A stretch of 64,000 nt of DNA, taken from positions 868,001-932,000 of the forward strand of contig OZ025791.1 of the NCBI GenBank assembly GCA_964019425.1, in the 5' to 3' direction. The translations under genes were made by a program, and so were the position numbers. The notes beneath the pieces were generated by a model. That model was not told the origin of the DNA and did no database searches. It saw nothing but the letters and a program-made list of their open reading frames with translations. Positions 1 through 64,000 of the stretch are shown piece after piece. This DNA is from Flectonema sp. DT1601 (Eukaryota). Numbering within the stretch: the stretch's first letter is position 1; every line of letters begins with the position of its first letter.

Positions 1-1
1 A

Positions 2-2005
2 ATGAACCGTCAAGAACTTGGAACTTACTGCTCAAAAGTTCCATTATCATTTCCTCATGACCTACTTGTTGGAGAAACATTTAGTTATAATCAGCTTATG
101 GAATTACAGTTGTCGTACTCTAAAAAAATACTTTCAACTGTGTATGATCTCTTTGCGAAGTATTCTCCGAAGGGTCTCATGACGGCAGCGAATTTCGTTT
201 CTTATGGTGGAAGTAAAAAAGATTTCATGGGATTACTGGCTTCTGAGGGTCTTTTAAAGATCCAATACGAAGTTTTTTCAGTGAGAGAGTTCAGTTTGTA
301 CTATAATACGGTACAGCATAATAACGGTTTGATAAAAAATGAAATTTCTCAAGATATGAACCAACCATTGTGTTCATATATGATATCCGCAAGCAGTAAT
401 AGTTGGCTTGTATTGCGTGATGTTTTAACTGGTGATTCTTCAGTCGATCAGTTGCGCAAAATACTTCTCTCTGGTTGCAGACATATCGAATTAGAGTGTA
501 ACGATGGTCCTGAAGGAACTCCAATTGTCTGTCTGTCATGGACAAAAAACAAGTCTCTTCCTCTTGATAAATGTTTAGAAGTAATAAATCAGTATGCGTT
601 CACCTCATCTCCATATCCAATCATCTTATCTGTTGCTTTTCATTTCGGGTTGGAGAGTGACGGATGGGCTCAAATGCAAGCGACGTCAGCGTTGATTAAG
701 GGAACTTTTAAAGATAAATTAGCGTTGTGGGGAGACGACCGAGAACCTCCTGAACTTTTGAGTGCTACGCCTGAGAAATTAAAAAATAAAATAATTGTGT
801 TGTGTGAGAAACGACTTCAAGAAATCGGACCGATTGCTCGAAGCACAAAACTACGAGAATCTGGCAATGGACCCACTGATCTCGGACTAGGGTTGGTAAA
901 TGTAAAAAATAAACTAGGAGTCAAGGTAAAGACTGTACGAGAAGGCAGTATTGGCCACAAATCCGGCATCACCGAGGGCTCATTTATAGAGAAAATCGAC
1001 GGTTCAAACGGAACAGAAAAAATCTCAGTTGTTAACGATTTAATGAAAGCTCTTCTCGCCTACAGATCTGGAGATGACGTTAAACTGATGGTTGATCAAA
1101 GGTATCTCTCTGTGTGTATAGGAGGTTGTGAAACTCTTTGTAATGTAAAAAAAACTGAAGCTCAACTAACACTTCCTTTCGGATATGATTCTTCTGATGA
1201 GGAAAAACCAGAACCGGTTTTAAAAATGAAATATGATTCTTTATTTGCAAGAGAAAAACAAGGACACCGTTATAAACGGATACCAATATCTGAGGATCTG
1301 AGTAGTATGGCTTACATGAGAAGGGAGAGAGTTACTGCACCAGATTTAGACAACACGCTAGCATCTGTAGCACCTCCATGGTGGGATGTTGTTGTTGTTC
1401 CAGTGGATTTGGTAGACGCTGTTTGCATTGATGAGATACTTAAGACTGCATTGGTTTCAGTTATTCCTTCCAAAGACTCTCTATTGTCGGAGAATTATAA
1501 CCCTTATTGGTTGTGGGAAAGGGGAGTTCAGTTAACGTGTTTAAATCGTCATAATTTTGATTCTTTTTTTAGAATTCAACAGGCTCGTTTTAAAGAAAAT
1601 TCACAATCTGGTTACATATTAAAACAAACTGGTGACACAAAACCAGTCTGTGTTAATGTCGTGGTTCATTATGTTTATAACCCACCAGAGCAGTTATTGA
1701 AATCTAATGGACAAGAGAGAGCTTTTCAACTTTCAATTCGTCTATCATCCCAACGATTAGAAGATACTGATCGAACACCACCATCACCAGAATTATTATG
1801 GGAACACGAGAAGACAGTTCATGGTACAAACATGGCATTGGAAGTTTTACTTATTACGTTATTTGAGAATGATCAGATTGTGACTGAGTGTGCCGTCCCA
1901 GTAAATATGTTAAAAGAAGGAACTCATGCACTCGAACTCCAAGACCCATCGACGGGGGAAGCATTCCTCGGATCTTCAATCATGTGCACCATCGATTTTG
2001 AATAA
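2..2005 (+). CDS. Phosphoinositide phospholipase C-like protein (X box, PDZ-like insert, Y box, C2-like end); probably 5'-partial and catalytically degenerate
   Basis: QDMNQPLCSYMISASSNSWL, GCRHIELEC, VINQYAFTSSPYPIILS and PEKLKNKII match the PLC X box. SENYNP..LW..GVQL..LN and F..N..SGYILK match the Y box. LGLGL..GVKVKTVREGSIGHKSGITEGSFIEKIDG is PDZ-like. Confidence 0.85.
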   Translation: MNRQELGTYCSKVPLSFPHDLLVGETFSYNQLMELQLSYSKKILSTVYDLFAKYSPKGLMTAANFVSYGGSKKDFMGLLASEGLLKIQYEVFSVREFSLYYNTVQHNNGLIKNEISQDMNQPLCSYMISASSNSWLVLRDVLTGDSSVDQLRKILLSGCRHIELECNDGPEGTPIVCLSWTKNKSLPLDKCLEVINQYAFTSSPYPIILSVAFHFGLESDGWAQMQATSALIKGTFKDKLALWGDDREPPELLSATPEKLKNKIIVLCEKRLQEIGPIARSTKLRESGNGPTDLGLGLVNVKNKLGVKVKTVREGSIGHKSGITEGSFIEKIDGSNGTEKISVVNDLMKALLAYRSGDDVKLMVDQRYLSVCIGGCETLCNVKKTEAQLTLPFGYDSSDEEKPEPVLKMKYDSLFAREKQGHRYKRIPISEDLSSMAYMRRERVTAPDLDNTLASVAPPWWDVVVVPVDLVDAVCIDEILKTALVSVIPSKDSLLSENYNPYWLWERGVQLTCLNRHNFDSFFRIQQARFKENSQSGYILKQTGDTKPVCVNVVVHYVYNPPEQLLKSNGQERAFQLSIRLSSQRLEDTDRTPPSPELLWEHEKTVHGTNMALEVLLITLFENDQIVTECAVPVNMLKEGTHALELQDPSTGEAFLGSSIMCTIDFE

Positions 2006-2590
2006 CTTTAATTTCTAATTAATATTTACTTCACTTGATTGTCATGAATGCCGATTGACACAATTTGTCAATTCAAGTTAACACTTTTCTTTTTTTTTCT
2101 TCTTTCTTTTTTCCCCCAATCCTCAACAAAGTATTTGTAAGAGAGAAAAAAAATATTAGCCACCAGATTGCTTTTTTTATACTTATCGATACTTTCCGCA
2201 CTTCATATAAGGACTGCTGTTCGTACCTCGTCAGTATTTGAGGTACTTGTTGTGGTTGTTATGAGTCTTGCAGGCATCGAGTCTTAGCTCTTGAATTTAG
2301 AACTTATAATTAAGCATCATTTTATTATTGTTCTTGCCTCCGTCCAGCCATTTCTGCGGGTGGAATCAGACACTGTATTTTTATTCTTTTTTTTTTTTTT
2401 TTTTCTGTTTATTTTTTTTCCCTCCATCTCAGTCGTTTTTGGATTTATCTGTTGAAACAAAGTTGGAGATCTATTTACTTTCTACTGGGTGATAGAACGT
2501 GAGGAGAGGAGGGAGGGAGGGAATATTGTATAAGTAAGTAAGTTCTTTTGTGTTATTTTTTTTGAACCCCTTCTCTATTTTAAACTTTAG

Positions 2591-2820
2591 CCTTGGTTTC
2601 CCAAGGCGGACTAATTCAATTCATACCTGCACTCTTTCAGTAATTGCAATACGGAAAAGGAGACACGTGCAAATAAGTTAGAAACATTTATCATATTATG
2701 TAGAGTCTTTTACGACATTTTGCAACAGTGTTTTACCAATACGTAATTAAATATCTCACCGGGTTACTAATTATTTGTGTTAGTTAACTTTTGATACAAT
2801 ACGTGTGTATTTATATCATT
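2591..2820 (+). repeat. Dispersed intergenic repeat, copy A (~230-250 bp)
   Basis: Shares ordered blocks ttggtttccca, aagttagaaacattta and gatacaa..tgtattt with 31676-31922. Confidence 0.7.
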
Positions 2821-2959
2821 ATAAATATGCTCAAACCCCTTCTGTTTTAACGCATTTAAAAGGTATTGTAAAGAACGAAAAAGAATGTTGGTCAGCACAC
2901 GTAAACCTTCCTCCTTTAGCTTTATCAGTTTAGGTCGGTTCACGGTTTCGTGCGTGACC

Positions 2960-2996
<37 letters not shown>

Positions 2997-3560
2997 ATTT
3001 GAATTATTATTCGTAAAACTGTTTCTGCATAAAATCTTTTTTCGGCGCGCGCGCGGGAAGGTAAAAAAAAAAAAGAAACGAGAATCCTGTTTCACAACAA
3101 TGCCTCTTGGCAATCACAATCTGTACGGGCGATTCGATTTTCAGCTTTATAAAAACAGTTTGATTGAGTGAGAACTCAACTATAAGCCCGAAACCGCCTT
3201 GAAACATAGTTGTTCCGTGTCGGCCTTTCTTTTTTTAATTAAAATTTCAAGAAAAGTAAGTATTGACCAACTTGGATGCTGGTGCTTCCATACTCCCAAC
3301 TGTGTGGTACACTATAATAGGTTTTTTTTTTTTTGTTTTGTTTAAGCAACTTTGGGTAACAAATCTCAAGTATACATTCAGAGAGTCAAATTATTTTAAC
3401 TTCATCAGAATAATAAAATACTTCGTCACAAAGCTGCTCGTGGGATTGCCTAATTGAAATGAAAGATTCTTTTGTGTTTCTTTAAAGTACTTTTGTTTAC
3501 AGCAACTGATCGTGGGCAGTGGGGGTGGGTGGGCCACGAAAAAAAAACGAAACATCTAAA

Positions 3561-4806
3561 ATGTTCGACGACAGATGCCTCGATATGAAATTTGACTTCG
3601 AAGATGCGCTTCCTACGATAGCAGGAAAGGAAGTTGTAAAAAAGAATATTTGTTTTGATTTTCAAAGTGGGAGTTGTACCAGAGGCGACAAGTGTCCTTT
3701 CAAGCATACCATCACAACAAGAAGCAGAATGTTTGATGAGGTCTGCAAGTATTGGCTTCGTGGTTTATGCAAGAAAGGAAGTGAATGTGAGTTTCTTCAC
3801 GAATACCTCATTGAGAAGGTTCCAGAGTGTTTTTATTTCTCAAGATTTGGAGAATGTCAAAATCCCGAATGTGTATTTAAACATCCTACTTTCGATGGTA
3901 AAGTACCCGAGTGCATGGCATACGTGAGAGGGTTCTGCAAATACGGCCCTGAATGTCAGCTAAAACACACTCGTAAAGAAGCTTGTCCGAATTTCATGGC
4001 TGGCCTATGCATTGATGGTCCAAAATGTAAAATGGGTCACCCAATTCTCAAGTTCATGACTAAAGACGATATAGACAGGAAACTATCAGCCTACCGCAAA
4101 CGCATAGAAAGCACTGGTGGTCCAATTTGCCACAAGTGTGGAGAACCAGGTCATATTGCTCCACAGTGCCAGGGAGCTCAACATGCTGTTCAGAAATTAA
4201 TTGATGAATGGACCCTTCAAGGTAAAGAACCAGAAGGAAAGGGATGCTACCACTGTAATACAGAAGATCACGGATCAGCTGACTGTCCTAAGAAACGTCA
4301 ACAGTACATGAGACACAGAGTTGGAACTACAAACGCAAGAGGTGACTTACCAGAGGAAGACAGACACCGTACTAGATGCTATCGTTGTGGTGAAGAAGGA
4401 CACATTAGTAGAGACTGTCCCCTTGCAATGGCTGAGAAGGGTGGCAACAACAGGGAGAGAGACTTCAACAGAGGTGCTGCTGCTGCTGCTATTCCTGCTC
4501 CAGGAGGATGGAATAATACAAACTTGCCTGCTCCACGAGATGAGCGAGAACGCCCTGCGTACACCAGCTCTGATCCTTCTCGTGATCGAGGTTGGGGAGA
4601 GCGTGATCCAAATATAGCACTTTATGCCCAGTATCAACAACCACAACAGGTATTTACTTTTGATAAATTATCCTTGTATTTAATAAACTTTATAAATTAT
4701 TAATAAAAAAACAACACAAAAACAGCCTCCTGCTGCACCGATTGCTCCAGCAGCTCCACAGTACGCACAACCCAAACCGGCATACAGCTTCGCACCAGCT
4801 CAGTAG
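3561..4806 (+). CDS. CPSF30: CPSF30/YTH1 cleavage and polyadenylation factor; exons 3561-4649, 4726-4806
   Basis: Five CCCH fingers including VCKYWLRGLCKKG.CEFLHEY and PECFYFSRFGECQNPECVFKH, plus three CCHC knuckles. Phase-0 GT..AG intron 4650-4725 adds a P/A-rich last exon. Confidence 0.9.
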
Positions 4807-5355
4807 GGATGTCAATGTTTTGATATATCAGTTTTCTACTTATGTGATGTCACAGTACGCTGGGATAGACTTAATCATAGGCACAACAAAACTCTGGCTA
4901 TAGAACAGTGGTATATTACATCGCACCTCATTTCTTATTTGGTTAAGTTAATCTTAACCGTTTTGTAACACATTGCGTGAGAGGTGTGTTATGTTATCTT
5001 CATCGAGGGTTAACAATTTAATATAGTCAGTGTGTCTTCAGTCCTTTTTTAAGTGTCAAAAAAGATTTCTTTTTTGTTATGGAAGTTACCGATTCGGTTT
5101 CCTTAAAAACCACACAGCAGTAAAGGACAAAAGGATAACTGCAATGGATTGTCTCACTTTTTTTTTTCCCCCCCTTCCAAACCAGTTATCAAGAACTTCA
5201 ATGGGATAAATAGTACTCTGGCTATAGAACAATTGGTGTATTCTTGATGAGACGTCGTCTTTTCTTAACCGAGAGTCTGTCATCAGAAATATTTTGTTTT
5301 CTCGTGAATTTAAATTTTATATTTTAAAAGACACCATTTACAATATAATTATAAA

Positions 5356-7884
5356 ATGGCCCCCGAAGTGGATACAAAAAAACGACGAACTGGTGGTCGA
5401 ATCCGAACCCGAAATGCCAAAAGAGAACACAACATGAGAGAGCTACTTGAGAGGGTAGAAGAAGAAGATCTCAATCAGCAACTTATTAAAATAAATAAAA
5501 TAAAATTAGACCTTAAAAGAGCAGAGGAAATGCTAACCAGAATGGACCAAGCCTATAATAAAAGACTTGAAGAAGAAGAAGAAAAACGTCAACAAGAGGC
5601 TGCAAGACTTGCTGCGATGCCAATCATACCTCCAGTGCTACCATTTTATTCTGACTGGGCAGCTACTGATACTGAAGATGAATATATTTGTCAGGCTGCT
5701 ATAAATGAACACACGACAATGCCAAATTCAGATGACGAATCTGATAACATTCGTCCATTAGAGCCACAGGATCCTCTCGGACCAATCACTATTGGATTAG
5801 TTGGTCACGTTGCTCACGGTAAGTCTTCTCTTATTAAGATGCTCACAGGTAAATCAACAATGCAATTCAGAGCTGAGCGTTTAGCAAACGCTACTATGAA
5901 ATTAGGATACGCAGACGCGGTTCTTTATCGATCATTACACAGCACACGCGGACATAGAAGATACTACATGACTAGTGGTTCTCAACCAGTTATTGATCCT
6001 GTTCATCCTGATACAGGTGAGAAGTGTGAGTTTGTAAGAAAAGTATCATTCCTAGACTGTCCTGGTCACGAAAAGTATGCTGAAACAATGCTTTGTGGTG
6101 CAATCGTAATGGACGCTGCTATTGTAGTAGCAGCTGCGAATGAAGAGTTTCCCCAACCACAGACACTCGAACACCTCGATATCTTAAGAGAATACGGCAT
6201 CCCATCTGAGAATGTTGTAGTCGCTCATAATAAAGTTGACTTAGTTGGTGGTGCTGCAGTTAATCAACTTTCTGCTATAAGAAAATATGTAGGACCGAGT
6301 GCTGCAATTATCCCTTGTTCTGCTGTTCAAAGTGCTAACAGAGAAGCCATTGTCAGCGCCTTAGCTGCGATTGCCTGTCCAGAGAGAGACATGAACATCT
6401 CAACACCACCAGTGGTAAGAGTTATTCGTTCATTTAATATAAACAGAAGAACTGGTCAAGGAAGACGTAAAGATGAAATACTCGGAGGAGTACTCGGTGG
6501 TAGTGTTGTTAGTGGTCAACTGAGAGTTGGTCAAAAGATAACATTATACCCAGCAATGTTGACTGCTACTGTTCATTCTCTAATTGCTGATGGTACCCCA
6601 ACGAATACTGCTATACCAGGGGAACTCATAGGAATTGGTACTGACTTACACCCTGACCTTGCACAAGCAGATAGACTAGTTGGACAAGTTATAGGAACAA
6701 TCGACAACACTGTTGAGATGTTTTATAAAAGCGTTCATCTTACATCCGTTGACAGACGCGTTCGAGATGGCAGAAAATCATCAAAATTAAAATGCAATGA
6801 AGAAGTTAGACTAACAGTTGGCGCTACTCACGTCTCTGGTACTGTTTTATCCAGTAAGACCTCAGCAGGAACTGCACATATAGAAGTAAATAATGCTATA
6901 TGTACAACGTTTAATCAAAGGGTTATTATTTCTAGAAGGGATGGACATAGTTTTAAAATTGTTGCATCTGGTCTCGTCCGAACGGAGTCTCATCAAAAAG
7001 ATTTACAGAAATTATACAACGGACAGCAATCGAGTGATCAAACACTTGAGGAATTCTATAGCTCGTTAAAAAAGAAAAGCAAGTGCGTCGAAGCAAGAGA
7101 ACGAGGAAGGAGGATTAGAAGAACTGCAGTTGCAGCTGCGGCAGTTGAAGTCACGAAATCTCTTTCTGAAGCAGCTCGTAGACTTGATAATGTTGATGAC
7201 GACGCAACAAGTGTTGAGGAAGAACCTGTTGTAGAAAAGATAGAAGAGATTCAACCTGGATGGTCTGACGCCTCTGATACGTCTGTTCGAAAACTTAAGA
7301 AAAAGACTAAAAAGAAGAGACGCAAGAAGGCAAACCCTGAACCAAAAACCGAACGTACTGAAGAAGACCAGGAGCTTGATCGAAACATTGGAAACAGCGA
7401 CGCGCAATACGCACGAATGCTTTACTCTGCTCTTGGTAGTGTTAATTTAACAATTCAAGAAAAGTCTAATCTAAAGTTCAAAGTTCCCGCTCCCGCCATC
7501 ATCAAACTTACTCGCCATTGCGTTGGAGTTTCTAACTTTCCTCAAATTGTAAATATGATCAACAGACCTGCTGAACATTTAAAGAATTTTATCGCTACTG
7601 AACTCGGTATCAAAGCAAGCATTGACCAACAGGGTTGCCTACTACTTAGTAGACTCTCAAAGACATCTTCTGTACAAGTTGCTCTTCGGAAGTACGTCTG
7701 GATGTTTGTTGTCTGTAAAATGTGTAACAGCGGTACAGCAGTTCACAAGACTGATGGAATGACGGAGCTATTCTGCCAGAAATGTCATGCAACTAGAAAT
7801 GTTAACTTCAACCAAGTCTCTCTCTTTACAGCTGCTACCAAAAGGGAACGAAAGGTTGCTAGACAACAGGCTGTGGAAGCATAA
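5356..7884 (+). CDS. eIF2gamma-like GTPase fused to a C-terminal eIF2beta-like domain
   Basis: GHVAHGKS, TMKLGYA, RKVSFLDCPGHE, FPQPQTLEHL, NKVD and VIRSFNIN..GGVLGGS are eIF2gamma motifs. These are followed by a Lys box, YARML, NFPQIVNMINRPAEHLKNFIATELG and CKMC..CQKC (eIF2beta/eIF5 domain). Confidence 0.9.
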   Translation: MAPEVDTKKRRTGGRIRTRNAKREHNMRELLERVEEEDLNQQLIKINKIKLDLKRAEEMLTRMDQAYNKRLEEEEEKRQQEAARLAAMPIIPPVLPFYSDWAATDTEDEYICQAAINEHTTMPNSDDESDNIRPLEPQDPLGPITIGLVGHVAHGKSSLIKMLTGKSTMQFRAERLANATMKLGYADAVLYRSLHSTRGHRRYYMTSGSQPVIDPVHPDTGEKCEFVRKVSFLDCPGHEKYAETMLCGAIVMDAAIVVAAANEEFPQPQTLEHLDILREYGIPSENVVVAHNKVDLVGGAAVNQLSAIRKYVGPSAAIIPCSAVQSANREAIVSALAAIACPERDMNISTPPVVRVIRSFNINRRTGQGRRKDEILGGVLGGSVVSGQLRVGQKITLYPAMLTATVHSLIADGTPTNTAIPGELIGIGTDLHPDLAQADRLVGQVIGTIDNTVEMFYKSVHLTSVDRRVRDGRKSSKLKCNEEVRLTVGATHVSGTVLSSKTSAGTAHIEVNNAICTTFNQRVIISRRDGHSFKIVASGLVRTESHQKDLQKLYNGQQSSDQTLEEFYSSLKKKSKCVEARERGRRIRRTAVAAAAVEVTKSLSEAARRLDNVDDDATSVEEEPVVEKIEEIQPGWSDASDTSVRKLKKKTKKKRRKKANPEPKTERTEEDQELDRNIGNSDAQYARMLYSALGSVNLTIQEKSNLKFKVPAPAIIKLTRHCVGVSNFPQIVNMINRPAEHLKNFIATELGIKASIDQQGCLLLSRLSKTSSVQVALRKYVWMFVVCKMCNSGTAVHKTDGMTELFCQKCHATRNVNFNQVSLFTAATKRERKVARQQAVEA

Positions 7885-8725
7885 GTACCCGGTTTTTTCC
7901 CCCTTTTTTAAAAAATGTATTTTTTTTTTTTTTATTGCTAACCTTAAATGACTTCACCAATCATGTACTTTGTGGTTATTCAACCTTTCTGTCGATAGTC
8001 ACAAATATCTTACTATCCTTTTGTGGCTATCAACATCCTCGACGAGGATTGTTTTATGAAAGGTCTTCACCATTACTGCGATTGATTGAGTTGACTGTTT
8101 TATTTATTTATGATAACTGACCTGTCTTTTTATAGACTAATACTGACCTTGATGTGATTGCCTTGACTTGGGGGAAGAAAAAAAAAAAAAAAAAAAAACG
8201 TACTATTCGTGGAGAAAATACGACTCCAGTTAAATAAAAGAGAATAGAAACAGCTTGTCATAGTGATGGCAGTCTTCCGTTGGTGTAGGAAGATGTAGTG
8301 CAGTGGTCCTTTACTTCAACGTTAATTGCGCGCATAGCGGCACCAGTGCCAGTCAAGCGAATCCGCATTAATCGTATTCTCTGGGCAGAAGTTAACTTCT
8401 TGCTGCTTAGTCAACGCTTTCATACACTAACGAGTTTCTCGACGTTATTATAAGTCAGTAAAAAAAAAAAAAAAAAAAAAAACTGCCTCGCAGCTGGCCT
8501 ATTGCCGCTCGGCATTTCGTCCCTTTTTTCAGGCTTTTTGGGAAAAAAAAAAAAAAAAAAAAAGCGATCGTCATCTTACTTCAACATGTTTACGTCAAGT
8601 GCATTCCTTTCAGAGAACAGGTCATTCTAAAGAAAGGAAACGAAAGACTGGTGAGAATAATATTGAGAAGGTCGTTTGTTACAATTTCTCATTTTTCTTC
8701 AGGGAAGAAGCCGGTGGTTTGTAAA

Positions 8726-10048
8726 ATGCTTCGAACGACTACCATAAAATACTGCCGCCCTATGTGGAGTACAGGTGATTTTGATCAAAGAAAACCACCA
8801 CTGGCTGACCAAGATGTCGATCATGCCTTTTCACTTAGCAATATAACCCAAGGCAAGTTTATTACTACAGTACCAGGACAGAGTGCTCATGCAGCAGCTT
8901 GGGGGATGGCTGCGACTACTCTGGATATCCCTGTTGTAAATCATAATCAGGTTTGTTGCTGTTTGTTTTTTAAAGTGTGAGTAAAAAAGTAAAAAAGTGA
9001 AGTTATTCCAATTATTTTTTTTAGAATCTGTTTATGCTGTCTGGTGTTCAACAAAAGACATAAAAAACAGGCTCAAATAAATGAACAGACACATCTCAAC
9101 GAATCAGTTGCCAATCATTATCAAATATTCGACAGTCCTATGGAGGAGGGTGTGGCTGGTGTTTGGAATTTTCCATATTTCTTTAATCAAGAAGAACAAA
9201 AAAAGGTTCAAGAAGAGTTGAGTCCCCGTTTTCGAGATCCAAACTACAGCGTCCAAGTAAAGAATACTTTCACACTTATGAAGAATAGCAGATTCGTTGA
9301 CGGGACAGGAACAGATGATTCCGTTAGAAATAGTTCTTTACGTCATGGATGGGTTGAGAGAAATCATCCCGCGATATCTCATGTTGGAAGGAGGAATTTA
9401 GTTCACGTGTCAGAAAGGAATTGTGAAGCGAGAAAAAAAAATTTCTTAACATTTGAAAATCTCCCTGCTATCAGAAACATGCGAGACAAAGTGTGGACAC
9501 ATTTCTCATCACCAAGACCAGCAACACGTTCATGGAAGGGACAATCTCCTCAAGAGTGGTTTCCAGTCTTGGACAGAAAACCTAATTTGGTACGGTGTTC
9601 CGAGTGGATGGAACACACTTCAGGAATGAATTCACATATAAAACCACCGTCATTTGGTAATTATATTTGTATTGTTAACTTATTCACTTATGGATTATTA
9701 CAACTATGTCATCCCGATCATCAGTTTCATAAAGAGACTGAGTACTACGACACTAGTCGAAATATAGAAATTCCTGATGGTCATTTACCCGCTACTAAGA
9801 TTGTGTTACTTCCTGGTTCATTAACTATTTTAAAATATGATGGGAGGTGGTTAATACCATATGGATATTCCTATGAACAAGATCAAATATATAGAGGATC
9901 TACCTTCCCGAAAGACTACCGAGTCTCTCTAATGTTTTCTCACTTCTCAAAAACAAACCCTGGAATGAATTCAGAGGAACCTATAATGAAGTACGATTCA
10001 TGTCCTGACAACGGTCTTCCAGACCCTTCTCTTGCTGGTAAATCATAA
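8726..10048 (+). CDS. AlkB-like 2OG-Fe(II) dioxygenase-fold protein, possibly mitochondrial; exons 8726-8950, 9071-10048
   Basis: Phase-0 intron 8951-9070 joins two ORFs. PNLVRCSEW..HIKPPSFG, LLPGSLTILKYDGRW and RVSLMF resemble the AlkB strand pattern. Confidence 0.55.
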
Positions 10049-10212
10049 AAAACATTTATTATTGTATTATGCGGGTTTAGAATACCTGCTCCTCTCTATT
10101 TATTGCATCCTTCAATTAACGTGGGAAAACATTGTAAACTTTTAGTAGAGGGTTAGATAACAAGACATCTTTTCCTTCTTATTCTTCAGTAATTTCAAAA
10201 GAAAAAAACAAA

Positions 10213-11343
10213 ATGCATCGTAACCTTATCCGCAATAGGATTTCATTGATAAAACAGAAGCGTTTCTGTAGTTCGTATGATAAGACATTCGAGTCAGTTC
10301 AGGACTACTATGGAAAGGTTCTTTCAACAAACAATGACTTAAAGACTACTGCGTGTACAGCTTTTGATCGACCACATCCAGTGATTTTAGAAAGTATAAA
10401 AAAGATTCCAGATGCAGTCACTGAAAAGTTCTACGGTTGTGGCACTCCTCTACCGTTAGGTATAAAAGATCTCACGATTTTAGATTTAGGAAGTGGTTCT
10501 GGTAGAGATGCTTATATCGCATCTGACTTAGTTGGTAAGAACGGAAGCGTTGTCGGCATCGATATGACAGAAGAACAGTTATCAGTAGCAACTGATAATG
10601 CTGATGAGTTCTGTACTAAGACTCTGGGATATCCTTCTTCAAACATGACTTTTAAAAAAGGTTTTATCGAATACCTCGACAAGGCTGGTATTGCTGATTC
10701 CTCCATTGACATGATCATATCAAACTGTGTTCAGAACTTATCACCTGATAAACCTCGTGTTATATCTGAAGCCTATAGGGTCTTAAAAGATGGAGGTGAG
10801 TTTCACTTTTCCGACGTCTATGCCGACAGAAGACTTCCAACTGCTGTCACATCAAACGAAGTACTTTGGGGAGAGTGTATCGCAGGAGCCATGTACATCG
10901 AAGACTTCGTTAGAGAAGTTCAGAAGGCAGGGTTTGATGATCCTCGTGTATTAGCTGCTACTGAGATTGTTGTTCAGGATCCAGAACTTCGTGAGATTTG
11001 TGGAGAAGCGAAGTTTTACTCAATCACTTACAGATTATTTAAGCTTCCTGGAATGCTTGAAACAAAGTGTGAAGACTATGGTCAGTTTGCTGTCTACAAG
11101 GGTACTATTCCTGGATACCCAAACTCTTTCACACTTGATGATCATCATAAGTTAGAAACAAACAAACCATTTTTAGTCTGCGGTAATACTGCTGCGATGT
11201 TAGGAGAGAATGGAGTTAGTTGGTTATCACCACACTTTACTATTCATGGTGATCGTAGTAATCATTATGGATTATTCGATTGTGGTCCTTCACCTGTAAC
11301 TACATCAACTGTTGCAGCTCCTGCTGGAGGAGCATGTTGTTAG
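10213..11343 (+). CDS. AS3MT: Arsenite methyltransferase (AS3MT/ArsM family)
   Basis: VQDYYGKVL..DLKTTAC, KFYGCG, ILDLGSGSGRD, VVGIDMT, IISNCV.NLSPDK, LWGECIAGA, CEDYGQ, VCGNTA and a C-terminal CC. Confidence 0.95.
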   Translation: MHRNLIRNRISLIKQKRFCSSYDKTFESVQDYYGKVLSTNNDLKTTACTAFDRPHPVILESIKKIPDAVTEKFYGCGTPLPLGIKDLTILDLGSGSGRDAYIASDLVGKNGSVVGIDMTEEQLSVATDNADEFCTKTLGYPSSNMTFKKGFIEYLDKAGIADSSIDMIISNCVQNLSPDKPRVISEAYRVLKDGGEFHFSDVYADRRLPTAVTSNEVLWGECIAGAMYIEDFVREVQKAGFDDPRVLAATEIVVQDPELREICGEAKFYSITYRLFKLPGMLETKCEDYGQFAVYKGTIPGYPNSFTLDDHHKLETNKPFLVCGNTAAMLGENGVSWLSPHFTIHGDRSNHYGLFDCGPSPVTTSTVAAPAGGACC

Positions 11344-11787
11344 TGTTTTGAGTCCAGTTATCAGTTTCCGCAAGCGGGAACTGCTGTCTGATTTTTTCTC
11401 ATTTTCTGTCATTTTAGAGACAAAGTACGATCAAGATCGCAATAGTAGCTTATAGTAGTCAGGGATCCCCCATATAGCTGCTATGCTACCGCGTCTTCAT
11501 CGAACGCGTTCTCATTTTTAGTTTCTTTTTTTCTTTCTCACTCGTATCGTAACGTTACTCCTTTTGAGTGGCTTTTTTATATTTTTTAGTTTTTTTTTTT
11601 TTTTTCCCCTTCTGCCATCCCTTTCAGAAGGCAATGTGATCACACGAATTAAATTATGTCTTTGATAATGTACCTTTGAATATTTTACTCTAACAGGTGG
11701 AAGTTGTAAAGGTGTGGTCACAGGTTCGTTAATATTTTTACTTATCATCAGAAAAAAAAAAGAAAAAAAAAAAGAAAGTAATAAAAT

Positions 11788-12315
11788 ATGAGAGGAAGAT
11801 ACGACTCAAGAGACAGATACCGGGACAGGTATGACAGTCGTGATAGATATGAAAGGCGTAGGTATGACAGTCGAGACAGATACGACAGACGTCACGATTC
11901 TCGTGATAGAGACAGAAATAGAAGAGATGAACGACCAGTCTGCTACGACTACCAAAAGGGTGGATGCAGTAGAGATAGATGTAGATTTTCACACAATGAT
12001 AAAAGTCGTGATCGCACCAGGTTTGATCACCCACCTGTTGATAAAAAGAAGCTTGTCTGCTTCGATTTTGAAAAAGGAACCTGCAGATTCGGTGAAGACT
12101 GCAAATTCGACCACAGTATGACCAGAAAGGTATGCACGTCAACACTAATATTAAATAATGACATAATGATATTTATTTTATAACAACTAAAACAGAAACG
12201 CGGAGAGGCTGAGCCAGTAAGACTATCGAGCTCCGAAGAAAGATTCCAAAAGCGTCAAGGAGCAGAAACCACAGAACGTAAATATGACTGGGAAGGAGGA
12301 GCAGAACAAGAGTAG
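11788..12315 (+). CDS. RD/RY-repeat protein with two CCCH zinc fingers; exons 11788-12129, 12196-12315
   Basis: RYDSRD repeats; CYDYQKGGCSRDRCRFSH and CFDFEKGTCRFGEDCKFDH; phase-0 intron 12130-12195. Confidence 0.8.
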
Positions 12316-12738
12316 GACAAGTAACCGCAAGCGTGTTTTTGCCTACATTTGCCTTCACTAGTAGGTGTAAGTATAACTTCTTTTAGTGAATTACATTACT
12401 AAGAAGAAGAACAGAGCAGTAATATCTGCCTCAACTTACGAAACTAATTAGCGGTTTGCTACACCGATGTGTCAATTCGAGAGGGAGGGGGAAAAAAATA
12501 AAAAAGAGGGAACGTTTTTCCATCCTGTTTTTTTTAAAGAAAATTAGTGTTGTTCCAATATGATCCTTTTAACATAACAAGGACAGAGGGTAGTGATGAA
12601 TTCTTGTTTAAATAAATGAAATTTCAAACTAACAGTGAAAAACAAACATAATGTGTGGAGAAAGTTTACAAAAACAAGTTGTTGTTGAAAACCTAAAATA
12701 ATAAATCTATTTTCTCATCAGCATCACGTAATATATAA

Positions 12739-14584
12739 ATGGCTTATGTACCACCATCTCAACGGAGGAGGATGGCTGAAGGGGAGCAGCCCCCTCCAGT
12801 AAGCAACGACGAACCCAGATCAAGCGGGAAAGGAGGAGGTAAGGGTCCCAGCAAGGGTAATTTCAGAGGTGAGGATGCAGGAGAAAATGGTTCTTTCGGA
12901 GGAGGATATGGTGGTGGGAAGGGAGCAGGAAAGGGATGGAGAGGTGGAAAGAAGGGAGGAATGGAGAATGAAGGACAAGAGCGTACTACCTGGGGAAACA
13001 GAGGAACAGATGAATCTTCTCTCGAAGAATTGTTCCAAAACACCCGTCACGCTACAGGTTCGAACTTCGAGAAATCCGAACCGATTGAAGTTGAGATAAC
13101 TGGCGCTGAGATTACTCCACTTGAGGATTTCGAAGACTGTGAACTCGCTGAGGCTCTCCTTTTAAATATCAACCGATCAAAGTATAGAAAACCAACTCCT
13201 GTTCAACGTAATACTATTCCAATTATGCTTGGAGGGTATGATTTAATGGCGTGTGCTCAGACAGGTTCTGGAAAGACTGCGGCATTCTTATTCCCAATTA
13301 TCCACACACTACTTGATGTAGGACCAAGACCTTACAGATCAAAGATTGCTAGACATCAGGTTGCACCAGAGGCGCTTGTTTTAGCGCCAACCAGAGAGTT
13401 GGCTGTTCAGATCCACACGGAAGCTAAGAAGTTTAGCTACCGATCAGACCTACGATGTGTTGCGATATACGGTGGAATGGATATGAGAGTTCAAGCACAA
13501 GATTTAGACGACGGTTGTCAAATCCTTGTTGCAACTCCAGGAAGACTTCTTGACTTCTGTACTGCCAGAGACCGTACTGGTAAGGGAGGTAAGAATGGAC
13601 CTTCGCCAAAGGTAAGTTTGACTAACATATGGCATTTCTGTATTGATGAGGCTGACAGAATGCTTGACCTCGGATTTGAGCTTCAAATCAATCAAATTAC
13701 ATCCCAGAGAGGTATGCCTCCTGCTGCTCACAGACAAACTGTAATGTTCTCAGCCACCTTCCCAGAGAGCATACAGAAACTCTCAAGAGAATTCCTTAAG
13801 GAACAATACTGCTTTGTGAAGGTTGGAAAGGTTGGATCTACCAACGCGGGGATTACCCAAACTTTGGAATTTTGTGCCGACTCAAAAAAAAGAGACTTTC
13901 TGTTGTTGTTGATGAAGCACGCAGGAGCCTACCACGCAAAGAGACTTGCGTTGATCTTTGTTGATACTAAGAGAGATGCTAATGATTTAGTTGGATTCTT
14001 AGTAAACGGTGGGTTTGAAGCAACGTCTATCCACGGAGACAGATCACAAGAAGAGAGACTTGCAGCTTTAAAGTCATTCAAGTCTGGTGTAACTCCAGTT
14101 CTCGTTGCGACTGATGTCGCAAGTAGAGGATTAGATATTCCGAATGTGTCTCATGTTGTTCAATATGATTTAGCTCATAATCTTGATGACTATGTTCACA
14201 GGATTGGTAGAACTGGTAGAGCAGGTAACACTGGTACAGCTACAGCATTCTACAATCAGAAGAACAGATCCGTCGCTAAGGCACTTCTTGGATATCTCTC
14301 CCAGCATGGTCAAGACATTCCTCAGGGTCTTGTTGACATTGCTTCTCAGGCATCTACACTACCATCACGCTCTAATGGAAAGTCAGCGACTACAACCACC
14401 ACTCGCGCGTCTGCCAGAAGAGGACTCTCTGGAGATCCATCTCCTCCTCCTCAGACTTACACTGCTGGGAATATGTGTGTAATTTATTCTTTGTTGTTTT
14501 TATTTCCAAATTTCTTTTAAAAAATAACAACTATCAAAAAACAGTGCTATGAGTATGATGGGATCAGGAGGAGGACAATACTAG
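12739..14584 (+). CDS. DEAD-box RNA helicase, DED1/DDX3/Vasa group; exons 12739-14474, 14545-14584
   Basis: PTPVQ, DLMACAQTGSGKTAAFLFPI, PTRELA, DEADRMLD, SAT, YVHRIGRTGRAG; Gly-rich N-terminus. Confidence 0.92.
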
Positions 14585-15951
14585 ATAGCAGGCAGTGAAG
14601 TGATAGCGAACAATAAAGTTGTTCAAAGCTCCGTCAGATTGACGTGCGTACTGTGCGAATGCTCGTCTCGTCATTGCAGACAGATCTATGTGTTGAATAC
14701 AACGTGACCAGACGGGTAAAAAGTTACCTTTGTTAGTAGTTATTCCACCATTTTTTTTTAATCCCGTTTCTTTTGTTTTTTTTTTGCATTCGGCACTTAC
14801 AACAAACCATAACCAGTCAGGTAGGAAGATAGTACCCACATAACTTCTATTTGCCTCTTAGACACCAACCTTCCCATTATACTAAAGTATAATGGGTTGC
14901 TTCATTCATATCAGTTGTGTATGCCACAGACCTGCATAAATATTTTTCTTTAAAGGAGATCGACATTACTCGTTCCCTTGTTGGTTTTAATAAAGCATTT
15001 CTCGTTACCCATTTCTTGTGGGTTACTAATGGTGAGGGGGGGGAAAAATAGGAAAAAAGAAAAAGAAAATAAATAACTGGTGGACCTCATGAATCAAGAC
15101 AGTGGCTTGAGTGGTCGGAAAGGTGTTGAAGCCTACCTCCCTGCGACAAAAAAAAAAAAAACATAAATAAATAAGGGACCCGCAAACCCGCTCCTGTAGT
15201 AATTCCTGTTTTTTGGTGGCAAAGGTTGGGTCATCGCAAGTATCTATTGTTTTTTTCATATCTCAAACAACACTTACGTTAATTATTGTGAAATATTCGA
15301 TGAAGGGAAAAAAAAAAAAAAAAAAAAAAAAACCGAAGAAAAGTTAAAAAAAAACAAAAAGAAAAAAAAAAAAAAAAAAAAACTTTCTCTTTATTATCTA
15401 TTTACTGAGAAGTGGATCAGGTGGCCCGGTGTTTGCAAGAAACATTGATGAAAGGAAAAATAAAATTAAATTAAATAAACAAATTTTACATTGTTGATGT
15501 GAGTGGTTTTGTTCGTTTTATAGCTGATTGTTATTTAATTTCTGAGGCAGCAGGTGTTCGCAGGGAAACCTCACAAGGTTGCTCCCGCACTCTGATATGA
15601 AGAAGCTGCATTTCGTTTATTGTTATCAAATTTGTAGCAATACTCTATTTCTTTTTTCTTCTTTTTTTTCCATGTTTGATGATGGCAAACTGCAAAGAAA
15701 AAAAAAAAAAAAGGTTAAAATTACCGACCAAATGTCCACATGTTCTTCACAAAAGAAAAAACAATACAGCAATGGGAGTTAATGATTATTTTTCTTGTGA
15801 GTTTTCTTCCTCCTCCTTTTGTTATTTTTGTATTTATACCGTGACTAGTGTCACTGTGTCGCAAGAAAAAACAAGCAAAAGTCGTTTTTATGGATTTTCC
15901 TTTTTATTCTGTTGCATTGGTTGTGTGCTTTTGTACTGCTCACGGTTTTTC

Positions 15952-16151
15952 NNNNNNNNNNNNNNNNNNNNNNNNNNNNNNNNNNNNNNNNNNNNNNNNN
16001 NNNNNNNNNNNNNNNNNNNNNNNNNNNNNNNNNNNNNNNNNNNNNNNNNNNNNNNNNNNNNNNNNNNNNNNNNNNNNNNNNNNNNNNNNNNNNNNNNNNN
16101 NNNNNNNNNNNNNNNNNNNNNNNNNNNNNNNNNNNNNNNNNNNNNNNNNNN
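15952..16151. other. Assembly gap (200 N)
   Basis: Run of N. Confidence 1.
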
Positions 16152-16425
16152 AGGTGAGCAGTAATAATTCTAATCAGCAGTTTCAGTGAGAACGAAATAA
16201 TAAAAAATAACAAAAAAAAAAAAAAAAAAAAAAATAATAATTTTAAAAGTTAATGTAGTGTGCTAAGTTTGCTCTGTTGTGTTTTTCATCTTCTTCTTCT
16301 TTCCCTCACAAAAGCTCGCCTTCATTCAACAATACATTGATGGATTTACAGGGAAAAAAAAAAAAAAAAAAAAAAAATTATATTTATATTTCGACTAGAC
16401 TAAATAATAGCACAACAAAGAAAGA

Positions 16426-16831
16426 ATGGCAATCATTGATGGATACGTTATGACTATGATGGGGCTACTGGGTACCGTATCCTTTATTCCATACTACTTG
16501 TTTATAAATATCAGATTTATTGATAACTTTATACTGATAACTGGATTGATATCAATAGTATTCTGTCTCATAGGACTGCTGTTGGTTGGTTCTATTGCAA
16601 GAGCGAGTTGGAGGACACAGGCGAGAGAACGTAAGAAGATGCAGTATGTTGTTATTTATTAATCTATCTGAATGAATCACGGAAAAAAAACAAACAAACA
16701 AACAAACAAACAGGAGAAGAGTACAGCCTTCTCATGATTTCTTTTCAACAGGACGTACTTTCACATCACCGATGAAGCCGAGAAGACAAGTTGTTGAGAC
16801 TCATGCCACCATTCGAATAGACGAGCTTTAG
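16426..16831 (+). CDS. Small two-TM membrane protein; exons 16426-16643, 16714-16831
   Basis: Two hydrophobic segments. Intron 16644-16713 (GTATGT..(CAAA)n CAG) restores an open frame. Confidence 0.65.
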
Positions 16832-17850
16832 ATTTCACAGCCATGCCTTCTTCGGATGGAATACTAACGATTTTAGACACACTGCGACTATAGGTAGATC
16901 ATAATTTTTAATTTTTATATATCATTATTTCTTACAAACACTTTAAATTTATAATACGAGACTCATTCCAATGACAGTTTTCATTTTAGAGATTCAGTTT
17001 TGCATATTAATCTCATGTATGTTGTTGGGTTATTAGTTCTTATTTTTTTGTTTTGTTTTTCCAATTCACTTTGCGTTTATTGTGTTAAATTGAAATTATG
17101 ATTTTTCAGCTTTTGTAGCTTCGACTTTTTTTTATTTTTTATAATTTATAAAATTATTTCTTCTAATGTCGTGTATTGTACAAACACAAAAAAAAAACTT
17201 TTGAAAAAAAAAAAAAAAAAAAAAAAAAATACGGGTGGAATTATCCTAGTCCTAGTCACTGCCTTTTGTTCTTAAATAAGAAAAAAGCATCGCTTGAAAA
17301 AAAAAAAAAAAAAAAAACTGCTTTTTAGTATATCGTTGTTGCGGTTATTTTTCGTCAGCTATTTACAAAAGTGAATTTGTTCGCTTTAAAATGACGAGGA
17401 TAATAATTGCTAAGTTTTTTTTCGTCCCTCGGAAGGGGGATCATTTCTTCGCAAATGAACCAGCCACGATTTTTTCATAAACTTACTATGCAGTAAAAAA
17501 AGAGAAAAAAAAAAAATCAGGAAACCAGCAAAAATCCCAGCTGCCTTTTTTCCCTGGGGGGAGAAAAGAAAAAAAGAAAAGAAAAGAAAAGAAAAAAAAA
17601 AAAAAATTCTATTCTTCATTATTTACCTCTCGCATTTGTTACAGCTTCGGTTACTGTGTTTTTTTAAATATTTCTTCTTAAGACAAGAAAAGAAAAGAAA
17701 AAAAAAAAAAACTCTTCTGTGTAATAATACTTCCCAAACATACATTATTCCTTCATACATGAGAAACAATAATATGTGTCAAATACGAATTTAAGACAGT
17801 GGCGTGTCCTCTGTTTTTACTTTCTTGTTACAGGATTCCACTTCACGACT

Positions 17851-20433
17851 ATGTCAAAAAAAAAGAAACAACCCTCATCATCATGGAGTCAGGTTGATAA
17901 TATATACTACAGAGTTCTAAAGAGATACGAGACAGATCAGGGATGGAAAATTGGAATTAAAGACTGGGTACGTATATCCCCTGAAGGTGGTGGTATTATA
18001 ATCGCAAGCATGACCACAAGAGGTATGCGAATGACTATTCTAAACTGCGGTGGTCATTTAGTTAGCGAATGGATTTGGAGAGAACATGAACCACCAGTGC
18101 CGATGATATTATTAGCGTGGCTAAGTGATAATATAATAACCATTGGTCAGGATGGTTGTCTTATTATCCATACGTTAATAGGTGAAGATCATAGTAGGGT
18201 ACCACTCACTCACAGATCACAAGCTGCAGGTCAGCCTGTTATCAATTCATTCTTCGATTCAAATAATGTTTCTGTTGTTACGAAAGACTTTTTAATAACG
18301 CTGTCTATTCCAGATCTTCGATTTTCTAAATACACGAGTGTAACGACAACACCATCAGTGATACCTTTACGTGATGAAATAGGATGTGGTTCTGATGTGG
18401 ATTTCTTTATTTCAAATTCGATATTAATTTGTAAAAATGGATTTGTATACAACATCAATCAATCGTCTTGTAAAGAAATAACAAATATCGGAACTCTTCA
18501 GTGTGTCCATGGATGTGTTTCAGAAGACTATATCGCAATTGTTTTGACGAGTCAATCAACATCAGATTTCACTGCATTGAGAGTCCTTGACAAACGAAAC
18601 AGTGATATCATTATGGACTTACCGCTATCAGGAAAACCTGCTTCTATTAGTTGGTGTGGTGAACATATTATTATGACAGTGTCTGATGTTGGAACACATG
18701 AGCATACCGTATTCGGAGTATCGATCCATAACTCAACAACAACAGTGTTGTCAAACTATCGATCTGAACATTGCCTTGTTAGTCTTCATCATTCTAATAC
18801 TTCATCTTGTGGGATATCAATTGTTCATGATCAAGGTTATGATGTTTTAGAGTCTGTTGGTAGTGAAATTTTAAAAATAATATCTCCAAAAAGTGAATCC
18901 GTTGGAGCCAAACTTTACAAGGCGCAAATCTTACATTCGAAAGGAATGCATCCACCGGCACTAAAACTAGTCAGGTCACTAGTTCATGAACGGTCTCTGT
19001 ACAGAGCAATAAACCAGTGCTTAATAGCAGCCCTTCACGATTCTGACGTTGTTCAACAAAAAGTATTTTTACAGTCAGCTGCGTTAGGGAGGACTTACTG
19101 TCCTGAGCATGACGCGGGTGTGTTTGGAAGTACCTGCGCAGATGTTCGTTTGCTAAACTCGATTAGATCAGAACCTGTTTATATTGATATCACTTATAAT
19201 ACTTATGCTTCTGAGGAATTTAAAAAACATAAGGGAATCCTACAATCTCTTATAAGTAGAAAGCTATACCCTTTAGCAGTAAGCATCTGTGAGTACTCAG
19301 GGATTCCCAGTAACGAAGTGGTTAAATCATGGGCAATTCAACAAGTTCATTCGGGTGCTGCAGACGAAGCCATCATGGAGATTATATCTGTTCAAGTTGC
19401 TCAGTTTCCTGGGTTATCAGTAAAACCGATATTCGAAGCTGCGATAAGGAAAAGTAAATTCAAACTAGCTCTCCTCTTACTCGATTTAGAACCTTTATTA
19501 TCTGAGAGAGTAAAGCAAACACTTGCACTTGGAGAACCAGTAAGAGCTCTTAAGATTGCTACAGATGCTAACGATTCTGATTTGGCATCGAGTTGTTTGT
19601 TGAAATGTAGAAAGGATTTAGAAAAGTCTGAATTCTATCACATCCTTCGAGGTAATTCAGAAACACTCAGACTCTATCAAACTTATTGTGAACAACGTGA
19701 TGTAACAGGTCTAATGGACTTATTCAGTGAGATGGGATCAGTTCATCATGCTGGTCTTTGGTGTCTTCGAACTGCTCTTTACGACAGACGCACAACACTT
19801 GACATCCGAGCAAGAACAAAGGAGTTGACCAAGGCGAAAAATTTCTTCGCTAAAAACGGAAAAAGTTCAGACCTCGAAAATCGACTTCTGGGAGATCAGT
19901 TGAAACTCGAAGAACGTCAACAGGAGCTCCGAAATGCTGGAGTTCCTGTTGGTCCTCATTGTGGACTTGCTGACACAATTAAATTATTAATAGTAGATAA
20001 GAAATATAAAGAGGCTGACTCACTAGCAAAGATGATGGGAATGACTGACGGCAACTACTGGTTTATAAAACTGAGAACACTCTGCGCGCAGCTCCGATTC
20101 TCCGAACTGGAAAAATGGGTCGCTGGTGACAATTGGAAGAAAGCTCTAACACACAAACTGTCAACACCTATTTCTTTTAAACACTTTGTTAATGAATGTC
20201 TTAAGGCTGGTGATCCTAAAGAAGCATCTAAATATATCCCTCGGATTAACGACTATGCAATGAAAGCAGAAGCCTACTGCGATTGTGGAATGATTGAAGA
20301 AGCAGTAAAAGTATCTCACAATAATAATGATCCTGACATCCTTCTCGCAGTCAGAAGTCGCGTTGACAAGGAAGATGCTGAACAGCTGAAGAAAATTGAT
20401 GAGATCCATGCATCTATGACTGGAGGGACGTAG
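17851..20433 (+). CDS. VPS16: Vps16 (HOPS/CORVET subunit)
   Basis: AINQCLIAA..QQKVFLQSAALGR, VRLLNSIR, LISRKLYPLAVSICEY, LALLLLDLEP, YWFIKLRTL and PISFKHFVNEC follow the Vps16 pattern; ~860 aa. Confidence 0.85.
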   Translation: MSKKKKQPSSSWSQVDNIYYRVLKRYETDQGWKIGIKDWVRISPEGGGIIIASMTTRGMRMTILNCGGHLVSEWIWREHEPPVPMILLAWLSDNIITIGQDGCLIIHTLIGEDHSRVPLTHRSQAAGQPVINSFFDSNNVSVVTKDFLITLSIPDLRFSKYTSVTTTPSVIPLRDEIGCGSDVDFFISNSILICKNGFVYNINQSSCKEITNIGTLQCVHGCVSEDYIAIVLTSQSTSDFTALRVLDKRNSDIIMDLPLSGKPASISWCGEHIIMTVSDVGTHEHTVFGVSIHNSTTTVLSNYRSEHCLVSLHHSNTSSCGISIVHDQGYDVLESVGSEILKIISPKSESVGAKLYKAQILHSKGMHPPALKLVRSLVHERSLYRAINQCLIAALHDSDVVQQKVFLQSAALGRTYCPEHDAGVFGSTCADVRLLNSIRSEPVYIDITYNTYASEEFKKHKGILQSLISRKLYPLAVSICEYSGIPSNEVVKSWAIQQVHSGAADEAIMEIISVQVAQFPGLSVKPIFEAAIRKSKFKLALLLLDLEPLLSERVKQTLALGEPVRALKIATDANDSDLASSCLLKCRKDLEKSEFYHILRGNSETLRLYQTYCEQRDVTGLMDLFSEMGSVHHAGLWCLRTALYDRRTTLDIRARTKELTKAKNFFAKNGKSSDLENRLLGDQLKLEERQQELRNAGVPVGPHCGLADTIKLLIVDKKYKEADSLAKMMGMTDGNYWFIKLRTLCAQLRFSELEKWVAGDNWKKALTHKLSTPISFKHFVNECLKAGDPKEASKYIPRINDYAMKAEAYCDCGMIEEAVKVSHNNNDPDILLAVRSRVDKEDAEQLKKIDEIHASMTGGT

Positions 20434-20588
20434 TTTTTATTTATTGTTATTTTATTTATTTCTTGTTAACTTGCTCTTATTTACCATGCCGAGTGCTTGT
20501 GTTTGTTTCCTCCAATTACTAAACTTAAAGTACGCTAGTTGTCATTTGAGATGTTCCTTTTTCTTATATATCAGACTTACCAAACACA

Positions 20589-21422
20589 ATGCCTGTGATT
20601 AAACGGGTTATGATCATCGCTGGTAGTGATAGCGGTGGTGGAGCAGGTATTCAGGCAGACATAAAGACATGTGAAGCAACTGGTACCTACAGCATGACAG
20701 CAATAACTGCTTTGACAGCTCAAAATACCATTGGTGTTCACTCTGTCTGTAAAGTTGATTCCGATATGTTAAAAAAACAAATTGAAGTCTGCAGAGACGA
20801 TATTGGATGGGATGCCGTAAAAATAGGAATGCTACCCGACAAAGAGTCTGTTCAAATAGTATCGACTATAATTAAAAGTCATAAATTTGTTGTTACAGAT
20901 CCAGTCATGGTCGCAACATCAGGTGATCGACTCGTTTCAGAAGAGACGATGGAAGTAATGAAAAATGAATTATTCCCCAATTCTCTTATTATTACTCCAA
21001 ACATTCACGAGGCGTTAGAAATTATTTCAGAACCAAACACAATAATTTCATCTGTTGACGATATGAAAATCATTGCTAAGAAGCTTTATTCCATATGCAA
21101 GACTCCCAACATCCTCGTCAAAGGAGGTCATTTAAGTCCACCACAGACTGAAGCTTCTGACGTGTTATACATGTCTGAGTCAGACTCATATAAGGTTTTT
21201 GTGTCACCATTTGTAAACACCAGAAACACACATGGAACTGGATGTACTCTCTCTTCAGCAATCTCATCATACTTAGCACAGGGTCGCGACGTTCCTGATG
21301 CTGTTGAACTTGCTAAGCAATATTTGTATCGGATTTTAGCCTTGTCAGCTGATCTTAAAATAGGTACTGGTAAACAGGGACCAATGATGCATTCTCTACA
21401 TCGAAAAGTAGTTGAAAATTAA
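20589..21422 (+). CDS. thiD: Hydroxymethylpyrimidine/phosphomethylpyrimidine kinase
   Basis: IAGSDSGGGAGIQADIKT, TALTAQNT, VKIGML, DPVMVATSG, ITPN, VKGGH, NTHGTGCTLSSAI. Confidence 0.95.
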   Translation: MPVIKRVMIIAGSDSGGGAGIQADIKTCEATGTYSMTAITALTAQNTIGVHSVCKVDSDMLKKQIEVCRDDIGWDAVKIGMLPDKESVQIVSTIIKSHKFVVTDPVMVATSGDRLVSEETMEVMKNELFPNSLIITPNIHEALEIISEPNTIISSVDDMKIIAKKLYSICKTPNILVKGGHLSPPQTEASDVLYMSESDSYKVFVSPFVNTRNTHGTGCTLSSAISSYLAQGRDVPDAVELAKQYLYRILALSADLKIGTGKQGPMMHSLHRKVVEN

Positions 21423-21534
21423 TATTATAAAAAACTATCTCTGGGTAACGTTACGATTTCTTGAACTACTTCAATTATTATGTTCTCAATCATATTTATT
21501 AACACCCCATCAGCTACTTACACAACTTACACAA

Positions 21535-21708
21535 ATGGGTGGGCAGCAATCTACTGAAGTTAAAGAAGACGAATTAGATAGACAAGAGAGGGTATGCAAA
21601 TCATCTTGTGCTAGACGAGTACGGGAATTTGAATTGGACATGGGAAGACCTTTAGTCAGCCGAGAATGGCCAGACAAATTACGAAGCTGCCAACGACACT
21701 GCGAGTGA
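21535..21708 (+). CDS. 57-aa protein with MGxxxS N-terminus and two CX3C motifs
   Basis: MGGQQS..CKSSC..CQRHC; AG and A-rich context upstream of the ATG. Confidence 0.55.
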   Translation: MGGQQSTEVKEDELDRQERVCKSSCARRVREFELDMGRPLVSREWPDKLRSCQRHCE

Positions 21709-21909
21709 TTCAACTACTACTTCAAATCACTCTGTCGATCACACGACTTGTCTCTTGTTATATTTCATTGGTGAGTGTGTTCACAATGTTATAAATCTAT
21801 TTTGAATAACGTGATAATGACATTTAAGATTGTCTTTGTGATAAGTCCCACTAGATATTAAATTAGTGCTCAGATTGTAGTTATTTTTACTATTCAGAAC
21901 TATTATAAA

Positions 21910-22874
21910 ATGTTATCTTCGATACGACTAGCAGTCAGAGGAACACCGAGAGTGTTGGGAAGAATGTCTTACTGCACCAAACCAACACAAATACCGATTC
22001 CTAAAGTAATTGACAACATTGAACTAAGTGACGAAGAGACCAAGAGACTGGTAACTACAAGAGGAGATGCTCCTCTTCCAGAGTTGTTAGGTGAGAGTGC
22101 TGAAGGTGTTCTACCTGAAGTCTTTTTCGAAGAGCAAAATGTTGATTTCGCAACGAATTTTATTGAAGCCTGCGAGGAGTTAAATCTCACTGACAATGAA
22201 CTTCGTAATGTTGAAGACCTGTTTGACTGTATTTTCAGCGACGAATCAACTTCTCAAGAACGATACACCACCGCAATGACTTGCCTCCGAATTCCCAAAC
22301 TACAAAACAATAATGATTGTTTATTATTCTTACTGAAGATAATTAATGATATATTTCATCCTGCAGAAAGAAGACTAATGTTGACCTTGATAAAATCAAC
22401 AGTGAAAGACATTAACACAAAAGGACTGTGGACAGTACTGGATCTTCCGGATACCTTCACTGTAAGCGATGAAGTTTTGTTTAATATTTTGTTTTGGGAG
22501 GGCAATCCTGAAGACTTAGTAGCTCTGATGGCACCACTCGGACTCCAATCTGATTCGGAAATATTAACACGAGCGTCGTTGACGGCTCAACGTCGGAATT
22601 TAAAAACGCTTCTTGAACATGCTTTTGTTGAGTTTGTTGATTGTCGTGGTAATGTTCTCACTTCAGACGTTCGTAAAGCGGTCTCGATGTGCAACATCAA
22701 AGGTGAGGTTATGGATGATATGTATGATCGTTTTTTTATTTTTTATCTTCTTGCTCAATTAATTTGCTTTTGTCGTGAAAAACAACAACAAACAGGATTA
22801 AAAAACTTAACGATATCAAAGAAGAAGAATTAAATAAAAAGAAATTTATCGACCTTTTAGTATTCGATTGTTGA
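21910..22874 (+). CDS. Hypothetical protein with mitochondrial-type presequence and EF-hand-like C-terminus; exons 21910-22721, 22796-22874
   Basis: MLSSIRLAVRGTPRVLGR N-terminus; phase-2 intron 22722-22795; AFVEFVDCRGNVLTSDVRKAV. Confidence 0.65.
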
Positions 22875-23199
22875 TCTGTAGTCATGACTCGATGAGTCTG
22901 TTGTCGGTATATTAGACTTCGTGAACGATTCAATTTAAGTTATGTTCAGCATGCATCTTGTTTGAACCTTTTCGCAATGTGGTGTTACTTCCTATTATTT
23001 TTGTCGATTACTCCAACGTCTTCAGCTATTATTTAAAATGAAATGCAGGTATCGGTGACTTTACCGGATATTAGAGAAGGCTGTGATATGAAGATTGTTT
23101 AGTGACTCAAGGGATTCTGTGTTACTACCATCACCGCACTTGACAACTCTAGTTTTAGCAATGTGAAAGCTGAGGTGAGTAAGAAGTCACTTACGATGA

Positions 23200-24030
23200 C
23201 TACGGTCGGATCAAGTGCGATATCTGGGTGTGCCTTTATTCCTCAACTGAACAAAGTAGAAAGCAACTGAAGCGTGGAATTGGTCTTCTAAAGATGATCT
23301 CATCCTTCAGGATCAAGACGGAAACTCTGAGACAACTGGTGAATGGTTTGGTACTAGCTAGGGCATTCCACGGCCTAGCTGCATACGCCCCATTCCTCCG
23401 CTAGAAATCCTGGGCACAAGTAGGCTCGATCTACGGGAAGCTCACGTTGAGACTAACGAGCTGGCTTCGACCTCAGCAGTATCAGTTGAGTCAGATTTAC
23501 TACCGTTTCAGCAACAACTAGCAAGGTCCCTGGCTCTGTGCTACGAGCGTTTCCAGTGATACGATGAGAATCTATCGACCTGAGGTATTCTCAATAACGA
23601 TTAAGGAGGAACTCAGTGGGAGGCTTTAGCACCGCGTTCCTCCAGACGCTATCCAACACCCCGACTCAGATCGCTGATGTATTTACAACATTATCAAGCA
23701 CCGTGGGTTACGCCACCTAACGTAACAATTATACCTAACAGAGATTTCCGAAAGTCACCTGACTCGGGGCTCAACCTCAAATTTGCCATCCCATCGTTGG
23801 AGTCTTTCCCGCCGGCGGTTGCCAGAGTATACAGATGCTTCGTATTTCAGTACTTGTCGTCTGAAACAATGCTACAAGAAGCAACAGCGCTACCATCTGT
23901 CTCTGATGATTTTCAACGCCGAGCAGCGCGCACTGATCTCAGTCTTGGATCTCATCCGAGAGAACTCAGCACGACTCCCGTATGGTCGCATCCACGTTAT
24001 ATCGGATAGCCAGTCGTCGCCGACAACATC
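23200..24030 (+). mobile_element. Degenerate non-LTR retrotransposon remnant with RNase H fragment (ingi/I-group-like)
   Basis: Frameshifted fragments: QVRYLGV (RT-like), APWVTPPNVTI and RAEQRAL..RIHVISDSQSS (RNase H E and D motifs). GC is higher than neighbouring intergenic DNA. Boundaries are approximate. Confidence 0.6.
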
Positions 24031-24100
24031 TTCACATTCTTTACGCAGCCATATATTAACACCCCACAGCAAATAGTAACTCAAAAAACAAAAAAAGGCA

Positions 24101-24952
24101 ATGCAAGTTTTTGTGACGTGTCCGGATTGGGGACTCTCCGCAGTGACAGTGACCGCTGGTGTCGATTCCGTTGTGAGCGACGTGTTGACGGCGGCGGCTG
24201 GGGAGTGGGATGTCGATCCGGAGGAAGTTGAACTCTCGTTTGCTGGTGATACCCTTTGCGAGACTGATCGGCTGGCAGATCATGGAGTGGTTGCAAACAG
24301 TGAGTTGGAAATGTGGAAGAAGCAGTTTAGGATATTCGGTAAATGTTGGTTTGTTGATGATACAAAACGGGAAAAGTTGCTTCTTTGGATCAGAGACCAC
24401 ATTACGGAGAACTTATATCTGGACACTCCCACATTCGCAAAAGATGGTTGCCTCACTGTTGACGGTGACCTGCTTCCTTTAGATGCCGAGCAGGTTGCTT
24501 TCCGCAATTCAAATTCCAACAGCACAGCCATGTCATCAGTTACTAGAGTTGCAAATTATTTCTTGAATTCCTATTCAAATATCACTGCACTTGACCTTTC
24601 AGGTCTTAGTAGCGTCACCACTATTGGTAATTATTTCTTGTCTTTCTGTTCACTCACCGCACTTGACCTTTCGGGTCTTAGTAGCGTCACCATTATTGGT
24701 CATAATTTCTTGGCTCACTGTTTCCAAATCACTTCTCTTGACCTTTCAGGTTTTAGTAGTGTCGCCTTTATTAATCATAGTTTCTTGTTTTATTGTTCAG
24801 AAATCACTTCTCTTGACCTTTCAAGTCTAAGTAGTGTCACGAGAATTGGAATGAATTTTCTCAGTGAATGCAAAGCTCTTGAATCTGTACAGTTACCTGA
24901 AAGTAATAGCGCTCTCTTTGAGAAGAGTGTGGAGACAGCGATAAGTAATTAA
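24101..24952 (+). CDS. Ubiquitin-like domain plus leucine-rich repeat protein
   Basis: VELSFAGDTL..TDRLADHGVVANSELEM is Ubl-like. Four to five ~22-23-aa repeats of type ITALDLSGLSSVTTIGNYFLS are also visible at DNA level. Confidence 0.85.
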   Translation: MQVFVTCPDWGLSAVTVTAGVDSVVSDVLTAAAGEWDVDPEEVELSFAGDTLCETDRLADHGVVANSELEMWKKQFRIFGKCWFVDDTKREKLLLWIRDHITENLYLDTPTFAKDGCLTVDGDLLPLDAEQVAFRNSNSNSTAMSSVTRVANYFLNSYSNITALDLSGLSSVTTIGNYFLSFCSLTALDLSGLSSVTIIGHNFLAHCFQITSLDLSGFSSVAFINHSFLFYCSEITSLDLSSLSSVTRIGMNFLSECKALESVQLPESNSALFEKSVETAISN

Positions 24953-25111
24953 GGACAACCTTTATTATTGTTTTTGTTGTTCTACTACTCATAATGGTAA
25001 CTAAGCTCTCTTGTCGTGAAATGACCAGCTGCTTTATGAATACTCTAATTTATTCAACACCTTGCAATATCGGTTATCTTGATTATGTTCATTTCAGATC
25101 TCATTAACAAA

Positions 25112-26716
25112 ATGTTGTTAGGGTGTGTTAGGTATGTATCCAAACACAGCAGCAAGGGTTTACAGATAAGGACTGTATCGCTTGAGGATTACACCTCTAA
25201 AGAAAAAGTATTCACACAGATGACTGATGCGATTTTAGCAAATAAATACCTGTCAAGATGGAAACTAATATGCGAGTCATCAAAGCTGACACATAGAGAT
25301 CAGTTTCTGATGATGAGGAGTGAGTTCGTTAAAATGGATCCCGAAATCAAAGGACCAGAAACCTACTTAGCATATTTAACATGTAATGCGAATCAAGGAA
25401 ATTATCTTACGTGTTGGTCGTTAATTGATGAAATGAAATCTAAAAACATACCAATAACTAAACAAGTACTATTCCGACTGGTACTCAGTACCGTCAATGG
25501 GTGTAATGTATTAGACGCCCAAGGATTTTCACAAGCAAGAGAAGTCGCAATTAAAGGTGGACTTCTTTTTGATTCTAACCTATACAGACATATATTAAGT
25601 CACTATTCAAAGAGGCATAGGTTGTACTTAAAGCATGGAATGGCTTCAAAAATTAAATGTGACACGGCATTTAATATGTTCAAGTTCATGATTGACAATG
25701 ACAGTATTAAACCTGATGCAAAAATGTGGGGAATCATTTTATCTACGAGAAGCTCGTTTGATTCGGCTATGAAAGTTTTTGATAAGATGTTATTATCGGG
25801 AATAACTCCAAATATCCAAACATATGCTCTCTTAATGAGAGTTTGTTCCAACAGCAGAGACGTCGAAGGAGCTGAACGTGTATTAAAGATTATGAAAACA
25901 GAAGACATAGAAATTGACATCCAGACCTATTGCTGCCTCATGACAGCATACAAAAACGAAGGTTCCCCCACCAGCATATCCAAAGTAATTAAAACATGGG
26001 AATTTTTAAAGAGAAATAAAATAGTTGACGAAGTAGTTATAACAATAGTGATGGGTGCTTGTAGCATTGGAGGTTCACCTAATCAATATGAAATTGCCAA
26101 AGACGCATTCAGGTATGCTATTGCACACAAGGCTATTGACTCCTCAGTCCTTCACGCTATTACAACTTTCGCTAAAAAGAGAGAAGACTTAGAGATGCTA
26201 CGATCAATTCATCAATACTGTGTTAAGAATAATAAAAAGAATTCTGTAACATCGAGTTTAAAGTCTCACACAGACGGATGGAAAAAATGGAAGGGTAACA
26301 TGCCATTTGGTACGAAGAAGAAGGAAATTATGAGGGAAAAAACGAATAACATTTCTGTTTCTGTTGATATTATTGAACCTCCTGCACCTTCGCTAAGTCG
26401 AAACCAAAGAAGGCGGCCTTGGGAAATGGAAAGGAAGACTCCATCTGCTGGTGAATTATCATCGAATGAACAACTGTCCCATTCTTCTTCTGTTCAATTA
26501 ATTAATAAAAGATCATCGTCGTCAGGTAATGAGAGTCGTTCAGACTTTGAATCTGAGAAAACAAAGTCAAGACCAGTCGATCAAGAAAGATATAATAAAA
26601 GAAACCAGTTGGATCATCAATCACATGGAGGAATTCCAAGTAATAAAAAGTCTAGACCAAATAGTCAAGAACAGTCTGACAAAACAAAACAACCCCCACT
26701 TCCTTCATGGCTATAA
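25112..26716 (+). CDS. Pentatricopeptide repeat (PPR) protein, probably mitochondrial
   Basis: 35-aa motifs such as AMKVFDKMLLSGITPNIQTYALLMRVC and AERVLKIMKTEDIEIDIQTYCCLMTAY. Confidence 0.9.
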   Translation: MLLGCVRYVSKHSSKGLQIRTVSLEDYTSKEKVFTQMTDAILANKYLSRWKLICESSKLTHRDQFLMMRSEFVKMDPEIKGPETYLAYLTCNANQGNYLTCWSLIDEMKSKNIPITKQVLFRLVLSTVNGCNVLDAQGFSQAREVAIKGGLLFDSNLYRHILSHYSKRHRLYLKHGMASKIKCDTAFNMFKFMIDNDSIKPDAKMWGIILSTRSSFDSAMKVFDKMLLSGITPNIQTYALLMRVCSNSRDVEGAERVLKIMKTEDIEIDIQTYCCLMTAYKNEGSPTSISKVIKTWEFLKRNKIVDEVVITIVMGACSIGGSPNQYEIAKDAFRYAIAHKAIDSSVLHAITTFAKKREDLEMLRSIHQYCVKNNKKNSVTSSLKSHTDGWKKWKGNMPFGTKKKEIMREKTNNISVSVDIIEPPAPSLSRNQRRRPWEMERKTPSAGELSSNEQLSHSSSVQLINKRSSSSGNESRSDFESEKTKSRPVDQERYNKRNQLDHQSHGGIPSNKKSRPNSQEQSDKTKQPPLPSWL

Positions 26717-26938
26717 ATCGAAGAGATACACTCTGTAGGTGTTTTAAAGTACGTCGTATTTGCACTTCTTTTAGCTAACATTACATCACCTTGATAACAT
26801 ATCGTTACTTGAAATAATTGGTTCACCTTTCTTTCTTTACCACGGTGACACATTGTTTTATATTCTCTTACACGATAAGAGTGATTTGGATACAATTATG
26901 TTTTTTCTTATCACCTTGTTACACACTCTCTCAGGCTA

Positions 26939-28135
26939 ATGTCCAATGCTGTGGCTCTTCAGTCTCTGAGAATCGGATGGTTGGTTAATGAAATAAGAGA
27001 TGTCGGTGAAGAAGAGAGGCAGCTTATCAGAAAAACGATCCAACGAATGGGGGCGACAACACTCGATGAAGTCAGACGGCGAGTTGACGAGATCCTCGAT
27101 ACTAATATCAGAGATGCTATAAATCGAATTCTAAGAACAACACCGTCAGCTGAAGAAGCAAACAACTGGGTCTGCAGACCTAAAAATGAAAAGCTACTCG
27201 ACATCAATCTAAATGGATGTATTCCAATTATTCTAACTGCTCCTCATGGTGGTGTGTCTCCGTTGGGAAATGTAAAGTCGAGATCAAAAAAGACGATGTT
27301 TTTTAGAAAAATTGGAGACCGCAACACCGCTGACTTAACTCGAATGACATCATCCATTCTACTAAATTCGTATAATATAACTCCTTTCTTTGTAGTTGCT
27401 AATGTGCACAGGCAGTATGTGGATCTAAACCGACCGATGAGCACTGGATGTGAGGAAGACGCAGCTCGTTTTTTTCACCAAGTGTATCACAGCGGGATAG
27501 CTACGGCTGTTCAACTTGCTAAACAACTATCACAAAGACATCCTTCTGGAATCCGACCTCTTCTTCTTGATATTCACGGTCATGGTAAGCAGACCAATGC
27601 AGTTTATAGAGGTTCACAGAATATGAAAACGTTTGTTCCTCATGCATGGTGTGTACATTCTTTTTTGCGTGTTAGACGTCATGAAACCTCTGGGAGTCCT
27701 CGAAGAAGGAGGCTCGTCGTAGCGTAGTTTTAGATCTACTCATGTTGGAATCAATCTTCGGTATCACCTCGCACCTGAGTCACACTCCACCTGATCTCAC
27801 AGTCCAACCTTTGGAAAGATCTCCTTTCCTGTAGAAGAAATAAAAATAAAAACAGTAAATGTGGTCACCCACTACTACAGTCGTTACTCCTCGATGGTCT
27901 TGAGATTCACCCCATTGATAATGAGTGCGGAGAGAAGAGTGGATTTAAAGGAGGATGGACTGTAAGATCATATGGTTTGACAGATACCTGCGGTGATGGT
28001 ATTGACGCAGTTCAGTTAGAGTTTGCTGCAACATATCGGAAGGACAAGAAATCCATCGCAGCCACAGCTACGGTTCTTGCAGCAGCAATAGCGAAACACG
28101 TAGGCGTTCATAAGAGAGTATGTATTGAGTTTTAA
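26939..28135 (+). CDS. N-formylglutamate amidohydrolase-like protein; exons 26939-27648, 27856-28135
   Basis: IILTAPHGG, HRQYVDLNR, YH and LLDIHG in exon 1; GFKGGWTVRSYG..IDAVQLEF in exon 2 after a phase-2 intron. Confidence 0.8.
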
Positions 28136-28627
28136 TATTTTTTAATTCAAAGCCCACCCTGTTAAAACACAATGGCTTGCTAAATAAATAATTCAAAGTG
28201 AAATGATCTTCGCAGAATAATCCAAACTGTTCACCTCACCTTCCGTCTTGGCGTCTTCACACCGTGATGTTACTGAGGGAAGCAAAGTCTGCCTCTTAGG
28301 GTCACCATCATTACTCTCAGCAGAGTAGATTCGATCTCTCAGTAGCGTCGCAGTGCACAGTGCCTTTACCTTCTTTGTTTTGAATGCCCTTCGGTTAGGT
28401 TTTGAGACAGCAATCACGAGAACTAATAAAACAGGTCCCCTTGCCTAACCTGTAATTCATTCTTATTTGTGACGTTGCTGTGGAATCAACAAAAAACGTT
28501 TGTGTTAATCCGAATAAGGCGCCTGCAGCCCCAAAAAGACACCAAACATGATATTTCTGTATATGAAAGGAGATTTATATTTGATATGAAAAGATTACTT
28601 TTTTTCCCCCAGCTCGGTACGCATCAT

Positions 28628-30410
28628 ATGGTTCACGATGCTAAGGTCGAGCCCATAACAGGGCTTCGGGTTTTTGAACCCCCTTCACGGTTTAGTTATT
28701 TCAAATGCGTTGACCTGCTCTACTTAGCACCGGTAAAGAAACACAACAGTGCTGGAGGTAAAAGGGACAGAATCATTTGGTTAAGACCATCACGATTAGG
28801 ATTAAGCGACTACAGTGGTGGAACACTGCGATACGTTCGGTTAGAAAACTTAAAAGTGCTCTACATCCAAGTTGCAGGTAAAGGTGTCAGCGAAGAGATG
28901 ATGGGGATAACTATGGATGGAAATGACGCATTCGCACTAAAATTATCATTCAAAAAGAAAGGAGCTGTTTCAGAGTTTGTTGAAGCTATTCGACAATGTT
29001 GCCAAACCCAAAACATACCCATACCTAAAGTTCTGAAGGTTCCTGAAAATGGAAAATCAGTTGCTGAAGATGGTGTTCATGCCAGAGTACCAAATGAATC
29101 CTGTACGAAGCCATCTAATTTTGTATCACCTCCATCAGTTATAAAAGAGCATACTTCAAGGGTAAAGCGTGGAAATCCTCCTCCGAAAGTACCTCCTGGT
29201 GGTCGTAGTCTCAGTCAGCCACCAGACCCTGCTTCACAATCTGGACTTGTTATTCAAGGATCACCTGATGGTGAAAAGAGAGATGGTAGAGATACACCAA
29301 TTGCTACTGTTGATGCTCAGCTAGCACAACAACAAATAGCGGACTTAGAAGATCATTACAAGTCTGAAAATGAGAAATTACAACTCCGACTTCTCCAACA
29401 AGAGAAACTTCAAATGCAGGTCAAGAACGATCACGATGATGCAATCAAACGTCTTTCAGCAAAATTAGATTTGAACTCAACACCTACATCACCAACTGGA
29501 TACCCACCTGGAGGGTTCGGAAATACAACTCCCAACAGACTTAGTGCACGACCTCCTCCTTTGGAGGGTATCCACGACCCGTCACCAACCTACACTGATC
29601 ATTACAGGTATGTGTCTTTTATTATGAAAAGTACTTCGTAGAGTTCCTCAGTAGCTCACGGTCTGACCGGATTACTGTTTTAGTGTCACAATAAAAAAAT
29701 ATCCAACAGGGTTGTTAAAGACAAGGTTGATTTTCGATTATGTGAAGCAACTTGTGCAGATGGAATGGGAAGTCCTGTCGGTTATGACAGGCCTGCTTCC
29801 CCTTCGTCTCCTACAGAGTTGGTTACGGCTCCTGGTAAACAGAATTCTGAATGGGTAATGAAGTCAATGAATGATGCTCTGGAACTTGAGGTTTGTTTTT
29901 TGTTTATTTCAACACAGCAATCTGTGCAGTGACGGAGAGTTACGCAAATTGTGATTATAAAAAAAAATAAAAAAAAACCTTTTAAAACAGATAAGCGATC
30001 TCAGTCAGAGAAATCATCAATTTCGTCAGCAACTAATGCAAGAAAAGGAAACAAGACATAAAAATGAACTACTACTACAAGAACAGATGGCAGCATTAAC
30101 TAAACGACTTGATCAACAACAACGAATAATAACAATGTACGAACAACGTGATAATCTCAGAGATAAAATAAGTGTAAGAGGCAGCTCTCCGATGACCCCG
30201 TCAGGTTCAGTGAGATCACCTTCTTCGTTTGTAGGGGCTGTTCCAACTCACTCGACAACAACTTATAATTTCTCACCTCAGGAGCCTGATTCCAGCTTTC
30301 ACAGTAATTATCAAACATCAACTCCCGATATCTCAGCAACTATTCATTCACCTCATTCATACGCACAACAGCAACAGCCTATAAACAGTCGATTGTTAAA
30401 TTTGATATAA
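28628..30410 (+). CDS. PH-like N-terminal domain plus coiled-coil, Pro/Ser-rich protein; exons 28628-29607, 29710-29890, 29991-30410
   Basis: Two GT-AG introns join three frames without stops. VKKHNSAGGKRDRIIWL is PH/TH1-like. Confidence 0.7.
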
Positions 30411-31675
30411 TGAGGACTCATGTCGGTTATCCATCATTTACTCGAATGTCTTCATATAAAGTTGGACTCATCCAAAGCTGACCTTTTTTATTGTAAAGGT
30501 ACGTACCCCGAAGCAGGTTGTACGGTATTTACATTCTTTATTTTTCAGTCAAGTACTTGGTATTAATTTTGTTTTTAATACCCTAAAGTTGTTACTGTTT
30601 TTACATTGTTAAATTTTCACTCCCATTCTTTAAGACTAATTTCTTACTTGAACCAATTCACGCTACTTTCTTGTATGCGATGCTTAATAAAACCCTGTAG
30701 ATATGATTGTCTTTTCTTTTATCATATTGGTTCGTTAGGGGGAATCTTGTAGAAGGATACTTCATTTTGTGTTGTGATGTTTTTTTAACTGTAAAAGTAA
30801 ATGAATAGTAGCAGACAATGAAGAAGGGGAATTTAAAAATTTAAAAAAAAAAAAAAAAAATGTAAACGAATGGAACAATATAAGAATATATTTTTTGCTC
30901 TTCTTTGTTTACGTGAAGTCCATTATTCTTTCATGAGCAATTGGAGTTGTGGGAGGATCACAAGAACAAACTAGAGAGAACAGTTCAGAATTTCACAAGC
31001 TCTCAACTCGGAAGAGGACGCCTCTACTTTTTTTAGTCTAACGGGGTTCTCCATTGGGTGGAGAGTGGATTTTATCTCATAAAACGTAAGTGATGTGGAT
31101 TTAACAAAGCCCTAACAGTAGTGTTCATAGTAACGGTACGTATTTATGGTGAAAGGGATTTCTTTTTGTGTATTTGTTTCTGTGTTGTTAAGGTAGTTGT
31201 TTGTTTCCATATCCCGTCTTTTTTTTTTTTTTTTGAATTTTCTTTTTCTAGTGAACTTCTAATAAATTAAATAAAAATTACGGTAAAATTCTACCGTTTT
31301 TTCTTTTTTTCAATCATAGTCTGGCTTTTCTTAATTGTGTTCTTGCCTTCATTGTCCTTCCACTCACGTTCGGCATTTATCGATTTTCGCGGTGGGAATA
31401 CTAGTATTGCAATTGCATTTAACAAGTATTGTAAGGATACACCTGTGTACTGTAGGCTGCATAGGGGAAAAAAAAAAAAAAAAAAAAAAAGAAACGCAAT
31501 TGTTCTTTCCTTTTTTACTTAGTTCGTTTTCTGTCGACGTGTTAGGTTCTTCTGTATTTTGTATTTATGTTATTCAAAGTGAAGCTTGTATATTATTTTT
31601 TCCTTTTTTTTTCCCCCCCCTTTTTAAGCAAGTAATTTGTAGGTGAAACCTACACTCTGCCGTATTACATTATAC

Positions 31676-31922
31676 CCTGGTTTTGGTTTCCCAGGGCTCA
31701 CGATTAATTCAAAATTGAATAACTCGATTCCGTACTGCACTGAATGACAACATGGAAAAAGAGATGTGTATGCAGCTAAGTTAGAAACATTTATTATAAT
31801 GTAAAGTATTTACGTCAATCGCAGAGTGTATACCTACACTAACATTACCTTTAGTCACTGTATCTCAGAACTAATGTTAAATTATCGTTATGTTGTTTAT
31901 GATACAAAACATTTGTATTTTA
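31676..31922 (+). repeat. Dispersed intergenic repeat, copy B
   Basis: Homologous to 2591-2820. Its 3' block tgttaaattatcgt recurs at 54311 and 63963. Confidence 0.7.
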
Positions 31923-32377
31923 CTTACAAACTCGAACAGTTAACCCCCTTTTTCTGAATTTTTTTTCTTTTTATGATGCCATTAAATGTTTTGCAATTTA
32001 AATCTGTGATATGGTTGACTGGGTAGTCAATAAAATTAGGCTTCTGAATAATTTGTTGACCCGTTTTTTTTTCCTTTTTTTTTTTTTTCCCTTTTTCTTT
32101 TTCTTTCCCTCGCATACCATTACAACCTTCACTATGCTTCGCTGAAATCGGCAAAAATAAATATTATTTTTTTTAAACTGTTGCTCTGTTTTTGTTTATA
32201 TGTAGAAAAAAATGATCAATATGGTTTCGAAATGCTTAACTTGTTCTTTTTTTTTTTCATTCCTTTTATACAGGACGTGGTAGTATTAACATGGGACACT
32301 GATCAGTATAGTTATGAATGTTATATATTTCTTTTTTTTTTGTTAAATTTTCAATTTCTCCTATCAGAACATTGACA

Positions 32378-32557
32378 ATGAAGAGATACCCGTTCGATGA
32401 AAAGGCTCGGAGGCACATTAACATGGGACGCCAAGAACAAGGCGCTCGGTATCTTGAAGAGGTTTGGCAGCAACTGCGGTTAGCGGGAGAAGAAATAGCA
32501 CAAGATGATTGGAAAATAGACAACAGTAAGTATTTTGACATGGGACCAAGGAAATAA
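32378..32557 (+). CDS. Small hypothetical protein (59 aa)
   Basis: Protein-like composition; T-rich tract and CAG about 10 nt upstream of the ATG. Confidence 0.45.
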   Translation: MKRYPFDEKARRHINMGRQEQGARYLEEVWQQLRLAGEEIAQDDWKIDNSKYFDMGPRK

Positions 32558-32759
32558 AACTATTAAAGTGATGGTAAGCAACGGAAAACTTCCCAGCGGA
32601 AGTATCAGCAGCGATCAATTAACTTCTTTATTATGATATTGCGCAACTAATAACTTCTGGCGGTGTCAAGGTTTACTCCCTTAGAATTTTATACCTTCAG
32701 CCGTTCTGTTTTTCTCTCTTTTCTTTTGTTTAGGGGCCTTTCAACTCCCTTTTACGGGA

Positions 32760-33220
32760 CAAGAATTATGTATCGTAACTGACAGAGTCTAATCAAAAAG
32801 ATCAGTGCTACATTTGATTTCTTGTAGATAGTCATAAATGACTTTCTGAGCAAATGCATTGGATGGAGAAAGTATTTTGGACTTGGAATCTCATATTCTG
32901 GATCCCTCTTGAGAATGAAAAAATTGTGTATTTTCGGAATTTTACAAGTGGTGAGGTCTAATTCGACGAACCGGACACGCATTTGATTTGATCATTCCTA
33001 TTGTGGAATTGGTCAGGCAGGAATCTTTGTCTCAGAACGAGGTACCTGACGGGTCGGTGTTTTCGAACTCGTTGGCTACTGCGAATGCGCATTGCTCAGT
33101 GTGCGAGTTCCAGCAGGGATGTTCGAAAGACTGTCGCTGACCCCGCGTTGGAACCGTCAGCGATGCTGTTTTCGATTGCGTGGCCATCTCTGTATCTGTC
33201 CAGCTCAGAGTTCCGATTTT
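32760..33220 (+). pseudogene. Decayed WW plus RING-finger gene fragment
   Basis: WIPLENEKIVYFRNFTSGEV*FDEP (WW-like, internal stop); CSVC followed, after frameshifts, by AVF and GHLCICP (RING-HC-like). Confidence 0.45.
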
Positions 33221-33554
33221 AGAGCGACTTTGTTGACAACAAAAAATATTGTTATTTTTTTTTTTTTTTTAGAACCCCTTCTTTGTTTTCTGAACCATTC
33301 ACATTCCCTTTCCTATTACTTAGACAACAGGCTTTTATATCTCCTTTCAGAATGTACCTCAGGAATTGGTTACGAAACTTAGTCATTTCATTATCAATAG
33401 TTTTATTTCTGTCAACAAAAACAGTATCTGCAATCAATTATGTGTGTTGTGTTGTTATAAAAAATCCACTGCGTTGTTTCGTCTTTTCTCGTAATGATAT
33501 AGATTCACCTTGTATTCCTTTATCCGAAAGAAAACAGGTTTATACAGCATCACT

Positions 33555-36500
33555 ATGTCGTATCTCCCTTCCGTTCAACTCCCACCTGCAAAAGTACATC
33601 AGATGTACAAAGGACTATTCCCTTCAGACATATATTTTCTACAACACTGCGGTGTTAAATCATCAAAAGGAAGGGCAAAGAAACGGCTGTTAGTCATCTG
33701 TAAGAACTTTGCAGCTGTTGGGTACATGGAAAAAGACTCAGCGGTAGTTAAAGAAATGGTCAAACACCAAGAAATTGAAAAAGTAGTAATGCAAGAAGCG
33801 GATAAAAGAACCGGAATATTTCGTAAAGAAGAACAGACTTCTGTATTATTCAAAGTAAAGAAAGCAGCTGATGGAAGTCGAACAAAACCTGATCTCCTAC
33901 TTAACCTTGTATCAGACGGTACTAACATGGAGGAGTCTTCAGGAGCAAAGAACTTAGAAACTATACTAAAAGCTATCCATTCATCTCGTTATGATAGTGA
34001 GCTTACTGTTGAATGGCTTAAAAAGAATGACTCTAAAAATAAAATTACTGATCAAGCTGAGAGAAAGCCTCCACCAGGATATAATAAACCTGAATCAAAA
34101 TTATCTGATGTTTACGGTAGACAACCTTCTGAAGCTCCTGGTCAATCTCCAACTCAACAAGAACCAAGTGCTTCACCTCCTCCTGGTGTTGCTGAAGTTG
34201 TTTATTTCATAAGCGAAAAGAATGAAACGACCGGAAAATACGCATTCATGCCTGGCGTTGAACAGCAGGGAATGCCTGTTTGGGGAAGACCTACAGGAGA
34301 ACGTCTTTATGTATCAAACACAACTGGTGTTTGGGTCATTGGTACTACTGAAACAATGAACTCAGATGCTTCATGGGTACGTGCAGCATCACGTGAACAT
34401 GGAAAGCTTCCTTGGGAAATCTCAGCCTGGCAGGCTCATAAAGATGGAAAATGGTCGATGCAAATTAATACAATTTGTACAACAGATTCAGATCTAGCTG
34501 AAGCTCTTCATCTTCAGTCTTCAGTGACGGCTATCAGTTCTAAGTTAGATCAAATCCCAGTTACTTCTCATAATAAAGATCAAGTTCAGGTTGCCAAAAG
34601 AGATATCTCTGAACACGCACACCTCCTGCAACCAAAAAGAAAAGGAGAATCGTTTACAGGTATGGCTTGATATTCTACAAACAGATCACAGGCAATCTCC
34701 TTCTCAGTATGATGACTAGAACACATTAGTACAAATCACAGGGAGCTGATTCTCTTGAAGTAGATGAGAAATGTTCATAACTGACTTCTGTCTTCCCTTC
34801 ACCACTTCCATGAGTGGCGTTCTCTTCTTTGATCCTTTCCCCTCTTCACCTCACTGTCGAATGATGACTAGAACACATTAGTACAAATCACAGGGAGCTG
34901 ATTCTCTTGAAGTAGATGAGAAACGTTCATAACTGACTTCTGTCTTCCCTTCGCCACTTCCATGGGTGGCGTTCTCTTCTTTGATCCCTTTCCCTCTTCA
35001 CCTCGCTGTCGAATGATGACTAGAACACATTAGTACAAATCACAGGGAGCTGATTCTCTTGAAGTAGATGAGAAATGTTCATAACTGACTTCTGTCTTCC
35101 CTTCGCCACTTCCATGAGTGGATCTCTTCTTTGATCCTTTCCCCTCTTCACCTCACTGTCGAATGATGACTAGAACACATTAGTACAAATCACAGGGAGC
35201 TGATTCTCTTGAAGTAGATGAGAAATGTTCATAACTGACTTCTGTCTTCCCTTCACCACTTCCATGAGTGGATCTCTTCTTTGCTCCTTTCCCCTCTTCA
35301 CCTCACTGTTGAATGATGACTAGAACACATTAGTACAAATCACAGGGAGCTGATTCTCTTGAAGTAGATGAGAAATGTTCATAACTGACTTCTGTCTTCC
35401 CTTCACCACTTCCATGAGTGGTTCTCTTCTTTGATCCTTTCCCCTCTTCACCTCACTGTTGAATGATGACTAGAACACATTAGTACAAATCACAGGGAGC
35501 TGATTCTCTTGAAGTAGATGAGAAATGTTCATAACTGACTTCTATCCTCTCTTCGCCACTTCCATGGGTGGCGTTCTCTTCTTTGATCCTTTTCCCTCTT
35601 CACCTCACTGTTGAATGATGACTAGAACACATTAGTACAAATCACAGGGAGCTGATTCTCTTGAAGTAGATGAGAAACGTTCATAACTGACTTCTATCCT
35701 CTCTTCGCCACTTCCATGGGTGGCGTTCTCTTCTTTGATCCTTTTCCCTCTTCACCTCACTGTTGAATGATGACTAGAACACATTAGTACAAATCACAGG
35801 GAGCTGATTCTCTTGAAGTAGATGAGAAATGTTCATAACTGACTTCTGTCTTCCCTTCACCACTTCCATGAGTGGATCTCTTCTTTGCTCCTTTTCCCTC
35901 TTCACCTCACTGTTGAATGATGACTAGAACACATTAGTACAAATCACAGGGAGCTGATTCTCTTGAAGTAGATGAGAAACGTTCATAACTGACTTCTATC
36001 CTCTCTTCGCCACTTCCATGGGTGGCGTTCTCTTCTTTGATCCTTTTCCCTCTTCACCTCACTGTCGAATGATGACTAGAACACATTAGTACAAATCACA
36101 GGGAGCTGATTCTCTTGAAGTAGATGAGAAACGTTCATAACTGACTTCTGTCTTCCCTTCACCACTTCCATGAGTGGTTCTCTTCTTTGATCCTTTCCCC
36201 TCTTCACCTCACTGTCGAATGATGACTAGAACACATTAGTACAAATCACAGGGAGCTGATTCTCTTGAAGTAGATGAGAAACGTTCATAACTGACTTCTA
36301 TCCTCTCTTCGCCACTTCCATGGGTGGCGTTCTCTTCTTTGATCCTTTTCCCTCTTCACCTCACTGTTGAATGATGACTAGAACACATTAGTACAAATCA
36401 CAGGGAGCTGATTCTCTTGAAGTAGATGAGAAACGTTCATAACTGACTTCTATCCTCTCTTCGCCACTTCCATGGGTGGCGTTCTCTTCTTTGATCCTTT

Positions 36501-39500
36501 TCCCTCTTCACCTCACTGTTGAATGATGACTAGAACACATTAGTACAAATCACAGGGAGCTGATTCTCTTGAAGTAGATGAGAAATGTTCATAACTGACT
36601 TCTATCCTCTCTTCGCCACTTCCATGGGTGGCGTTCTCTTCTTTGATCCTTTTCCCTCTTCACCTCACTGTCGAATGATGACTAGAACACATTAGTACAA
36701 ATCACAGGGAGCTGATTCTCTTGAAGTAGATGAGAAATGTTCATAACTGACTTCTGTCTTCCCTTCACCACTTCCATGAGTGGTTCTCTTCTTTGATCCT
36801 TTCCCCTCTTCACCTCACTGTTGAATGATGACTAGAACACATTAGTACAAATCACAGGGAGCTGATTCTCTTGAAGTAGATGAGAAACGTTCATAACTGA
36901 CTTCTATCCTCTCTTCGCCACTTCCATGGGTGGCGTTCTCTTCTTTGATCCTTTTCCCTCTTCACCTCACTGTTGAATGATGACTAGAACACATTAGTAC
37001 AAATCACAGGGAGCTGATTCTCTTGAAGTAGATGAGAAACGTTCATAACTGACTTCTATCCTCTCTTCGCCACTTCCATGGGTGGCGTTCTCTTCTTTGA
37101 TCCTTTTCCCTCTTCACCTCACTGTTGAATGATGACTAGAACACATTAGTACAAATCACAGGGAGCTGATTCTCTTGAAGTAGATGAGAAACGTTCATAA
37201 CTGACTTCTGTCTTCCCTTCGCCACTTCCATGGGTGGCGTTCTCTTCTTTGATCCCTTTCCCTCTTCACCTCGCTGTCGAATGATGACTAGAACACATTA
37301 GTACAAATCACAGGGAGCTGATTCTCTTGAAGTAGATGAGAAATGTTCATAACTGACTTCTGTCTTCCCTTCGCCACTTCCATGAGTGGATCTCTTCTTT
37401 GATCCTTTCCCCTCTTCACCTCACTGTCGAATGATGACTAGAACACATTAGTACAAATCACAGGGAGCTGATTCTCTTGAAGTAGATGAGAAATGTTCAT
37501 AACTGACTTCTGTCTTCCCTTCACCACTTCCATGAGTGGATCTCTTCTTTGCTCCTTTCCCCTCTTCACCTCACTGTTGAATGATGACTAGAACACATTA
37601 GTACAAATCACAGGGAGCTGATTCTCTTGAAGTAGATGAGAAATGTTCATAACTGACTTCTGTCTTCCCTTCACCACTTCCATGAGTGGTTCTCTTCTTT
37701 GATCCTTTCCCCTCTTCACCTCACTGTTGAATGATGACTAGAACACATTAGTACAAATCACAGGGAGCTGATTCTCTTGAAGTAGATGAGAAATGTTCAT
37801 AACTGACTTCTATCCTCTCTTCGCCACTTCCATGGGTGGCGTTCTCTTCTTTGATCCTTTTCCCTCTTCACCTCACTGTTGAATGATGACTAGAACACAT
37901 TAGTACAAATCACAGGGAGCTGATTCTCTTGAAGTAGATGAGAAACGTTCATAACTGACTTCTATCCTCTCTTCGCCACTTCCATGGGTGGCGTTCTCTT
38001 CTTTGATCCTTTTCCCTCTTCACCTCACTGTTGAATGATGACTAGAACACATTAGTACAAATCACAGGGAGCTGATTCTCTTGAAGTAGATGAGAAATGT
38101 TCATAACTGACTTCTGTCTTCCCTTCACCACTTCCATGAGTGGATCTCTTCTTTGCTCCTTTTCCCTCTTCACCTCACTGTTGAATGATGACTAGAACAC
38201 ATTAGTACAAATCACAGGGAGCTGATTCTCTTGAAGTAGATGAGAAACGTTCATAACTGACTTCTATCCTCTCTTCGCCACTTCCATGGGTGGCGTTCTC
38301 TTCTTTGATCCTTTTCCCTCTTCACCTCACTGTCGAATGATGACTAGAACACATTAGTACAAATCACAGGGAGCTGATTCTCTTGAAGTAGATGAGAAAC
38401 GTTCATAACTGACTTCTGTCTTCCCTTCACCACTTCCATGAGTGGTTCTCTTCTTTGATCCTTTCCCCTCTTCACCTCACTGTCGAATGATGACTAGAAC
38501 ACATTAGTACAAATCACAGGGAGCTGATTCTCTTGAAGTAGATGAGAAACGTTCATAACTGACTTCTATCCTCTCTTCGCCACTTCCATGGGTGGCGTTC
38601 TCTTCTTTGATCCTTTTCCCTCTTCACCTCACTGTTGAATGATGACTAGAACACATTAGTACAAATCACAGGGAGCTGATTCTCTTGAAGTAGATGAGAA
38701 ACGTTCATAACTGACTTCTATCCTCTCTTCGCCACTTCCATGGGTGGCGTTCTCTTCTTTGATCCTTTTCCCTCTTCACCTCACTGTTGAATGATGACTA
38801 GAACACATTAGTACAAATCACAGGGAGCTGATTCTCTTGAAGTAGATGAGAAATGTTCATAACTGACTTCTATCCTCTCTTCGCCACTTCCATGGGTGGC
38901 GTTCTCTTCTTTGATCCTTTTCCCTCTTCACCTCACTGTCGAATGATGACTAGAACACATTAGTACAAATCACAGGGAGCTGATTCTCTTGAAGTAGATG
39001 AGAAATGTTCATAACTGACTTCTGTCTTCCCTTCACCACTTCCATGAGTGGTTCTCTTCTTTGATCCTTTCCCCTCTTCACCTCACTGTTGAATGATGAC
39101 TAGAACACATTAGTACAAATCACAGGGAGCTGATTCTCTTGAAGTAGATGAGAAACGTTCATAACTGACTTCTATCCTCTCTTCGCCACTTCCATGGGTG
39201 GCGTTCTCTTCTTTGATCCTTTTCCCTCTTCACCTCACTGTTGAATGATGACTAGAACACATTAGTACAAATCACAGGGAGCTGATTCTCTTGAAGTAGA
39301 TGAGAAACGTTCATAACTGACTTCTATCCTCTCTTCGCCACTTCCATGGGTGGCGTTCTCTTCTTTGATCCTTTTCCCTCTTCACCTCACTGTCGAATGA
39401 TGACTAGAACACATTAGTACAAATCACAGGGAGCTGATTCTCTTGAAGTAGATGAGAAACGTTCATAACTGACTTCTGTCTTCCCTTCACCACTTCCATG

Positions 39501-42500
39501 AGTGGTTCTCTTCTTTGATCCTTTCCCCTCTTCACCTCACTGTCGAATGATGACTAGAACACATTAGTACAAATCACAGGGAGCTGATTCTCTTGAAGTA
39601 GATGAGAAACGTTCATAACTGACTTCTATCCTCTCTTCGCCACTTCCATGGGTGGCGTTCTCTTCTTTGATCCTTTTCCCTCTTCACCTCACTGTTGAAT
39701 GATGACTAGAACACATTAGTACAAATCACAGGGAGCTGATTCTCTTGAAGTAGATGAGAAACGTTCATAACTGACTTCTATCCTCTCTTCGCCACTTCCA
39801 TGGGTGGCGTTCTCTTCTTTGATCCTTTTCCCTCTTCACCTCACTGTTGAATGATGACTAGAACACATTAGTACAAATCACAGGGAGCTGATTCTCTTGA
39901 AGTAGATGAGAAATGTTCATAACTGACTTCTATCCTCTCTTCGCCACTTCCATGGGTGGCGTTCTCTTCTTTGATCCTTTTCCCTCTTCACCTCACTGTC
40001 GAATGATGACTAGAACACATTAGTACAAATCACAGGGAGCTGATTCTCTTGAAGTAGATGAGAAACGTTCATAACTGACTTCTGTCTTCCCTTCACCACT
40101 TCCATGAGTGGTTCTCTTCTTTGATCCTTTCCCCTCTTCACCTCACTGTTGAATGATGACTAGAACACATTAGTACAAATCACAGGGAGCTGATTCTCTT
40201 GAAGTAGATGAGAAACGTTCATAACTGACTTCTATCCTCTCTTCGCCACTTCCATGGGTGGCGTTCTCTTCTTTGATCCTTTTCCCTCTTCACCTCACTG
40301 TCGAATGATGACTAGAACACATTAGTACAAATCACAGGGAGCTGATTCTCTTGAAGTAGATGAGAAACGTTCATAACTGACTTCTGTCTTCCCTTCACCA
40401 CTTCCATGAGTGGTTCTCTTCTTTGATCCTTTCCCCTCTTCACCTCACTGTTGAATGATGACTAGAACACATTAGTACAAATCACAGGGAGCTGATTCTC
40501 TTGAAGTAGATGAGAAACGTTCATAACTGACTTCTATCCTCTCTTCGCCACTTCCATGGGTGGCGTTCTCTTCTTTGATCCTTTTCCCTCTTCACCTCAC
40601 TGTCGAATGATGACTAGAACACATTAGTACAAATCACAGGGAGCTGATTCTCTTGAAGTAGATGAGAAATGTTCATAACTGACTTCTATCCTCTATTCGC
40701 CACTTCCATGGGTGGCGTTCTCTTCTTTGCTCCTTTTCCCTCTCCACCCCAATGTTATTATTGATGTGTATATTATAAAGCTTTCAATAATAAACTAATT
40801 CAGGTCTTGAGAAGAATGAGTTGGTTCAGTTAGTTCAGAGACTTCAGAGATACTTGGAAAGGATTGCTAGGCTAACTCAACAAACAAGTGATCCTGAAAA
40901 GACTCAATCGGTAACTCAACCAGTAAAGAACTACAGCACAATTACAACAACTCGCCCAGGTGATGAAGAAATCCCAAAAACCGACTCTCTTAGATGGTCG
41001 TGGACTATGCAATCACAACAATTCTCAAGAGATGGTGACAGTAGACTTTATTGTACTTTAAAATGTACAGTTATAACATCACTTAAGGCTCGTCTAGCAC
41101 CGTGTGCTGTGGCTATTACTGATAAGGCAATGTATCTTTGTAATCTAGTTGATGGAAAGGTTTGTAATTATGATTCTGCCATCTTTTATTTTCAAGTGAG
41201 TTCTATTTAAAATGATCAAATCAAACAGGTACTCCACAGAGAACTGATAACAAATTTCAAAGCAGCGTTGCTATTTACTGACAAGCGGTGTCTCGGATTG
41301 AGGATACAGTCATCAGCAAACTCACTTGAACTTTATATTCAAACAGATGAATTTTGGCAAGAAGAGGCTATTGTGACGAATCTTAGAATCCCAGAAAATA
41401 GTCAAATTAAACAAACTCTGGATACCTACATTCCAAAACAATCAACTGAATTACGACTAATGCTAGAACTTGACCCCAGGATAGTCGAAGACTTACATCA
41501 AGACCTTAGACTAAAAGATGGAGAGATCGAACGCTGTCAAAACCTCCTACAGGAGGAGCGAAAAAAATTTCAAAATGAAGTTGATGATGTTAAGAAGTCG
41601 GAGGCTGATAGAGCTTATATACGTTCTCAGGAATCCTCCACTGAGTTAGCGAAATTACGGCATGCTCGGTATGTTTGTTTTCAGGTTGCGTAGGATTATA
41701 TTATCAAAGGAAATAAATAAAAATAAACACAGCAACCTCTCAACTGTAATCATCGACGAGATGGAATCCCGAAACAACAAACACCAACTCGAGATAGTTG
41801 AACGTGAGCATATCCTTCATCAGTTTTTTAGAGAACTTCAAGGACAAGAGCAAAGATGGAGAGATTGGGGTGAACAAAGAGTAGCAGCAGAGAGGCACCA
41901 GTTAGTATTAGCATGTACTGCTACTGTTGAGAAAGCCAATAGGGCGAAGGCCGAAAGCGAAGAATTGGAAAAACGTGTTAACCTTTTGGGAAGAATCACT
42001 CACCCAATAGCTCAAATAGCATGCGGTGAGAGGATCATGTTAAAGGAGTCAGAGAAACGAGCATTGATAGAACGTGACTGGGGGGTCTTCTTTGTAGTTG
42101 CACAGCAACGGAAGACTCAACAATCTACAGATACTTGGGTTGAAATTCAGCAAAAGAATGAAATCTTGCAAAAGAAATATAATTCTCAAAATAAGAATCT
42201 CCACGATATTACCGACAAACACACAGAAGTATCATCAGGTTATCAAGATGCTACCAACCGTGTTGGTTCTTTATTACGAGCGAATAAAGTACTTCAGCAG
42301 TCATTAGGAAGTTGTCAGTTTCTTGATATTCACAGAGTTCGTATGGACAGTATGCTTCTTACTGAAGACACTAATAGAAGAGCTATTGAAGTACAAGCTG
42401 CGGTATCTTATGAACAGTCTGTCTTAAAACTTGTTAGTTATCTTCTAAGTGACGCAGGTCAGATGGGAGCTCCTCTTTTATCATCAATTCACTCTTATGC

Positions 42501-43368
42501 CAGATCAGCTGCTAATGATGCTGATGCAATGGCACGTACTGGAGGTGGTGTTTCAGACTACAGTCTTCGATCATTAGCAACGACTTGTGGAAGAGTTTCA
42601 TCATCCCTTCCAAAACTTCAAAAAGAACAACAAGGAGCAATGGATATCGCTTCTTCTTTAATAAACTCTGCAGCATTAAATCTTGATCCTGATAATCTAT
42701 TTGGTCTTTCACTGTTTGATGATGACGACCCTACAGTTCAGGGAGGTATCTACAGTACAATGGAAGGATGGCTTCATCGTCAAGAACAGGGCATCTGGAC
42801 AAATCGATACTTTACATTCTCGAATGGGAATTTAGTTTACACGTCTCCTAATGGTAATAATACGCAATTACTACTCTCAATTGAAGGTCTCTGTAGTGTT
42901 ACATCAGAACCTAACAAAGGAGAAGACTACCCAAACGGAAAGTACGGTTCGTTTATTTGGAGTGTTGAGATGGTGAGCGGTTCTAGAGTAAAGTTCTCTG
43001 CCCCGACTATTGGTGAACGTCAAGAATGGATTAACTCATTCAAGGAAGCTATTACTCAACACTCGAAATACTCTGGGAGAGGTACAGCTCAACTAACTGC
43101 TAATAATAAATTAGTTAGAAAAGTTACGATTTCTCGTTCAGCATCAGGTGCGAATACCTGGGGATCTCCTTCTCCATCTCCTACACTACCTCCAAGAATG
43201 CAACCACTGCAGGCAATGTATCCACAAAGTCTTCAGGGATCTCAACATGGATATTCCAGTCAGGTAAGGCAACCATCTGTGCCAGAGAGGTCGTTTTCTC
43301 TTCCGACACCAACACCGAGAAAAGATGAAATTAATTCAGTTCCTAAGATTGATACCTCAATGTTATAA
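33555..43368 (+). CDS. ~1178-aa PH-like/coiled-coil/PH protein, host of the snoRNA array; exons 33555-34659, 40804-41159, 41229-41668, 41733-43368
   Basis: All three GT..AG introns preserve frame (phases 1, 0, 2) and join four ORF-track fragments. C-terminal PH domain MEGWLHRQEQGIWTNRYF..FSAPTIGERQEWINSF. Confidence 0.8.
34709..40748 (+). ncRNA. Intronic tandem array of 40 box C/D snoRNA copies (76-nt core in a 150/152-bp unit)
   Basis: In copy 1: C box ATGATGA 34709-34715, D' CTGA 34746-34749, C'-like TAGATGA 34761-34767, D CTGA 34781-34784. The core is invariant except one T/C site while the spacers vary. The last C box is at 40607. Confidence 0.85.
34861..39396 (+). repeat. Higher-order duplication of 15 units (period 2268 bp) within the array
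   Basis: The unit-length series and the rare cctcGctg variant of copy 2 (34861) recur from copy 17 (37129). Confidence 0.8.
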
Positions 43369-43687
43369 TAGTTAACAACTTATTCATATACACTGCAGCG
43401 ATAACCATAAGGTTTCTGCTTGTTGTCAATTTCTAACTATGTTTTTGTTACGGTTTGTGAGTCGTCAATCCCATCCGACGACTATTCGTATGGTGATTTA
43501 ACCCTTTGAAGGGATTAATTGAAATCCTGATGCAACTTTCTACTTTTTAGATGCTGCTTGCGGCATTGTCTGTACTTGTATTCTATTCGTTTTATTTGGA
43601 TCTGGTATCCGTAGTCTTCCTCTCTACGTATTTTAGTTTGTTAGTGTGTTTTGTGATAATAATAATAATTCTTACCAGCTACACATT

Positions 43688-44483
43688 ATGGAGTCCAGGG
43701 ATGACCAAGGCATGCAAAACGGTACTAAAATTGATGAATATTCGCAGCAGCAGTACCAACAACAACAAAACATACCTGCAGCAGATGGGTATCCGCAACA
43801 GCCGCCGCAACAATGGCAGCAGCCACCATCTCAGTCGATGTATGCCGCTCCGCCTCAGCAATTTCCGGGGAAGACTGTTGCCGTTACTTTGCCTATCGTA
43901 TGTACATTTGAAAACTGAGTAACCATTTTAGATGAGATACGTTGTGAAATCTAAAGCGACAAAACAACAACACAACCAACAGCCAACCTTACGAGTCACA
44001 ACTCCAATAAGAGGATCACTTCGAATGAACCTAATATGGAATTATAAAAAGGTCACTAAATGTCATCTAAGTGAAGACGAGAGTGCAGTGCTGTGGATGT
44101 ATCGACTGAGATGTTGGACTGCGTTGATGTTAGAAATCGTTGCTCCGATTGCGATTTTTATCAGAACTGGTCCGAAAATAAGTGAAGAGTTACTACGAGA
44201 ATACTCAGAGGCTAAGAAGTTTCCGGAAGAAGCAATTGAGAAGATGCGAAACGTGAAAAGATTAAACTATTCCTTACCAGCAAGAATCGGTTGTGCAGCA
44301 GCTTTCTGGATGTGTATTAGAATATTAAATGGATTTATGGATGAGCAAATGTTTCATGGGTTCCTCACATTTAAACCCTCTGTTCTACATGACTATGTTT
44401 TGTACCTTGAAAATGAAAGCAGACGTGCCGGTGAACAGGGATTAATATACGTTCCACATCCTCCTATCCCAGTTATAGTCTGA
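43688..44483 (+). CDS. Hypothetical protein, Q/P-rich N-terminus and two hydrophobic segments; exons 43688-43897, 43983-44483
   Basis: Phase-0 intron 43898-43982 (GTATGT..caaccaacAG) joins two ORFs. Confidence 0.7.
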
Positions 44484-44957
44484 GCACTCTAATCAATAAT
44501 ATTACTGTTCCATATACAACTACGTAAGCTCAATACTTCATAGCAGATAAAATGGACTTTATCAGTCCAGCTGCGTTGACGAGCACCATTCTTTGCTTAT
44601 TGCAGGAGGGGTTCTTTATAGATTGATTTCACTATGTAGCTTTAAAAAATCTTTTTTTAAAAAAAAAAGATTTTTTTTTTTTTGATTCTGTCTTACCCTA
44701 TTCTCAGAGAAAGGGAAATAACTAAAAGGCTGAGGGAGAAAGGGAAAAAAGAAAAAAAAAAAGAAAAAAGAAAAAAGAAGCAACCTCCAAGAGATGGATT
44801 TTTGATTAGATACCCAACTTGCTGAACTTGCTGTGTAGCAGCTATTATCTGTAAGTGTTGTTACAGAAAATAATAGTATTGCGTTGGTGTGGCTGATGGA
44901 AGTTGGTTTAGTTTCTTTTCAAACACAAATTTTTCAGATTTCACAAGACATCATAAT

Positions 44958-45590
44958 ATGCAACTTGCTAATCAGATAAATGGAATGGATGGATGGGTAC
45001 CAGCTACTATTAGTAAACGTTGGGATGGTGATGATGGTGAGAGTCTTCCTCCAATCGCAGCTTTCTTAGAAGAACACAACATCACTGAAGTCATCGATGA
45101 GTTAGAGATGAATGAAATCTTCACACTCGAAACATTACTACTCTTAACTGATGTTGATCTGATTGAAGGATTCTCACCAACGACTCAATTAAAACTCGCT
45201 AACGCTTTGGGAAAGATACTTCCCATGCAGTCTGTTGCCACAGTTAGTGTTCAGCAATTAGCAGTTCCTGGTAATCTAATCCATGCACAGTCACTTTGTC
45301 AAGTAATTCCAACAATGCTTCCTGTGGGACAGCAAGCAGTTCAGTTTAATACCGCCTTGCAAACACCTGTTCAGCCTCTCTTAGCAGCTGAGTCTTTCAC
45401 TGAAGTGGTACAACAACTTGTTGAAGAAAGAGAGAGAGCACGCAGAGTAAAGGATTATTCAAAGGCCGACAACATTAGAGAACAGTTACGCAAACAAGGC
45501 ATCCGTCTCAATGATGACACTCGCACCTGGCTTCATCCAAACGGCACAACTGGCGGAACTTGGGGAAAGCAAGAAGCAAAGGTTCGCTAA
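44958..45590 (+). CDS. SAM-like domain plus CysRS C-terminal-like domain protein
   Basis: FLEEHNI..LEMNEIFTLETLLLLTDVDLIE is SAM-like. LVEERERARRVKDYSKADNIREQLRKQGIRLND..TW matches the CysRS C-terminal helical domain. Confidence 0.7.
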   Translation: MQLANQINGMDGWVPATISKRWDGDDGESLPPIAAFLEEHNITEVIDELEMNEIFTLETLLLLTDVDLIEGFSPTTQLKLANALGKILPMQSVATVSVQQLAVPGNLIHAQSLCQVIPTMLPVGQQAVQFNTALQTPVQPLLAAESFTEVVQQLVEERERARRVKDYSKADNIREQLRKQGIRLNDDTRTWLHPNGTTGGTWGKQEAKVR

Positions 45591-45658
45591 GAGTCTATTT
45601 AAAGAGATGAAAAAAAATTAAAGAAAAGAAACCATTTGTGTGATAGATCCGCACATTG

Positions 45659-45689
<31 letters not shown>

Positions 45690-47305
45690 GGAATAATAAA
45701 TTGCTTGTTTCTACCCTTTCCTTCCCTTTGTCTAAAATAATACTCGCCAATTTCAAAACCCACGGAAAGTGGGATAAAACTGATTTCTTTTATTATTTGG
45801 CTTCTAAATCCATTGAGAAGTCACACTACGTCTTTGCGACAGCATAAAGACGTAGTGATATTTACATTTAACCTCCCTCTCCGCTTTTATTTTTTTAATC
45901 GTTAGTATGAGTCAGTCCGTCCGTAGTAAGGAACTACTAGCTTTCTTTGCAAACAGCATATCGTTTGTTTGCCTGCTGCATGAATACGAGCCTTGTATGC
46001 TGCTTATTTTCTTTTTTTAAAATTAATCTTTTTTCAGCCATTGAGATCTCCTTAATATTGTCTTTTTTTTTTTGATATTTTTCGAAAAACGTGTTTTTCT
46101 TTTCATCGTGTCTCTTCCTTTTATGCGTTACATCTCTGTATTTTTAAATACAACAATGTTTGTTTCCTTTTTACCCATTTTCACAGTCTTTAATATCGTA
46201 GTGGAGCGCCCTACAAAATCGTGGGCTCACCAAGGTTATCACTTTGGTAGACGCATTGCAACTTTCCCATCCTGTAGTTAACAACAGGTAGATTGGCGTA
46301 AAAAAAAGATATTTTTTTTTTTGGGAATCTTTTGAAAGCATAAAGGCGCTACTAAAAGAAAAAAAAAAAAAAAAAAAAAAGCTCATATTATCTATGGGCG
46401 CTGCAACCATGTAATATGGTATTTCCGTTTATTTATTTTGCCGAAATCTTCAACATGATCCCAATTTAAATTATTTTTTTTTTTTACTCTGACCTGTGCT
46501 ATGTTTGTTTAGCAAAATTGTTTCCTTCCACAAGATATTTGTGTTTTTTTTCTTTCCTTTCTTACTCCTTACACGTATCGTAACATAAAATTGATTCGCT
46601 TCACGATTAGAGGCTGCCATCGGTAGTGGTTTCCACATCGAGTTTTCTTTTGAACTATCTCACGAAAAGTGATTGAATTTCATTATTTTTAGGTTTTGGG
46701 TTAGTGTTTTTTTCATCACCGAGTTTCATCCCAGCAGTGGGAAAAACGCATCATAAGTATGCGGTATCTCTCCTTTATATCTCTATGCAAATGAAAAGAC
46801 CCATGAAAAAAAAAAAAAAGGAATGAATTATTTAAGCTTGGCTTGTTGACGTATCTCTCACTACTTCCCTTCCGGGATAGTTGTGATGTGAGTTTATTTT
46901 TTTTAACATCACTCCCCTTTCCACTATTTCCCTTAAGTCATTGTGCTTCTTTGCTTTTGATATTTTCGTACTAGTAATGTGGGCACGGCATGTATTAATG
47001 CCCTCCGTTGGAATGCTTTACACTTTGCCCTGATACTATTTTTTTTGATCTCGTTTCTGGGATCGTTTAACTAGTTATTTTATTTGTCGCTATTCCCTCA
47101 CCTCCCCGTCCCTCTCTCTCTCTCTCTCTCTCTTCTCTCTCCCATAAGACTTAAAAAAAGATTATTGTGTGAACCATATTATTGTATCGTGTGTTTCTAT
47201 TTATTATAAATCACAACAGGGACGATTAATATGATTAAAATCTAAAAAGGATTCCTCGTTTCCTCCCGTAAACTATTTCATTCATCATAATCAGAAAACG
47301 TTAAA

Positions 47306-49408
47306 ATGATGATTTCAGTGCTGCTATGCAGCATGATGTTAGCAGGAGTCGAACTTGCTAAAGTGTATGCTGTCTCAGATGCACTGTTGATGGATGAATT
47401 AGAAAGCCAGCGACTAGGACCAAACACTGAAGATGATCAACTACTTCGAATGGAGAATGAGTTAGAATGGTTAAGGTTTAATGGAGCTGAATTTATAAAA
47501 ATGAAAGCATCAGTTCTTGATGACCCATACATGATTGATGGAGGACATGGAATGGTCGCAACTGAAGATATCGAAGAAGGTGAAATACTTGCAAAGATTC
47601 CTGAGAGTTTATTCTTTACAGTTGATAATGTTGTTAGAAAATCAAAACCTTCTTCATCTCCATCAAAGATGCTTGATGAAGCTAAGTCAGCACTGCTGAC
47701 TCCATCAGACTTGACTAAGTTATGTCTTTTACATGAAATTGAACACAAAGAAGATGAAAAATCATTCTGGAAGCCATGGTTGCGTTCTCTTGACGACTTT
47801 GATCCGTTTCCAAGTACTCTCAGTCAACACGGTTTGATGGATTCATCAGCCCTTTTACAAGCTGCACAGGAGGTTATAAACTTTCAACGTCTTAATTGGC
47901 AGAAATCTCTTTCAAAATTCATCAAGTCATTCCCAGAGTACAAAAATCTTTTACAAGGAGATAATTGGAAACTAGCTGCATTCCTATTCGAAAAACATGG
48001 AAGAAAGAGTGGTGGTGGTGATGGCAAACACCAAACAATGATGTTGATACCTGGACTTGATTTATTCCAAAAAAGATTTGGTCAGACCGCCTGGGGATAC
48101 ACAAACAGTGATAATTGCATAACAATTTACTCTGTGCAGAATATCAAACAGGGAAATCAGATCTTTATTGACGGTTTGGTTAATAAAAAGAATATGTTAG
48201 GAAGGCTACAACACAGCTTATCTTCGAATTGTTTTTCATGGATGGGTGTGGTGATCCTTCCGGAGACTCCACCAGTGCTATCTGAACGTGATCAAAGTCG
48301 TTTTTATTCACTTCCGATTACACCACGGAATTCAACTGAAGGACGTAATTGGTACTACACTTTAACCTTGTCAGCACCACCTTTTGAATTAATAAATACG
48401 GTCAGAATGAAATACTTAGAAAGAGTAAAAGATGGAAAGCTAACAGCAGCAGAAGCAGAAGTTGAAGTCCTTTCTGATACCATTTCAGTAATTGTGTCTA
48501 CTCTGAGAAATGCTACGAGAGAACCAAATTCTAATTTAAGATCCTTACGAAGATGGCTCATTATTCACAGAGAGTCAAATCTAAAAAGACGAGCAGTCAT
48601 ACTTCGTGTAATGCACATCCATGTTTTGACACATAATATTTTATTATTGGGAAGACTTAAACAGGAGTTAGAGAACAAGATTTCAAACACGCAATCAATT
48701 GGGAATATGGGAATCATAAACCAACAATCACCTCATCACATTCTAGTTACGCAATATCGACTAACGTTTAGTTTATCAATAATCGCTATAAGAATTGCGA
48801 AACTGAATAGAATTAGGGAAGTTTTGGGAAAGCTTCCCGTTGTACTTCCATACGGTCATTTTTTAAATACGTTTTCAAGTAAATTAGTTTCAGACTTAGC
48901 GGGAATTTCTGATGTTGATGATTTACTAAAGCAAATGCGACCTCCACTACGAGAAACAGAAGATAAAATGCTATCAATCTTGAAGTGTGATGTGTTAGCT
49001 TTATTGTGTAGATCGATGAATTGGAAAGATCACACAACTGTTGATCAATTGTTGCAGTTGGGAAGTGATATTGTTTCTCCTGATTCGTTATTCTCACAAG
49101 GGTTGTCTTCTCGGAGGAGGGATTCTCTTCATGGTCATCGTCTTCTTCATGCTGCTGTTATGGAGTCAGATTCTCAAATAATCAAAACTTTATTATTCTA
49201 CGGCTCATCAACCAAATCAAAAACTCTCCTTCCTAAAGATGCTGGTGATGTAGCACTTCATTATGCTAGTAAGCTTCGTCAGGTTAGTACTTTCGCGTCA
49301 CTTGAGATTATGCAGTTGTTACTTGATGCAGATACAGCACATGAAGCATCGTCCTCAGGTTCTAATTATGTAAAACTAAGTGACGTTGAAAAGTACCCAC
49401 AGCTATAG
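47306..49408 (+). CDS. SET-domain (Rubisco-LSMT-like) protein with signal peptide and C-terminal ankyrin repeats
   Basis: WLRFNGA, GHGMVATEDIEEGEILAKIP, SFWKPWLRSL, MLIPGLDL, IKQGNQIFI; LLHAAV..IIKTLLFYGS and ALHYAS..IMQLLLDA. Confidence 0.8.
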   Translation: MMISVLLCSMMLAGVELAKVYAVSDALLMDELESQRLGPNTEDDQLLRMENELEWLRFNGAEFIKMKASVLDDPYMIDGGHGMVATEDIEEGEILAKIPESLFFTVDNVVRKSKPSSSPSKMLDEAKSALLTPSDLTKLCLLHEIEHKEDEKSFWKPWLRSLDDFDPFPSTLSQHGLMDSSALLQAAQEVINFQRLNWQKSLSKFIKSFPEYKNLLQGDNWKLAAFLFEKHGRKSGGGDGKHQTMMLIPGLDLFQKRFGQTAWGYTNSDNCITIYSVQNIKQGNQIFIDGLVNKKNMLGRLQHSLSSNCFSWMGVVILPETPPVLSERDQSRFYSLPITPRNSTEGRNWYYTLTLSAPPFELINTVRMKYLERVKDGKLTAAEAEVEVLSDTISVIVSTLRNATREPNSNLRSLRRWLIIHRESNLKRRAVILRVMHIHVLTHNILLLGRLKQELENKISNTQSIGNMGIINQQSPHHILVTQYRLTFSLSIIAIRIAKLNRIREVLGKLPVVLPYGHFLNTFSSKLVSDLAGISDVDDLLKQMRPPLRETEDKMLSILKCDVLALLCRSMNWKDHTTVDQLLQLGSDIVSPDSLFSQGLSSRRRDSLHGHRLLHAAVMESDSQIIKTLLFYGSSTKSKTLLPKDAGDVALHYASKLRQVSTFASLEIMQLLLDADTAHEASSSGSNYVKLSDVEKYPQL

Positions 49409-49775
49409 TTGAATCTAGTTAGTTGATTTAGTTTTATCAACAGCATCTTTTTGTAGTAAATACAAAAAAGTTAGCTTTCTGTTATTATTGTTATTCGTAT
49501 CGGTCGTTCATCAACTCTCTTTATGATTAGCGGAACATTTGATTTTTCCTCGTTTGATTTTTTGTTTTTTGTTTTTTTATTCATGTTCATGTTCTGTCTG
49601 CTAGTTGCAGTTGATTGTATTTCTGAGTGATGAGAATTTCTTTAAATTCCTTTTTTTCTTCTACTGTAACCTCACAACATGTAAGCGATAATGATTAAAG
49701 TAATTTCTTTTTTATTTATTCATTTATTTTTAAATTAACCATTTCCTCAACAAGTGCACTGTTTTCATCACACAG

Positions 49776-50362
49776 ATGACGATCGGAAGCGATGAAACAG
49801 CAGGTACAAAAAAAAGCACCCCAAACAGCGGTGATCAAAAAGTAGGTGAAAAGGTTATGGAAGACCAATGGCAAAAAATAAAAACTCAGAGAGGACAACT
49901 GGCAAGCAAAGATCAAAAAATGAATAAAATGCATCACATGCTTACACTACAAGGTCAGCAATTAGAGGTTATGGAAAAAAGAAGAAAGAGAGAAGAGGAG
50001 TTGGTAGTTCTCAATGCGAGTCAACCACAGTCAAAAGAAACACTTCAATCAGCTGTTAGCGCTTTGCAAATGACACTTCAGGAAAAAGAAAAACGAATAG
50101 CTAGACTCACAGGAGAGTTAAAAAAGTCCCTTGATCAGACAACCCACATGACTAATAAAGTCTCATTAATCTCAACTAAGTTACAAGAAGTATGTACAAT
50201 TCTCTTTAGTGTGTTTGATGGCGTTTAATCGTTTTTTTCCTCCATAAATTAATTAAAAATCAGATAGAAGAAAACCAACCAACTCCTGAATTTAGCCATC
50301 GAAATGACAGTGAAGCAACGTTGATAGACATAAGTAATAACATTATCTGTACAATATGTTGA
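49776..50362 (+). CDS. Coiled-coil protein; exons 49776-50189, 50264-50362
   Basis: Heptad-rich ORF; phase-0 GTATGT..CAG intron. Confidence 0.65.
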
Positions 50363-50783
50363 CCTGTCTTTTTTTTTGTAAAAAAATATTCATATTTGTG
50401 TATACCTGTTGTGCAATATAAAAACCACACTTTTTTTTTTTTTTTTTTAAAAAAATTTCTTCGTTTCTAGCTTTTGACTCATAGAAGTGTGTTGTGAGAT
50501 TTGGTGGTTTTTTTTTTCTAGTTGCAAATATCGTACAAACGGGAAAAAAAAAAAAAAATAGTAATAATTCGGTCTCTGCTGCTGCCACCGTGCAGAAGTA
50601 CTGACATTTTTTTCTTCTTTTTTTTTTTTTTGTATTCAGCTATGGTCTTCAATGTACGTATCCGCGTTATCTTTTCGTTATGTTTAGTTAAGGTATTAAA
50701 TTATTTTTTATAAGCCTTCTTCTCCGGTTAATCAATTGTGAAAATTAAAATAGTTGATAACCTTGTAACGCTTGTACTCCTAC

Positions 50784-50815
<32 letters not shown>

Positions 50816-51110
50816 TTAAGACGTCGATGGTAAGAGCCTCATTGTATCTTCACCTCATGTGTGGGCATTAGCTCTCATTTTTGTTCAACTGTGAAGGGGA
50901 AGGGGAAAAAAAAAAAGTTGTTATGACAAAACAATAAGAAAACAAACGAAAAGCGAAAAAAGGTGAGGCTCTGCTTTTATACTGACCTGACAGACACCTC
51001 TGCTGAGCTTCCTTCAGCATACGGTTCTATCTGCAGTCAATGGTGTGTTTTCCATGGATGATTCTTAGTCGTATTATTACTTTCATTCAACAACAGTGTG
51101 TGGAGGTCAC

Positions 51111-54004
51111 ATGGACTGGCGGGGAGGTGATTATGAGTTAGGTGGCGTCAGCCCTCAATCATCACCAGGCCTTGGAATTAGATCAGGATGGGTTAAGAGT
51201 CCTGACATTGGAAAGTCAGTAGGAGTTACAAACAATAGATGGGGAAAGTCTTCAGAGAGAAGTCTAAGTGGGATATCAACGATGTCAACTATGCAAGGTG
51301 GATTTGATTCTGAGAGATTCTCACAATTAGAAGTTATGGTGTCGCAGTTAGCTGCACAAACAAAACCAATATCAAACCTGTTTGAAGATATGCAGTTATT
51401 GAAATCTCACGTAATGCAACAACAACAACAACAACAGTCTGTACAGAGTCATCAACCTCCACCAATCTCACCTGGTCGGCGATCAGGTCGATCTTCAGTT
51501 CAAAGTACACCACGCAGTGTGATATCTCGCTCTCGGTCACCTCATAAAGTTCGATTTGTGAATGACGTTCAAATAACAACAGCTGACTTGACTCAAGTTA
51601 CAACAATTGAGTACAGTGGTGACCTTCAATTAAGGCAATCTGGAAGGGAAAGTATCTGTTTATCAGCTGACTTAACGATTAGATTAAATGGAGATAAACT
51701 GTCATTTCAACACACACATGACAGAAGTGTTGTATGTGAGACGTTAGTTTCTCAATTAACAGCTGTGGATTCTGGGTCATGTCCTGAAATTTGTACTGTT
51801 CAGGTAATGGCTGGTCCTGAAGTAGAAATCCACGGACCTCCCTCAAAGATATTATCTCTAATAAGAATGATTAGTGTTCGTGCAGGTCTGACTGATACTC
51901 AATCAACTGTTGCAAATCAAAGTAATCTTTTAGATGTTACTGATGAGTCATTTACTCCAATTGTTACTCCGAAGATACCTCCTCTTCCATCATCAGCAAC
52001 TACTCTACTTGATAAGTCATTCACTCCAGTAATTGCTTCTGTCTCTGGAGTTACTTCAGATAGAAGTTCAGAATACAAGAATCCTGTCTTCGTACAATAT
52101 GAAGAAGAAGTAGAGAAATCAAGACTGCGAGAGTTGCAGCGAACAAAAGAACGCGACGAAGAGCGAGAGCGAATCCGCCAACGCTGGAGAGAACGAAGAG
52201 AACAACGTGAACGTGAATACGATCAAGAACTACTTATGAAGCAGCAACAGGATGAAGAACGTGAATGGGATCTGCGCACACGTCGGGAGAAAGATCTCGA
52301 GAGAGAACAACACCTTCGAGAAGCAGCAGCAGCCATGTCTGAGCAAACTAGGACTTTAGAGCTTCAAAAACAAGAGGAAATCCTGGCTATTAAGAAAAAA
52401 GAACTTGAACTATCAAAGTATGCCACTCTAGCAAAGGAACGCGAACATGAGCGATCCCTTCTAGCTGAGGCAGCCATCACGCGAGACAAGATCGAAATGG
52501 AGCAGCGCAGCAAACTCCTCCTCGAGGAAGAATTACAACATAAGAAACACGAAGCTGATCGAGAGAGATTCAACTCTATGGTTCTCCGTCGTCAAAACCT
52601 TTTGAAAGATAATAATCGCCGCTTTGACGAACGTCGTTTGCAGCAACAACTTGAACGACAGCGTCAAAAGGAAACTTCCTTCAAAGCAAGAGAAGAAACA
52701 ACCAACATCATTCAACGTGAGTCTGAAGATCGTCAAAAGCACATCAAACGCATGCAAGACAAAAAACTCGAAGAACAACAACGACGATCAGATGCAAATG
52801 CTCTAAGAGACTTAGCTGCGAAGATAGCTTCAGAAGAAAAACGGCTTCAAGTATGTATTCCTATCATCCAAGTTCCGAATGCTTTGATTTAGAAAACAAT
52901 ATTTATTTTATCTTAAACCTGCTTCTACGACAATAACCAACCAAAACAGGATACAACAAAGTCTGTCAGGGACGCTGAAATAAATAGAAAACTCGTAGAA
53001 GAACAAGTTAAGAAGGTATTTATCTTAAAGTTGTTTTTATCCTTCTGACTGTTTGGTACAAGGAAAAAAAAAATAAAAAAACCCTAAATAAACAACAGAT
53101 TGGAGAAGAAGAACAACAGCGTAGAGAAGTTCAGGATGCGGAACTTAAGAGAAAGTCCGACTCCCTAAAGAAGGAAGAGGAGCTTTCAAAACAGGCTGCC
53201 GCAGAAGCAAAGAAGCAACAGTTGGAGGCCGAAGAAGAGCGCAAGCGACAACTAGCAAGCGCAGAAGAAGCAAAACAAGCCGCAGCGAAGGCCGAAGAAA
53301 TCAGTAAGAAAGAAATTGCAGAAGCGGAGGCAACGAAAAAAGCAGCCGAGGCTGAGGCGAAAAAGCAACTTGCGGAGTTGGAGGAAGCAAAGAAGAAGCA
53401 TAGCGTACAAGATGAAGCAAGGAAAAAGGAATTAGAAGAAGAGGTGAAGCGAGCTCAAGCAGCACAGGCAGAAGCAAAGAAGCAACAAGACCAAGCAGAC
53501 GCAGCGAGACAGAAACAAGCGAGTGAACAGCAAGCGGCGCAGCAAAAGATCGAAGAGGCAAAGCGACAACAGGAAGCAGCGGCACAAGAGACAGCTCGTG
53601 TGAAGGCAGAGCAAGAGAAGGCCGCGCTCCTTAAGAAACAGGAAGAGCAAAAGGCTGCTGAAGACAAAAAAAAGGCCGATGAGGAGGCAAAGAAGAAGGC
53701 CGACGAGGCGAAGAAGAAGTCTGACGAAGCAGCCAAGGACGTAAAACCAGCTCCCAATCTCACAAAAGCTGTCTCTTTCGAAGGTGTTCCAGCAACTGCA
53801 GCTGCGGCTGAAAAGCCGGCCAAAAGCAAAAAAAGCAAAAAGGGTGACAAGAAGGAGCTCTCAGAGGAGGAAGAAAAAGAAGCTCTCGCCAATGGATGGA
53901 AGAAATCATTTAATAAAGCGAAACAAAAGTATTTCTACAAACACGAAAGTGGAGTCAAGACTTGGGACTTAGCCAGCGGTATAAAAAAGTTAAAGGCGCA
54001 ATAA
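51111..54004 (+). CDS. Large charged coiled-coil protein with C-terminal WW domain; exons 51111-52850, 52950-53015, 53099-54004
   Basis: Two phase-0 introns link the ORFs; E/R/K/A-rich helix; GWKKSFNKAKQKYFYKHESGVKTW is WW-like. Confidence 0.8.
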
Positions 54005-54408
54005 TCCCTCTTCTCGGAAGAGGGAGAAAAACAAGATATCTTTTTTTCTCTTTTTTTTTTTGTAACATTCTTGACATTTTAGACGATTTTAATATTTTTG
54101 TATCTTAAAAATGTAATAAAACTGATGCGAAAAAAAAAAAAAAACACACAATCTGTTTCAATATTTTGATTTGATCTGTTCAGTTAGATATATCTGTACG
54201 AATGAATCCCATGTTCATCCCTTGTTTTATTACTTTTTTCCCTCCCAGACTTCTACACTGATGATGAGAGAATAAAGGTTACTTTATGCTTTACTGTATC
54301 CTTAACAGATTGTTAAATTATCGTGTGACATACCTACAGTTTGTATTTTTATAAAATTCAAACATTCAACTCCCAGATCTTTTTGACAAAAAAAAAAAAA
54401 AAAAAAAC

Positions 54409-55611
54409 ATGGCCATCCAACGAAGTCACCTAGTTGATGACCAAGGAGTAATGAGCATAAAACGCAGACTAATATTATTCACATCAAACGTTACTATTGT
54501 TGTGGTATATTTAATAATCGGAGGCTACAGCATGAAAGCATTAGAACGACCAAACGAAGAAAACAGAAGAGAAGAACTAGCAACTTTATTTGACGACTTA
54601 GGCTTGAATCAAACACAAAGAGACCTTCTCATTGATTATGCAGTATGTGAATTTGATCATCGTGGAGAGCCCAAGTGGACTCTAACGGGGTCAATTTTCT
54701 ATTCGATGACAGTAATTACGACTATTGGATATGGAAGCTTTGCTCCTTCAACTTATAATGGGAAATCGTTTACTGTAATTTATGGATTCTTTGGTATCAG
54801 TATTATCGGTCAACTTCTTGCTTCTTGTGCTGGAATCCTAATAGGAATAGGAAAAGCTCTCATCCAAAGAGCCCTTCACAGAGATGAAGACTATATACCC
54901 AGAGACCCTTGGAAAGAATGGTCAAAGGTCTGGAAGCAGTATGTTACAGATGAGGGTGCCTCGATTGATAGTTTTTTACCTTTGATAGAAGCGATCACTG
55001 GCTCCCCAGTTCATGACGACGTTTTAATTACGCACATCAAGTCAGAAATTGAAGAAGGAGATAATGGTTTAATTCCTGTATCAGAATTGGCAAGAGGGGT
55101 CGCTTTATGGTTTCAGTCAGCCACAGCTGTACCTAAAAAGACGTCGTGGAGGTTTGCATCGGGAATCATTATTGCTTCTGCGTGTTGGATTCTTCTTTGG
55201 GGATTTGTTTTCTCTAAGATTGAAGGCTGGAAATACAGAGAATCGCTGTGGTTTAGCTTCATTACTTTATCAACGATTGGGTTTGGTGACTTCACTCCGG
55301 AAACAAAAGTTGGCAGAGCTCTATCATTCTTATTTATTATTCCTGGGCTTGGTCTTGGAGCCGCCTCTCTAGGTACTATTTGGGACCTGTTCGAATCTTA
55401 CAGATTTTGGTGCCTTCAAAACCTTATGAAGAGGGGATTAATATCTCGGAAGGTTCTCGAAGCTCATGATATCCCACTCGCATTCAAACCCAGAGGAAGG
55501 TCTTACAAGTTTATATATCCTAAGGCTGATAAGTCAAGCTCTGGAATGACCGAACCGTCTCTTATGACTCCCTTTGCAATTGGAAATGAAGAAGATCAAT
55601 TTAAACTCTGA
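54409..55611 (+). CDS. Two-pore-domain potassium channel (K2P-like)
   Basis: Two selectivity filters, TTIGYG and STIGFGD, with a 4-TM layout. Confidence 0.92.
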   Translation: MAIQRSHLVDDQGVMSIKRRLILFTSNVTIVVVYLIIGGYSMKALERPNEENRREELATLFDDLGLNQTQRDLLIDYAVCEFDHRGEPKWTLTGSIFYSMTVITTIGYGSFAPSTYNGKSFTVIYGFFGISIIGQLLASCAGILIGIGKALIQRALHRDEDYIPRDPWKEWSKVWKQYVTDEGASIDSFLPLIEAITGSPVHDDVLITHIKSEIEEGDNGLIPVSELARGVALWFQSATAVPKKTSWRFASGIIIASACWILLWGFVFSKIEGWKYRESLWFSFITLSTIGFGDFTPETKVGRALSFLFIIPGLGLGAASLGTIWDLFESYRFWCLQNLMKRGLISRKVLEAHDIPLAFKPRGRSYKFIYPKADKSSSGMTEPSLMTPFAIGNEEDQFKL

Positions 55612-58180
55612 AGATGTTCGTTAGTCACATTTTTTTACTTTTTTGACAATGAACCACCATATTGTGTCCTGCGGATCTGCTTTTTGTAATCAGGCTCCGC
55701 CTTTTATTATTTTTTTTTCAGTAAAAAAAAAGCAGTTAAGTTTAGTTTCGTTTTTTTTTTTTTTTTTTTTTGTTGTTATTTTAATTTTTGTTTTCCGATG
55801 ATAAGTCATTGTACGTGTTCAATAGGATACGTAAACCATAAAGTTAGTTTAAATACTTTACAGATCTGAAATAGAGTAATAAATAAGTGCCTCTTACAAT
55901 CGATACGGCATCGTATGGGGCTCAGGTGATTGGTTATTTTATTTCTTTTTGAATAATTGTTTCTCTCTCTTCCTCTGATGGTTTTCACCATCGAACCTTT
56001 TCAGAATACATTGGCGTGCGTTGCTCAGATGAGTAAAGCCACTGCCTGAAACGAATCCACAAAGAGATTTGTACTCGATGGTTGTGACTGTTTCTTTCTC
56101 TGGTAGTCCCCTAATTGAATTTATGGCTATTCCCCTTGGTTTATCACATCCGATTAAGTCATGATTATTTTAGTTTTTTGTTACTTGACCATATTTGCTT
56201 GTGGTCATTGCTTTCTATTTCTTTTAAAAAAATAAATAAAAAAAAGGATCTTTTTTCTCACCCTGTCTGCATTGGTTCAGATGGATTGACGAAAACACCC
56301 CTTTATTTATGTTACTATTTTTTGTTCCTCACTTTTATTTTTATTCTTTTTTTTTCTTTATTTTTTTTCTCGTAACGTAATCTTGTTGTTGGGGAATTTT
56401 TTTTTCTTTTTTTTTTTTTTTTTTTTAAAAGAAAGAAAAGGCAAATAAAAGAATGAAACAATGAAACAAATGCTCAATGACCTATGAAGATTGGACCAGT
56501 CATAAACACGTAGTTTGTGATGGTCTTAGTCTGTTAGCTTATATTAATACTTAGATTCGGAGTGAATTACAATCTGCAATCATAAAAAGGATAAACGTTG
56601 TTAGGTAGAGTGACATCACATAAGATCCTGTCTTGTGAAAAGAGTAGTGTGTACGCTCCGCAAACTTCAATTTTTTATTTTATTTTTTATTTTTATTTTT
56701 TTTTTTAATAATTTTTTTTTTTGTAATAAAGTTTTATTATCAATTTAATAGGTCCGGCGCAGTTATGACCTTAAACTGACTGTCATCTTGCCTGATCCTT
56801 TTGGTTTTCATTTCTTGCTGAGTGATATGGCTATGTGCTGCCCAATTTTTTGTGGTACATTTCTAAAGCTTTTCGGTAAGCCCGCAGTACAATTGTAATG
56901 CTTTGGACAACTGGGGGTGAACGATCCTCGGTACTGTTCCGGGGTTTTCTATTTTCTTTCGTGGAGTGTGGGTATATGGCACACATATGGTCGTATTATA
57001 AAGAAAGATGTATATGAAAGAAAGAAGATTTTTTATATTTTTCACCTTCCCCCCACTCCCAGATCATTTCTCTTTTATTTCCTTTAGTTGTTTACAACCT
57101 GTTAGCCTCTGGGCAAGGTGGAGGCTGGAAGTCGATCACTTCCAGCCAATACTATGAAACTACAATCTTCGCGATTGGGTCCTTACTGATGCGGGCTACC
57201 CAGACCCCTCGTAGTCATCAGTTTGTATTTTGCTAATACATCAAATGGAGAGTATTCTAACTAACTAAGTATTCGTTATTATTATTTTATATTTATACCT
57301 TGCCACTTATGGATGCTCCCAAAAAAATTGGGTGCTGGCGACGCATTTCTTATGTCTCGTGAGTGGCTTAGAAAGGATTACTTGGATTGTCTTTCTTCTT
57401 TAATCAGTTTTTTTTACCTTGCTGGGGGCATTTATGTCAACCCAGTGATGTGTAAAAACGCAGAAGAGAACAAAGCGACACACAGATATATTAAAGCAGC
57501 CATTTGAATATAAATTCTGGTGTATAATTGTTGTCCCTCCCAAACTTCCCCATTTGTTGTTTGCATTTTCAAGTGTCTCAAATAACAATATTATTGTTAG
57601 AAATGAACAGGTGCGTTGTAACATTGAAAAAAAAAAAAAAAAAAAAAAAAGTGGAAACGTAGCCTGGATTACCACCCTTTGGGAAGAAGGTAGGCTGTCC
57701 ACCGTATATGTAATTGATCATTACTTTTTTATTATTTCTTGATTATTGATACATGTCACTTATAAACTATTTATCCCTACTAAAGGGGTGTGTATTCGTG
57801 TTGCTTATTTAGGTACTCAAAACCTTTTTGTTATGTTATTTTTGTTTTGTTGTTATGTTCTTACTGCTGCTGTCCGATTTCAGATGTACAGTAAATCTTT
57901 ATTTTATAGAAGCTGTTCATTTTAACAGGAACAGAGAGAGCAAAAAACTGTAAGGGACCGGTCCAGACCACGACCGACGATGGAAGACACGACTCGGCAG
58001 CCACACCAGGGCCCGCTTCAGTGATCACCGCCGGCCAGAAGGAAGCCGAGACGCAGTCCCTGCCGGTCCCCCGTCCTAATTGATCCAACTTCTGGCCCAA
58101 CCGGAGGGATCGACCTGTCTACGGGATTGGAGTGTATTAATTACGACTACTTAATTGTTTACAGCAAACCCATAAACAAA

Positions 58181-61100
58181 ATGATCACCACGTCAGACGT
58201 TTCTTATATAGTAGCTGTCGGTGGATTGCTGTATGCTATGCAGAGACAGCAAATGGGTGAGGTATGTCCTTCGGTTACTTTATTATCAAAACTGAGGACA
58301 CTACCAAAAAAATTACTACCCACTGGACATGGCGGAACAATATCTTTTTTTCTCCCCCCGTTCTTATCTTGCTCATAAAACGGGAAATTATATATTAATT
58401 ATTTACAGGGCAATTTAAAGGTCGGACATTACTGACTTTTGCATTTTTGTGGAAAAAAAAAAAAAAAAAGTTTCTCCCAAAATCAAATAAAATAAATAAT
58501 AATAATAATAATAATGAAAAGACAATACCAACGTGGGTTAGTATCGAGAATTCAAAAGAGATGGAAATTACAAAATTTGCTTCATAAAATGAATACGTCT
58601 GAAGGAAAGAAAGAGTTAAACGAAACACTTGGTGTTGGATTGTGGTCAAGCGATCAAAACTCAGGGACTGTTCCACCAACAGCTCATCATAAGACTTATA
58701 AAATCCCTCCATTTGACTATACATATAACAGATTTGAAAAAAGTTGCTCCATAGGAATAGATCTCGGAACAAGCAACAGCTGCGTATCGTATCTGGACCC
58801 TGACTCAAATGAACCAATCATCGTACCTATTGAAGGTAAGAATACAGTCCCAACAGTTATTGGACTTGAAAACTACAAAACTAGATATTTTGGAAAGGAA
58901 GCATCGAAATACTCTGGTAAGGCCAATGACATGAGCGTCTGTTCTGGAAAAAGACTTCTGGGAAAGAATATATATGATCAGAATGTTCCAAAGGAAGTCT
59001 ACGAAGATGTAATTACTTTAACTCAGGGAGAAAAAGGAATAGCTGTCAGGTTCACGAGGATCAAAGAAAAAAATATTCACACATCAACAATCACTAAAGA
59101 CCGAATCGAAGGTATTACCACAATGGAGTTCCCTGTTGTTCATATCATCGCTATGTTCTTGAGATACATAAAAACACAATCTGAATTATCAATCGGCATG
59201 AATGTTAATTCTGCCTGCATATCTGTTCCAGCTCACTTCAATGCTGCCCAAAGGAAAGCAACTGAAGATGCTGCCATTATCGCAGGTATGGATGTCAAAG
59301 AGATTATTGACGAACCATCTGCTGCAGCATTAGCCTACAGAGAGTTAGTCGCTGAAGGAACTGCCAGTGGTATTAAAAGAATAGCTGTATTCGATCTAGG
59401 TGGTGGAACTTTTGATTTAGCAATCTTAGAAATTAACTACGATAGCGGAGTGTCAAGGATCCTATCAGCTGGGGGTGACGACACCCTTGGAGGTGATGAT
59501 TTCGATCGCCTTCTCATTGACTATTGGAATGATGAGCTCAAAGATCTCGAGTATGACAGAGATCTATCAATTACCTTCAGCAATAGAGTACGAGAAGAGG
59601 CAATTAAAGCGAAAATTAACCTCGACGAATATGAGGAAGTCAGAACCTCTATCGTCGTGAGGATAAATACCTACACAGCAAAAAAGGTTCCTCTCTCCAT
59701 CACGCGTTTTGAGTACGAACAGCTTCTGCAACCACTTATAGTAAAGTTATCGAAGTGTGTGGACGAGACGTTTAAAAATACATCAATAGAACCTGAAGAT
59801 GTGGATGAAGTACTTCTCGTGGGGGAGATGACGAGAACTCCAGCAGTTCAAAAGTACATTAAAAAATGTTTTAAGAAAGAACCGCTGATTTCATCAATTG
59901 CTACTCCAGGAACGATTGTATCTCTTGGAACTACATTGCGAATCAAACAACTAAATGCTGTCGCGTCAGGGGAATCAGTCAAAGGATTCGTTTATGATAT
60001 TAACAGTCCGCAATATGAACGTACTCTAAATGTCGTACAAAAGTCAATTTATAAATTTCATAAATTCTGGAAGGAAAGAAAAAACTCACCACGATTGAGA
60101 CCTGGAGAAGCCCAGAGCAAGAAGAAGCTGGAAAAGGGACTCTCAGATACAGACATTGAAGAGATGTCAAGAGAGGTTATTGACAATGAATTATACATGA
60201 GAAAGGTAGCTCTAATTAAAAAACTAAAAGCAGACTACGAAGATCTCCTCCTCAGGATAAGTGATTGGAAGGAACCCCGTCAAGGATACTACGATAGCGA
60301 ATTCGATGAACTTATCGAAATTGCGAAGTACTGGAGCTCTTTTGTTACAAAGCAAAATGACAGAGAAGAATACATGGCTCAGGCGTATTGGGAACTGAAG
60401 GCTTACTTTGATGAGCTCTCTGGTGCATCAGAAAAGACTTCTCTTGAAGAAATCGCTTCCGATCCAGAACTATTTCAAGACGTTGCTGAGACCAACGTCC
60501 GTTCGTATGCAAAAACAACAAACGTGTCAAGAGAAGAAGTAGAAGAAGAAGAAGAAGATGACATCATTGAGGAACCCGTTAGAACTTTCCAACGATAGTG
60601 AAGTAATGTACATGTCTAAGTTCTAACCATTCTCTACGGGGAATTGTTAGAAGAGAACTTTACTATGGATGAGAAATAAACAACTGGAGAAAAAAAAAGA
60701 AGGAAAAAAAAAAACGACTGAAAAAACGAAAAATTATGTTTTCCAACGGAAGGATGTGGACAGCATGAATATCTATTCGATGTTATTTCTAAAAAAAGAA
60801 AAAAGGAATCGTTCCATTTGCCTGTCACAGTGGCCTCTCTGAAAAAGGTTTTACACAAGTCGTAAGAGTACTTGGAATTGCTCATTTCCTTTTTAACAGC
60901 GAGTAAACAAACACAGAACTCGAAGATTGCCGTCCTCTTTGCGTCACTATTTTGGATAGCTGTTCGAGTAGCCAACATAGGGAGTTGGTCTTCTCTGGTA
61001 TGTTATTGCACCGTAATATCTTTTTTTTTATTAATAAACCCCCCTAAGGGATACCACCACACAGATGTATCACGTTGCCTTAATTCATGCAGTTTTTTTG

Positions 61101-61592
61101 GCGTTGGCCTTGTCTGCAGTGGTGAGGCTGTATCGCACTTGGGACATTCGATGGTTTATAGCAATGGTATGCTGTCTCGTAGCATTGAGTATTCCATTAG
61201 CTAGAAGTACTTACCATCAGTGTATAGATGATAAGATTCAACCCTTATTAAGTGATGTGGACCCCGCATTAGATGGTGATTCTGAACCAATTTGTCTAGC
61301 CGCAGAACTCGCAAGTACTTTCCGTCAGGAATGTATTGTCTCAACTCGCAACACCAATCCCATAGCTGAGTACATTAGTGAACTCTTCGATGCTGGTAGG
61401 GGTGTTGATCAGGGAAATAAGAAATTTGGGTTATTCAGACAAAAGTACCCCTGCATAGAAATCCTTCACAAATCTACGCACAGTAATTTTTCTGTAAATT
61501 TATTCGCAGTAGTAATTACAATAATATCAGTGGTCGTCACAATCGTTGGATTCGCAACGATTCCAACGACAACTGAAGTTAAAGATGCATAG
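58181..61592 (+). CDS. Predicted ~229-aa multipass membrane protein; exons 58181-58261, 60917-60997, 61065-61592 (first intron would contain the Hsp70-like gene)
   Basis: Donor GAG|GTATGT at 58262 and acceptor aaacaaacacAG at 60916 join in phase 0. Second intron 60998-61064 is also phase 0. Exons 2-3 are well supported; the exon 1 link is inferred. Confidence 0.55.
58514..60598 (+). CDS. Atypical Hsp70-family protein (nucleotide-binding domain, no recognisable SBD-beta)
   Basis: GIDLGTSNS, ISVPAHFNAAQRKATEDAA, IIDEPSAAALAY, VFDLGGGTFD, LGGDDFD, VLLVGEMTRTP. Confidence 0.9.
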   Translation: MKRQYQRGLVSRIQKRWKLQNLLHKMNTSEGKKELNETLGVGLWSSDQNSGTVPPTAHHKTYKIPPFDYTYNRFEKSCSIGIDLGTSNSCVSYLDPDSNEPIIVPIEGKNTVPTVIGLENYKTRYFGKEASKYSGKANDMSVCSGKRLLGKNIYDQNVPKEVYEDVITLTQGEKGIAVRFTRIKEKNIHTSTITKDRIEGITTMEFPVVHIIAMFLRYIKTQSELSIGMNVNSACISVPAHFNAAQRKATEDAAIIAGMDVKEIIDEPSAAALAYRELVAEGTASGIKRIAVFDLGGGTFDLAILEINYDSGVSRILSAGGDDTLGGDDFDRLLIDYWNDELKDLEYDRDLSITFSNRVREEAIKAKINLDEYEEVRTSIVVRINTYTAKKVPLSITRFEYEQLLQPLIVKLSKCVDETFKNTSIEPEDVDEVLLVGEMTRTPAVQKYIKKCFKKEPLISSIATPGTIVSLGTTLRIKQLNAVASGESVKGFVYDINSPQYERTLNVVQKSIYKFHKFWKERKNSPRLRPGEAQSKKKLEKGLSDTDIEEMSREVIDNELYMRKVALIKKLKADYEDLLLRISDWKEPRQGYYDSEFDELIEIAKYWSSFVTKQNDREEYMAQAYWELKAYFDELSGASEKTSLEEIASDPELFQDVAETNVRSYAKTTNVSREEVEEEEEDDIIEEPVRTFQR

Positions 61593-62345
61593 GAAGACAG
61601 CCTACACTAATTGCATTGTACTTGACTCTTAGACACGATCTCTCAGATTGGGACACCTAAATCGATTTTATCAATTTATCACATGTCTGTTTCTGATTTA
61701 GTGAAAGCATACTTTCTGTTGCTTCTTGTAATTTGGTTTGTGAATTAGAGATCTATTCACACTCATCGTGATGAGGAGAAATTAGTAAATTTCTTGTTAT
61801 GTGGATTGTGTGGATGACTGTAATCTTCGTTGGCGTTTCAGCTTGGGAAAAAAAAAAACTTTAAAAAAAAAAAAATATATCCACCACTGCCTCCTTAAAA
61901 TTCCTGCCAGTAAGAAAAGTCTAAAAATATGAAACGGAAAAAAAAAAAAAAACAATAAAAACACGGTTCTTTGAGAAATCTAACTCGTCAGCATGCATTT
62001 CATCGTGAGTTACGAAAGCAAAACACGCATTTGACCAATTTTGTATTTTCCAGGAATAGAGTTTTTTTATTATTATATTCTTTTTTTTAATATATTCAAA
62101 GTACAGTATTATTGTTTTATTTAAATTAATCGGAAAAGCTCCGATTCCACGAAAAAAAAAAAAAAAAAAAAAAAAAAGTTTTCCAAAATCTCCAAACTCA
62201 TTACAAAAAAACTTCTTATCTAGTCAGAACCACCACTCACTATGACACAAAATAATTCGGCGCGAGAGTGATTTAGAAATAATACATTACAGTAGTTATT
62301 ATAATCAATTAATATATTATTATATAATGTTATCTTTTCACAGTC

Positions 62346-63854
62346 ATGGAGGTTTACGCGGCAACCACCTTCTTGGGATGTAGGAGTTCAGCAAGCCCTG
62401 TTAGAAGGGTTCTTCGCAGTCCAGCACCTCCGTTATTTGTAGGCAACACCAGATTGAGGGAAGAAACGGAACGGGGTAAGGACGAAACTGCTGGATTTGG
62501 AAATCGTCGAATGGAAGTTGCGAAAAAAAGCAATCAAAAAGTACTACTATTTGGTTACTTTATAAAGCTGTGGGTGTATCAAGGTTGGAAAAGACGAGAG
62601 CGATCGAAGAGAAGCTCTAAGCCGATTGATCGTCAGAGCCCTTCTCCAGCGAGAACTATAACAACGACATCAACGGAATCACAAACAATTCCAATCCAGC
62701 AAACAGACAGTCCGATACTTCAGAATGATATAGCTAGATTAAAGGACACTCTTCGTTCAATAACTAAAGATCAAAATCTTATTCTAAATGAACGAGACGA
62801 CTTACTTGACACCATCAGTCAGCTTGGACACAAACTCGAACAGGTTCAATATTTCGTCACAGATAGACATCGCGGTATCAGCGGAACAAGAACATCTCAA
62901 TTACTATTAAAAAATACAACCAACCTAATAATAGCAAGGTTTTACAGACTTTGGATTCAGAGTAAAAATAACAAAAAAATAGCTGTTACCTTTACTGTTC
63001 CGAAGGAAGAAGTAAAAATAAAGGAAGTAAAAATTTCAACAGAAAAACACCCTCTACTGAGAAAGTATTTCGGGCTATTATCTTCTAAAATAAATAGAAG
63101 AAGACGTACGAAGGTACCATCAGCTGAAGATTGTTTTTTGTTGAAAAAGTTTTACGAAATGCTGCTTCAAAATAAAAAAAATAATAAAAAGAGGAAATCT
63201 CCTGAAATAGTGCCACAGGTTGTAAGTCCAAGTGGAACATTGCCTGTTGGTTATTCTGTCGAAGATTTTCAGAATTTGAGACTCATGGAAACAACTAAAT
63301 CATCTAAAGAAGAAATGTCTCAAAATAAAACTAAAGAAAAAGACTACGGTAACAGTTTCCTTGAACTACATGAGGGAATAAATTATGAAAGAATGGTCTG
63401 GTTTTGGTGGAGTAAGTGGACCCGTCATGTTGCTTGTAATCAGTTATCTAAGAAACACTCACTGGATGCTTTTAATATCAAAATACTTCGTACGTCTTAT
63501 CAGAGTCTGGTATCTTACGCGGGTTTTTGTTTACAAAAAAGATCGAAGACTCCTGTGGATGTGGCATCTCCGAAAACCCCTTCCTCGATATCACTATCGG
63601 CAGTCATTGGAGATACCAGTACGGAAGAAATGGCAACGCCTATTAGAGTATGTGTTTCTTTTTTTTTCCCCCACAGACGAACCGTTTTCTTTATTATGTC
63701 ATGATATCTATCTTCTTACTGTCTGCGATGGGCGACACACACGTTTTCTTTTATAAAGAGACTTGATAACAAGTATGAGAAAAAACAAGAAATTCTAAAA
63801 CAGGATACGAGCGACAAGGCCCCAGAAGTATCCAGCCCAGCACAATTTTTTTAG
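62346..63854 (+). CDS. Hypothetical basic/coiled-coil protein; exons 62346-63647, 63804-63854
   Basis: 452-aa ORF; phase-0 GTATGT..aaaacAG intron; recurrent short L..YF..L/W motifs. Confidence 0.65.
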
Positions 63855-64000
63855 AAAAAAAAATTAACGGTGTAGTTGGACAGTTTGTAAAAAAAAATAT
63901 AAAAAACTGGTCAAGTATATGGATTACTCTCGAAACCTAATTCCATAGTCATTGTAAACAGCTGTTAAATTATCGTTTATGTTAATATGATACAATACGG

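What the first reader, a model, noticed from the sequence alone, without database searches (positions are those of the whole stretch)
5356..7884. Single-chain eIF2gamma-eIF2beta fusion
Seen: one uninterrupted 842-aa ORF with a ~140-aa charged N-terminal extension and the eIF2gamma G domain and beta-barrels. A linker with a poly-Lys box (KLKKKTKKKRRKK) follows, then a YARML helix resembling the gamma-binding helix, then the eIF2beta core with its C4 zinc ribbon and FTA..R tail. Established: beta and gamma are normally separate subunits of heterotrimeric eIF2. Inference: a divergent fused paralogue that might deliver initiator tRNA under different regulation, for example independently of eIF2alpha phosphorylation or eIF2B.
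Basis: partly seen in the sequence, partly recalled or inferred. Interest (0 to 1): 0.82.

Follow-up and report, generated by a model that had tools for sequence, protein, structure and literature searches.

The report
Extra fused eIF2 in diplonemid plankton
Diplonemids, abundant marine protists, carry an extra gene alongside their normal eIF2 (the factor that brings the first tRNA to the ribosome). It joins two of the three subunits into one protein and has changed the residues that normally grip the third, stress-regulated subunit, so it likely acts as a back-up start factor that stress signalling would not switch off (untested).

Summary
The fusion is real. One 842-aa ORF holds a complete eIF2gamma, a K-box, the gamma-binding helix and the eIF2beta core. 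The same gamma-beta protein occurs in six other records: Trinity transcripts of Flectonema, Diplonema ambulator and Rhynchopus, the D. papillatum genome, and two unnamed assemblies. Hemistasia has a related eIF5-gamma-eIF5-beta protein. It is an extra copy: D. ambulator, R. euleeides and Hemistasia also have ordinary gamma, and D. papillatum has separate alpha, beta and gamma.

GTPase motifs and the beta-docking site are kept. The eIF2alpha-binding aspartate (yeast D403) is lost in 7 of 7 fusions but kept in 84 of 84 eukaryotic, archaeal-like and viral references, and the alpha-binding loop is also rewritten. Best reading (about 0.4): an alpha-less auxiliary Met-tRNAi carrier, immune to eIF2alpha phosphorylation but still contacting eIF5/eIF2B through its K-box.

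This scan found gamma-beta fusions before on giant-virus DNA; I confirmed them in 17 of 36 viral loci. Trees lean toward viral origin but do not reject host duplication. I found no paper describing the fusion. Function is untested, and the protein was not seen in the held part of a D. papillatum proteome.

The parts
5356..7884 (+). Whole ORF, 842 aa, eIF2gamma-eIF2beta fusion (P0001)
5356..5775 (+). N-terminal extension (aa 1-140): Arg-rich GGRxRTR motif and long predicted helices (14-32, 36-86), then an acidic low-confidence stretch; the motif and helix are shared by the 6 Diplonemidae copies with an intact N-terminus; no known family
   Evidence: alignment; identities 20-23 of about 63 to distant copies; models; no Atlas hit
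5782..6390 (+). eIF2gamma G domain (aa 143-345): G1 GHVAHGKS, switch-1 Thr180, LGY, DCPGH, NKVD kept; G5 reads SAV; no four-Cys knuckle; beta-docking surface at aa 294-328
6391..6705 (+). eIF2gamma domain II (aa 346-450)
6427..6489 (+). Alpha-binding loop (aa 358-378; yeast 320-335): the conserved KPG is replaced (Pro in 0 of 7 fusions against 36 of 36 eukaryotic and 14 of 14 archaeal-like references)
   Evidence: loop role from PMC8844851
6649..6651 (+). His432, at the position of yeast Gcd11 Asp403, which is required for eIF2alpha binding
   Evidence: alignment to yeast; counts; PMC8844851
6706..6984 (+). eIF2gamma domain III (aa 451-543), the most diverged gamma domain
6985..7398 (+). Linker (aa 544-681), mostly low-confidence in the models, without Met; variable in length across species
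7291..7329 (+). Single K-box (aa 646-658), preceded by a conserved acidic Ser/Asp patch
7399..7443 (+). eIF2beta alpha-1 helix (aa 682-696; Y685, M688, L689), predicted to dock on the gamma G domain
7459..7791 (+). eIF2beta core and C4 zinc ribbon (aa 702-812)
7792..7884 (+). Basic eukaryote-type beta C-terminal tail and stop codon

Best explanation
This is an old nuclear diplonemid gene, transcribed in relatives and kept beside the normal eIF2 genes, whose product joins eIF2gamma and eIF2beta in one chain and likely works as an alpha-less auxiliary carrier of initiator tRNA. Shown: the fusion, its conservation, coexistence with canonical subunits in relatives, intact GTPase motifs, and the altered alpha-binding residues. 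Predicted: the tethered beta helix docks on the gamma G domain, giving a permanent gamma-beta unit. Inferred: it binds GTP and Met-tRNAi with help from the beta tails, meets eIF5 and eIF2B-epsilon through its one K-box, does not carry eIF2alpha, and so would not be trapped on eIF2B when alpha is phosphorylated. It would support a low level of initiation under stress or on selected mRNAs. Origin is open: capture from a giant virus (about 0.55) or duplication and fusion of host genes (about 0.4).
For: Conservation: the same layout is in 7 Diplonemidae-type records, with G-domain identity to the window copy of 121-132 of 205 in the four distant full-length copies. Coexistence with canonical subunits: and PMC12697944 supplement rows. 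Of 41 gamma positions at least 85% conserved in each of the eukaryotic, archaeal-like and viral sets, 36 are kept, 2 partly kept and 3 lost; one of the lost is the D403 equivalent. That Asp is present in 36/36 eukaryotic, 14/14 archaeal-like and 34/34 viral-locus rows and in 0/7 fusions; the loop Pro is also 0/7. In yeast D403R abolishes alpha binding but not beta binding (PMC8844851). Beta docking: ipSAE 0.64 against a best control of 0.26, runs agreeing in at least 87% of contacts, partner pLDDT at least 67; the mark was reached by 51 of 78 solved and 2 of 108 mismatched pairs (eukaryotes: 71 of 105 and 2 of 126). Like complexes are solved, so the pass may be from memory. With a 48-row alignment the helix block 681-690 rises to pLDDT 91 from the 30s. 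Precedent: a chimeric beta-gamma dimer binds Met-tRNA with Kd 55 nM, alpha-gamma with 9200 nM, and an alpha-less yeast strain has been built (PMC3553985).
Against: No biochemical or expression-level data exist. Yeast D403R gamma cannot support life as the sole copy (PMC8844851). His or Pro is not Arg, and 12 of 184 other rows also lack the Asp. G423, next to what I recall as the methionine pocket, is changed to Ala/Glu in 7 of 7 although it is Gly in 36/36 eukaryotic and 34/34 viral rows, so tRNA binding may differ. The fused gamma evolves fast (53% between two species against 87% for canonical gamma), and the D. papillatum copy has changes in G1, LGY and the loop. In the P. papillatum proteome only canonical gamma appears in the held 3,120 of about 4,870 rows, so the fusion was not seen in the eIF2/eIF3 cluster. 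The related Hemistasia protein keeps the Asp and the loop Pro-Gly. The 140-aa N-terminal part is unexplained.
Confidence: 0.4

Rival explanations
1. Alpha-less decoy or regulator: it binds eIF5, eIF2B-epsilon, the 40S subunit or tRNA without productive delivery and so dampens or reshapes initiation, possibly in antiviral or dormancy responses.
For: The K-box and beta core are kept while the alpha site and G423 are changed. Alpha-binding-deficient yeast gamma is dominant negative through Cdc123 (PMC8844851). The fusion was not seen in the eIF2/3 cluster of the held proteome rows.
Against: A pure decoy would not need all G motifs, switch-1 Thr, LGY and RSF, which are kept at 36 of 41 universal positions.
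Confidence: 0.2
2. It still forms a trimer with eIF2alpha (the host copy or an unrecognised divergent alpha paralogue) and is a specialised but conventional eIF2, as proposed for viral gamma-beta fusions.
For: Viral gamma-beta fusions keep the Asp (17/17), and 4 of 18 fused viral loci (one already fused to alpha) have a separate alpha gene within 5 kb. The Hemistasia relative keeps the site. RSFxxN is kept in most copies.
Against: The Asp and the loop Pro are lost in 7 of 7 Diplonemidae copies. Only one eIF2alpha row appears in the held P. papillatum table. I could not search for alpha paralogues.
Confidence: 0.2
3. It has left initiation and serves another RNA-linked role (tRNA handling, ribosome maturation, nuclear function) through the new Arg-rich helical N-terminus.
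For: The N-terminal motif and helix are conserved and have no known match. Rates are fast and domain III has diverged strongly.
Against: The eIF2-specific modules (K-box, alpha-1 helix, zinc ribbon, basic tail) are all retained together. There is no positive evidence for another role.
Confidence: 0.17
4. Artefact: a misassembly, or two genes processed separately.
For: No reads could be laid on this assembly.
Against: Full fusions occur in three Trinity transcript sets and three other genome records. There is no Met for a separate beta, and codon use matches neighbouring genes (RSCU r = 0.90, GC3 0.28).
Confidence: 0.02

Closest known systems
Eukaryotic eIF2 heterotrimer (gamma EIF2S3/Gcd11, beta EIF2S2/Sui3, alpha EIF2S1/Sui2)
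   Same: Three-domain gamma GTPase with intact G motifs; beta with K-box, gamma-binding helix, core, C4 ribbon and basic tail; predicted beta-gamma interface at the canonical site.
   Different: One chain; one K-box instead of three; alpha-binding Asp and loop altered; only about 38% identical to the host's canonical gamma; extra 140-aa N-terminus; present in addition to the canonical subunits.
Giant-virus (Nucleocytoviricota) eIF2 gamma-beta fusion proteins
   Same: Same gamma-then-beta order: 17 of 36 IMG/VR loci; top ESM Atlas cluster, score 0.94, 154 members, all with known taxon viral. Viral eIF2 subunits are published (PMC11946776, PMC6401483), but the passages I read mention no eIF2 fusion.
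   Different: Viral forms are mostly 577-661 aa with short linkers, no K-box (0 of 18), no long beta tail (0 of 18), and keep the alpha Asp (34 of 34 viral rows). The diplonemid gene is nuclear, host-like in codon use and flanked by ordinary eukaryotic genes. No close viral relative was found.
Engineered alpha-less yeast eIF2 beta-gamma
   Same: A beta-gamma unit that binds Met-tRNA without alpha (PMC3553985 passages; Nika 2001 and Erickson 2001 seen only as citations).
   Different: That is a laboratory construct; this would be a natural, covalently fixed version.
Su(var)3-9/eIF2gamma fused locus of arthropods
   Same: eIF2gamma sequence joined to another gene (PMC1435931, search listing only; P0112).
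   Different: The partner is functionally unrelated, not another eIF2 subunit.

Membership tests
eIF2gamma/aIF2gamma translational GTPases | G domain plus two beta-barrels, with eIF2_C domain | tested here: met
   Pfam; PDB; Foldseek top hits are eIF2gamma
eIF2gamma/aIF2gamma translational GTPases | Intact G1-G4 motifs and switch-1 Thr | tested here: met
   G5 reads [SC]AV rather than SAQ
eIF2gamma/aIF2gamma translational GTPases | eIF2alpha-binding platform (yeast loop 320-335, D403) | tested here: not met
   Asp 0 of 7, loop Pro 0 of 7; sequence test only
eIF2gamma/aIF2gamma translational GTPases | eIF2beta-binding pocket (yeast V281 region) | tested here: met
   I319 hydrophobic; predicted docking (may be from memory of solved complexes)
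eIF2gamma/aIF2gamma translational GTPases | GTP-dependent Met-tRNAi binding | not testable with these tools
   LGY, RSF and G426 kept, G423 changed
Eukaryotic eIF2beta | IF2B/IF5 core with C4 zinc ribbon, closer to beta than to eIF5 | tested here: met
Eukaryotic eIF2beta | Gamma-binding alpha-1 helix (yeast Y131, L134, L135) | tested here: met
   YxxML/YxxLL in 7 of 7 and docking; phmmer alone aligned it one turn off
Eukaryotic eIF2beta | Three K-boxes | tested here: not met
   One K-box seen in the alignment; at least 5 Lys in 8 residues in 6 of 7
Canonical heterotrimeric eIF2 | Three separate subunits, sole Met-tRNAi carrier of its kind in the cell | tested here: not met
   Fused, and additional to canonical genes in relatives; not checkable in the window's own genome
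Giant-virus gamma-beta fusions | Located on viral DNA | tested here: not met
   Neighbours are PI-PLC, CCCH/CCHC protein, methyltransferase, DEAD helicase, Vps16, PPR, HSP70; no viral hallmark among the 24 other ORFs scanned
Giant-virus gamma-beta fusions | Common descent of the gamma part | tested here: inconclusive
   Placement unstable; AU p 0.40 with the viral clade, 0.36 with all fused rows, 0.23 with canonical eukaryotes, 0.13 with diplonemid canonical gamma
Giant-virus gamma-beta fusions | Short K-box-less linker and retained alpha Asp | tested here: not met

The most novel reading that the evidence does not exclude
A eukaryotic lineage domesticated a giant-virus single-chain eIF2 gamma-beta (or built one itself), stripped its alpha-binding site, and now runs a second, eIF2alpha-free initiator-tRNA pathway that keeps translation starting when the integrated stress response is on: a natural ISR-proof eIF2 in a cell.
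Probability: 0.3. Interest if true: 0.9.

Novelty: new variant of a known kind. Interest (0 to 1): 0.72.

Why it matters
eIF2 is among the most conserved eukaryotic machines, and its alpha subunit is the hub of stress control of translation. A lineage-wide second copy that fixes beta to gamma and changes an otherwise near-invariant alpha contact would be a natural test of whether eIF2 can work without alpha, so far shown only in engineered yeast. It may also be a core translation factor moved from giant viruses into a host. Paradiplonema (Diplonema) papillatum has the gene (KAJ9457610.1, annotated only as gamma) and can be tagged, so the question is directly testable.

Tried and rejected
No whole genome is held for the window, so canonical genes and synteny in this organism were not checked. 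Sequencing runs: none was listed. Scans of viral contigs with P0019, P0001 and the diplonemid alignment found no relative. The N-terminal 140 aa gave no usable Atlas hit. The careful IQ-TREE search did not finish, so only quick and FastTree trees were used. No tree of the beta part was built because no canonical eukaryotic beta sequence was held. As a rough substitute, phmmer scores of residues 600-842 were 63 and 59 bits for the best environmental fusions against 56 for yeast and 52 for T. cruzi beta, which is too close to decide. A guessed D. papillatum locus tag had no hit in the proteome supplement, and the guess is unverified. Erickson 2001 is not held. I rejected the idea that the fusion replaces canonical gamma, that the C-terminal domain is eIF5, and that the gene lies in a recent viral insertion. 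The 'HPxTG' segment in the G domain is shared with both euglenozoan canonical and virus-like gammas, so it does not indicate origin. Alpha binding was not modelled because no diplonemid alpha sequence was held.

Full report
OBSERVATION. The ORF at 5356-7884 (+) is a single 842-aa frame. Pfam and solved-structure searches give eIF2gamma at about 143-543 and eIF2beta at about 682-831. No Met lies between residues 456 and 687.

CONTEXT. All 30 ORFs listed in the window are on the + strand, and the 24 other ORFs scanned are ordinary eukaryotic genes or have no family. GC3 (0.28) and codon use (r = 0.90 against 12 neighbours) match the host. The closest relative is a complete Flectonema neradi transcript ORF at 84% identity, so the organism is inferred to be a diplonemid of the family Diplonemidae. 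No genome is held.

DISTRIBUTION. The same gamma-K-box-beta protein was found in F. neradi, Diplonema ambulator and Rhynchopus euleeides (Trinity transcripts; the last is N-terminally incomplete), in D. papillatum (KAJ9457610.1), and in two unnamed ENA records, P0003 and P0081, which group with them. Hemistasia has a 1187-aa protein with three IF2B/IF5 domains around gamma; its internal one best matches T. cruzi eIF5. Ordinary free gamma was identified in D. ambulator, D. japonicum, R. euleeides, R. humris, Lacrimia, Artemidia and Hemistasia. A P. papillatum proteome lists separate alpha, beta and gamma in one cluster (PMC12697944 supplement rows). The fusion is therefore an extra copy in those species. 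I did not identify canonical genes for Flectonema or the window organism. The fused gamma evolves faster than the canonical one: 53% against 87% identity between D. ambulator and R. euleeides.

GIANT VIRUSES. Of the best 150 library hits, 47 were gamma-beta by my own profiles (5 of them diplonemid), 86 gamma only, and 17 other fusions with alpha or eIF5-like domains. An alignment of 25 such proteins retrieved 36 IMG/VR loci, 17 with gamma-beta and 1 with alpha-gamma-beta; the query favours fused forms. The top ESM Atlas cluster has the same domains and is viral. Earlier notes of this scan had reported these viral fusions; none concerned a diplonemid.

WHAT IS KEPT AND WHAT IS LOST. I aligned 191 gamma regions, leaving out 31 intein-split, partial or otherwise irregular proteins and 2 loci. 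'Archaeal-like' is my label from the tree and motifs. Of 41 positions at least 85% conserved in each of 36 eukaryotic, 14 archaeal-like and 34 viral rows, the 7 Diplonemidae fusions keep 36, partly keep 2 and lose 3: N145, G423 and the Asp at 432. With viruses excluded, 12 of 64 positions are lost. Position 432 aligns with yeast D403. That residue contacts eIF2alpha domain III, and D403R abolishes alpha but not beta binding and is lethal (PMC8844851 passages). It is Asp in 36/36, 14/14 and 34/34 reference rows, in Hemistasia, and in 172 of 184 non-Diplonemidae rows overall, but His or Pro in 7 of 7 fusions. The second alpha contact, the yeast 320-335 loop, loses its Pro in 7 of 7 (36/36 and 14/14 in references; 24/34 in viruses). 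The beta side is intact: YxxML/YxxLL in 7 of 7 and a hydrophobic residue at the V281 position. A K-box of at least 5 Lys in 8 residues is in 6 of 7 fusions, 0 of 18 viral and 1 of 43 environmental gamma-beta proteins. A tail of at least 15 residues after the zinc ribbon is in 6 of 7, 0 of 18 and 8 of 43.

STRUCTURE. AlphaFold2 gave mean pLDDT 63 with 9 rows and 78 with 48 rows, where the beta helix block reaches 91. Foldseek hits are eIF2gamma. In the viral library the top hit is a 934-aa Marseillevirus LCMAC201 protein aligned over about 705 columns. Folding residues 138-546 with 676-842 placed Y685, M688, L689, A692 and L693 against G-domain residues 294-305 and 314-328, the canonical beta site. 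The score was 0.64 against a best control of 0.26, with contact agreement of at least 87% and partner pLDDT of at least 67; the mark was reached by 51 of 78 solved and 2 of 108 mismatched pairs. Similar complexes are solved, so this shows likeness, not binding.

ORIGIN. The seven diplonemid fusions in the 53-row tree, Hemistasia included, form one branch (SH-aLRT 96) outside the canonical eukaryotic gammas in all three trees, but their place moves. They sit in an all-fused 19-row group with 7 viral loci (94), next to unfused environmental rows, and near the root. AU tests reject nothing. Holding them with the viral gamma-beta clade costs 2.6 lnL (p 0.40), with all fused rows 2.2 (p 0.36), with canonical eukaryotes 8.3 (p 0.23), and with diplonemid canonical gamma 15.0 (p 0.13). 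Long branches are in play. The K-box and tail are cell-like features. I put viral capture at about 0.55 and host duplication at about 0.4.

MECHANISM. Best reading (0.4): a permanent gamma-beta unit without alpha that loads Met-tRNAi and is not held on eIF2B when alpha is phosphorylated. Alpha domain 1 makes the main eIF2B contact (PMC6572841 passages), and in yeast-type eIF2 beta, with its tails, gives most of the tRNA affinity (PMC3553985 abstract and passages). The retained K-box argues that eIF5 and eIF2B-epsilon are still contacted (PMC12439599 passages), so full eIF2B independence is not favoured, although eIF2B can be bypassed in yeast (PMC3877758 passage). Against this reading: G423 is changed, the D. 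papillatum copy is eroded, yeast needs alpha binding for viability at normal dose, and only canonical gamma appears in the 3,120 held rows of about 4,870 in the proteome table; the unseen rows could hold the fusion. Rivals are a decoy (0.2), a still-trimeric factor (0.2), another RNA role (0.17) and artefact (0.02).

LITERATURE. Eight searches listed no paper on a natural gamma-beta fusion, and none held diplonemid together with eIF2 and translation initiation. PMC11946776 (passages) has no 'fusion'. PMC6401483 (passages, section 7) tabulates viral eIF2 genes without noting fusions. PMC10161547 (passages, supplements), PMC12699882 (passage), PMC7052976 (term search) and PMC8611851 (supplements) do not mention it. 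Subscription papers and bioRxiv supplements are not covered.

VERDICT. A real, conserved, apparently undescribed cellular variant of eIF2, with a specific and testable sign of alpha loss. Function and origin are unproven.

Noticed in passing
P0084 (Hemistasia transcript): A 1187-aa protein with an eIF5-like domain, gamma, a second eIF5-like domain and a beta core. Both eIF5-like domains keep a YRYRMP motif (its role as the GAP arginine is recalled), which would fuse a GTPase to its own activator. It keeps the alpha-binding Asp.
   Followed up: partly
P0085, P0087, P0088, P0219, P0154, P0203, P0189, P0205, P0216, L013:4191-6785: Single-chain eIF2 in several subunit orders: beta-gamma-alpha, gamma-alpha-beta, alpha-gamma-beta, and forms with an N-terminal eIF5-like domain.
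   Followed up: partly
P0015, P0119, P0129, P0140, P0141, P0167, P0171: Gamma-alpha fusions, 7 of the best 150 hits.
   Followed up: no
P0101, P0150, P0116, P0134, P0152, P0158: eIF2gamma/aIF2gamma proteins interrupted by inteins or Hint domains.
   Followed up: no
window 3561-4806: The CCCH/CCHC zinc-finger gene (CPSF30-like, name recalled) appears to have a GT-AG intron from about 4650 to 4724 and a short last exon, so the listed ORF end is probably wrong.
   Followed up: no
window 24101-24952: BspA-type LRR gene whose codon use differs from its neighbours (r = 0.41, GC3 0.41).
   Followed up: no
window 9140-10048: A 302-aa ORF just downstream with no Pfam match.
   Followed up: no
window 1-64000: All 30 listed ORFs are on the + strand, as expected for a euglenozoan gene cluster; an N gap lies near 16 kb.
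   Followed up: no

What the first reader, a model, noticed from the sequence alone, without database searches (positions are those of the whole stretch)
34660..40803. Forty tandem copies of one box C/D snoRNA filling a single 6.1-kb intron
Seen: the frame-preserving intron 34660-40803 is almost entirely 40 sense-strand units. Each unit has C (ATGATGA), D' (CTGA), C'-like and D (CTGA) boxes in 76 nt, then a 74-76-nt pyrimidine-rich spacer. The array begins exactly at a C box. The core has one variable site while the spacer has many, as expected under selection on the RNA. Established: trypanosomatids and Euglena have tandem snoRNA clusters, and vertebrate intronic snoRNAs are usually one per intron. 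Inference: an intron-encoded homopolymeric snoRNA polycistron that needs endonucleolytic release and amplifies dosage of one guide. It looks like a satellite and would be repeat-masked.
Basis: partly seen in the sequence, partly recalled or inferred. Interest (0 to 1): 0.9.

Follow-up and report, generated by a model that had tools for sequence, protein, structure and literature searches.

The report
Forty snoRNA copies in one intron
A predicted intron of a protein-coding gene in a marine flagellate (a diplonemid) is filled by 40 head-to-tail copies of a short sequence with the hallmarks of a guide RNA, which likely directs a chemical mark on the small ribosomal RNA, so what looks like satellite DNA is likely a heavily amplified RNA gene.

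Summary
Observation confirmed. There are 40 sense-strand units of 150/152 nt (34709-40756), each a 76-nt C-D'-C'-D core plus a pyrimidine-rich spacer. Units 1-39 have 1 variable column in the core and 13 in the spacer. The GT-AG intron model is backed by a Rhynchopus transcriptome protein that aligns across all four exons. The host is a diplonemid close to Flectonema. New here is a target. The 16 nt before box D' are antisense to the 3' strand of 18S rRNA helix 28 in the standard guide register, and this is the best of all 304 16-mers of the unit. The match is 14/16 to ordinary diplonemid 18S and 16/16 to one divergent euglenozoan 18S that has a compensated helix. Predicted product: a 2'-O-methyl C in helix 28. 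Not shown: the host's own 18S, expression, splicing, release of the copies, and true copy number (a perfect 2.27-kb internal duplication could be an assembly artefact, leaving about 25 copies). Repeated snoRNA clusters (trypanosomes, Euglena) and intronic clusters (plants, algae) are known. A single-species 40-mer in one intron of a diplonemid is a new variant of them.

The parts
33555..34659 (+). Host gene exon 1 (ATG at 33555; 368 codons plus 1 base)
   Evidence: residues 10-368 align to P0084
34660..40803 (+). Predicted phase-1 GT-AG intron, 6144 nt
   Evidence: frame kept; homologue P0084 is collinear across the junction; splicing not shown
34660..34708 (+). Unique 49-nt leader, ending in a short pyrimidine run and an AG (34706-34707) two bases before the first C box; candidate alternative cis or trans acceptor
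   Evidence: function inferred only
34709..40756 (+). Array of 40 head-to-tail units of 150/152 nt, 13 unit types
34709..34784 (+). snoRNA-like core of unit 1 (76 nt): C box 34709-34715, D' 34746-34749, C'-like 34761-34767, D 34781-34784
   Evidence: sequence; only sub-threshold Rfam CD-box matches
34729..34744 (+). D' guide GTACAAATCACAGGGA, identical in all 40 units, antisense to the 3' strand of 18S helix 28
34785..34860 (+). Spacer of unit 1 (78% pyrimidine in unit 2), with a small hairpin at 34802-34817 whose 6-bp stem is kept in 40 of 40 units; candidate processing signal
   Evidence: folding z-scores not significant (-0.01 and -1.58)
34859..39393 (+). Higher-order duplication: 34859-37125 is identical to 37127-39393 (15 units)
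40683..40803 (+). Tail after the last core: degenerate spacer, then an A/T-rich intron end with the AG acceptor
40804..41195 (+). Host exon 2
41229..41668 (+). Host exon 3
41733..43368 (+). Host exon 4, with a PH domain

Best explanation
The array is 40 tandem copies of one likely box C/D snoRNA gene inside a predicted intron of a diplonemid protein-coding gene, and its D' guide is predicted to direct 2'-O-methylation of a cytidine in helix 28 of 18S rRNA. Shown: the boxes, the invariant guide, its antisense match in guide register, and the host gene model. Inferred: the copies are transcribed with the host pre-mRNA, leave with the spliced intron (or from the AG just before unit 1), are cut apart in the spacers, and are trimmed to about 80-nt RNAs protected by the C/D proteins. 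The target is the third C of GUCCCUG (Rfam SSU model position 1653). Also inferred: the array grew from one intronic snoRNA by unequal crossing-over and is homogenised by recombination, with selection keeping the core intact.
For: Box arrangement: 141 of 20000 shuffles. All 4 Rfam matches at E up to 10 are sense-strand CD-box families spanning exactly the core, though far below threshold. The 16-mer at positions 2-17 before D' is the single best of 304 unit 16-mers against 6096 nt of diplonemid and kinetoplastid rRNA (14/16); 14 of 3000 shuffled cores reached 14 at any of four box-adjacent windows. It matches the Rfam eukaryotic consensus at 13/16. L033, a euglenozoan 18S closest by identity to diplonemids (69-74%, against 61-63% to the others), pairs 16/16 (-26.0 kcal/mol) and has a compensated 5' strand of helix 28. 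In the scan with the two central bases left open, the only alternative to CC was the TG that the guide needs (1 of 6 hits). The host is near Flectonema (85% identity on one protein), whose 18S is described as divergent and basal (PMC10653844, passage). The core is conserved against the spacer. A Rhynchopus humris transcriptome protein aligns over host residues 10-1095, E 2e-100. Recombination among units: 26 of 91 site pairs fail the four-gamete test.
Against: The host's own 18S was not available. All 5 euglenozoan-type 18S from the open scan (L038, L039, L040, L042, L043) read TCCCTGCCATTTGTAC, which leaves two mismatches at guide positions 8-9, inside the duplex needed for methylation. L033 was fetched with a pattern that contained the guide, so its perfect match is selected. 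Its place is unresolved: grouping with diplonemids is not rejected (p-AU 0.47) but not shown. It was the only one of the 4 hits placed in the tree that fell with euglenozoans; L032 and L037 were left out. L033 lacks the diplonemid primer site. There is no Rfam hit at gathering score and no terminal stem. The D guide has no convincing target (best 8 of 10 or 10 of 12). I could not verify a conserved methylation at this exact base: Arabidopsis Cm1626/snoR70 is in helix 28, but in that table's numbering it lies 4 nt downstream, and it did not appear in the passages of two RiboMethSeq papers. The variable sites are linked and several are CpG transitions, so the core/spacer contrast is weaker than its p value.
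Confidence: 0.72

Rival explanations
1. The snoRNA is real but the amplification is a neutral by-product of a genome that readily duplicates pieces next to exons. Only one or a few copies (for example the ends, reached by exonucleases) mature, and there is no dosage function. This is compatible with the identity claimed in the best explanation and differs only on release and dosage.
For: D. papillatum has dozens of genes with tandem repeats of gene pieces beside or inside introns, including a 12-copy 5-kb array (PMC10161547, passages). The spacer hairpin is not more stable than shuffles. The host is not a ribosome-biogenesis gene (only a PH domain).
Against: The core is nearly invariant over 13 unit types while the spacer varies. 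The 6-bp hairpin stem is kept in 40 of 40 units, with an outer pair that is G-C in 24 and A-U in 9. The array edge falls exactly on box C.
Confidence: 0.35
2. The RNA works mainly as an abundant chaperone or processing snoRNA. It holds the 3' strand of helix 28 open during small-subunit assembly, with or without methylating it, and high copy number supplies the amount needed.
For: The guide covers the whole 3' strand of helix 28. In T. brucei, abundant C/D snoRNAs often have processing roles as well as guiding methylation (PMC6411936, passages).
Against: The pairing register is exactly that of an ordinary methylation guide. No second pairing site was found. There are no abundance data.
Confidence: 0.15
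3. The copy number is inflated by assembly. The real array is shorter (about 25 units if the perfect 15-unit duplication is false), though still multi-copy.
For: There are 2267 identical bases at offset 2268. The window is a scaffold with a 200-N gap.
Against: 13 distinct unit types in an ordered, non-periodic pattern cannot come from one or two copies. Recent unequal crossing-over gives the same picture.
Confidence: 0.2
4. It is an ordinary satellite whose unit carries C/D-like words and an rRNA-like 16-mer by chance, or a dead amplified snoRNA pseudogene.
For: No Rfam family at threshold. Two central mismatches to ordinary diplonemid 18S. A scan over many genomes inspects many tandem repeats, so rare coincidences will surface.
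Against: The joint chance of boxes (0.007) and guide match (0.005) is about 3e-5 per unit if the two are independent. The array is also on the sense strand, starts at box C, and conserves the core.
Confidence: 0.1

Closest known systems
Repeated, polycistronic snoRNA clusters of trypanosomatids (PMC3273796, passages)
   Same: Sister lineage. Head-to-tail snoRNA genes, clusters repeated in the genome, transcribed as one precursor and cut apart using intergenic information.
   Different: Those clusters mostly mix several C/D and H/ACA-like species, and their precursors are trans-spliced and polyadenylated transcripts. Kinetoplastids have almost no cis-introns (PMC11613528, passages). Here one species is repeated 40 times inside a cis-intron of a protein gene.
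Multi-copy, linked, polycistronic modification-guide snoRNA genes of Euglena gracilis (Moore and Russell 2012: not held; seen only as cited in PMC7671301 and as related statements in PMC2784804)
   Same: Euglenozoan, compact C/D RNA, clustered multi-copy genes.
   Different: I could not read whether any published Euglena cluster is intronic or single-species at this copy number. Two unchecked notes of this scan report 20- and 26-copy cassettes of 2-3 snoRNAs in a Euglena intron.
Intronic polycistronic snoRNA clusters of plants and green algae (Ostreococcus clusters 3 and 5; Chlamydomonas by title only) (PMC7671301, passages)
   Same: Several snoRNAs in one intron, which need release from a polycistronic precursor.
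   Different: Those described in the passages are few and different snoRNAs per cluster, not a near-identical 40-mer that looks like a satellite.
Mammalian SNORD115/SNORD116 tandem arrays (recalled, no call)
   Same: Tens of near-identical C/D snoRNA copies in tandem.
   Different: One snoRNA per intron of a non-coding host, with no rRNA target. Here all copies share one intron of a coding gene and the guide is antisense to 18S.
Arabidopsis snoR70 / 18S Cm1626 in helix 28 (PMC8351944, passage and supplement rows)
   Same: A C/D guide assigned to a cytidine on the same helix.
   Different: In that table's numbering (C1641 = human Cm1703) it is 15 nt before that base, against 19 nt here. Homology is not shown.

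Membership tests
Box C/D methylation-guide snoRNA | Box C (RUGAUGA) near the 5' end and box D (CUGA) at the 3' end, 60-120 nt apart | tested here: met
   ATGATGA at 1-7 and CTGA at 73-76 in 40 of 40 units
Box C/D methylation-guide snoRNA | Internal D' and C' boxes | tested here: met
   D' CTGA at 38-41 is perfect; C'-like TAGATGA at 53-59 is degenerate
Box C/D methylation-guide snoRNA | Antisense element of 10 nt or more directly before D or D', complementary to rRNA, tested on related organisms | tested here: inconclusive
   16/16 to L033; 14/16 with mismatches at positions 8-9 to L040, L042, L043; best of 304 windows, null 14 of 3000
Box C/D methylation-guide snoRNA | Perfect pairing with the host's own rRNA | not testable with these tools
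   no genome held; no runs listed
Box C/D methylation-guide snoRNA | Terminal stem flanking boxes C and D (common, not required) | tested here: not met
   flanks are not complementary; none in the folds
Box C/D methylation-guide snoRNA | Discrete small RNA bound by fibrillarin/Snu13, and 2'-O-methylation at D'+5 | not testable with these tools
   needs RNA data or bench work
Any Rfam snoRNA family (snR78, snR69, sR33 nearest) | Score at or above the family's gathering threshold | tested here: not met
   0 hits at gathering; best 16.5 bits against 48
Trypanosomatid/Euglena repeated snoRNA cluster | Head-to-tail repeated snoRNA genes on one strand | tested here: met
Trypanosomatid/Euglena repeated snoRNA cluster | Mix of different C/D and H/ACA-like (AGA) species in the unit | tested here: not met
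   one core per unit; no AGA in any spacer type
Intronic polycistronic snoRNA cluster | Several snoRNAs on the sense strand within one spliceosomal intron | tested here: met
   GT-AG intron model with a collinear homologue; splicing itself not observed
Intronic polycistronic snoRNA cluster | Endonucleolytic release of individual RNAs | not testable with these tools
   the spacer hairpin is only a candidate

The most novel reading that the evidence does not exclude
Diplonemids set the dose of a single snoRNA by expanding it into a satellite-like homopolymer inside a host intron. This RNA is needed in bulk because it holds the 3' strand of 18S helix 28, the neck of the small subunit, open during ribosome assembly, with guide and rRNA helix having changed together in the Flectonema lineage. 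Such arrays would be a hidden class of RNA genes lost to repeat-masking.
Probability: 0.15. Interest if true: 0.8.

Novelty: new variant of a known kind. Interest (0 to 1): 0.58.

Why it matters
It gives a first candidate modification-guide snoRNA for diplonemids; I found no paper on these, and the D. papillatum genome paper's text and 7 readable supplements do not contain the word. The prediction is precise and cheap to test: one base of 18S. It shows that a repeat that annotation pipelines would mask can be an RNA gene under selection. It implies an endonuclease step for intronic RNAs in a lineage where that enzyme is unnamed. The two core alleles offer a built-in marker for asking how many copies of such an array really mature.

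Tried and rejected
No whole genome was held. No sequencing run was listed (none was listed, which is no evidence), so no reads were laid. Rfam gave nothing at gathering. A word-index search for long homologues of exon 1 found none; the full HMMER search did. The 16-nt guide in viral contigs gave 31 hits that I took as chance matches and did not analyse; a diplonemid primer site and the open rRNA pattern gave 0 there. A protein-coding reading of the array was rejected: all six frames have stops within three units. A scan of the rest of the window for C..D pairs gave 6 candidates, all overlapping long ORFs or antisense to them, and no second guide copy outside the array. An H/ACA-like RNA in the spacer was rejected (no AGA). 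No target was found for the D guide in SSU, 5.8S, the 5' part of a diplonemid LSU or a kinetoplastid LSU; snRNAs and the 3' half of a diplonemid LSU were not available. The weak snR78 match is not taken as homology. No diplonemid 18S sequence was found in paper text or readable supplements. My first idea that the target equals Arabidopsis Cm1626 did not survive the numbering check. A recalled Euglena Cm2123 could not be checked. Papers not held: Moore and Russell 2012, Moore 2018, Liang 2005, Chen 2008.
Full report
1. Observation. The array is as described. TRF gives 40.0 copies of a 152-nt unit at 34709-40756. Splitting at box C gives 40 units of 150 or 152 nt and 13 types, in the order ABCDEFGHIJGGKEGG BCDEFGHIJGGKEG IJGGK LILIM. 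Each unit has a 76-nt core with box C (1-7), D' (38-41), a degenerate C' (53-59) and D (73-76), then a spacer that is 78% pyrimidine in unit 2. The core has 1 variable column of 76. The spacer has 13 of 76 in units 1-39 (Fisher p 0.001; 0.009 after collapsing linked sites) and 19 with the last unit. The sites are not independent and several are CpG transitions, so this contrast is suggestive rather than exact. The box arrangement arose in 141 of 20000 shuffles. All six frames of the array are closed. A 15-unit block is duplicated perfectly (2267 identical bases at offset 2268), and 26 of 91 site pairs fail the four-gamete test, so units recombine.

2. Organism and host gene. A neighbouring CPSF30 has diplonemid best hits (54-58%), and another neighbour is 85% identical to a Flectonema neradi protein. 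The window is therefore from a diplonemid near Flectonema. The host model has exons 33555-34659, 40804-41195, 41229-41668 and 41733-43368, all introns GT-AG, giving one 1190-aa frame with a PH domain near the end. A Rhynchopus humris transcriptome protein (P0084, 1289 aa) aligns over residues 10-1095 at 27%, E 2e-100, across all three junctions. A D. papillatum protein also spans the first junction (residues 205-525). The array thus lies between two exons of one conserved gene. Splicing in this organism was not observed.

3. Target. Rfam has no family at gathering score; the 4 matches at E up to 10 are all sense-strand CD-box families over the core. The 16 nt at positions 2-17 before D' (GTACAAATCACAGGGA, identical in 40 of 40 units) are antisense to the 3' strand of 18S helix 28, matching the Rfam consensus UCCCUGCCCUUUGUAC at 13 of 16. 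A scan of prokaryotic assemblies with the two central bases left open returned 6 contaminant eukaryotic 18S contigs. L042 and L043 carry the diplonemid-specific primer site of PMC12772313 perfectly, and L039 groups with them. Against L043 rRNA plus a kinetoplastid LSU half (6096 nt), the guide is the best of all 304 16-mers of the unit on both strands, at 14/16. Shuffled cores reached 14 at a box-adjacent window in 14 of 3000 trials. The two mismatches fall at guide positions 8-9, which would impair a guide, and 5 of the 6 open-scan hits have this CC form. The sixth (L041, not euglenozoan) has the TG form that the guide needs. A metagenome scan for the TG form gave 6 hits, all eukaryotic 18S. 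One, L033, falls with euglenozoans at 100/100 on a long branch, is closest by identity to the diplonemids (69-74%), pairs 16/16 with the guide, and has a compensated 5' strand. Its grouping with diplonemids is neither shown nor rejected (p-AU 0.47; 51 shared derived columns against 37 and 30 for the alternatives), and it lacks the diplonemid primer site. L032, L037 and L038 were left out of the trees. Flectonema 18S is described as divergent and basal (PMC10653844), which fits a variant helix, but I could not obtain the host's 18S. By the D'+5 rule the target is the third C of GUCCCUG (model position 1653, L033:1950), 19 nt before the C that I recall as E. coli C1402 (= human Cm1703). Arabidopsis has a listed Cm1626/snoR70 in helix 28, but the table's numbering puts it 4 nt away. 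A Euglena counterpart is only recalled. The D guide has no convincing target and holds the one variable core site.

4. Mechanism. Most likely (0.72) this is one methylation-guide snoRNA gene, amplified in place. Inferred steps are transcription with the host pre-mRNA, removal of the intron, cuts in the spacers, trimming to the protein-protected core, pairing with helix 28, and methylation. Forty RNAs in one intron cannot all be freed by trimming from the ends, so internal cuts are needed if inner copies mature. Trypanosome clusters are cut using intergenic information by an unidentified enzyme (PMC3273796). A small spacer hairpin keeps a 6-bp stem in 40 of 40 units, with an outer pair that is G-C in 24 and A-U in 9, but it is not unusually stable. 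An AG two bases before the first C box offers a second route, a trans-spliced precursor as in trypanosomes. Whether the amplification serves dosage is open. D. papillatum often carries tandem repeats of gene pieces beside exons (PMC10161547), so neutral growth is a serious rival. A chaperone role on helix 28 is the bolder rival, by analogy with abundant dual-function snoRNAs of T. brucei (PMC6411936). Copy number may be about 25 if the perfect duplication is an assembly artefact, but not one or two.

5. Comparison and novelty. It works like a box C/D methylation guide. Membership is met for the boxes, inconclusive for pairing until the host 18S is read, and untestable here for expression. It belongs to no Rfam family. 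Repeated polycistronic clusters are known in trypanosomes and Euglena, and intronic clusters in plants and algae. Unchecked notes of this scan describe 20- and 26-copy intronic cassettes in a Euglena-like genome, so the layout may recur in Euglenozoa. What differs here is a single species repeated 40 times in one intron of a coding gene, in a group for which searches listed no snoRNA-gene study. Verdict: new variant of a known kind, interest 0.58.

6. What I saw of each paper. Passages only, by term search: PMC12772313, PMC10161547, PMC11613528, PMC9082867, PMC2784804, PMC7672448, PMC8351944, PMC8583080, PMC8053127, PMC7671301, PMC6411936, PMC3273796, PMC5845003, PMC10653844, and bioRxiv 10.1101/2020.05.14.095992. 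Supplements searched by term: PMC10161547 (7 files), PMC9082867, PMC8351944. File lists only: PMC5845003, PMC10653844. Not readable: the supplement of PMC7672448, which may list Euglena 18S modifications, and the external alignment deposit named in PMC9082867, which may hold diplonemid 18S. Not held: Moore and Russell 2012, Moore 2018, Liang 2005, Chen 2008. SNORD115/116, the D'+5 rule and the helix numbering are recalled knowledge.

Noticed in passing
window 5356-7884 (+): An 842-aa protein fusing an eIF2-gamma-like GTPase (GTP_EFTU, D2, eIF2_C) to a C-terminal eIF2-beta/eIF5 domain. The same fusion is in Flectonema neradi (85%), Diplonema ambulator (44%) and two unnamed ENA proteins; most other hits are plain eIF2-gamma, and two unnamed environmental proteins also carry both domains.
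   Followed up: partly
window 34706-34707: An AG after a pyrimidine run, two bases before the first C box. Splicing 34660-34707 would give a 48-nt intron and an immediate stop codon. It could also be a trans-splice site for a snoRNA precursor.
   Followed up: partly
window 34200-34480 (exon 1): Host residues about 205-325 form an unnamed domain found, often in several copies, in most of the 74 hits; no Pfam match.
   Followed up: no
L033:1947-1962 and its helix-28 5' strand: A divergent euglenozoan 18S with a compensated change in helix 28. A second, unrelated eukaryote group (L034-L036, L041) has the same 3' strand.
   Followed up: partly
L040, L042, L043: Kinetoplastid-like and diplonemid rDNA contigs sit inside bacterial MAGs in the genome collection: eukaryotic contamination.
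   Followed up: no
window 10213-11343, 20589-21422, 24104-24952, 58514-60598: A SAM-dependent methyltransferase (arsenite-methyltransferase-like by recall), a phosphomethylpyrimidine kinase, a BspA-type LRR protein and a divergent Hsp70.
   Followed up: no
window 15952-16151: A 200-N scaffold gap.
   Followed up: no

Follow-up and report, generated by a model that had tools for sequence, protein, structure and literature searches.

Protein-coding genes that lie whole, and on the same strand, within an intron of an unrelated host gene are known from animals, as in the parallel nested intronic genes of fly, human and the ctenophore Hormiphora californensis, the last of which also has SL trans-splicing; in the same survey of 1,058 genomes nested genes are described as largely absent from protists (PMC8527503). 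The choice between cis-splicing and SL addition has its own precedents. In the trypanosomatids, the sister lineage, cis- and trans-splicing interplay at the introns of PAP1, RBP20 and DBP2B, with one locus yielding SL-exon 1-exon 2, SL-exon 2 and SL-intronic fragment-exon 2 messages, the latter two isoform types being known in T. brucei and L. mexicana (PMC11613528), and in Schistosoma mansoni alternative SL trans-splicing at internal acceptors competes with cis-splicing, with long introns usable as outrons (PMC5832876). Same-strand nesting and cis/trans competition are hence each already known elsewhere. Concerning the diplonemids, genes occur in unidirectional clusters, essentially all mRNAs carry the SL and polycistronic processing is inferred, and long GT-AG introns of Diplonema papillatum contain ORFs, in this case of transposons (PMC10161547), while the introns of Diplonemidae typically open with a GTATG donor and are rich in A or CA at the 3' end (PMC12621601).

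Here we present a locus from the diplonemid-type genome of the marine protist Flectonema sp. DT1601 in which an Hsp70-like ORF lies between the exons of one membrane-protein gene, and whose precursors are, on balance, probably processed by either of two mutually exclusive routes. The same-strand nesting is confirmed by the protein of a relative, and its interpretation is supported by sequence comparison. Since the Hsp70-like gene lies on the same strand between host coding pieces, one precursor would likely be cut to one message set or the other.

Exon order of the host gene

The features of the locus are collected in Table 1, with positions counted in the whole 64-kb stretch of DNA analysed (the window). 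The coordinates given in the preliminary description for an orphan exon, the Hsp70-like ORF and an ATG-less exon were all correct on recomputation, and the A/C-rich acceptor that it placed before the last of these is seen as well; intron 2, which separates the ATG-less exon from exon 3, is an addition to it.

Table 1. Features of the nested locus, with positions in the window.
Feature	Positions	Strand	Remarks
T-rich acceptor, predicted SL site of long membrane mRNA	58143..58164	+	AG ends 58164; T20 0.40, A20 0.30; first ATG 17 nt 3'
Exon 1	58181..58261	+	27 codons, ATG 58181; one weakly hydrophobic helix; 41% identical to F. neradi residues 1-27, ungapped
Intron 1	58262..60916	+	2,655 nt, GTATGT...CACAG, phase 0; ends set by F. 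neradi protein register
T-rich acceptor, predicted SL site of Hsp70-like mRNA	58387..58408	+	AG ends 58408; T20 0.55
Hsp70-like ORF	58514..60598	+	Intronless, 694 codons; wholly within intron 1
T-rich acceptor, predicted SL site of short membrane mRNA	60878..60899	+	AG ends 60899; T20 0.55, A20 0.15
A/C-rich cis acceptor of intron 1	60895..60916	+	AG ends 60916; T20 0.05, A20 0.55
Exon 2	60917..60997	+	27 codons, without ATG; one hydrophobic helix; 63% identical to F. neradi residues 28-54, ungapped
Intron 2	60998..61064	+	67 nt, GTATGT...CACAG, phase 0
Exon 3	61065..61592	+	175 codons from ATG; also entire ORF of short isoform

The exon order is given by a 231-aa transcript-derived protein of F. 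neradi, whose residues 1-27 correspond to exon 1, 28-54 to exon 2, both gap-free, and the remainder to exon 3. Its first two peptides were compared without gaps with every one of the 127,282 windows of 27 codons that the 64 kb holds in six frames: residues 1-27 reached their top score of 43 at 58181 (next 27; mean -29, sd 11) and residues 28-54 their top score of 98 at 60917 (next 31), and in 100,000 shuffles of the exon-1 peptide its score was never equalled. Because the F. neradi protein spans exons 1 to 3 in register, intron 1 holds the whole Hsp70-like ORF. The claim of the preliminary description that this gene is nested in a same-strand host intron hence stands, the exon-1 peptide being present in an orthologue. 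The relatives were compared as transcript-derived proteins.

Exon 1 ends GAG/GTATGT at donor 58262 in phase 0, and an ATG followed by 27 open codons and GTATG occurs in the 64-kb window only at 58181. Intron 1 fits the canonical diplonemid GT-AG type, with a G/GTATG donor and an A- or CA-rich 3' end with CAG (consensus in PMC12621601). Long-range pairing between its ends was considered and rejected, as the -53.8 kcal/mol obtained is matched or beaten by 11/84 and 48/157 intergenic controls. Apart from A-rich runs no tandem arrays were found at the locus, and an Rfam search over 55600-62400 gave a single match with an E of 0.34, far short of threshold. The window seems to hold a second long cargo-bearing intron, at 34660-40803, with 40 snoRNA-like repeats.

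The predicted host products are a 229-aa long membrane protein and a 175-aa short form starting at ATG 61065; the ENA gene call at the locus corresponds to the short form only, which is the gene-model error to expect at such loci. Both forms have counterparts in F. neradi, where TRINITY_DN1422_c0_g1 comprises i2, of 231 aa, and i1, of 177 aa, which starts at the exon-3 Met and is 68% identical to the exon 3 product. The difference is exactly 54 aa, i.e. exon 1 plus exon 2. The 177-aa isoform could be a 5'-incomplete assembly mislabelled complete. The preliminary description had set against nesting a downstream gene with its own SL and a start at 61065: such a short form does exist in F. neradi, but it coexists with the joined form, and it is probably a second product of nesting and not an alternative to it.

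In D. ambulator the Hsp70-like protein P023315 (DN3874_c0_g1_i3) and the short membrane ORF P023313 (DN3874_c0_g1_i1) are isoforms of one Trinity gene, which suggests that the linkage is old; the grouping itself reflects shared sequence only (overlapping UTRs or precursor reads) and does not imply nesting. In D. japonicum the two ORFs belong to separate Trinity genes. The alignment of P023313 to the 262-aa long form of D. japonicum begins at residue 60 of the latter. The membrane proteins of these two species share only 31-36% identity with those of the window or of F. neradi, orthology here meaning similarity and not placement in a tree, and exons 1-2 have no significantly similar counterpart in their N-terminal helices. 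A profile search for further host homologues scored 7,998 candidates and recovered no more than 4 proteins, all of them known beforehand, with D. ambulator P023314 and a D. papillatum host orthologue absent from these results.

The nested and host protein families

The 694-aa nested product matches Pfam HSP70 with an E of 2.9e-77 (residues 80-492, model positions 2-384 of 599), and only HSP70/MreB families pass on it. An actin-like nucleotide-binding domain with phosphate-1 and phosphate-2 motifs is present at about residues 79-481, and the profile match to DnaK (probability 100%, 370 columns) stops at residue 481. No substrate-binding beta-sandwich follows the linker, since the AlphaFold model (mean pLDDT 65.7) is helical from 465 to 655; these helices match the DnaK lid region weakly (probability 14.5%, E 0.0019), and a PDB sequence search with the C-terminus gave nothing under E 0.57. 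The product is an atypical Hsp70 with a helical C-terminal part and without the beta-sandwich.

Transcript-derived orthologues at 40-51% identity are found in four diplonemid transcriptomes; none from F. neradi is among the 120 matches listed. D. papillatum DIPPA_04664 is 48% identical and has the same domain layout over the aligned part, and the 900-aa 'heat shock 70 protein-like' proteins of trypanosomatids, about 29% identical, share this layout where aligned. DIPPA_04664 is curated as mitochondrial Hsp70 with a score of 0.626 (PMC12699882), and the Flectonema protein is likely mitochondrial too; the label HSP70.b (PMC4488524) is a possible lead by name only. Judging from the intact ORF and the conserved orthologues the inner gene appears functional, and by family assignment it is unrelated to its host. 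A mobile-element ORF was rejected: the product has no domain of a transposase or reverse transcriptase, neither terminal repeats nor additional copies were found, and the flanks of the locus are unique within the window. A metagenome scan with the C-terminal profile returned 285 pattern matches, 0 of them confirmed. The family-specific DNA pattern search found one metagenome locus, with a kinetoplastid-like, intronless Hsp70 copy that is uninformative on nesting; the ORF within 100 bp downstream of it is by eye unlike the membrane protein.

As for the host, exon 3 encodes two hydrophobic helices, a cysteine-containing helical domain and a C-terminal hydrophobic helix. The Bap31 transmembrane region (Bap31/Bap29) has no match in the five diplonemid-type host proteins scanned; it matches 4/10 longer relatives of dinoflagellate type (best E 3.1e-05), whose own profile match to the diplonemid proteins spans no more than residues 81-223 of the F. 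neradi protein. Foldseek gave nothing at E <= 0.001 for the host model (pLDDT 69), and the matches of a fold search with it were all generic helical bundles (best Z 10.1, rmsd 2.8, 101 aligned), which excludes no family.

Acceptor classes and competing routes

The acceptors of the window fall into two composition classes. Those of introns (n=9) and gene starts (n=17), picked by eye from the sequence without RNA and with overlapping ranges, differ in T20 (0.21 vs 0.47) and A20 (0.54 vs 0.27), with p 0.0003 each, and with 2 doubtful introns removed p becomes 0.0006 (T20) and 0.0002 (A20). The 58164, 58408 and 60899 acceptors group with gene starts, 58164 lying within their composition range, and 60916 and 61064 with introns, the latter through low T. 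The 58408 acceptor is located 147 nt from the start of intron 1 and 106 nt 5' of the Hsp70-like ATG; cis-splicing of exon 1 onto the Hsp70-like frame at this site was rejected, as a stop follows after 8 codons. Exon 2 is preceded by two acceptors only 17 nt apart, one gene-start-like (60899, which is 301 nt past the Hsp70-like stop and out of frame for cis-splicing from exon 1) and one intron-like (60916, which ranks first of the 61 YAG sites in intron 1).

In the best model, cis-splicing and SL trans-splicing would compete on a single polycistronic precursor; we infer the splicing, SL and polyadenylation events in Flectonema sp. DT1601, and their mutual exclusivity, from these features. Along one route the SL would be added at 58164, and the exon-1 donor would bypass 58408 and 60899 and be joined to 60916, yielding the long membrane protein while the Hsp70-like ORF is lost with the intron. 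Along the other, SL addition at 58408 would sever exon 1; the Hsp70-like mRNA would then end either ahead of exon 2, its 3' end formation being tied to SL addition at 60899 in the manner of trypanosomes, or at a more distal site, and SL-exon 2-exon 3 would give the short membrane protein. Base composition 5' of the AG would mark the acceptor type for the spliceosome.

Other explanations keep the nesting and change the processing. Transcription of the inner gene may start independently, within the first 146 nt of intron 1, in which case separate precursors would not compete. Promoters inside introns that feed alternative SL sites are reported from C. elegans, and some Schistosoma introns are predicted to have them (PMC5832876); polycistronic transcription in diplonemids is a conclusion drawn from gene order (PMC10161547). 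However, a mere 147 nt separate the intron start from the inner acceptor, all long ORFs of the window lie on one strand, as in polycistronic clusters, and the host precursor would still carry 58408 and need to ignore it; we consider an own start unlikely. A lower probability goes to the proposal, made in the preliminary description, that the inner mRNA comes from the excised intron, so that one precursor yields both full products by SL splicing of the 2.6-kb intron at 58408 and its polyadenylation. The intron does contain an acceptor, the complete ORF and some 300 nt of sequence 3' of it, a further T-rich AG (60899) falls within the final 20 nt of the intron, and the apparent second cargo intron of the window would be a companion case. 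Nevertheless, co-transcriptional SL addition at 58408 would normally come before the acceptor 2.5 kb downstream has been synthesised, the proposal does not account for the short isoform that F. neradi and D. ambulator have, and no precedent was found in the literature searched. This proposal gained no support here and was ranked lower.

Improbable to a still greater degree is that exon 1 reaches exon 2 intermolecularly, or that the cis-spliced route is a minor leak, with little competition and a dominant short form. As this would lead one to expect, many members of the host family start close to the Met of exon 3 (P0126, P0132) or have just one helix ahead of the domain, but conservation of exon 1 between Flectonema sp. 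DT1601 and F. neradi extends to both its length and its sequence, and the D. japonicum long form carries two extra helices, which together suggest selection on the long protein. Least probable is the absence of nesting, the position of the Hsp70-like gene being due to an assembly error or a rearranged copy, or exon 1 being a stranded relic. The locus was indeed examined in a single assembly; against this, it is free of gaps (the sole N run in the window is 15952-16151), no second copy of exon 1 occurs in the 64 kb, the exon 1 frame, donor and upstream acceptor are all intact, and transcripts of D. ambulator link the two genes.

Comparison with known systems

Our literature searches turned up no protein gene of Euglenozoa described as nested; the D. 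papillatum annotation supplement of PMC10161547 (introns, polycistronic units), which lies outside that search, may bear on novelty. Nested genes are reported to be nearly absent from protists, and the locus is a counter-example to this. Gene control in euglenozoans is believed to be mainly post-transcriptional, and it is an open question how a single spliceosome distinguishes cis acceptors from SL trans acceptors when the genome is intron-rich and polycistronic. Since one precursor of the locus would carry a strong donor, one A/C-rich acceptor and two T-rich acceptors that are skipped, and since its three protein outputs can be told apart, the locus could serve as a natural reporter both for the cis/SL choice and for how trans-splicing is coupled to polyadenylation; among diplonemids, D. 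papillatum is genetically tractable (PMC8611851). We tentatively propose, as a possibility short of an even chance, a diplonemid post-transcriptional gene switch in which an intron spanning an entire conserved gene within a polycistronic unit would let this choice set the ratio of two unrelated proteins and two membrane isoforms, the choice being encoded by A/C-rich (cis) and T-rich (SL) acceptor 'dialects', in a layout conserved across Diplonemidae and systematically missed by annotation pipelines.

Compared with animal nested genes, whose inner genes can have their own promoter, the Flectonema cluster is probably one polycistronic transcript, its host intron splits the coding sequence, and a truncated host isoform is a likely by-product. 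The part of PMC11613528 that describes the PAP1, RBP20 and DBP2B introns mentions no protein-coding gene within them, whereas in Flectonema the predicted SL site inside the intron would start a 694-aa protein that is conserved, and exon 2 is preceded by distinct AGs of cis and of trans type. The S. mansoni products are shortened host isoforms, with no second unrelated gene, in the account of PMC5832876. Finally, the cargo of the D. papillatum introns is a mobile element, whereas that of the Flectonema intron is a cellular gene conserved in diplonemids and kinetoplastids.

Exon order and nesting at the Hsp70-like locus

The locus comprises a three-exon membrane-protein gene (the host gene) and an intronless Hsp70-like ORF (the inner gene), which lies inside host intron 1, a 2,655-nt interval separating exons 1 and 2. 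The coordinates of the preliminary description are all exact, its list missing only the second intron.

Layout of the host and inner genes (window positions)
Feature	Position	Strand	Remarks
Host exon 1	58181-58261	+	27 codons, donor GAG|GTATGT, phase 0
Hsp70-like ORF	58514-60598	+	between host exons 1 and 2
Host exon 2	60917-60997	+	27 codons, without ATG
Host intron 2	60998-61064	+	67 nt
Host exon 3	61065-61592	+	ATG at start, 175 aa

Searching with exon 3 gave 144 candidates, of which two proteins were retained: one encoded by the window itself, the other a Flectonema neradi protein of 177 aa (68% identity). The latter's cluster includes a 231-aa isoform of the same Trinity gene. Residues 1-27 of this isoform align ungapped with exon 1 at 41% identity, so that the exon-1 peptide, which the preliminary description had proposed to seek in orthologues, is present there; residues 28-54 align ungapped with exon 2 (63%), and the Met that opens exon 3 corresponds to residue 55. 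When 127,282 six-frame windows were scanned, the first segment scored highest at 58181 (43, next 27) and the second at 60917 (98, next 31), and none of 100,000 shuffles equalled the exon-1 score. Since the isoform matches exons 1, 2 and 3 in order, the relative's mRNA joins all three. With exons 1 and 2 flanking the Hsp70-like ORF and the F. neradi protein aligning in register, the nesting first proposed is borne out: the nested locus is a real feature, and the junction predicted through this transcript-derived protein very probably places the inner gene within intron 1.

Just 5' of exon 1, after a T-rich AG at 57928, lies a GC-rich island (57929-58130; 63.5% GC over 57950-58130 against about 38%), unique within the window, without Rfam match and with a folding z of -1.3. 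Two frames lie within it, one of 57 codons lacking an ATG and one of 14 codons that has an ATG; candidate readings of the island are a relic exon, a small SL-spliced RNA (SL, spliced leader) or a regulatory element. Some 2.3 kb without long ORF (55612-57900) separate the host gene from an upstream potassium channel gene of two-pore type (54409-55611, Pfam Ion_trans_2).

Acceptor signals and proposed processing

Sets of putative acceptors were hand-picked by eye from sequence elsewhere in the window, 9 from introns and 17 from upstream of first ATGs. Over the 20 bases before the AG, T amounts to 0.21 in the intron set vs 0.47 in the first-ATG set, and A to 0.54 vs 0.27 (p 0.0003 for each, with overlapping ranges); without two doubtful short introns the p values are 0.0006 and 0.0002, two of the remaining donors being only approximately placed. 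Window introns start with GTATG and end with an A/C-rich CAG, and A- or CA-rich ends are described for Diplonemidae introns (PMC12621601). The two hand-picked sets might reflect a diplonemid code for cis vs trans acceptors.

At the locus, the T-rich acceptors are 58164 (5' of exon 1), 58408 (5' of the Hsp70-like ORF) and 60899, and the T-poor ones 60916 and 61064. Site 60916 ranks first among the 61 YAG sites of intron 1 and, compared with 60899 and 58408, is the sole acceptor in frame with exon 1; cis-splicing to 60899 loses the frame and to 58408 meets a stop 8 codons on. Pairing between the intron 1 ends showed nothing special.

The likeliest reading, which we favour with moderate confidence and whose every processing step we infer, is that one precursor follows two routes. 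Cis-splicing from 58262 to 60916 would yield the 229-aa long protein and discard the Hsp70-like ORF. Alternatively, SL addition at 58408 would sever exon 1 and begin the Hsp70-like mRNA, whose 3' end would probably be fixed by SL addition at 60899, through the coupling described for trypanosomes; the same event would free exon 2-exon 3, with translation from 61065 giving the 175-aa form. In a variant, the Hsp70-like 3' UTR would extend through the host exons, the locus leaving 301 nt free for it vs a Diplonema papillatum median of about 800 nt (PMC10161547). The two-route model would explain both host forms in F. neradi and the two kinds of AG at exon 2, and SL-exon 2 and intra-intronic SL isoforms described in trypanosomatids are a direct precedent (PMC11613528).

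All long ORFs of the window are on the + strand. Given also the intron ends described above and the nearest relatives of host and inner proteins, which are diplonemid in both cases, we regard the genome as that of a diplonemid related to Flectonema. D. papillatum is described as having unidirectional gene clusters, SL on essentially all mRNAs, inferred polycistronic processing and introns in 41% of genes (PMC10161547). Among the rival readings, a transcription start site inside the intron seems unlikely. Processing of the excised intron itself is quite doubtful. Intermolecular or leaky exon joining appears improbable, and an assembly artefact highly improbable at a locus without assembly gap and with no second copy of exon 1 in the window.

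The two proteins and their diplonemid relatives

The inner protein possesses the Hsp70 nucleotide-binding domain and lacks the substrate-binding beta-sandwich, and is not a canonical Hsp70; residues 465 to 655 are helical in the predicted model, and the C-terminal helices weakly resemble the DnaK lid. Family members show 40-51% identity in diplonemids and about 29-30% in kinetoplastids, and for the member from D. papillatum, DIPPA_04664, a mitochondrial location is listed, at a modest 0.626 in score (PMC12699882 supplement). The protein's probable mitochondrial role, we infer, is that of a non-canonical Hsp70 partner or scaffold. In an ENA-derived orthologue (P0012) similarity stops abruptly past the nucleotide-binding domain, as if the gene, intronless in the window, had an intron in that species. 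A 2.6-kb metagenome contig carries a kinetoplastid-like, intronless member of this atypical family (L001:38-2293).

The host protein matched no Pfam family and a fold search gave no clear match; its core is common to Perkinsus and dinoflagellate proteins, some with a Bap31-like N-terminus. No functional link between host and inner genes was found.

A single Trinity gene of D. ambulator, TRINITY_DN3874_c0_g1, includes the orthologue of the Hsp70-like protein as isoform i3 (48% identity) and the best homologue of the membrane protein as isoform i1 (36%, E 3.4e-16); as Trinity groups transcripts with common sequence, they indicate overlap or adjacency, not nesting. This membrane protein is a short form, its alignment beginning at residue 60 of the 262-aa D. 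japonicum homologue, which has two additional N-terminal hydrophobic helices. For two ENA proteins, one from each family, the longest contig on record has an identical length of 932,527 bp. The two D. japonicum ORFs are separate Trinity genes, and no F. neradi Hsp70-like protein occurs among the best 120 of 7,912 hits. The Diplonema membrane proteins are putative orthologues by pairwise similarity.

Other window features and comparison with known systems

Elsewhere in the window, 34709-40756 holds a tandem array in which a unit of 152 bp occurs 40 times with 96% likeness among copies. Each unit has ATGATGA and CTGA motifs, which we take to resemble box C/D snoRNAs; the array had no Rfam match. 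A phase-1 donor at 34660 precedes the array and an A-rich acceptor in phase with it, ending at 40803, follows, so that the gene which starts at 33555 probably carries the array in an intron of 6.1 kb. ORF 24101-24952 has an apparently ubiquitin-like start, judged by eye, and contains a 75-bp repeat in 3.5 copies, which probably encode leucine-rich repeats.

Our literature searches gave no report of a coding intron that houses a conserved cellular gene within a probably polycistronic unit. The genome paper on D. papillatum (PMC10161547) uses the word "nested" a single time, in a phylogenetic sense; the word is absent from the seven supplements searched and from the diplonemid intron paper. Parallel nested genes, reported as largely absent from protists, are known from animals including an SL-using ctenophore (PMC8527503); competition between SL addition and cis-splicing is described in trypanosomatids (PMC11613528) and Schistosoma (PMC5832876), and long introns with transposon ORFs in Diplonema (PMC10161547).
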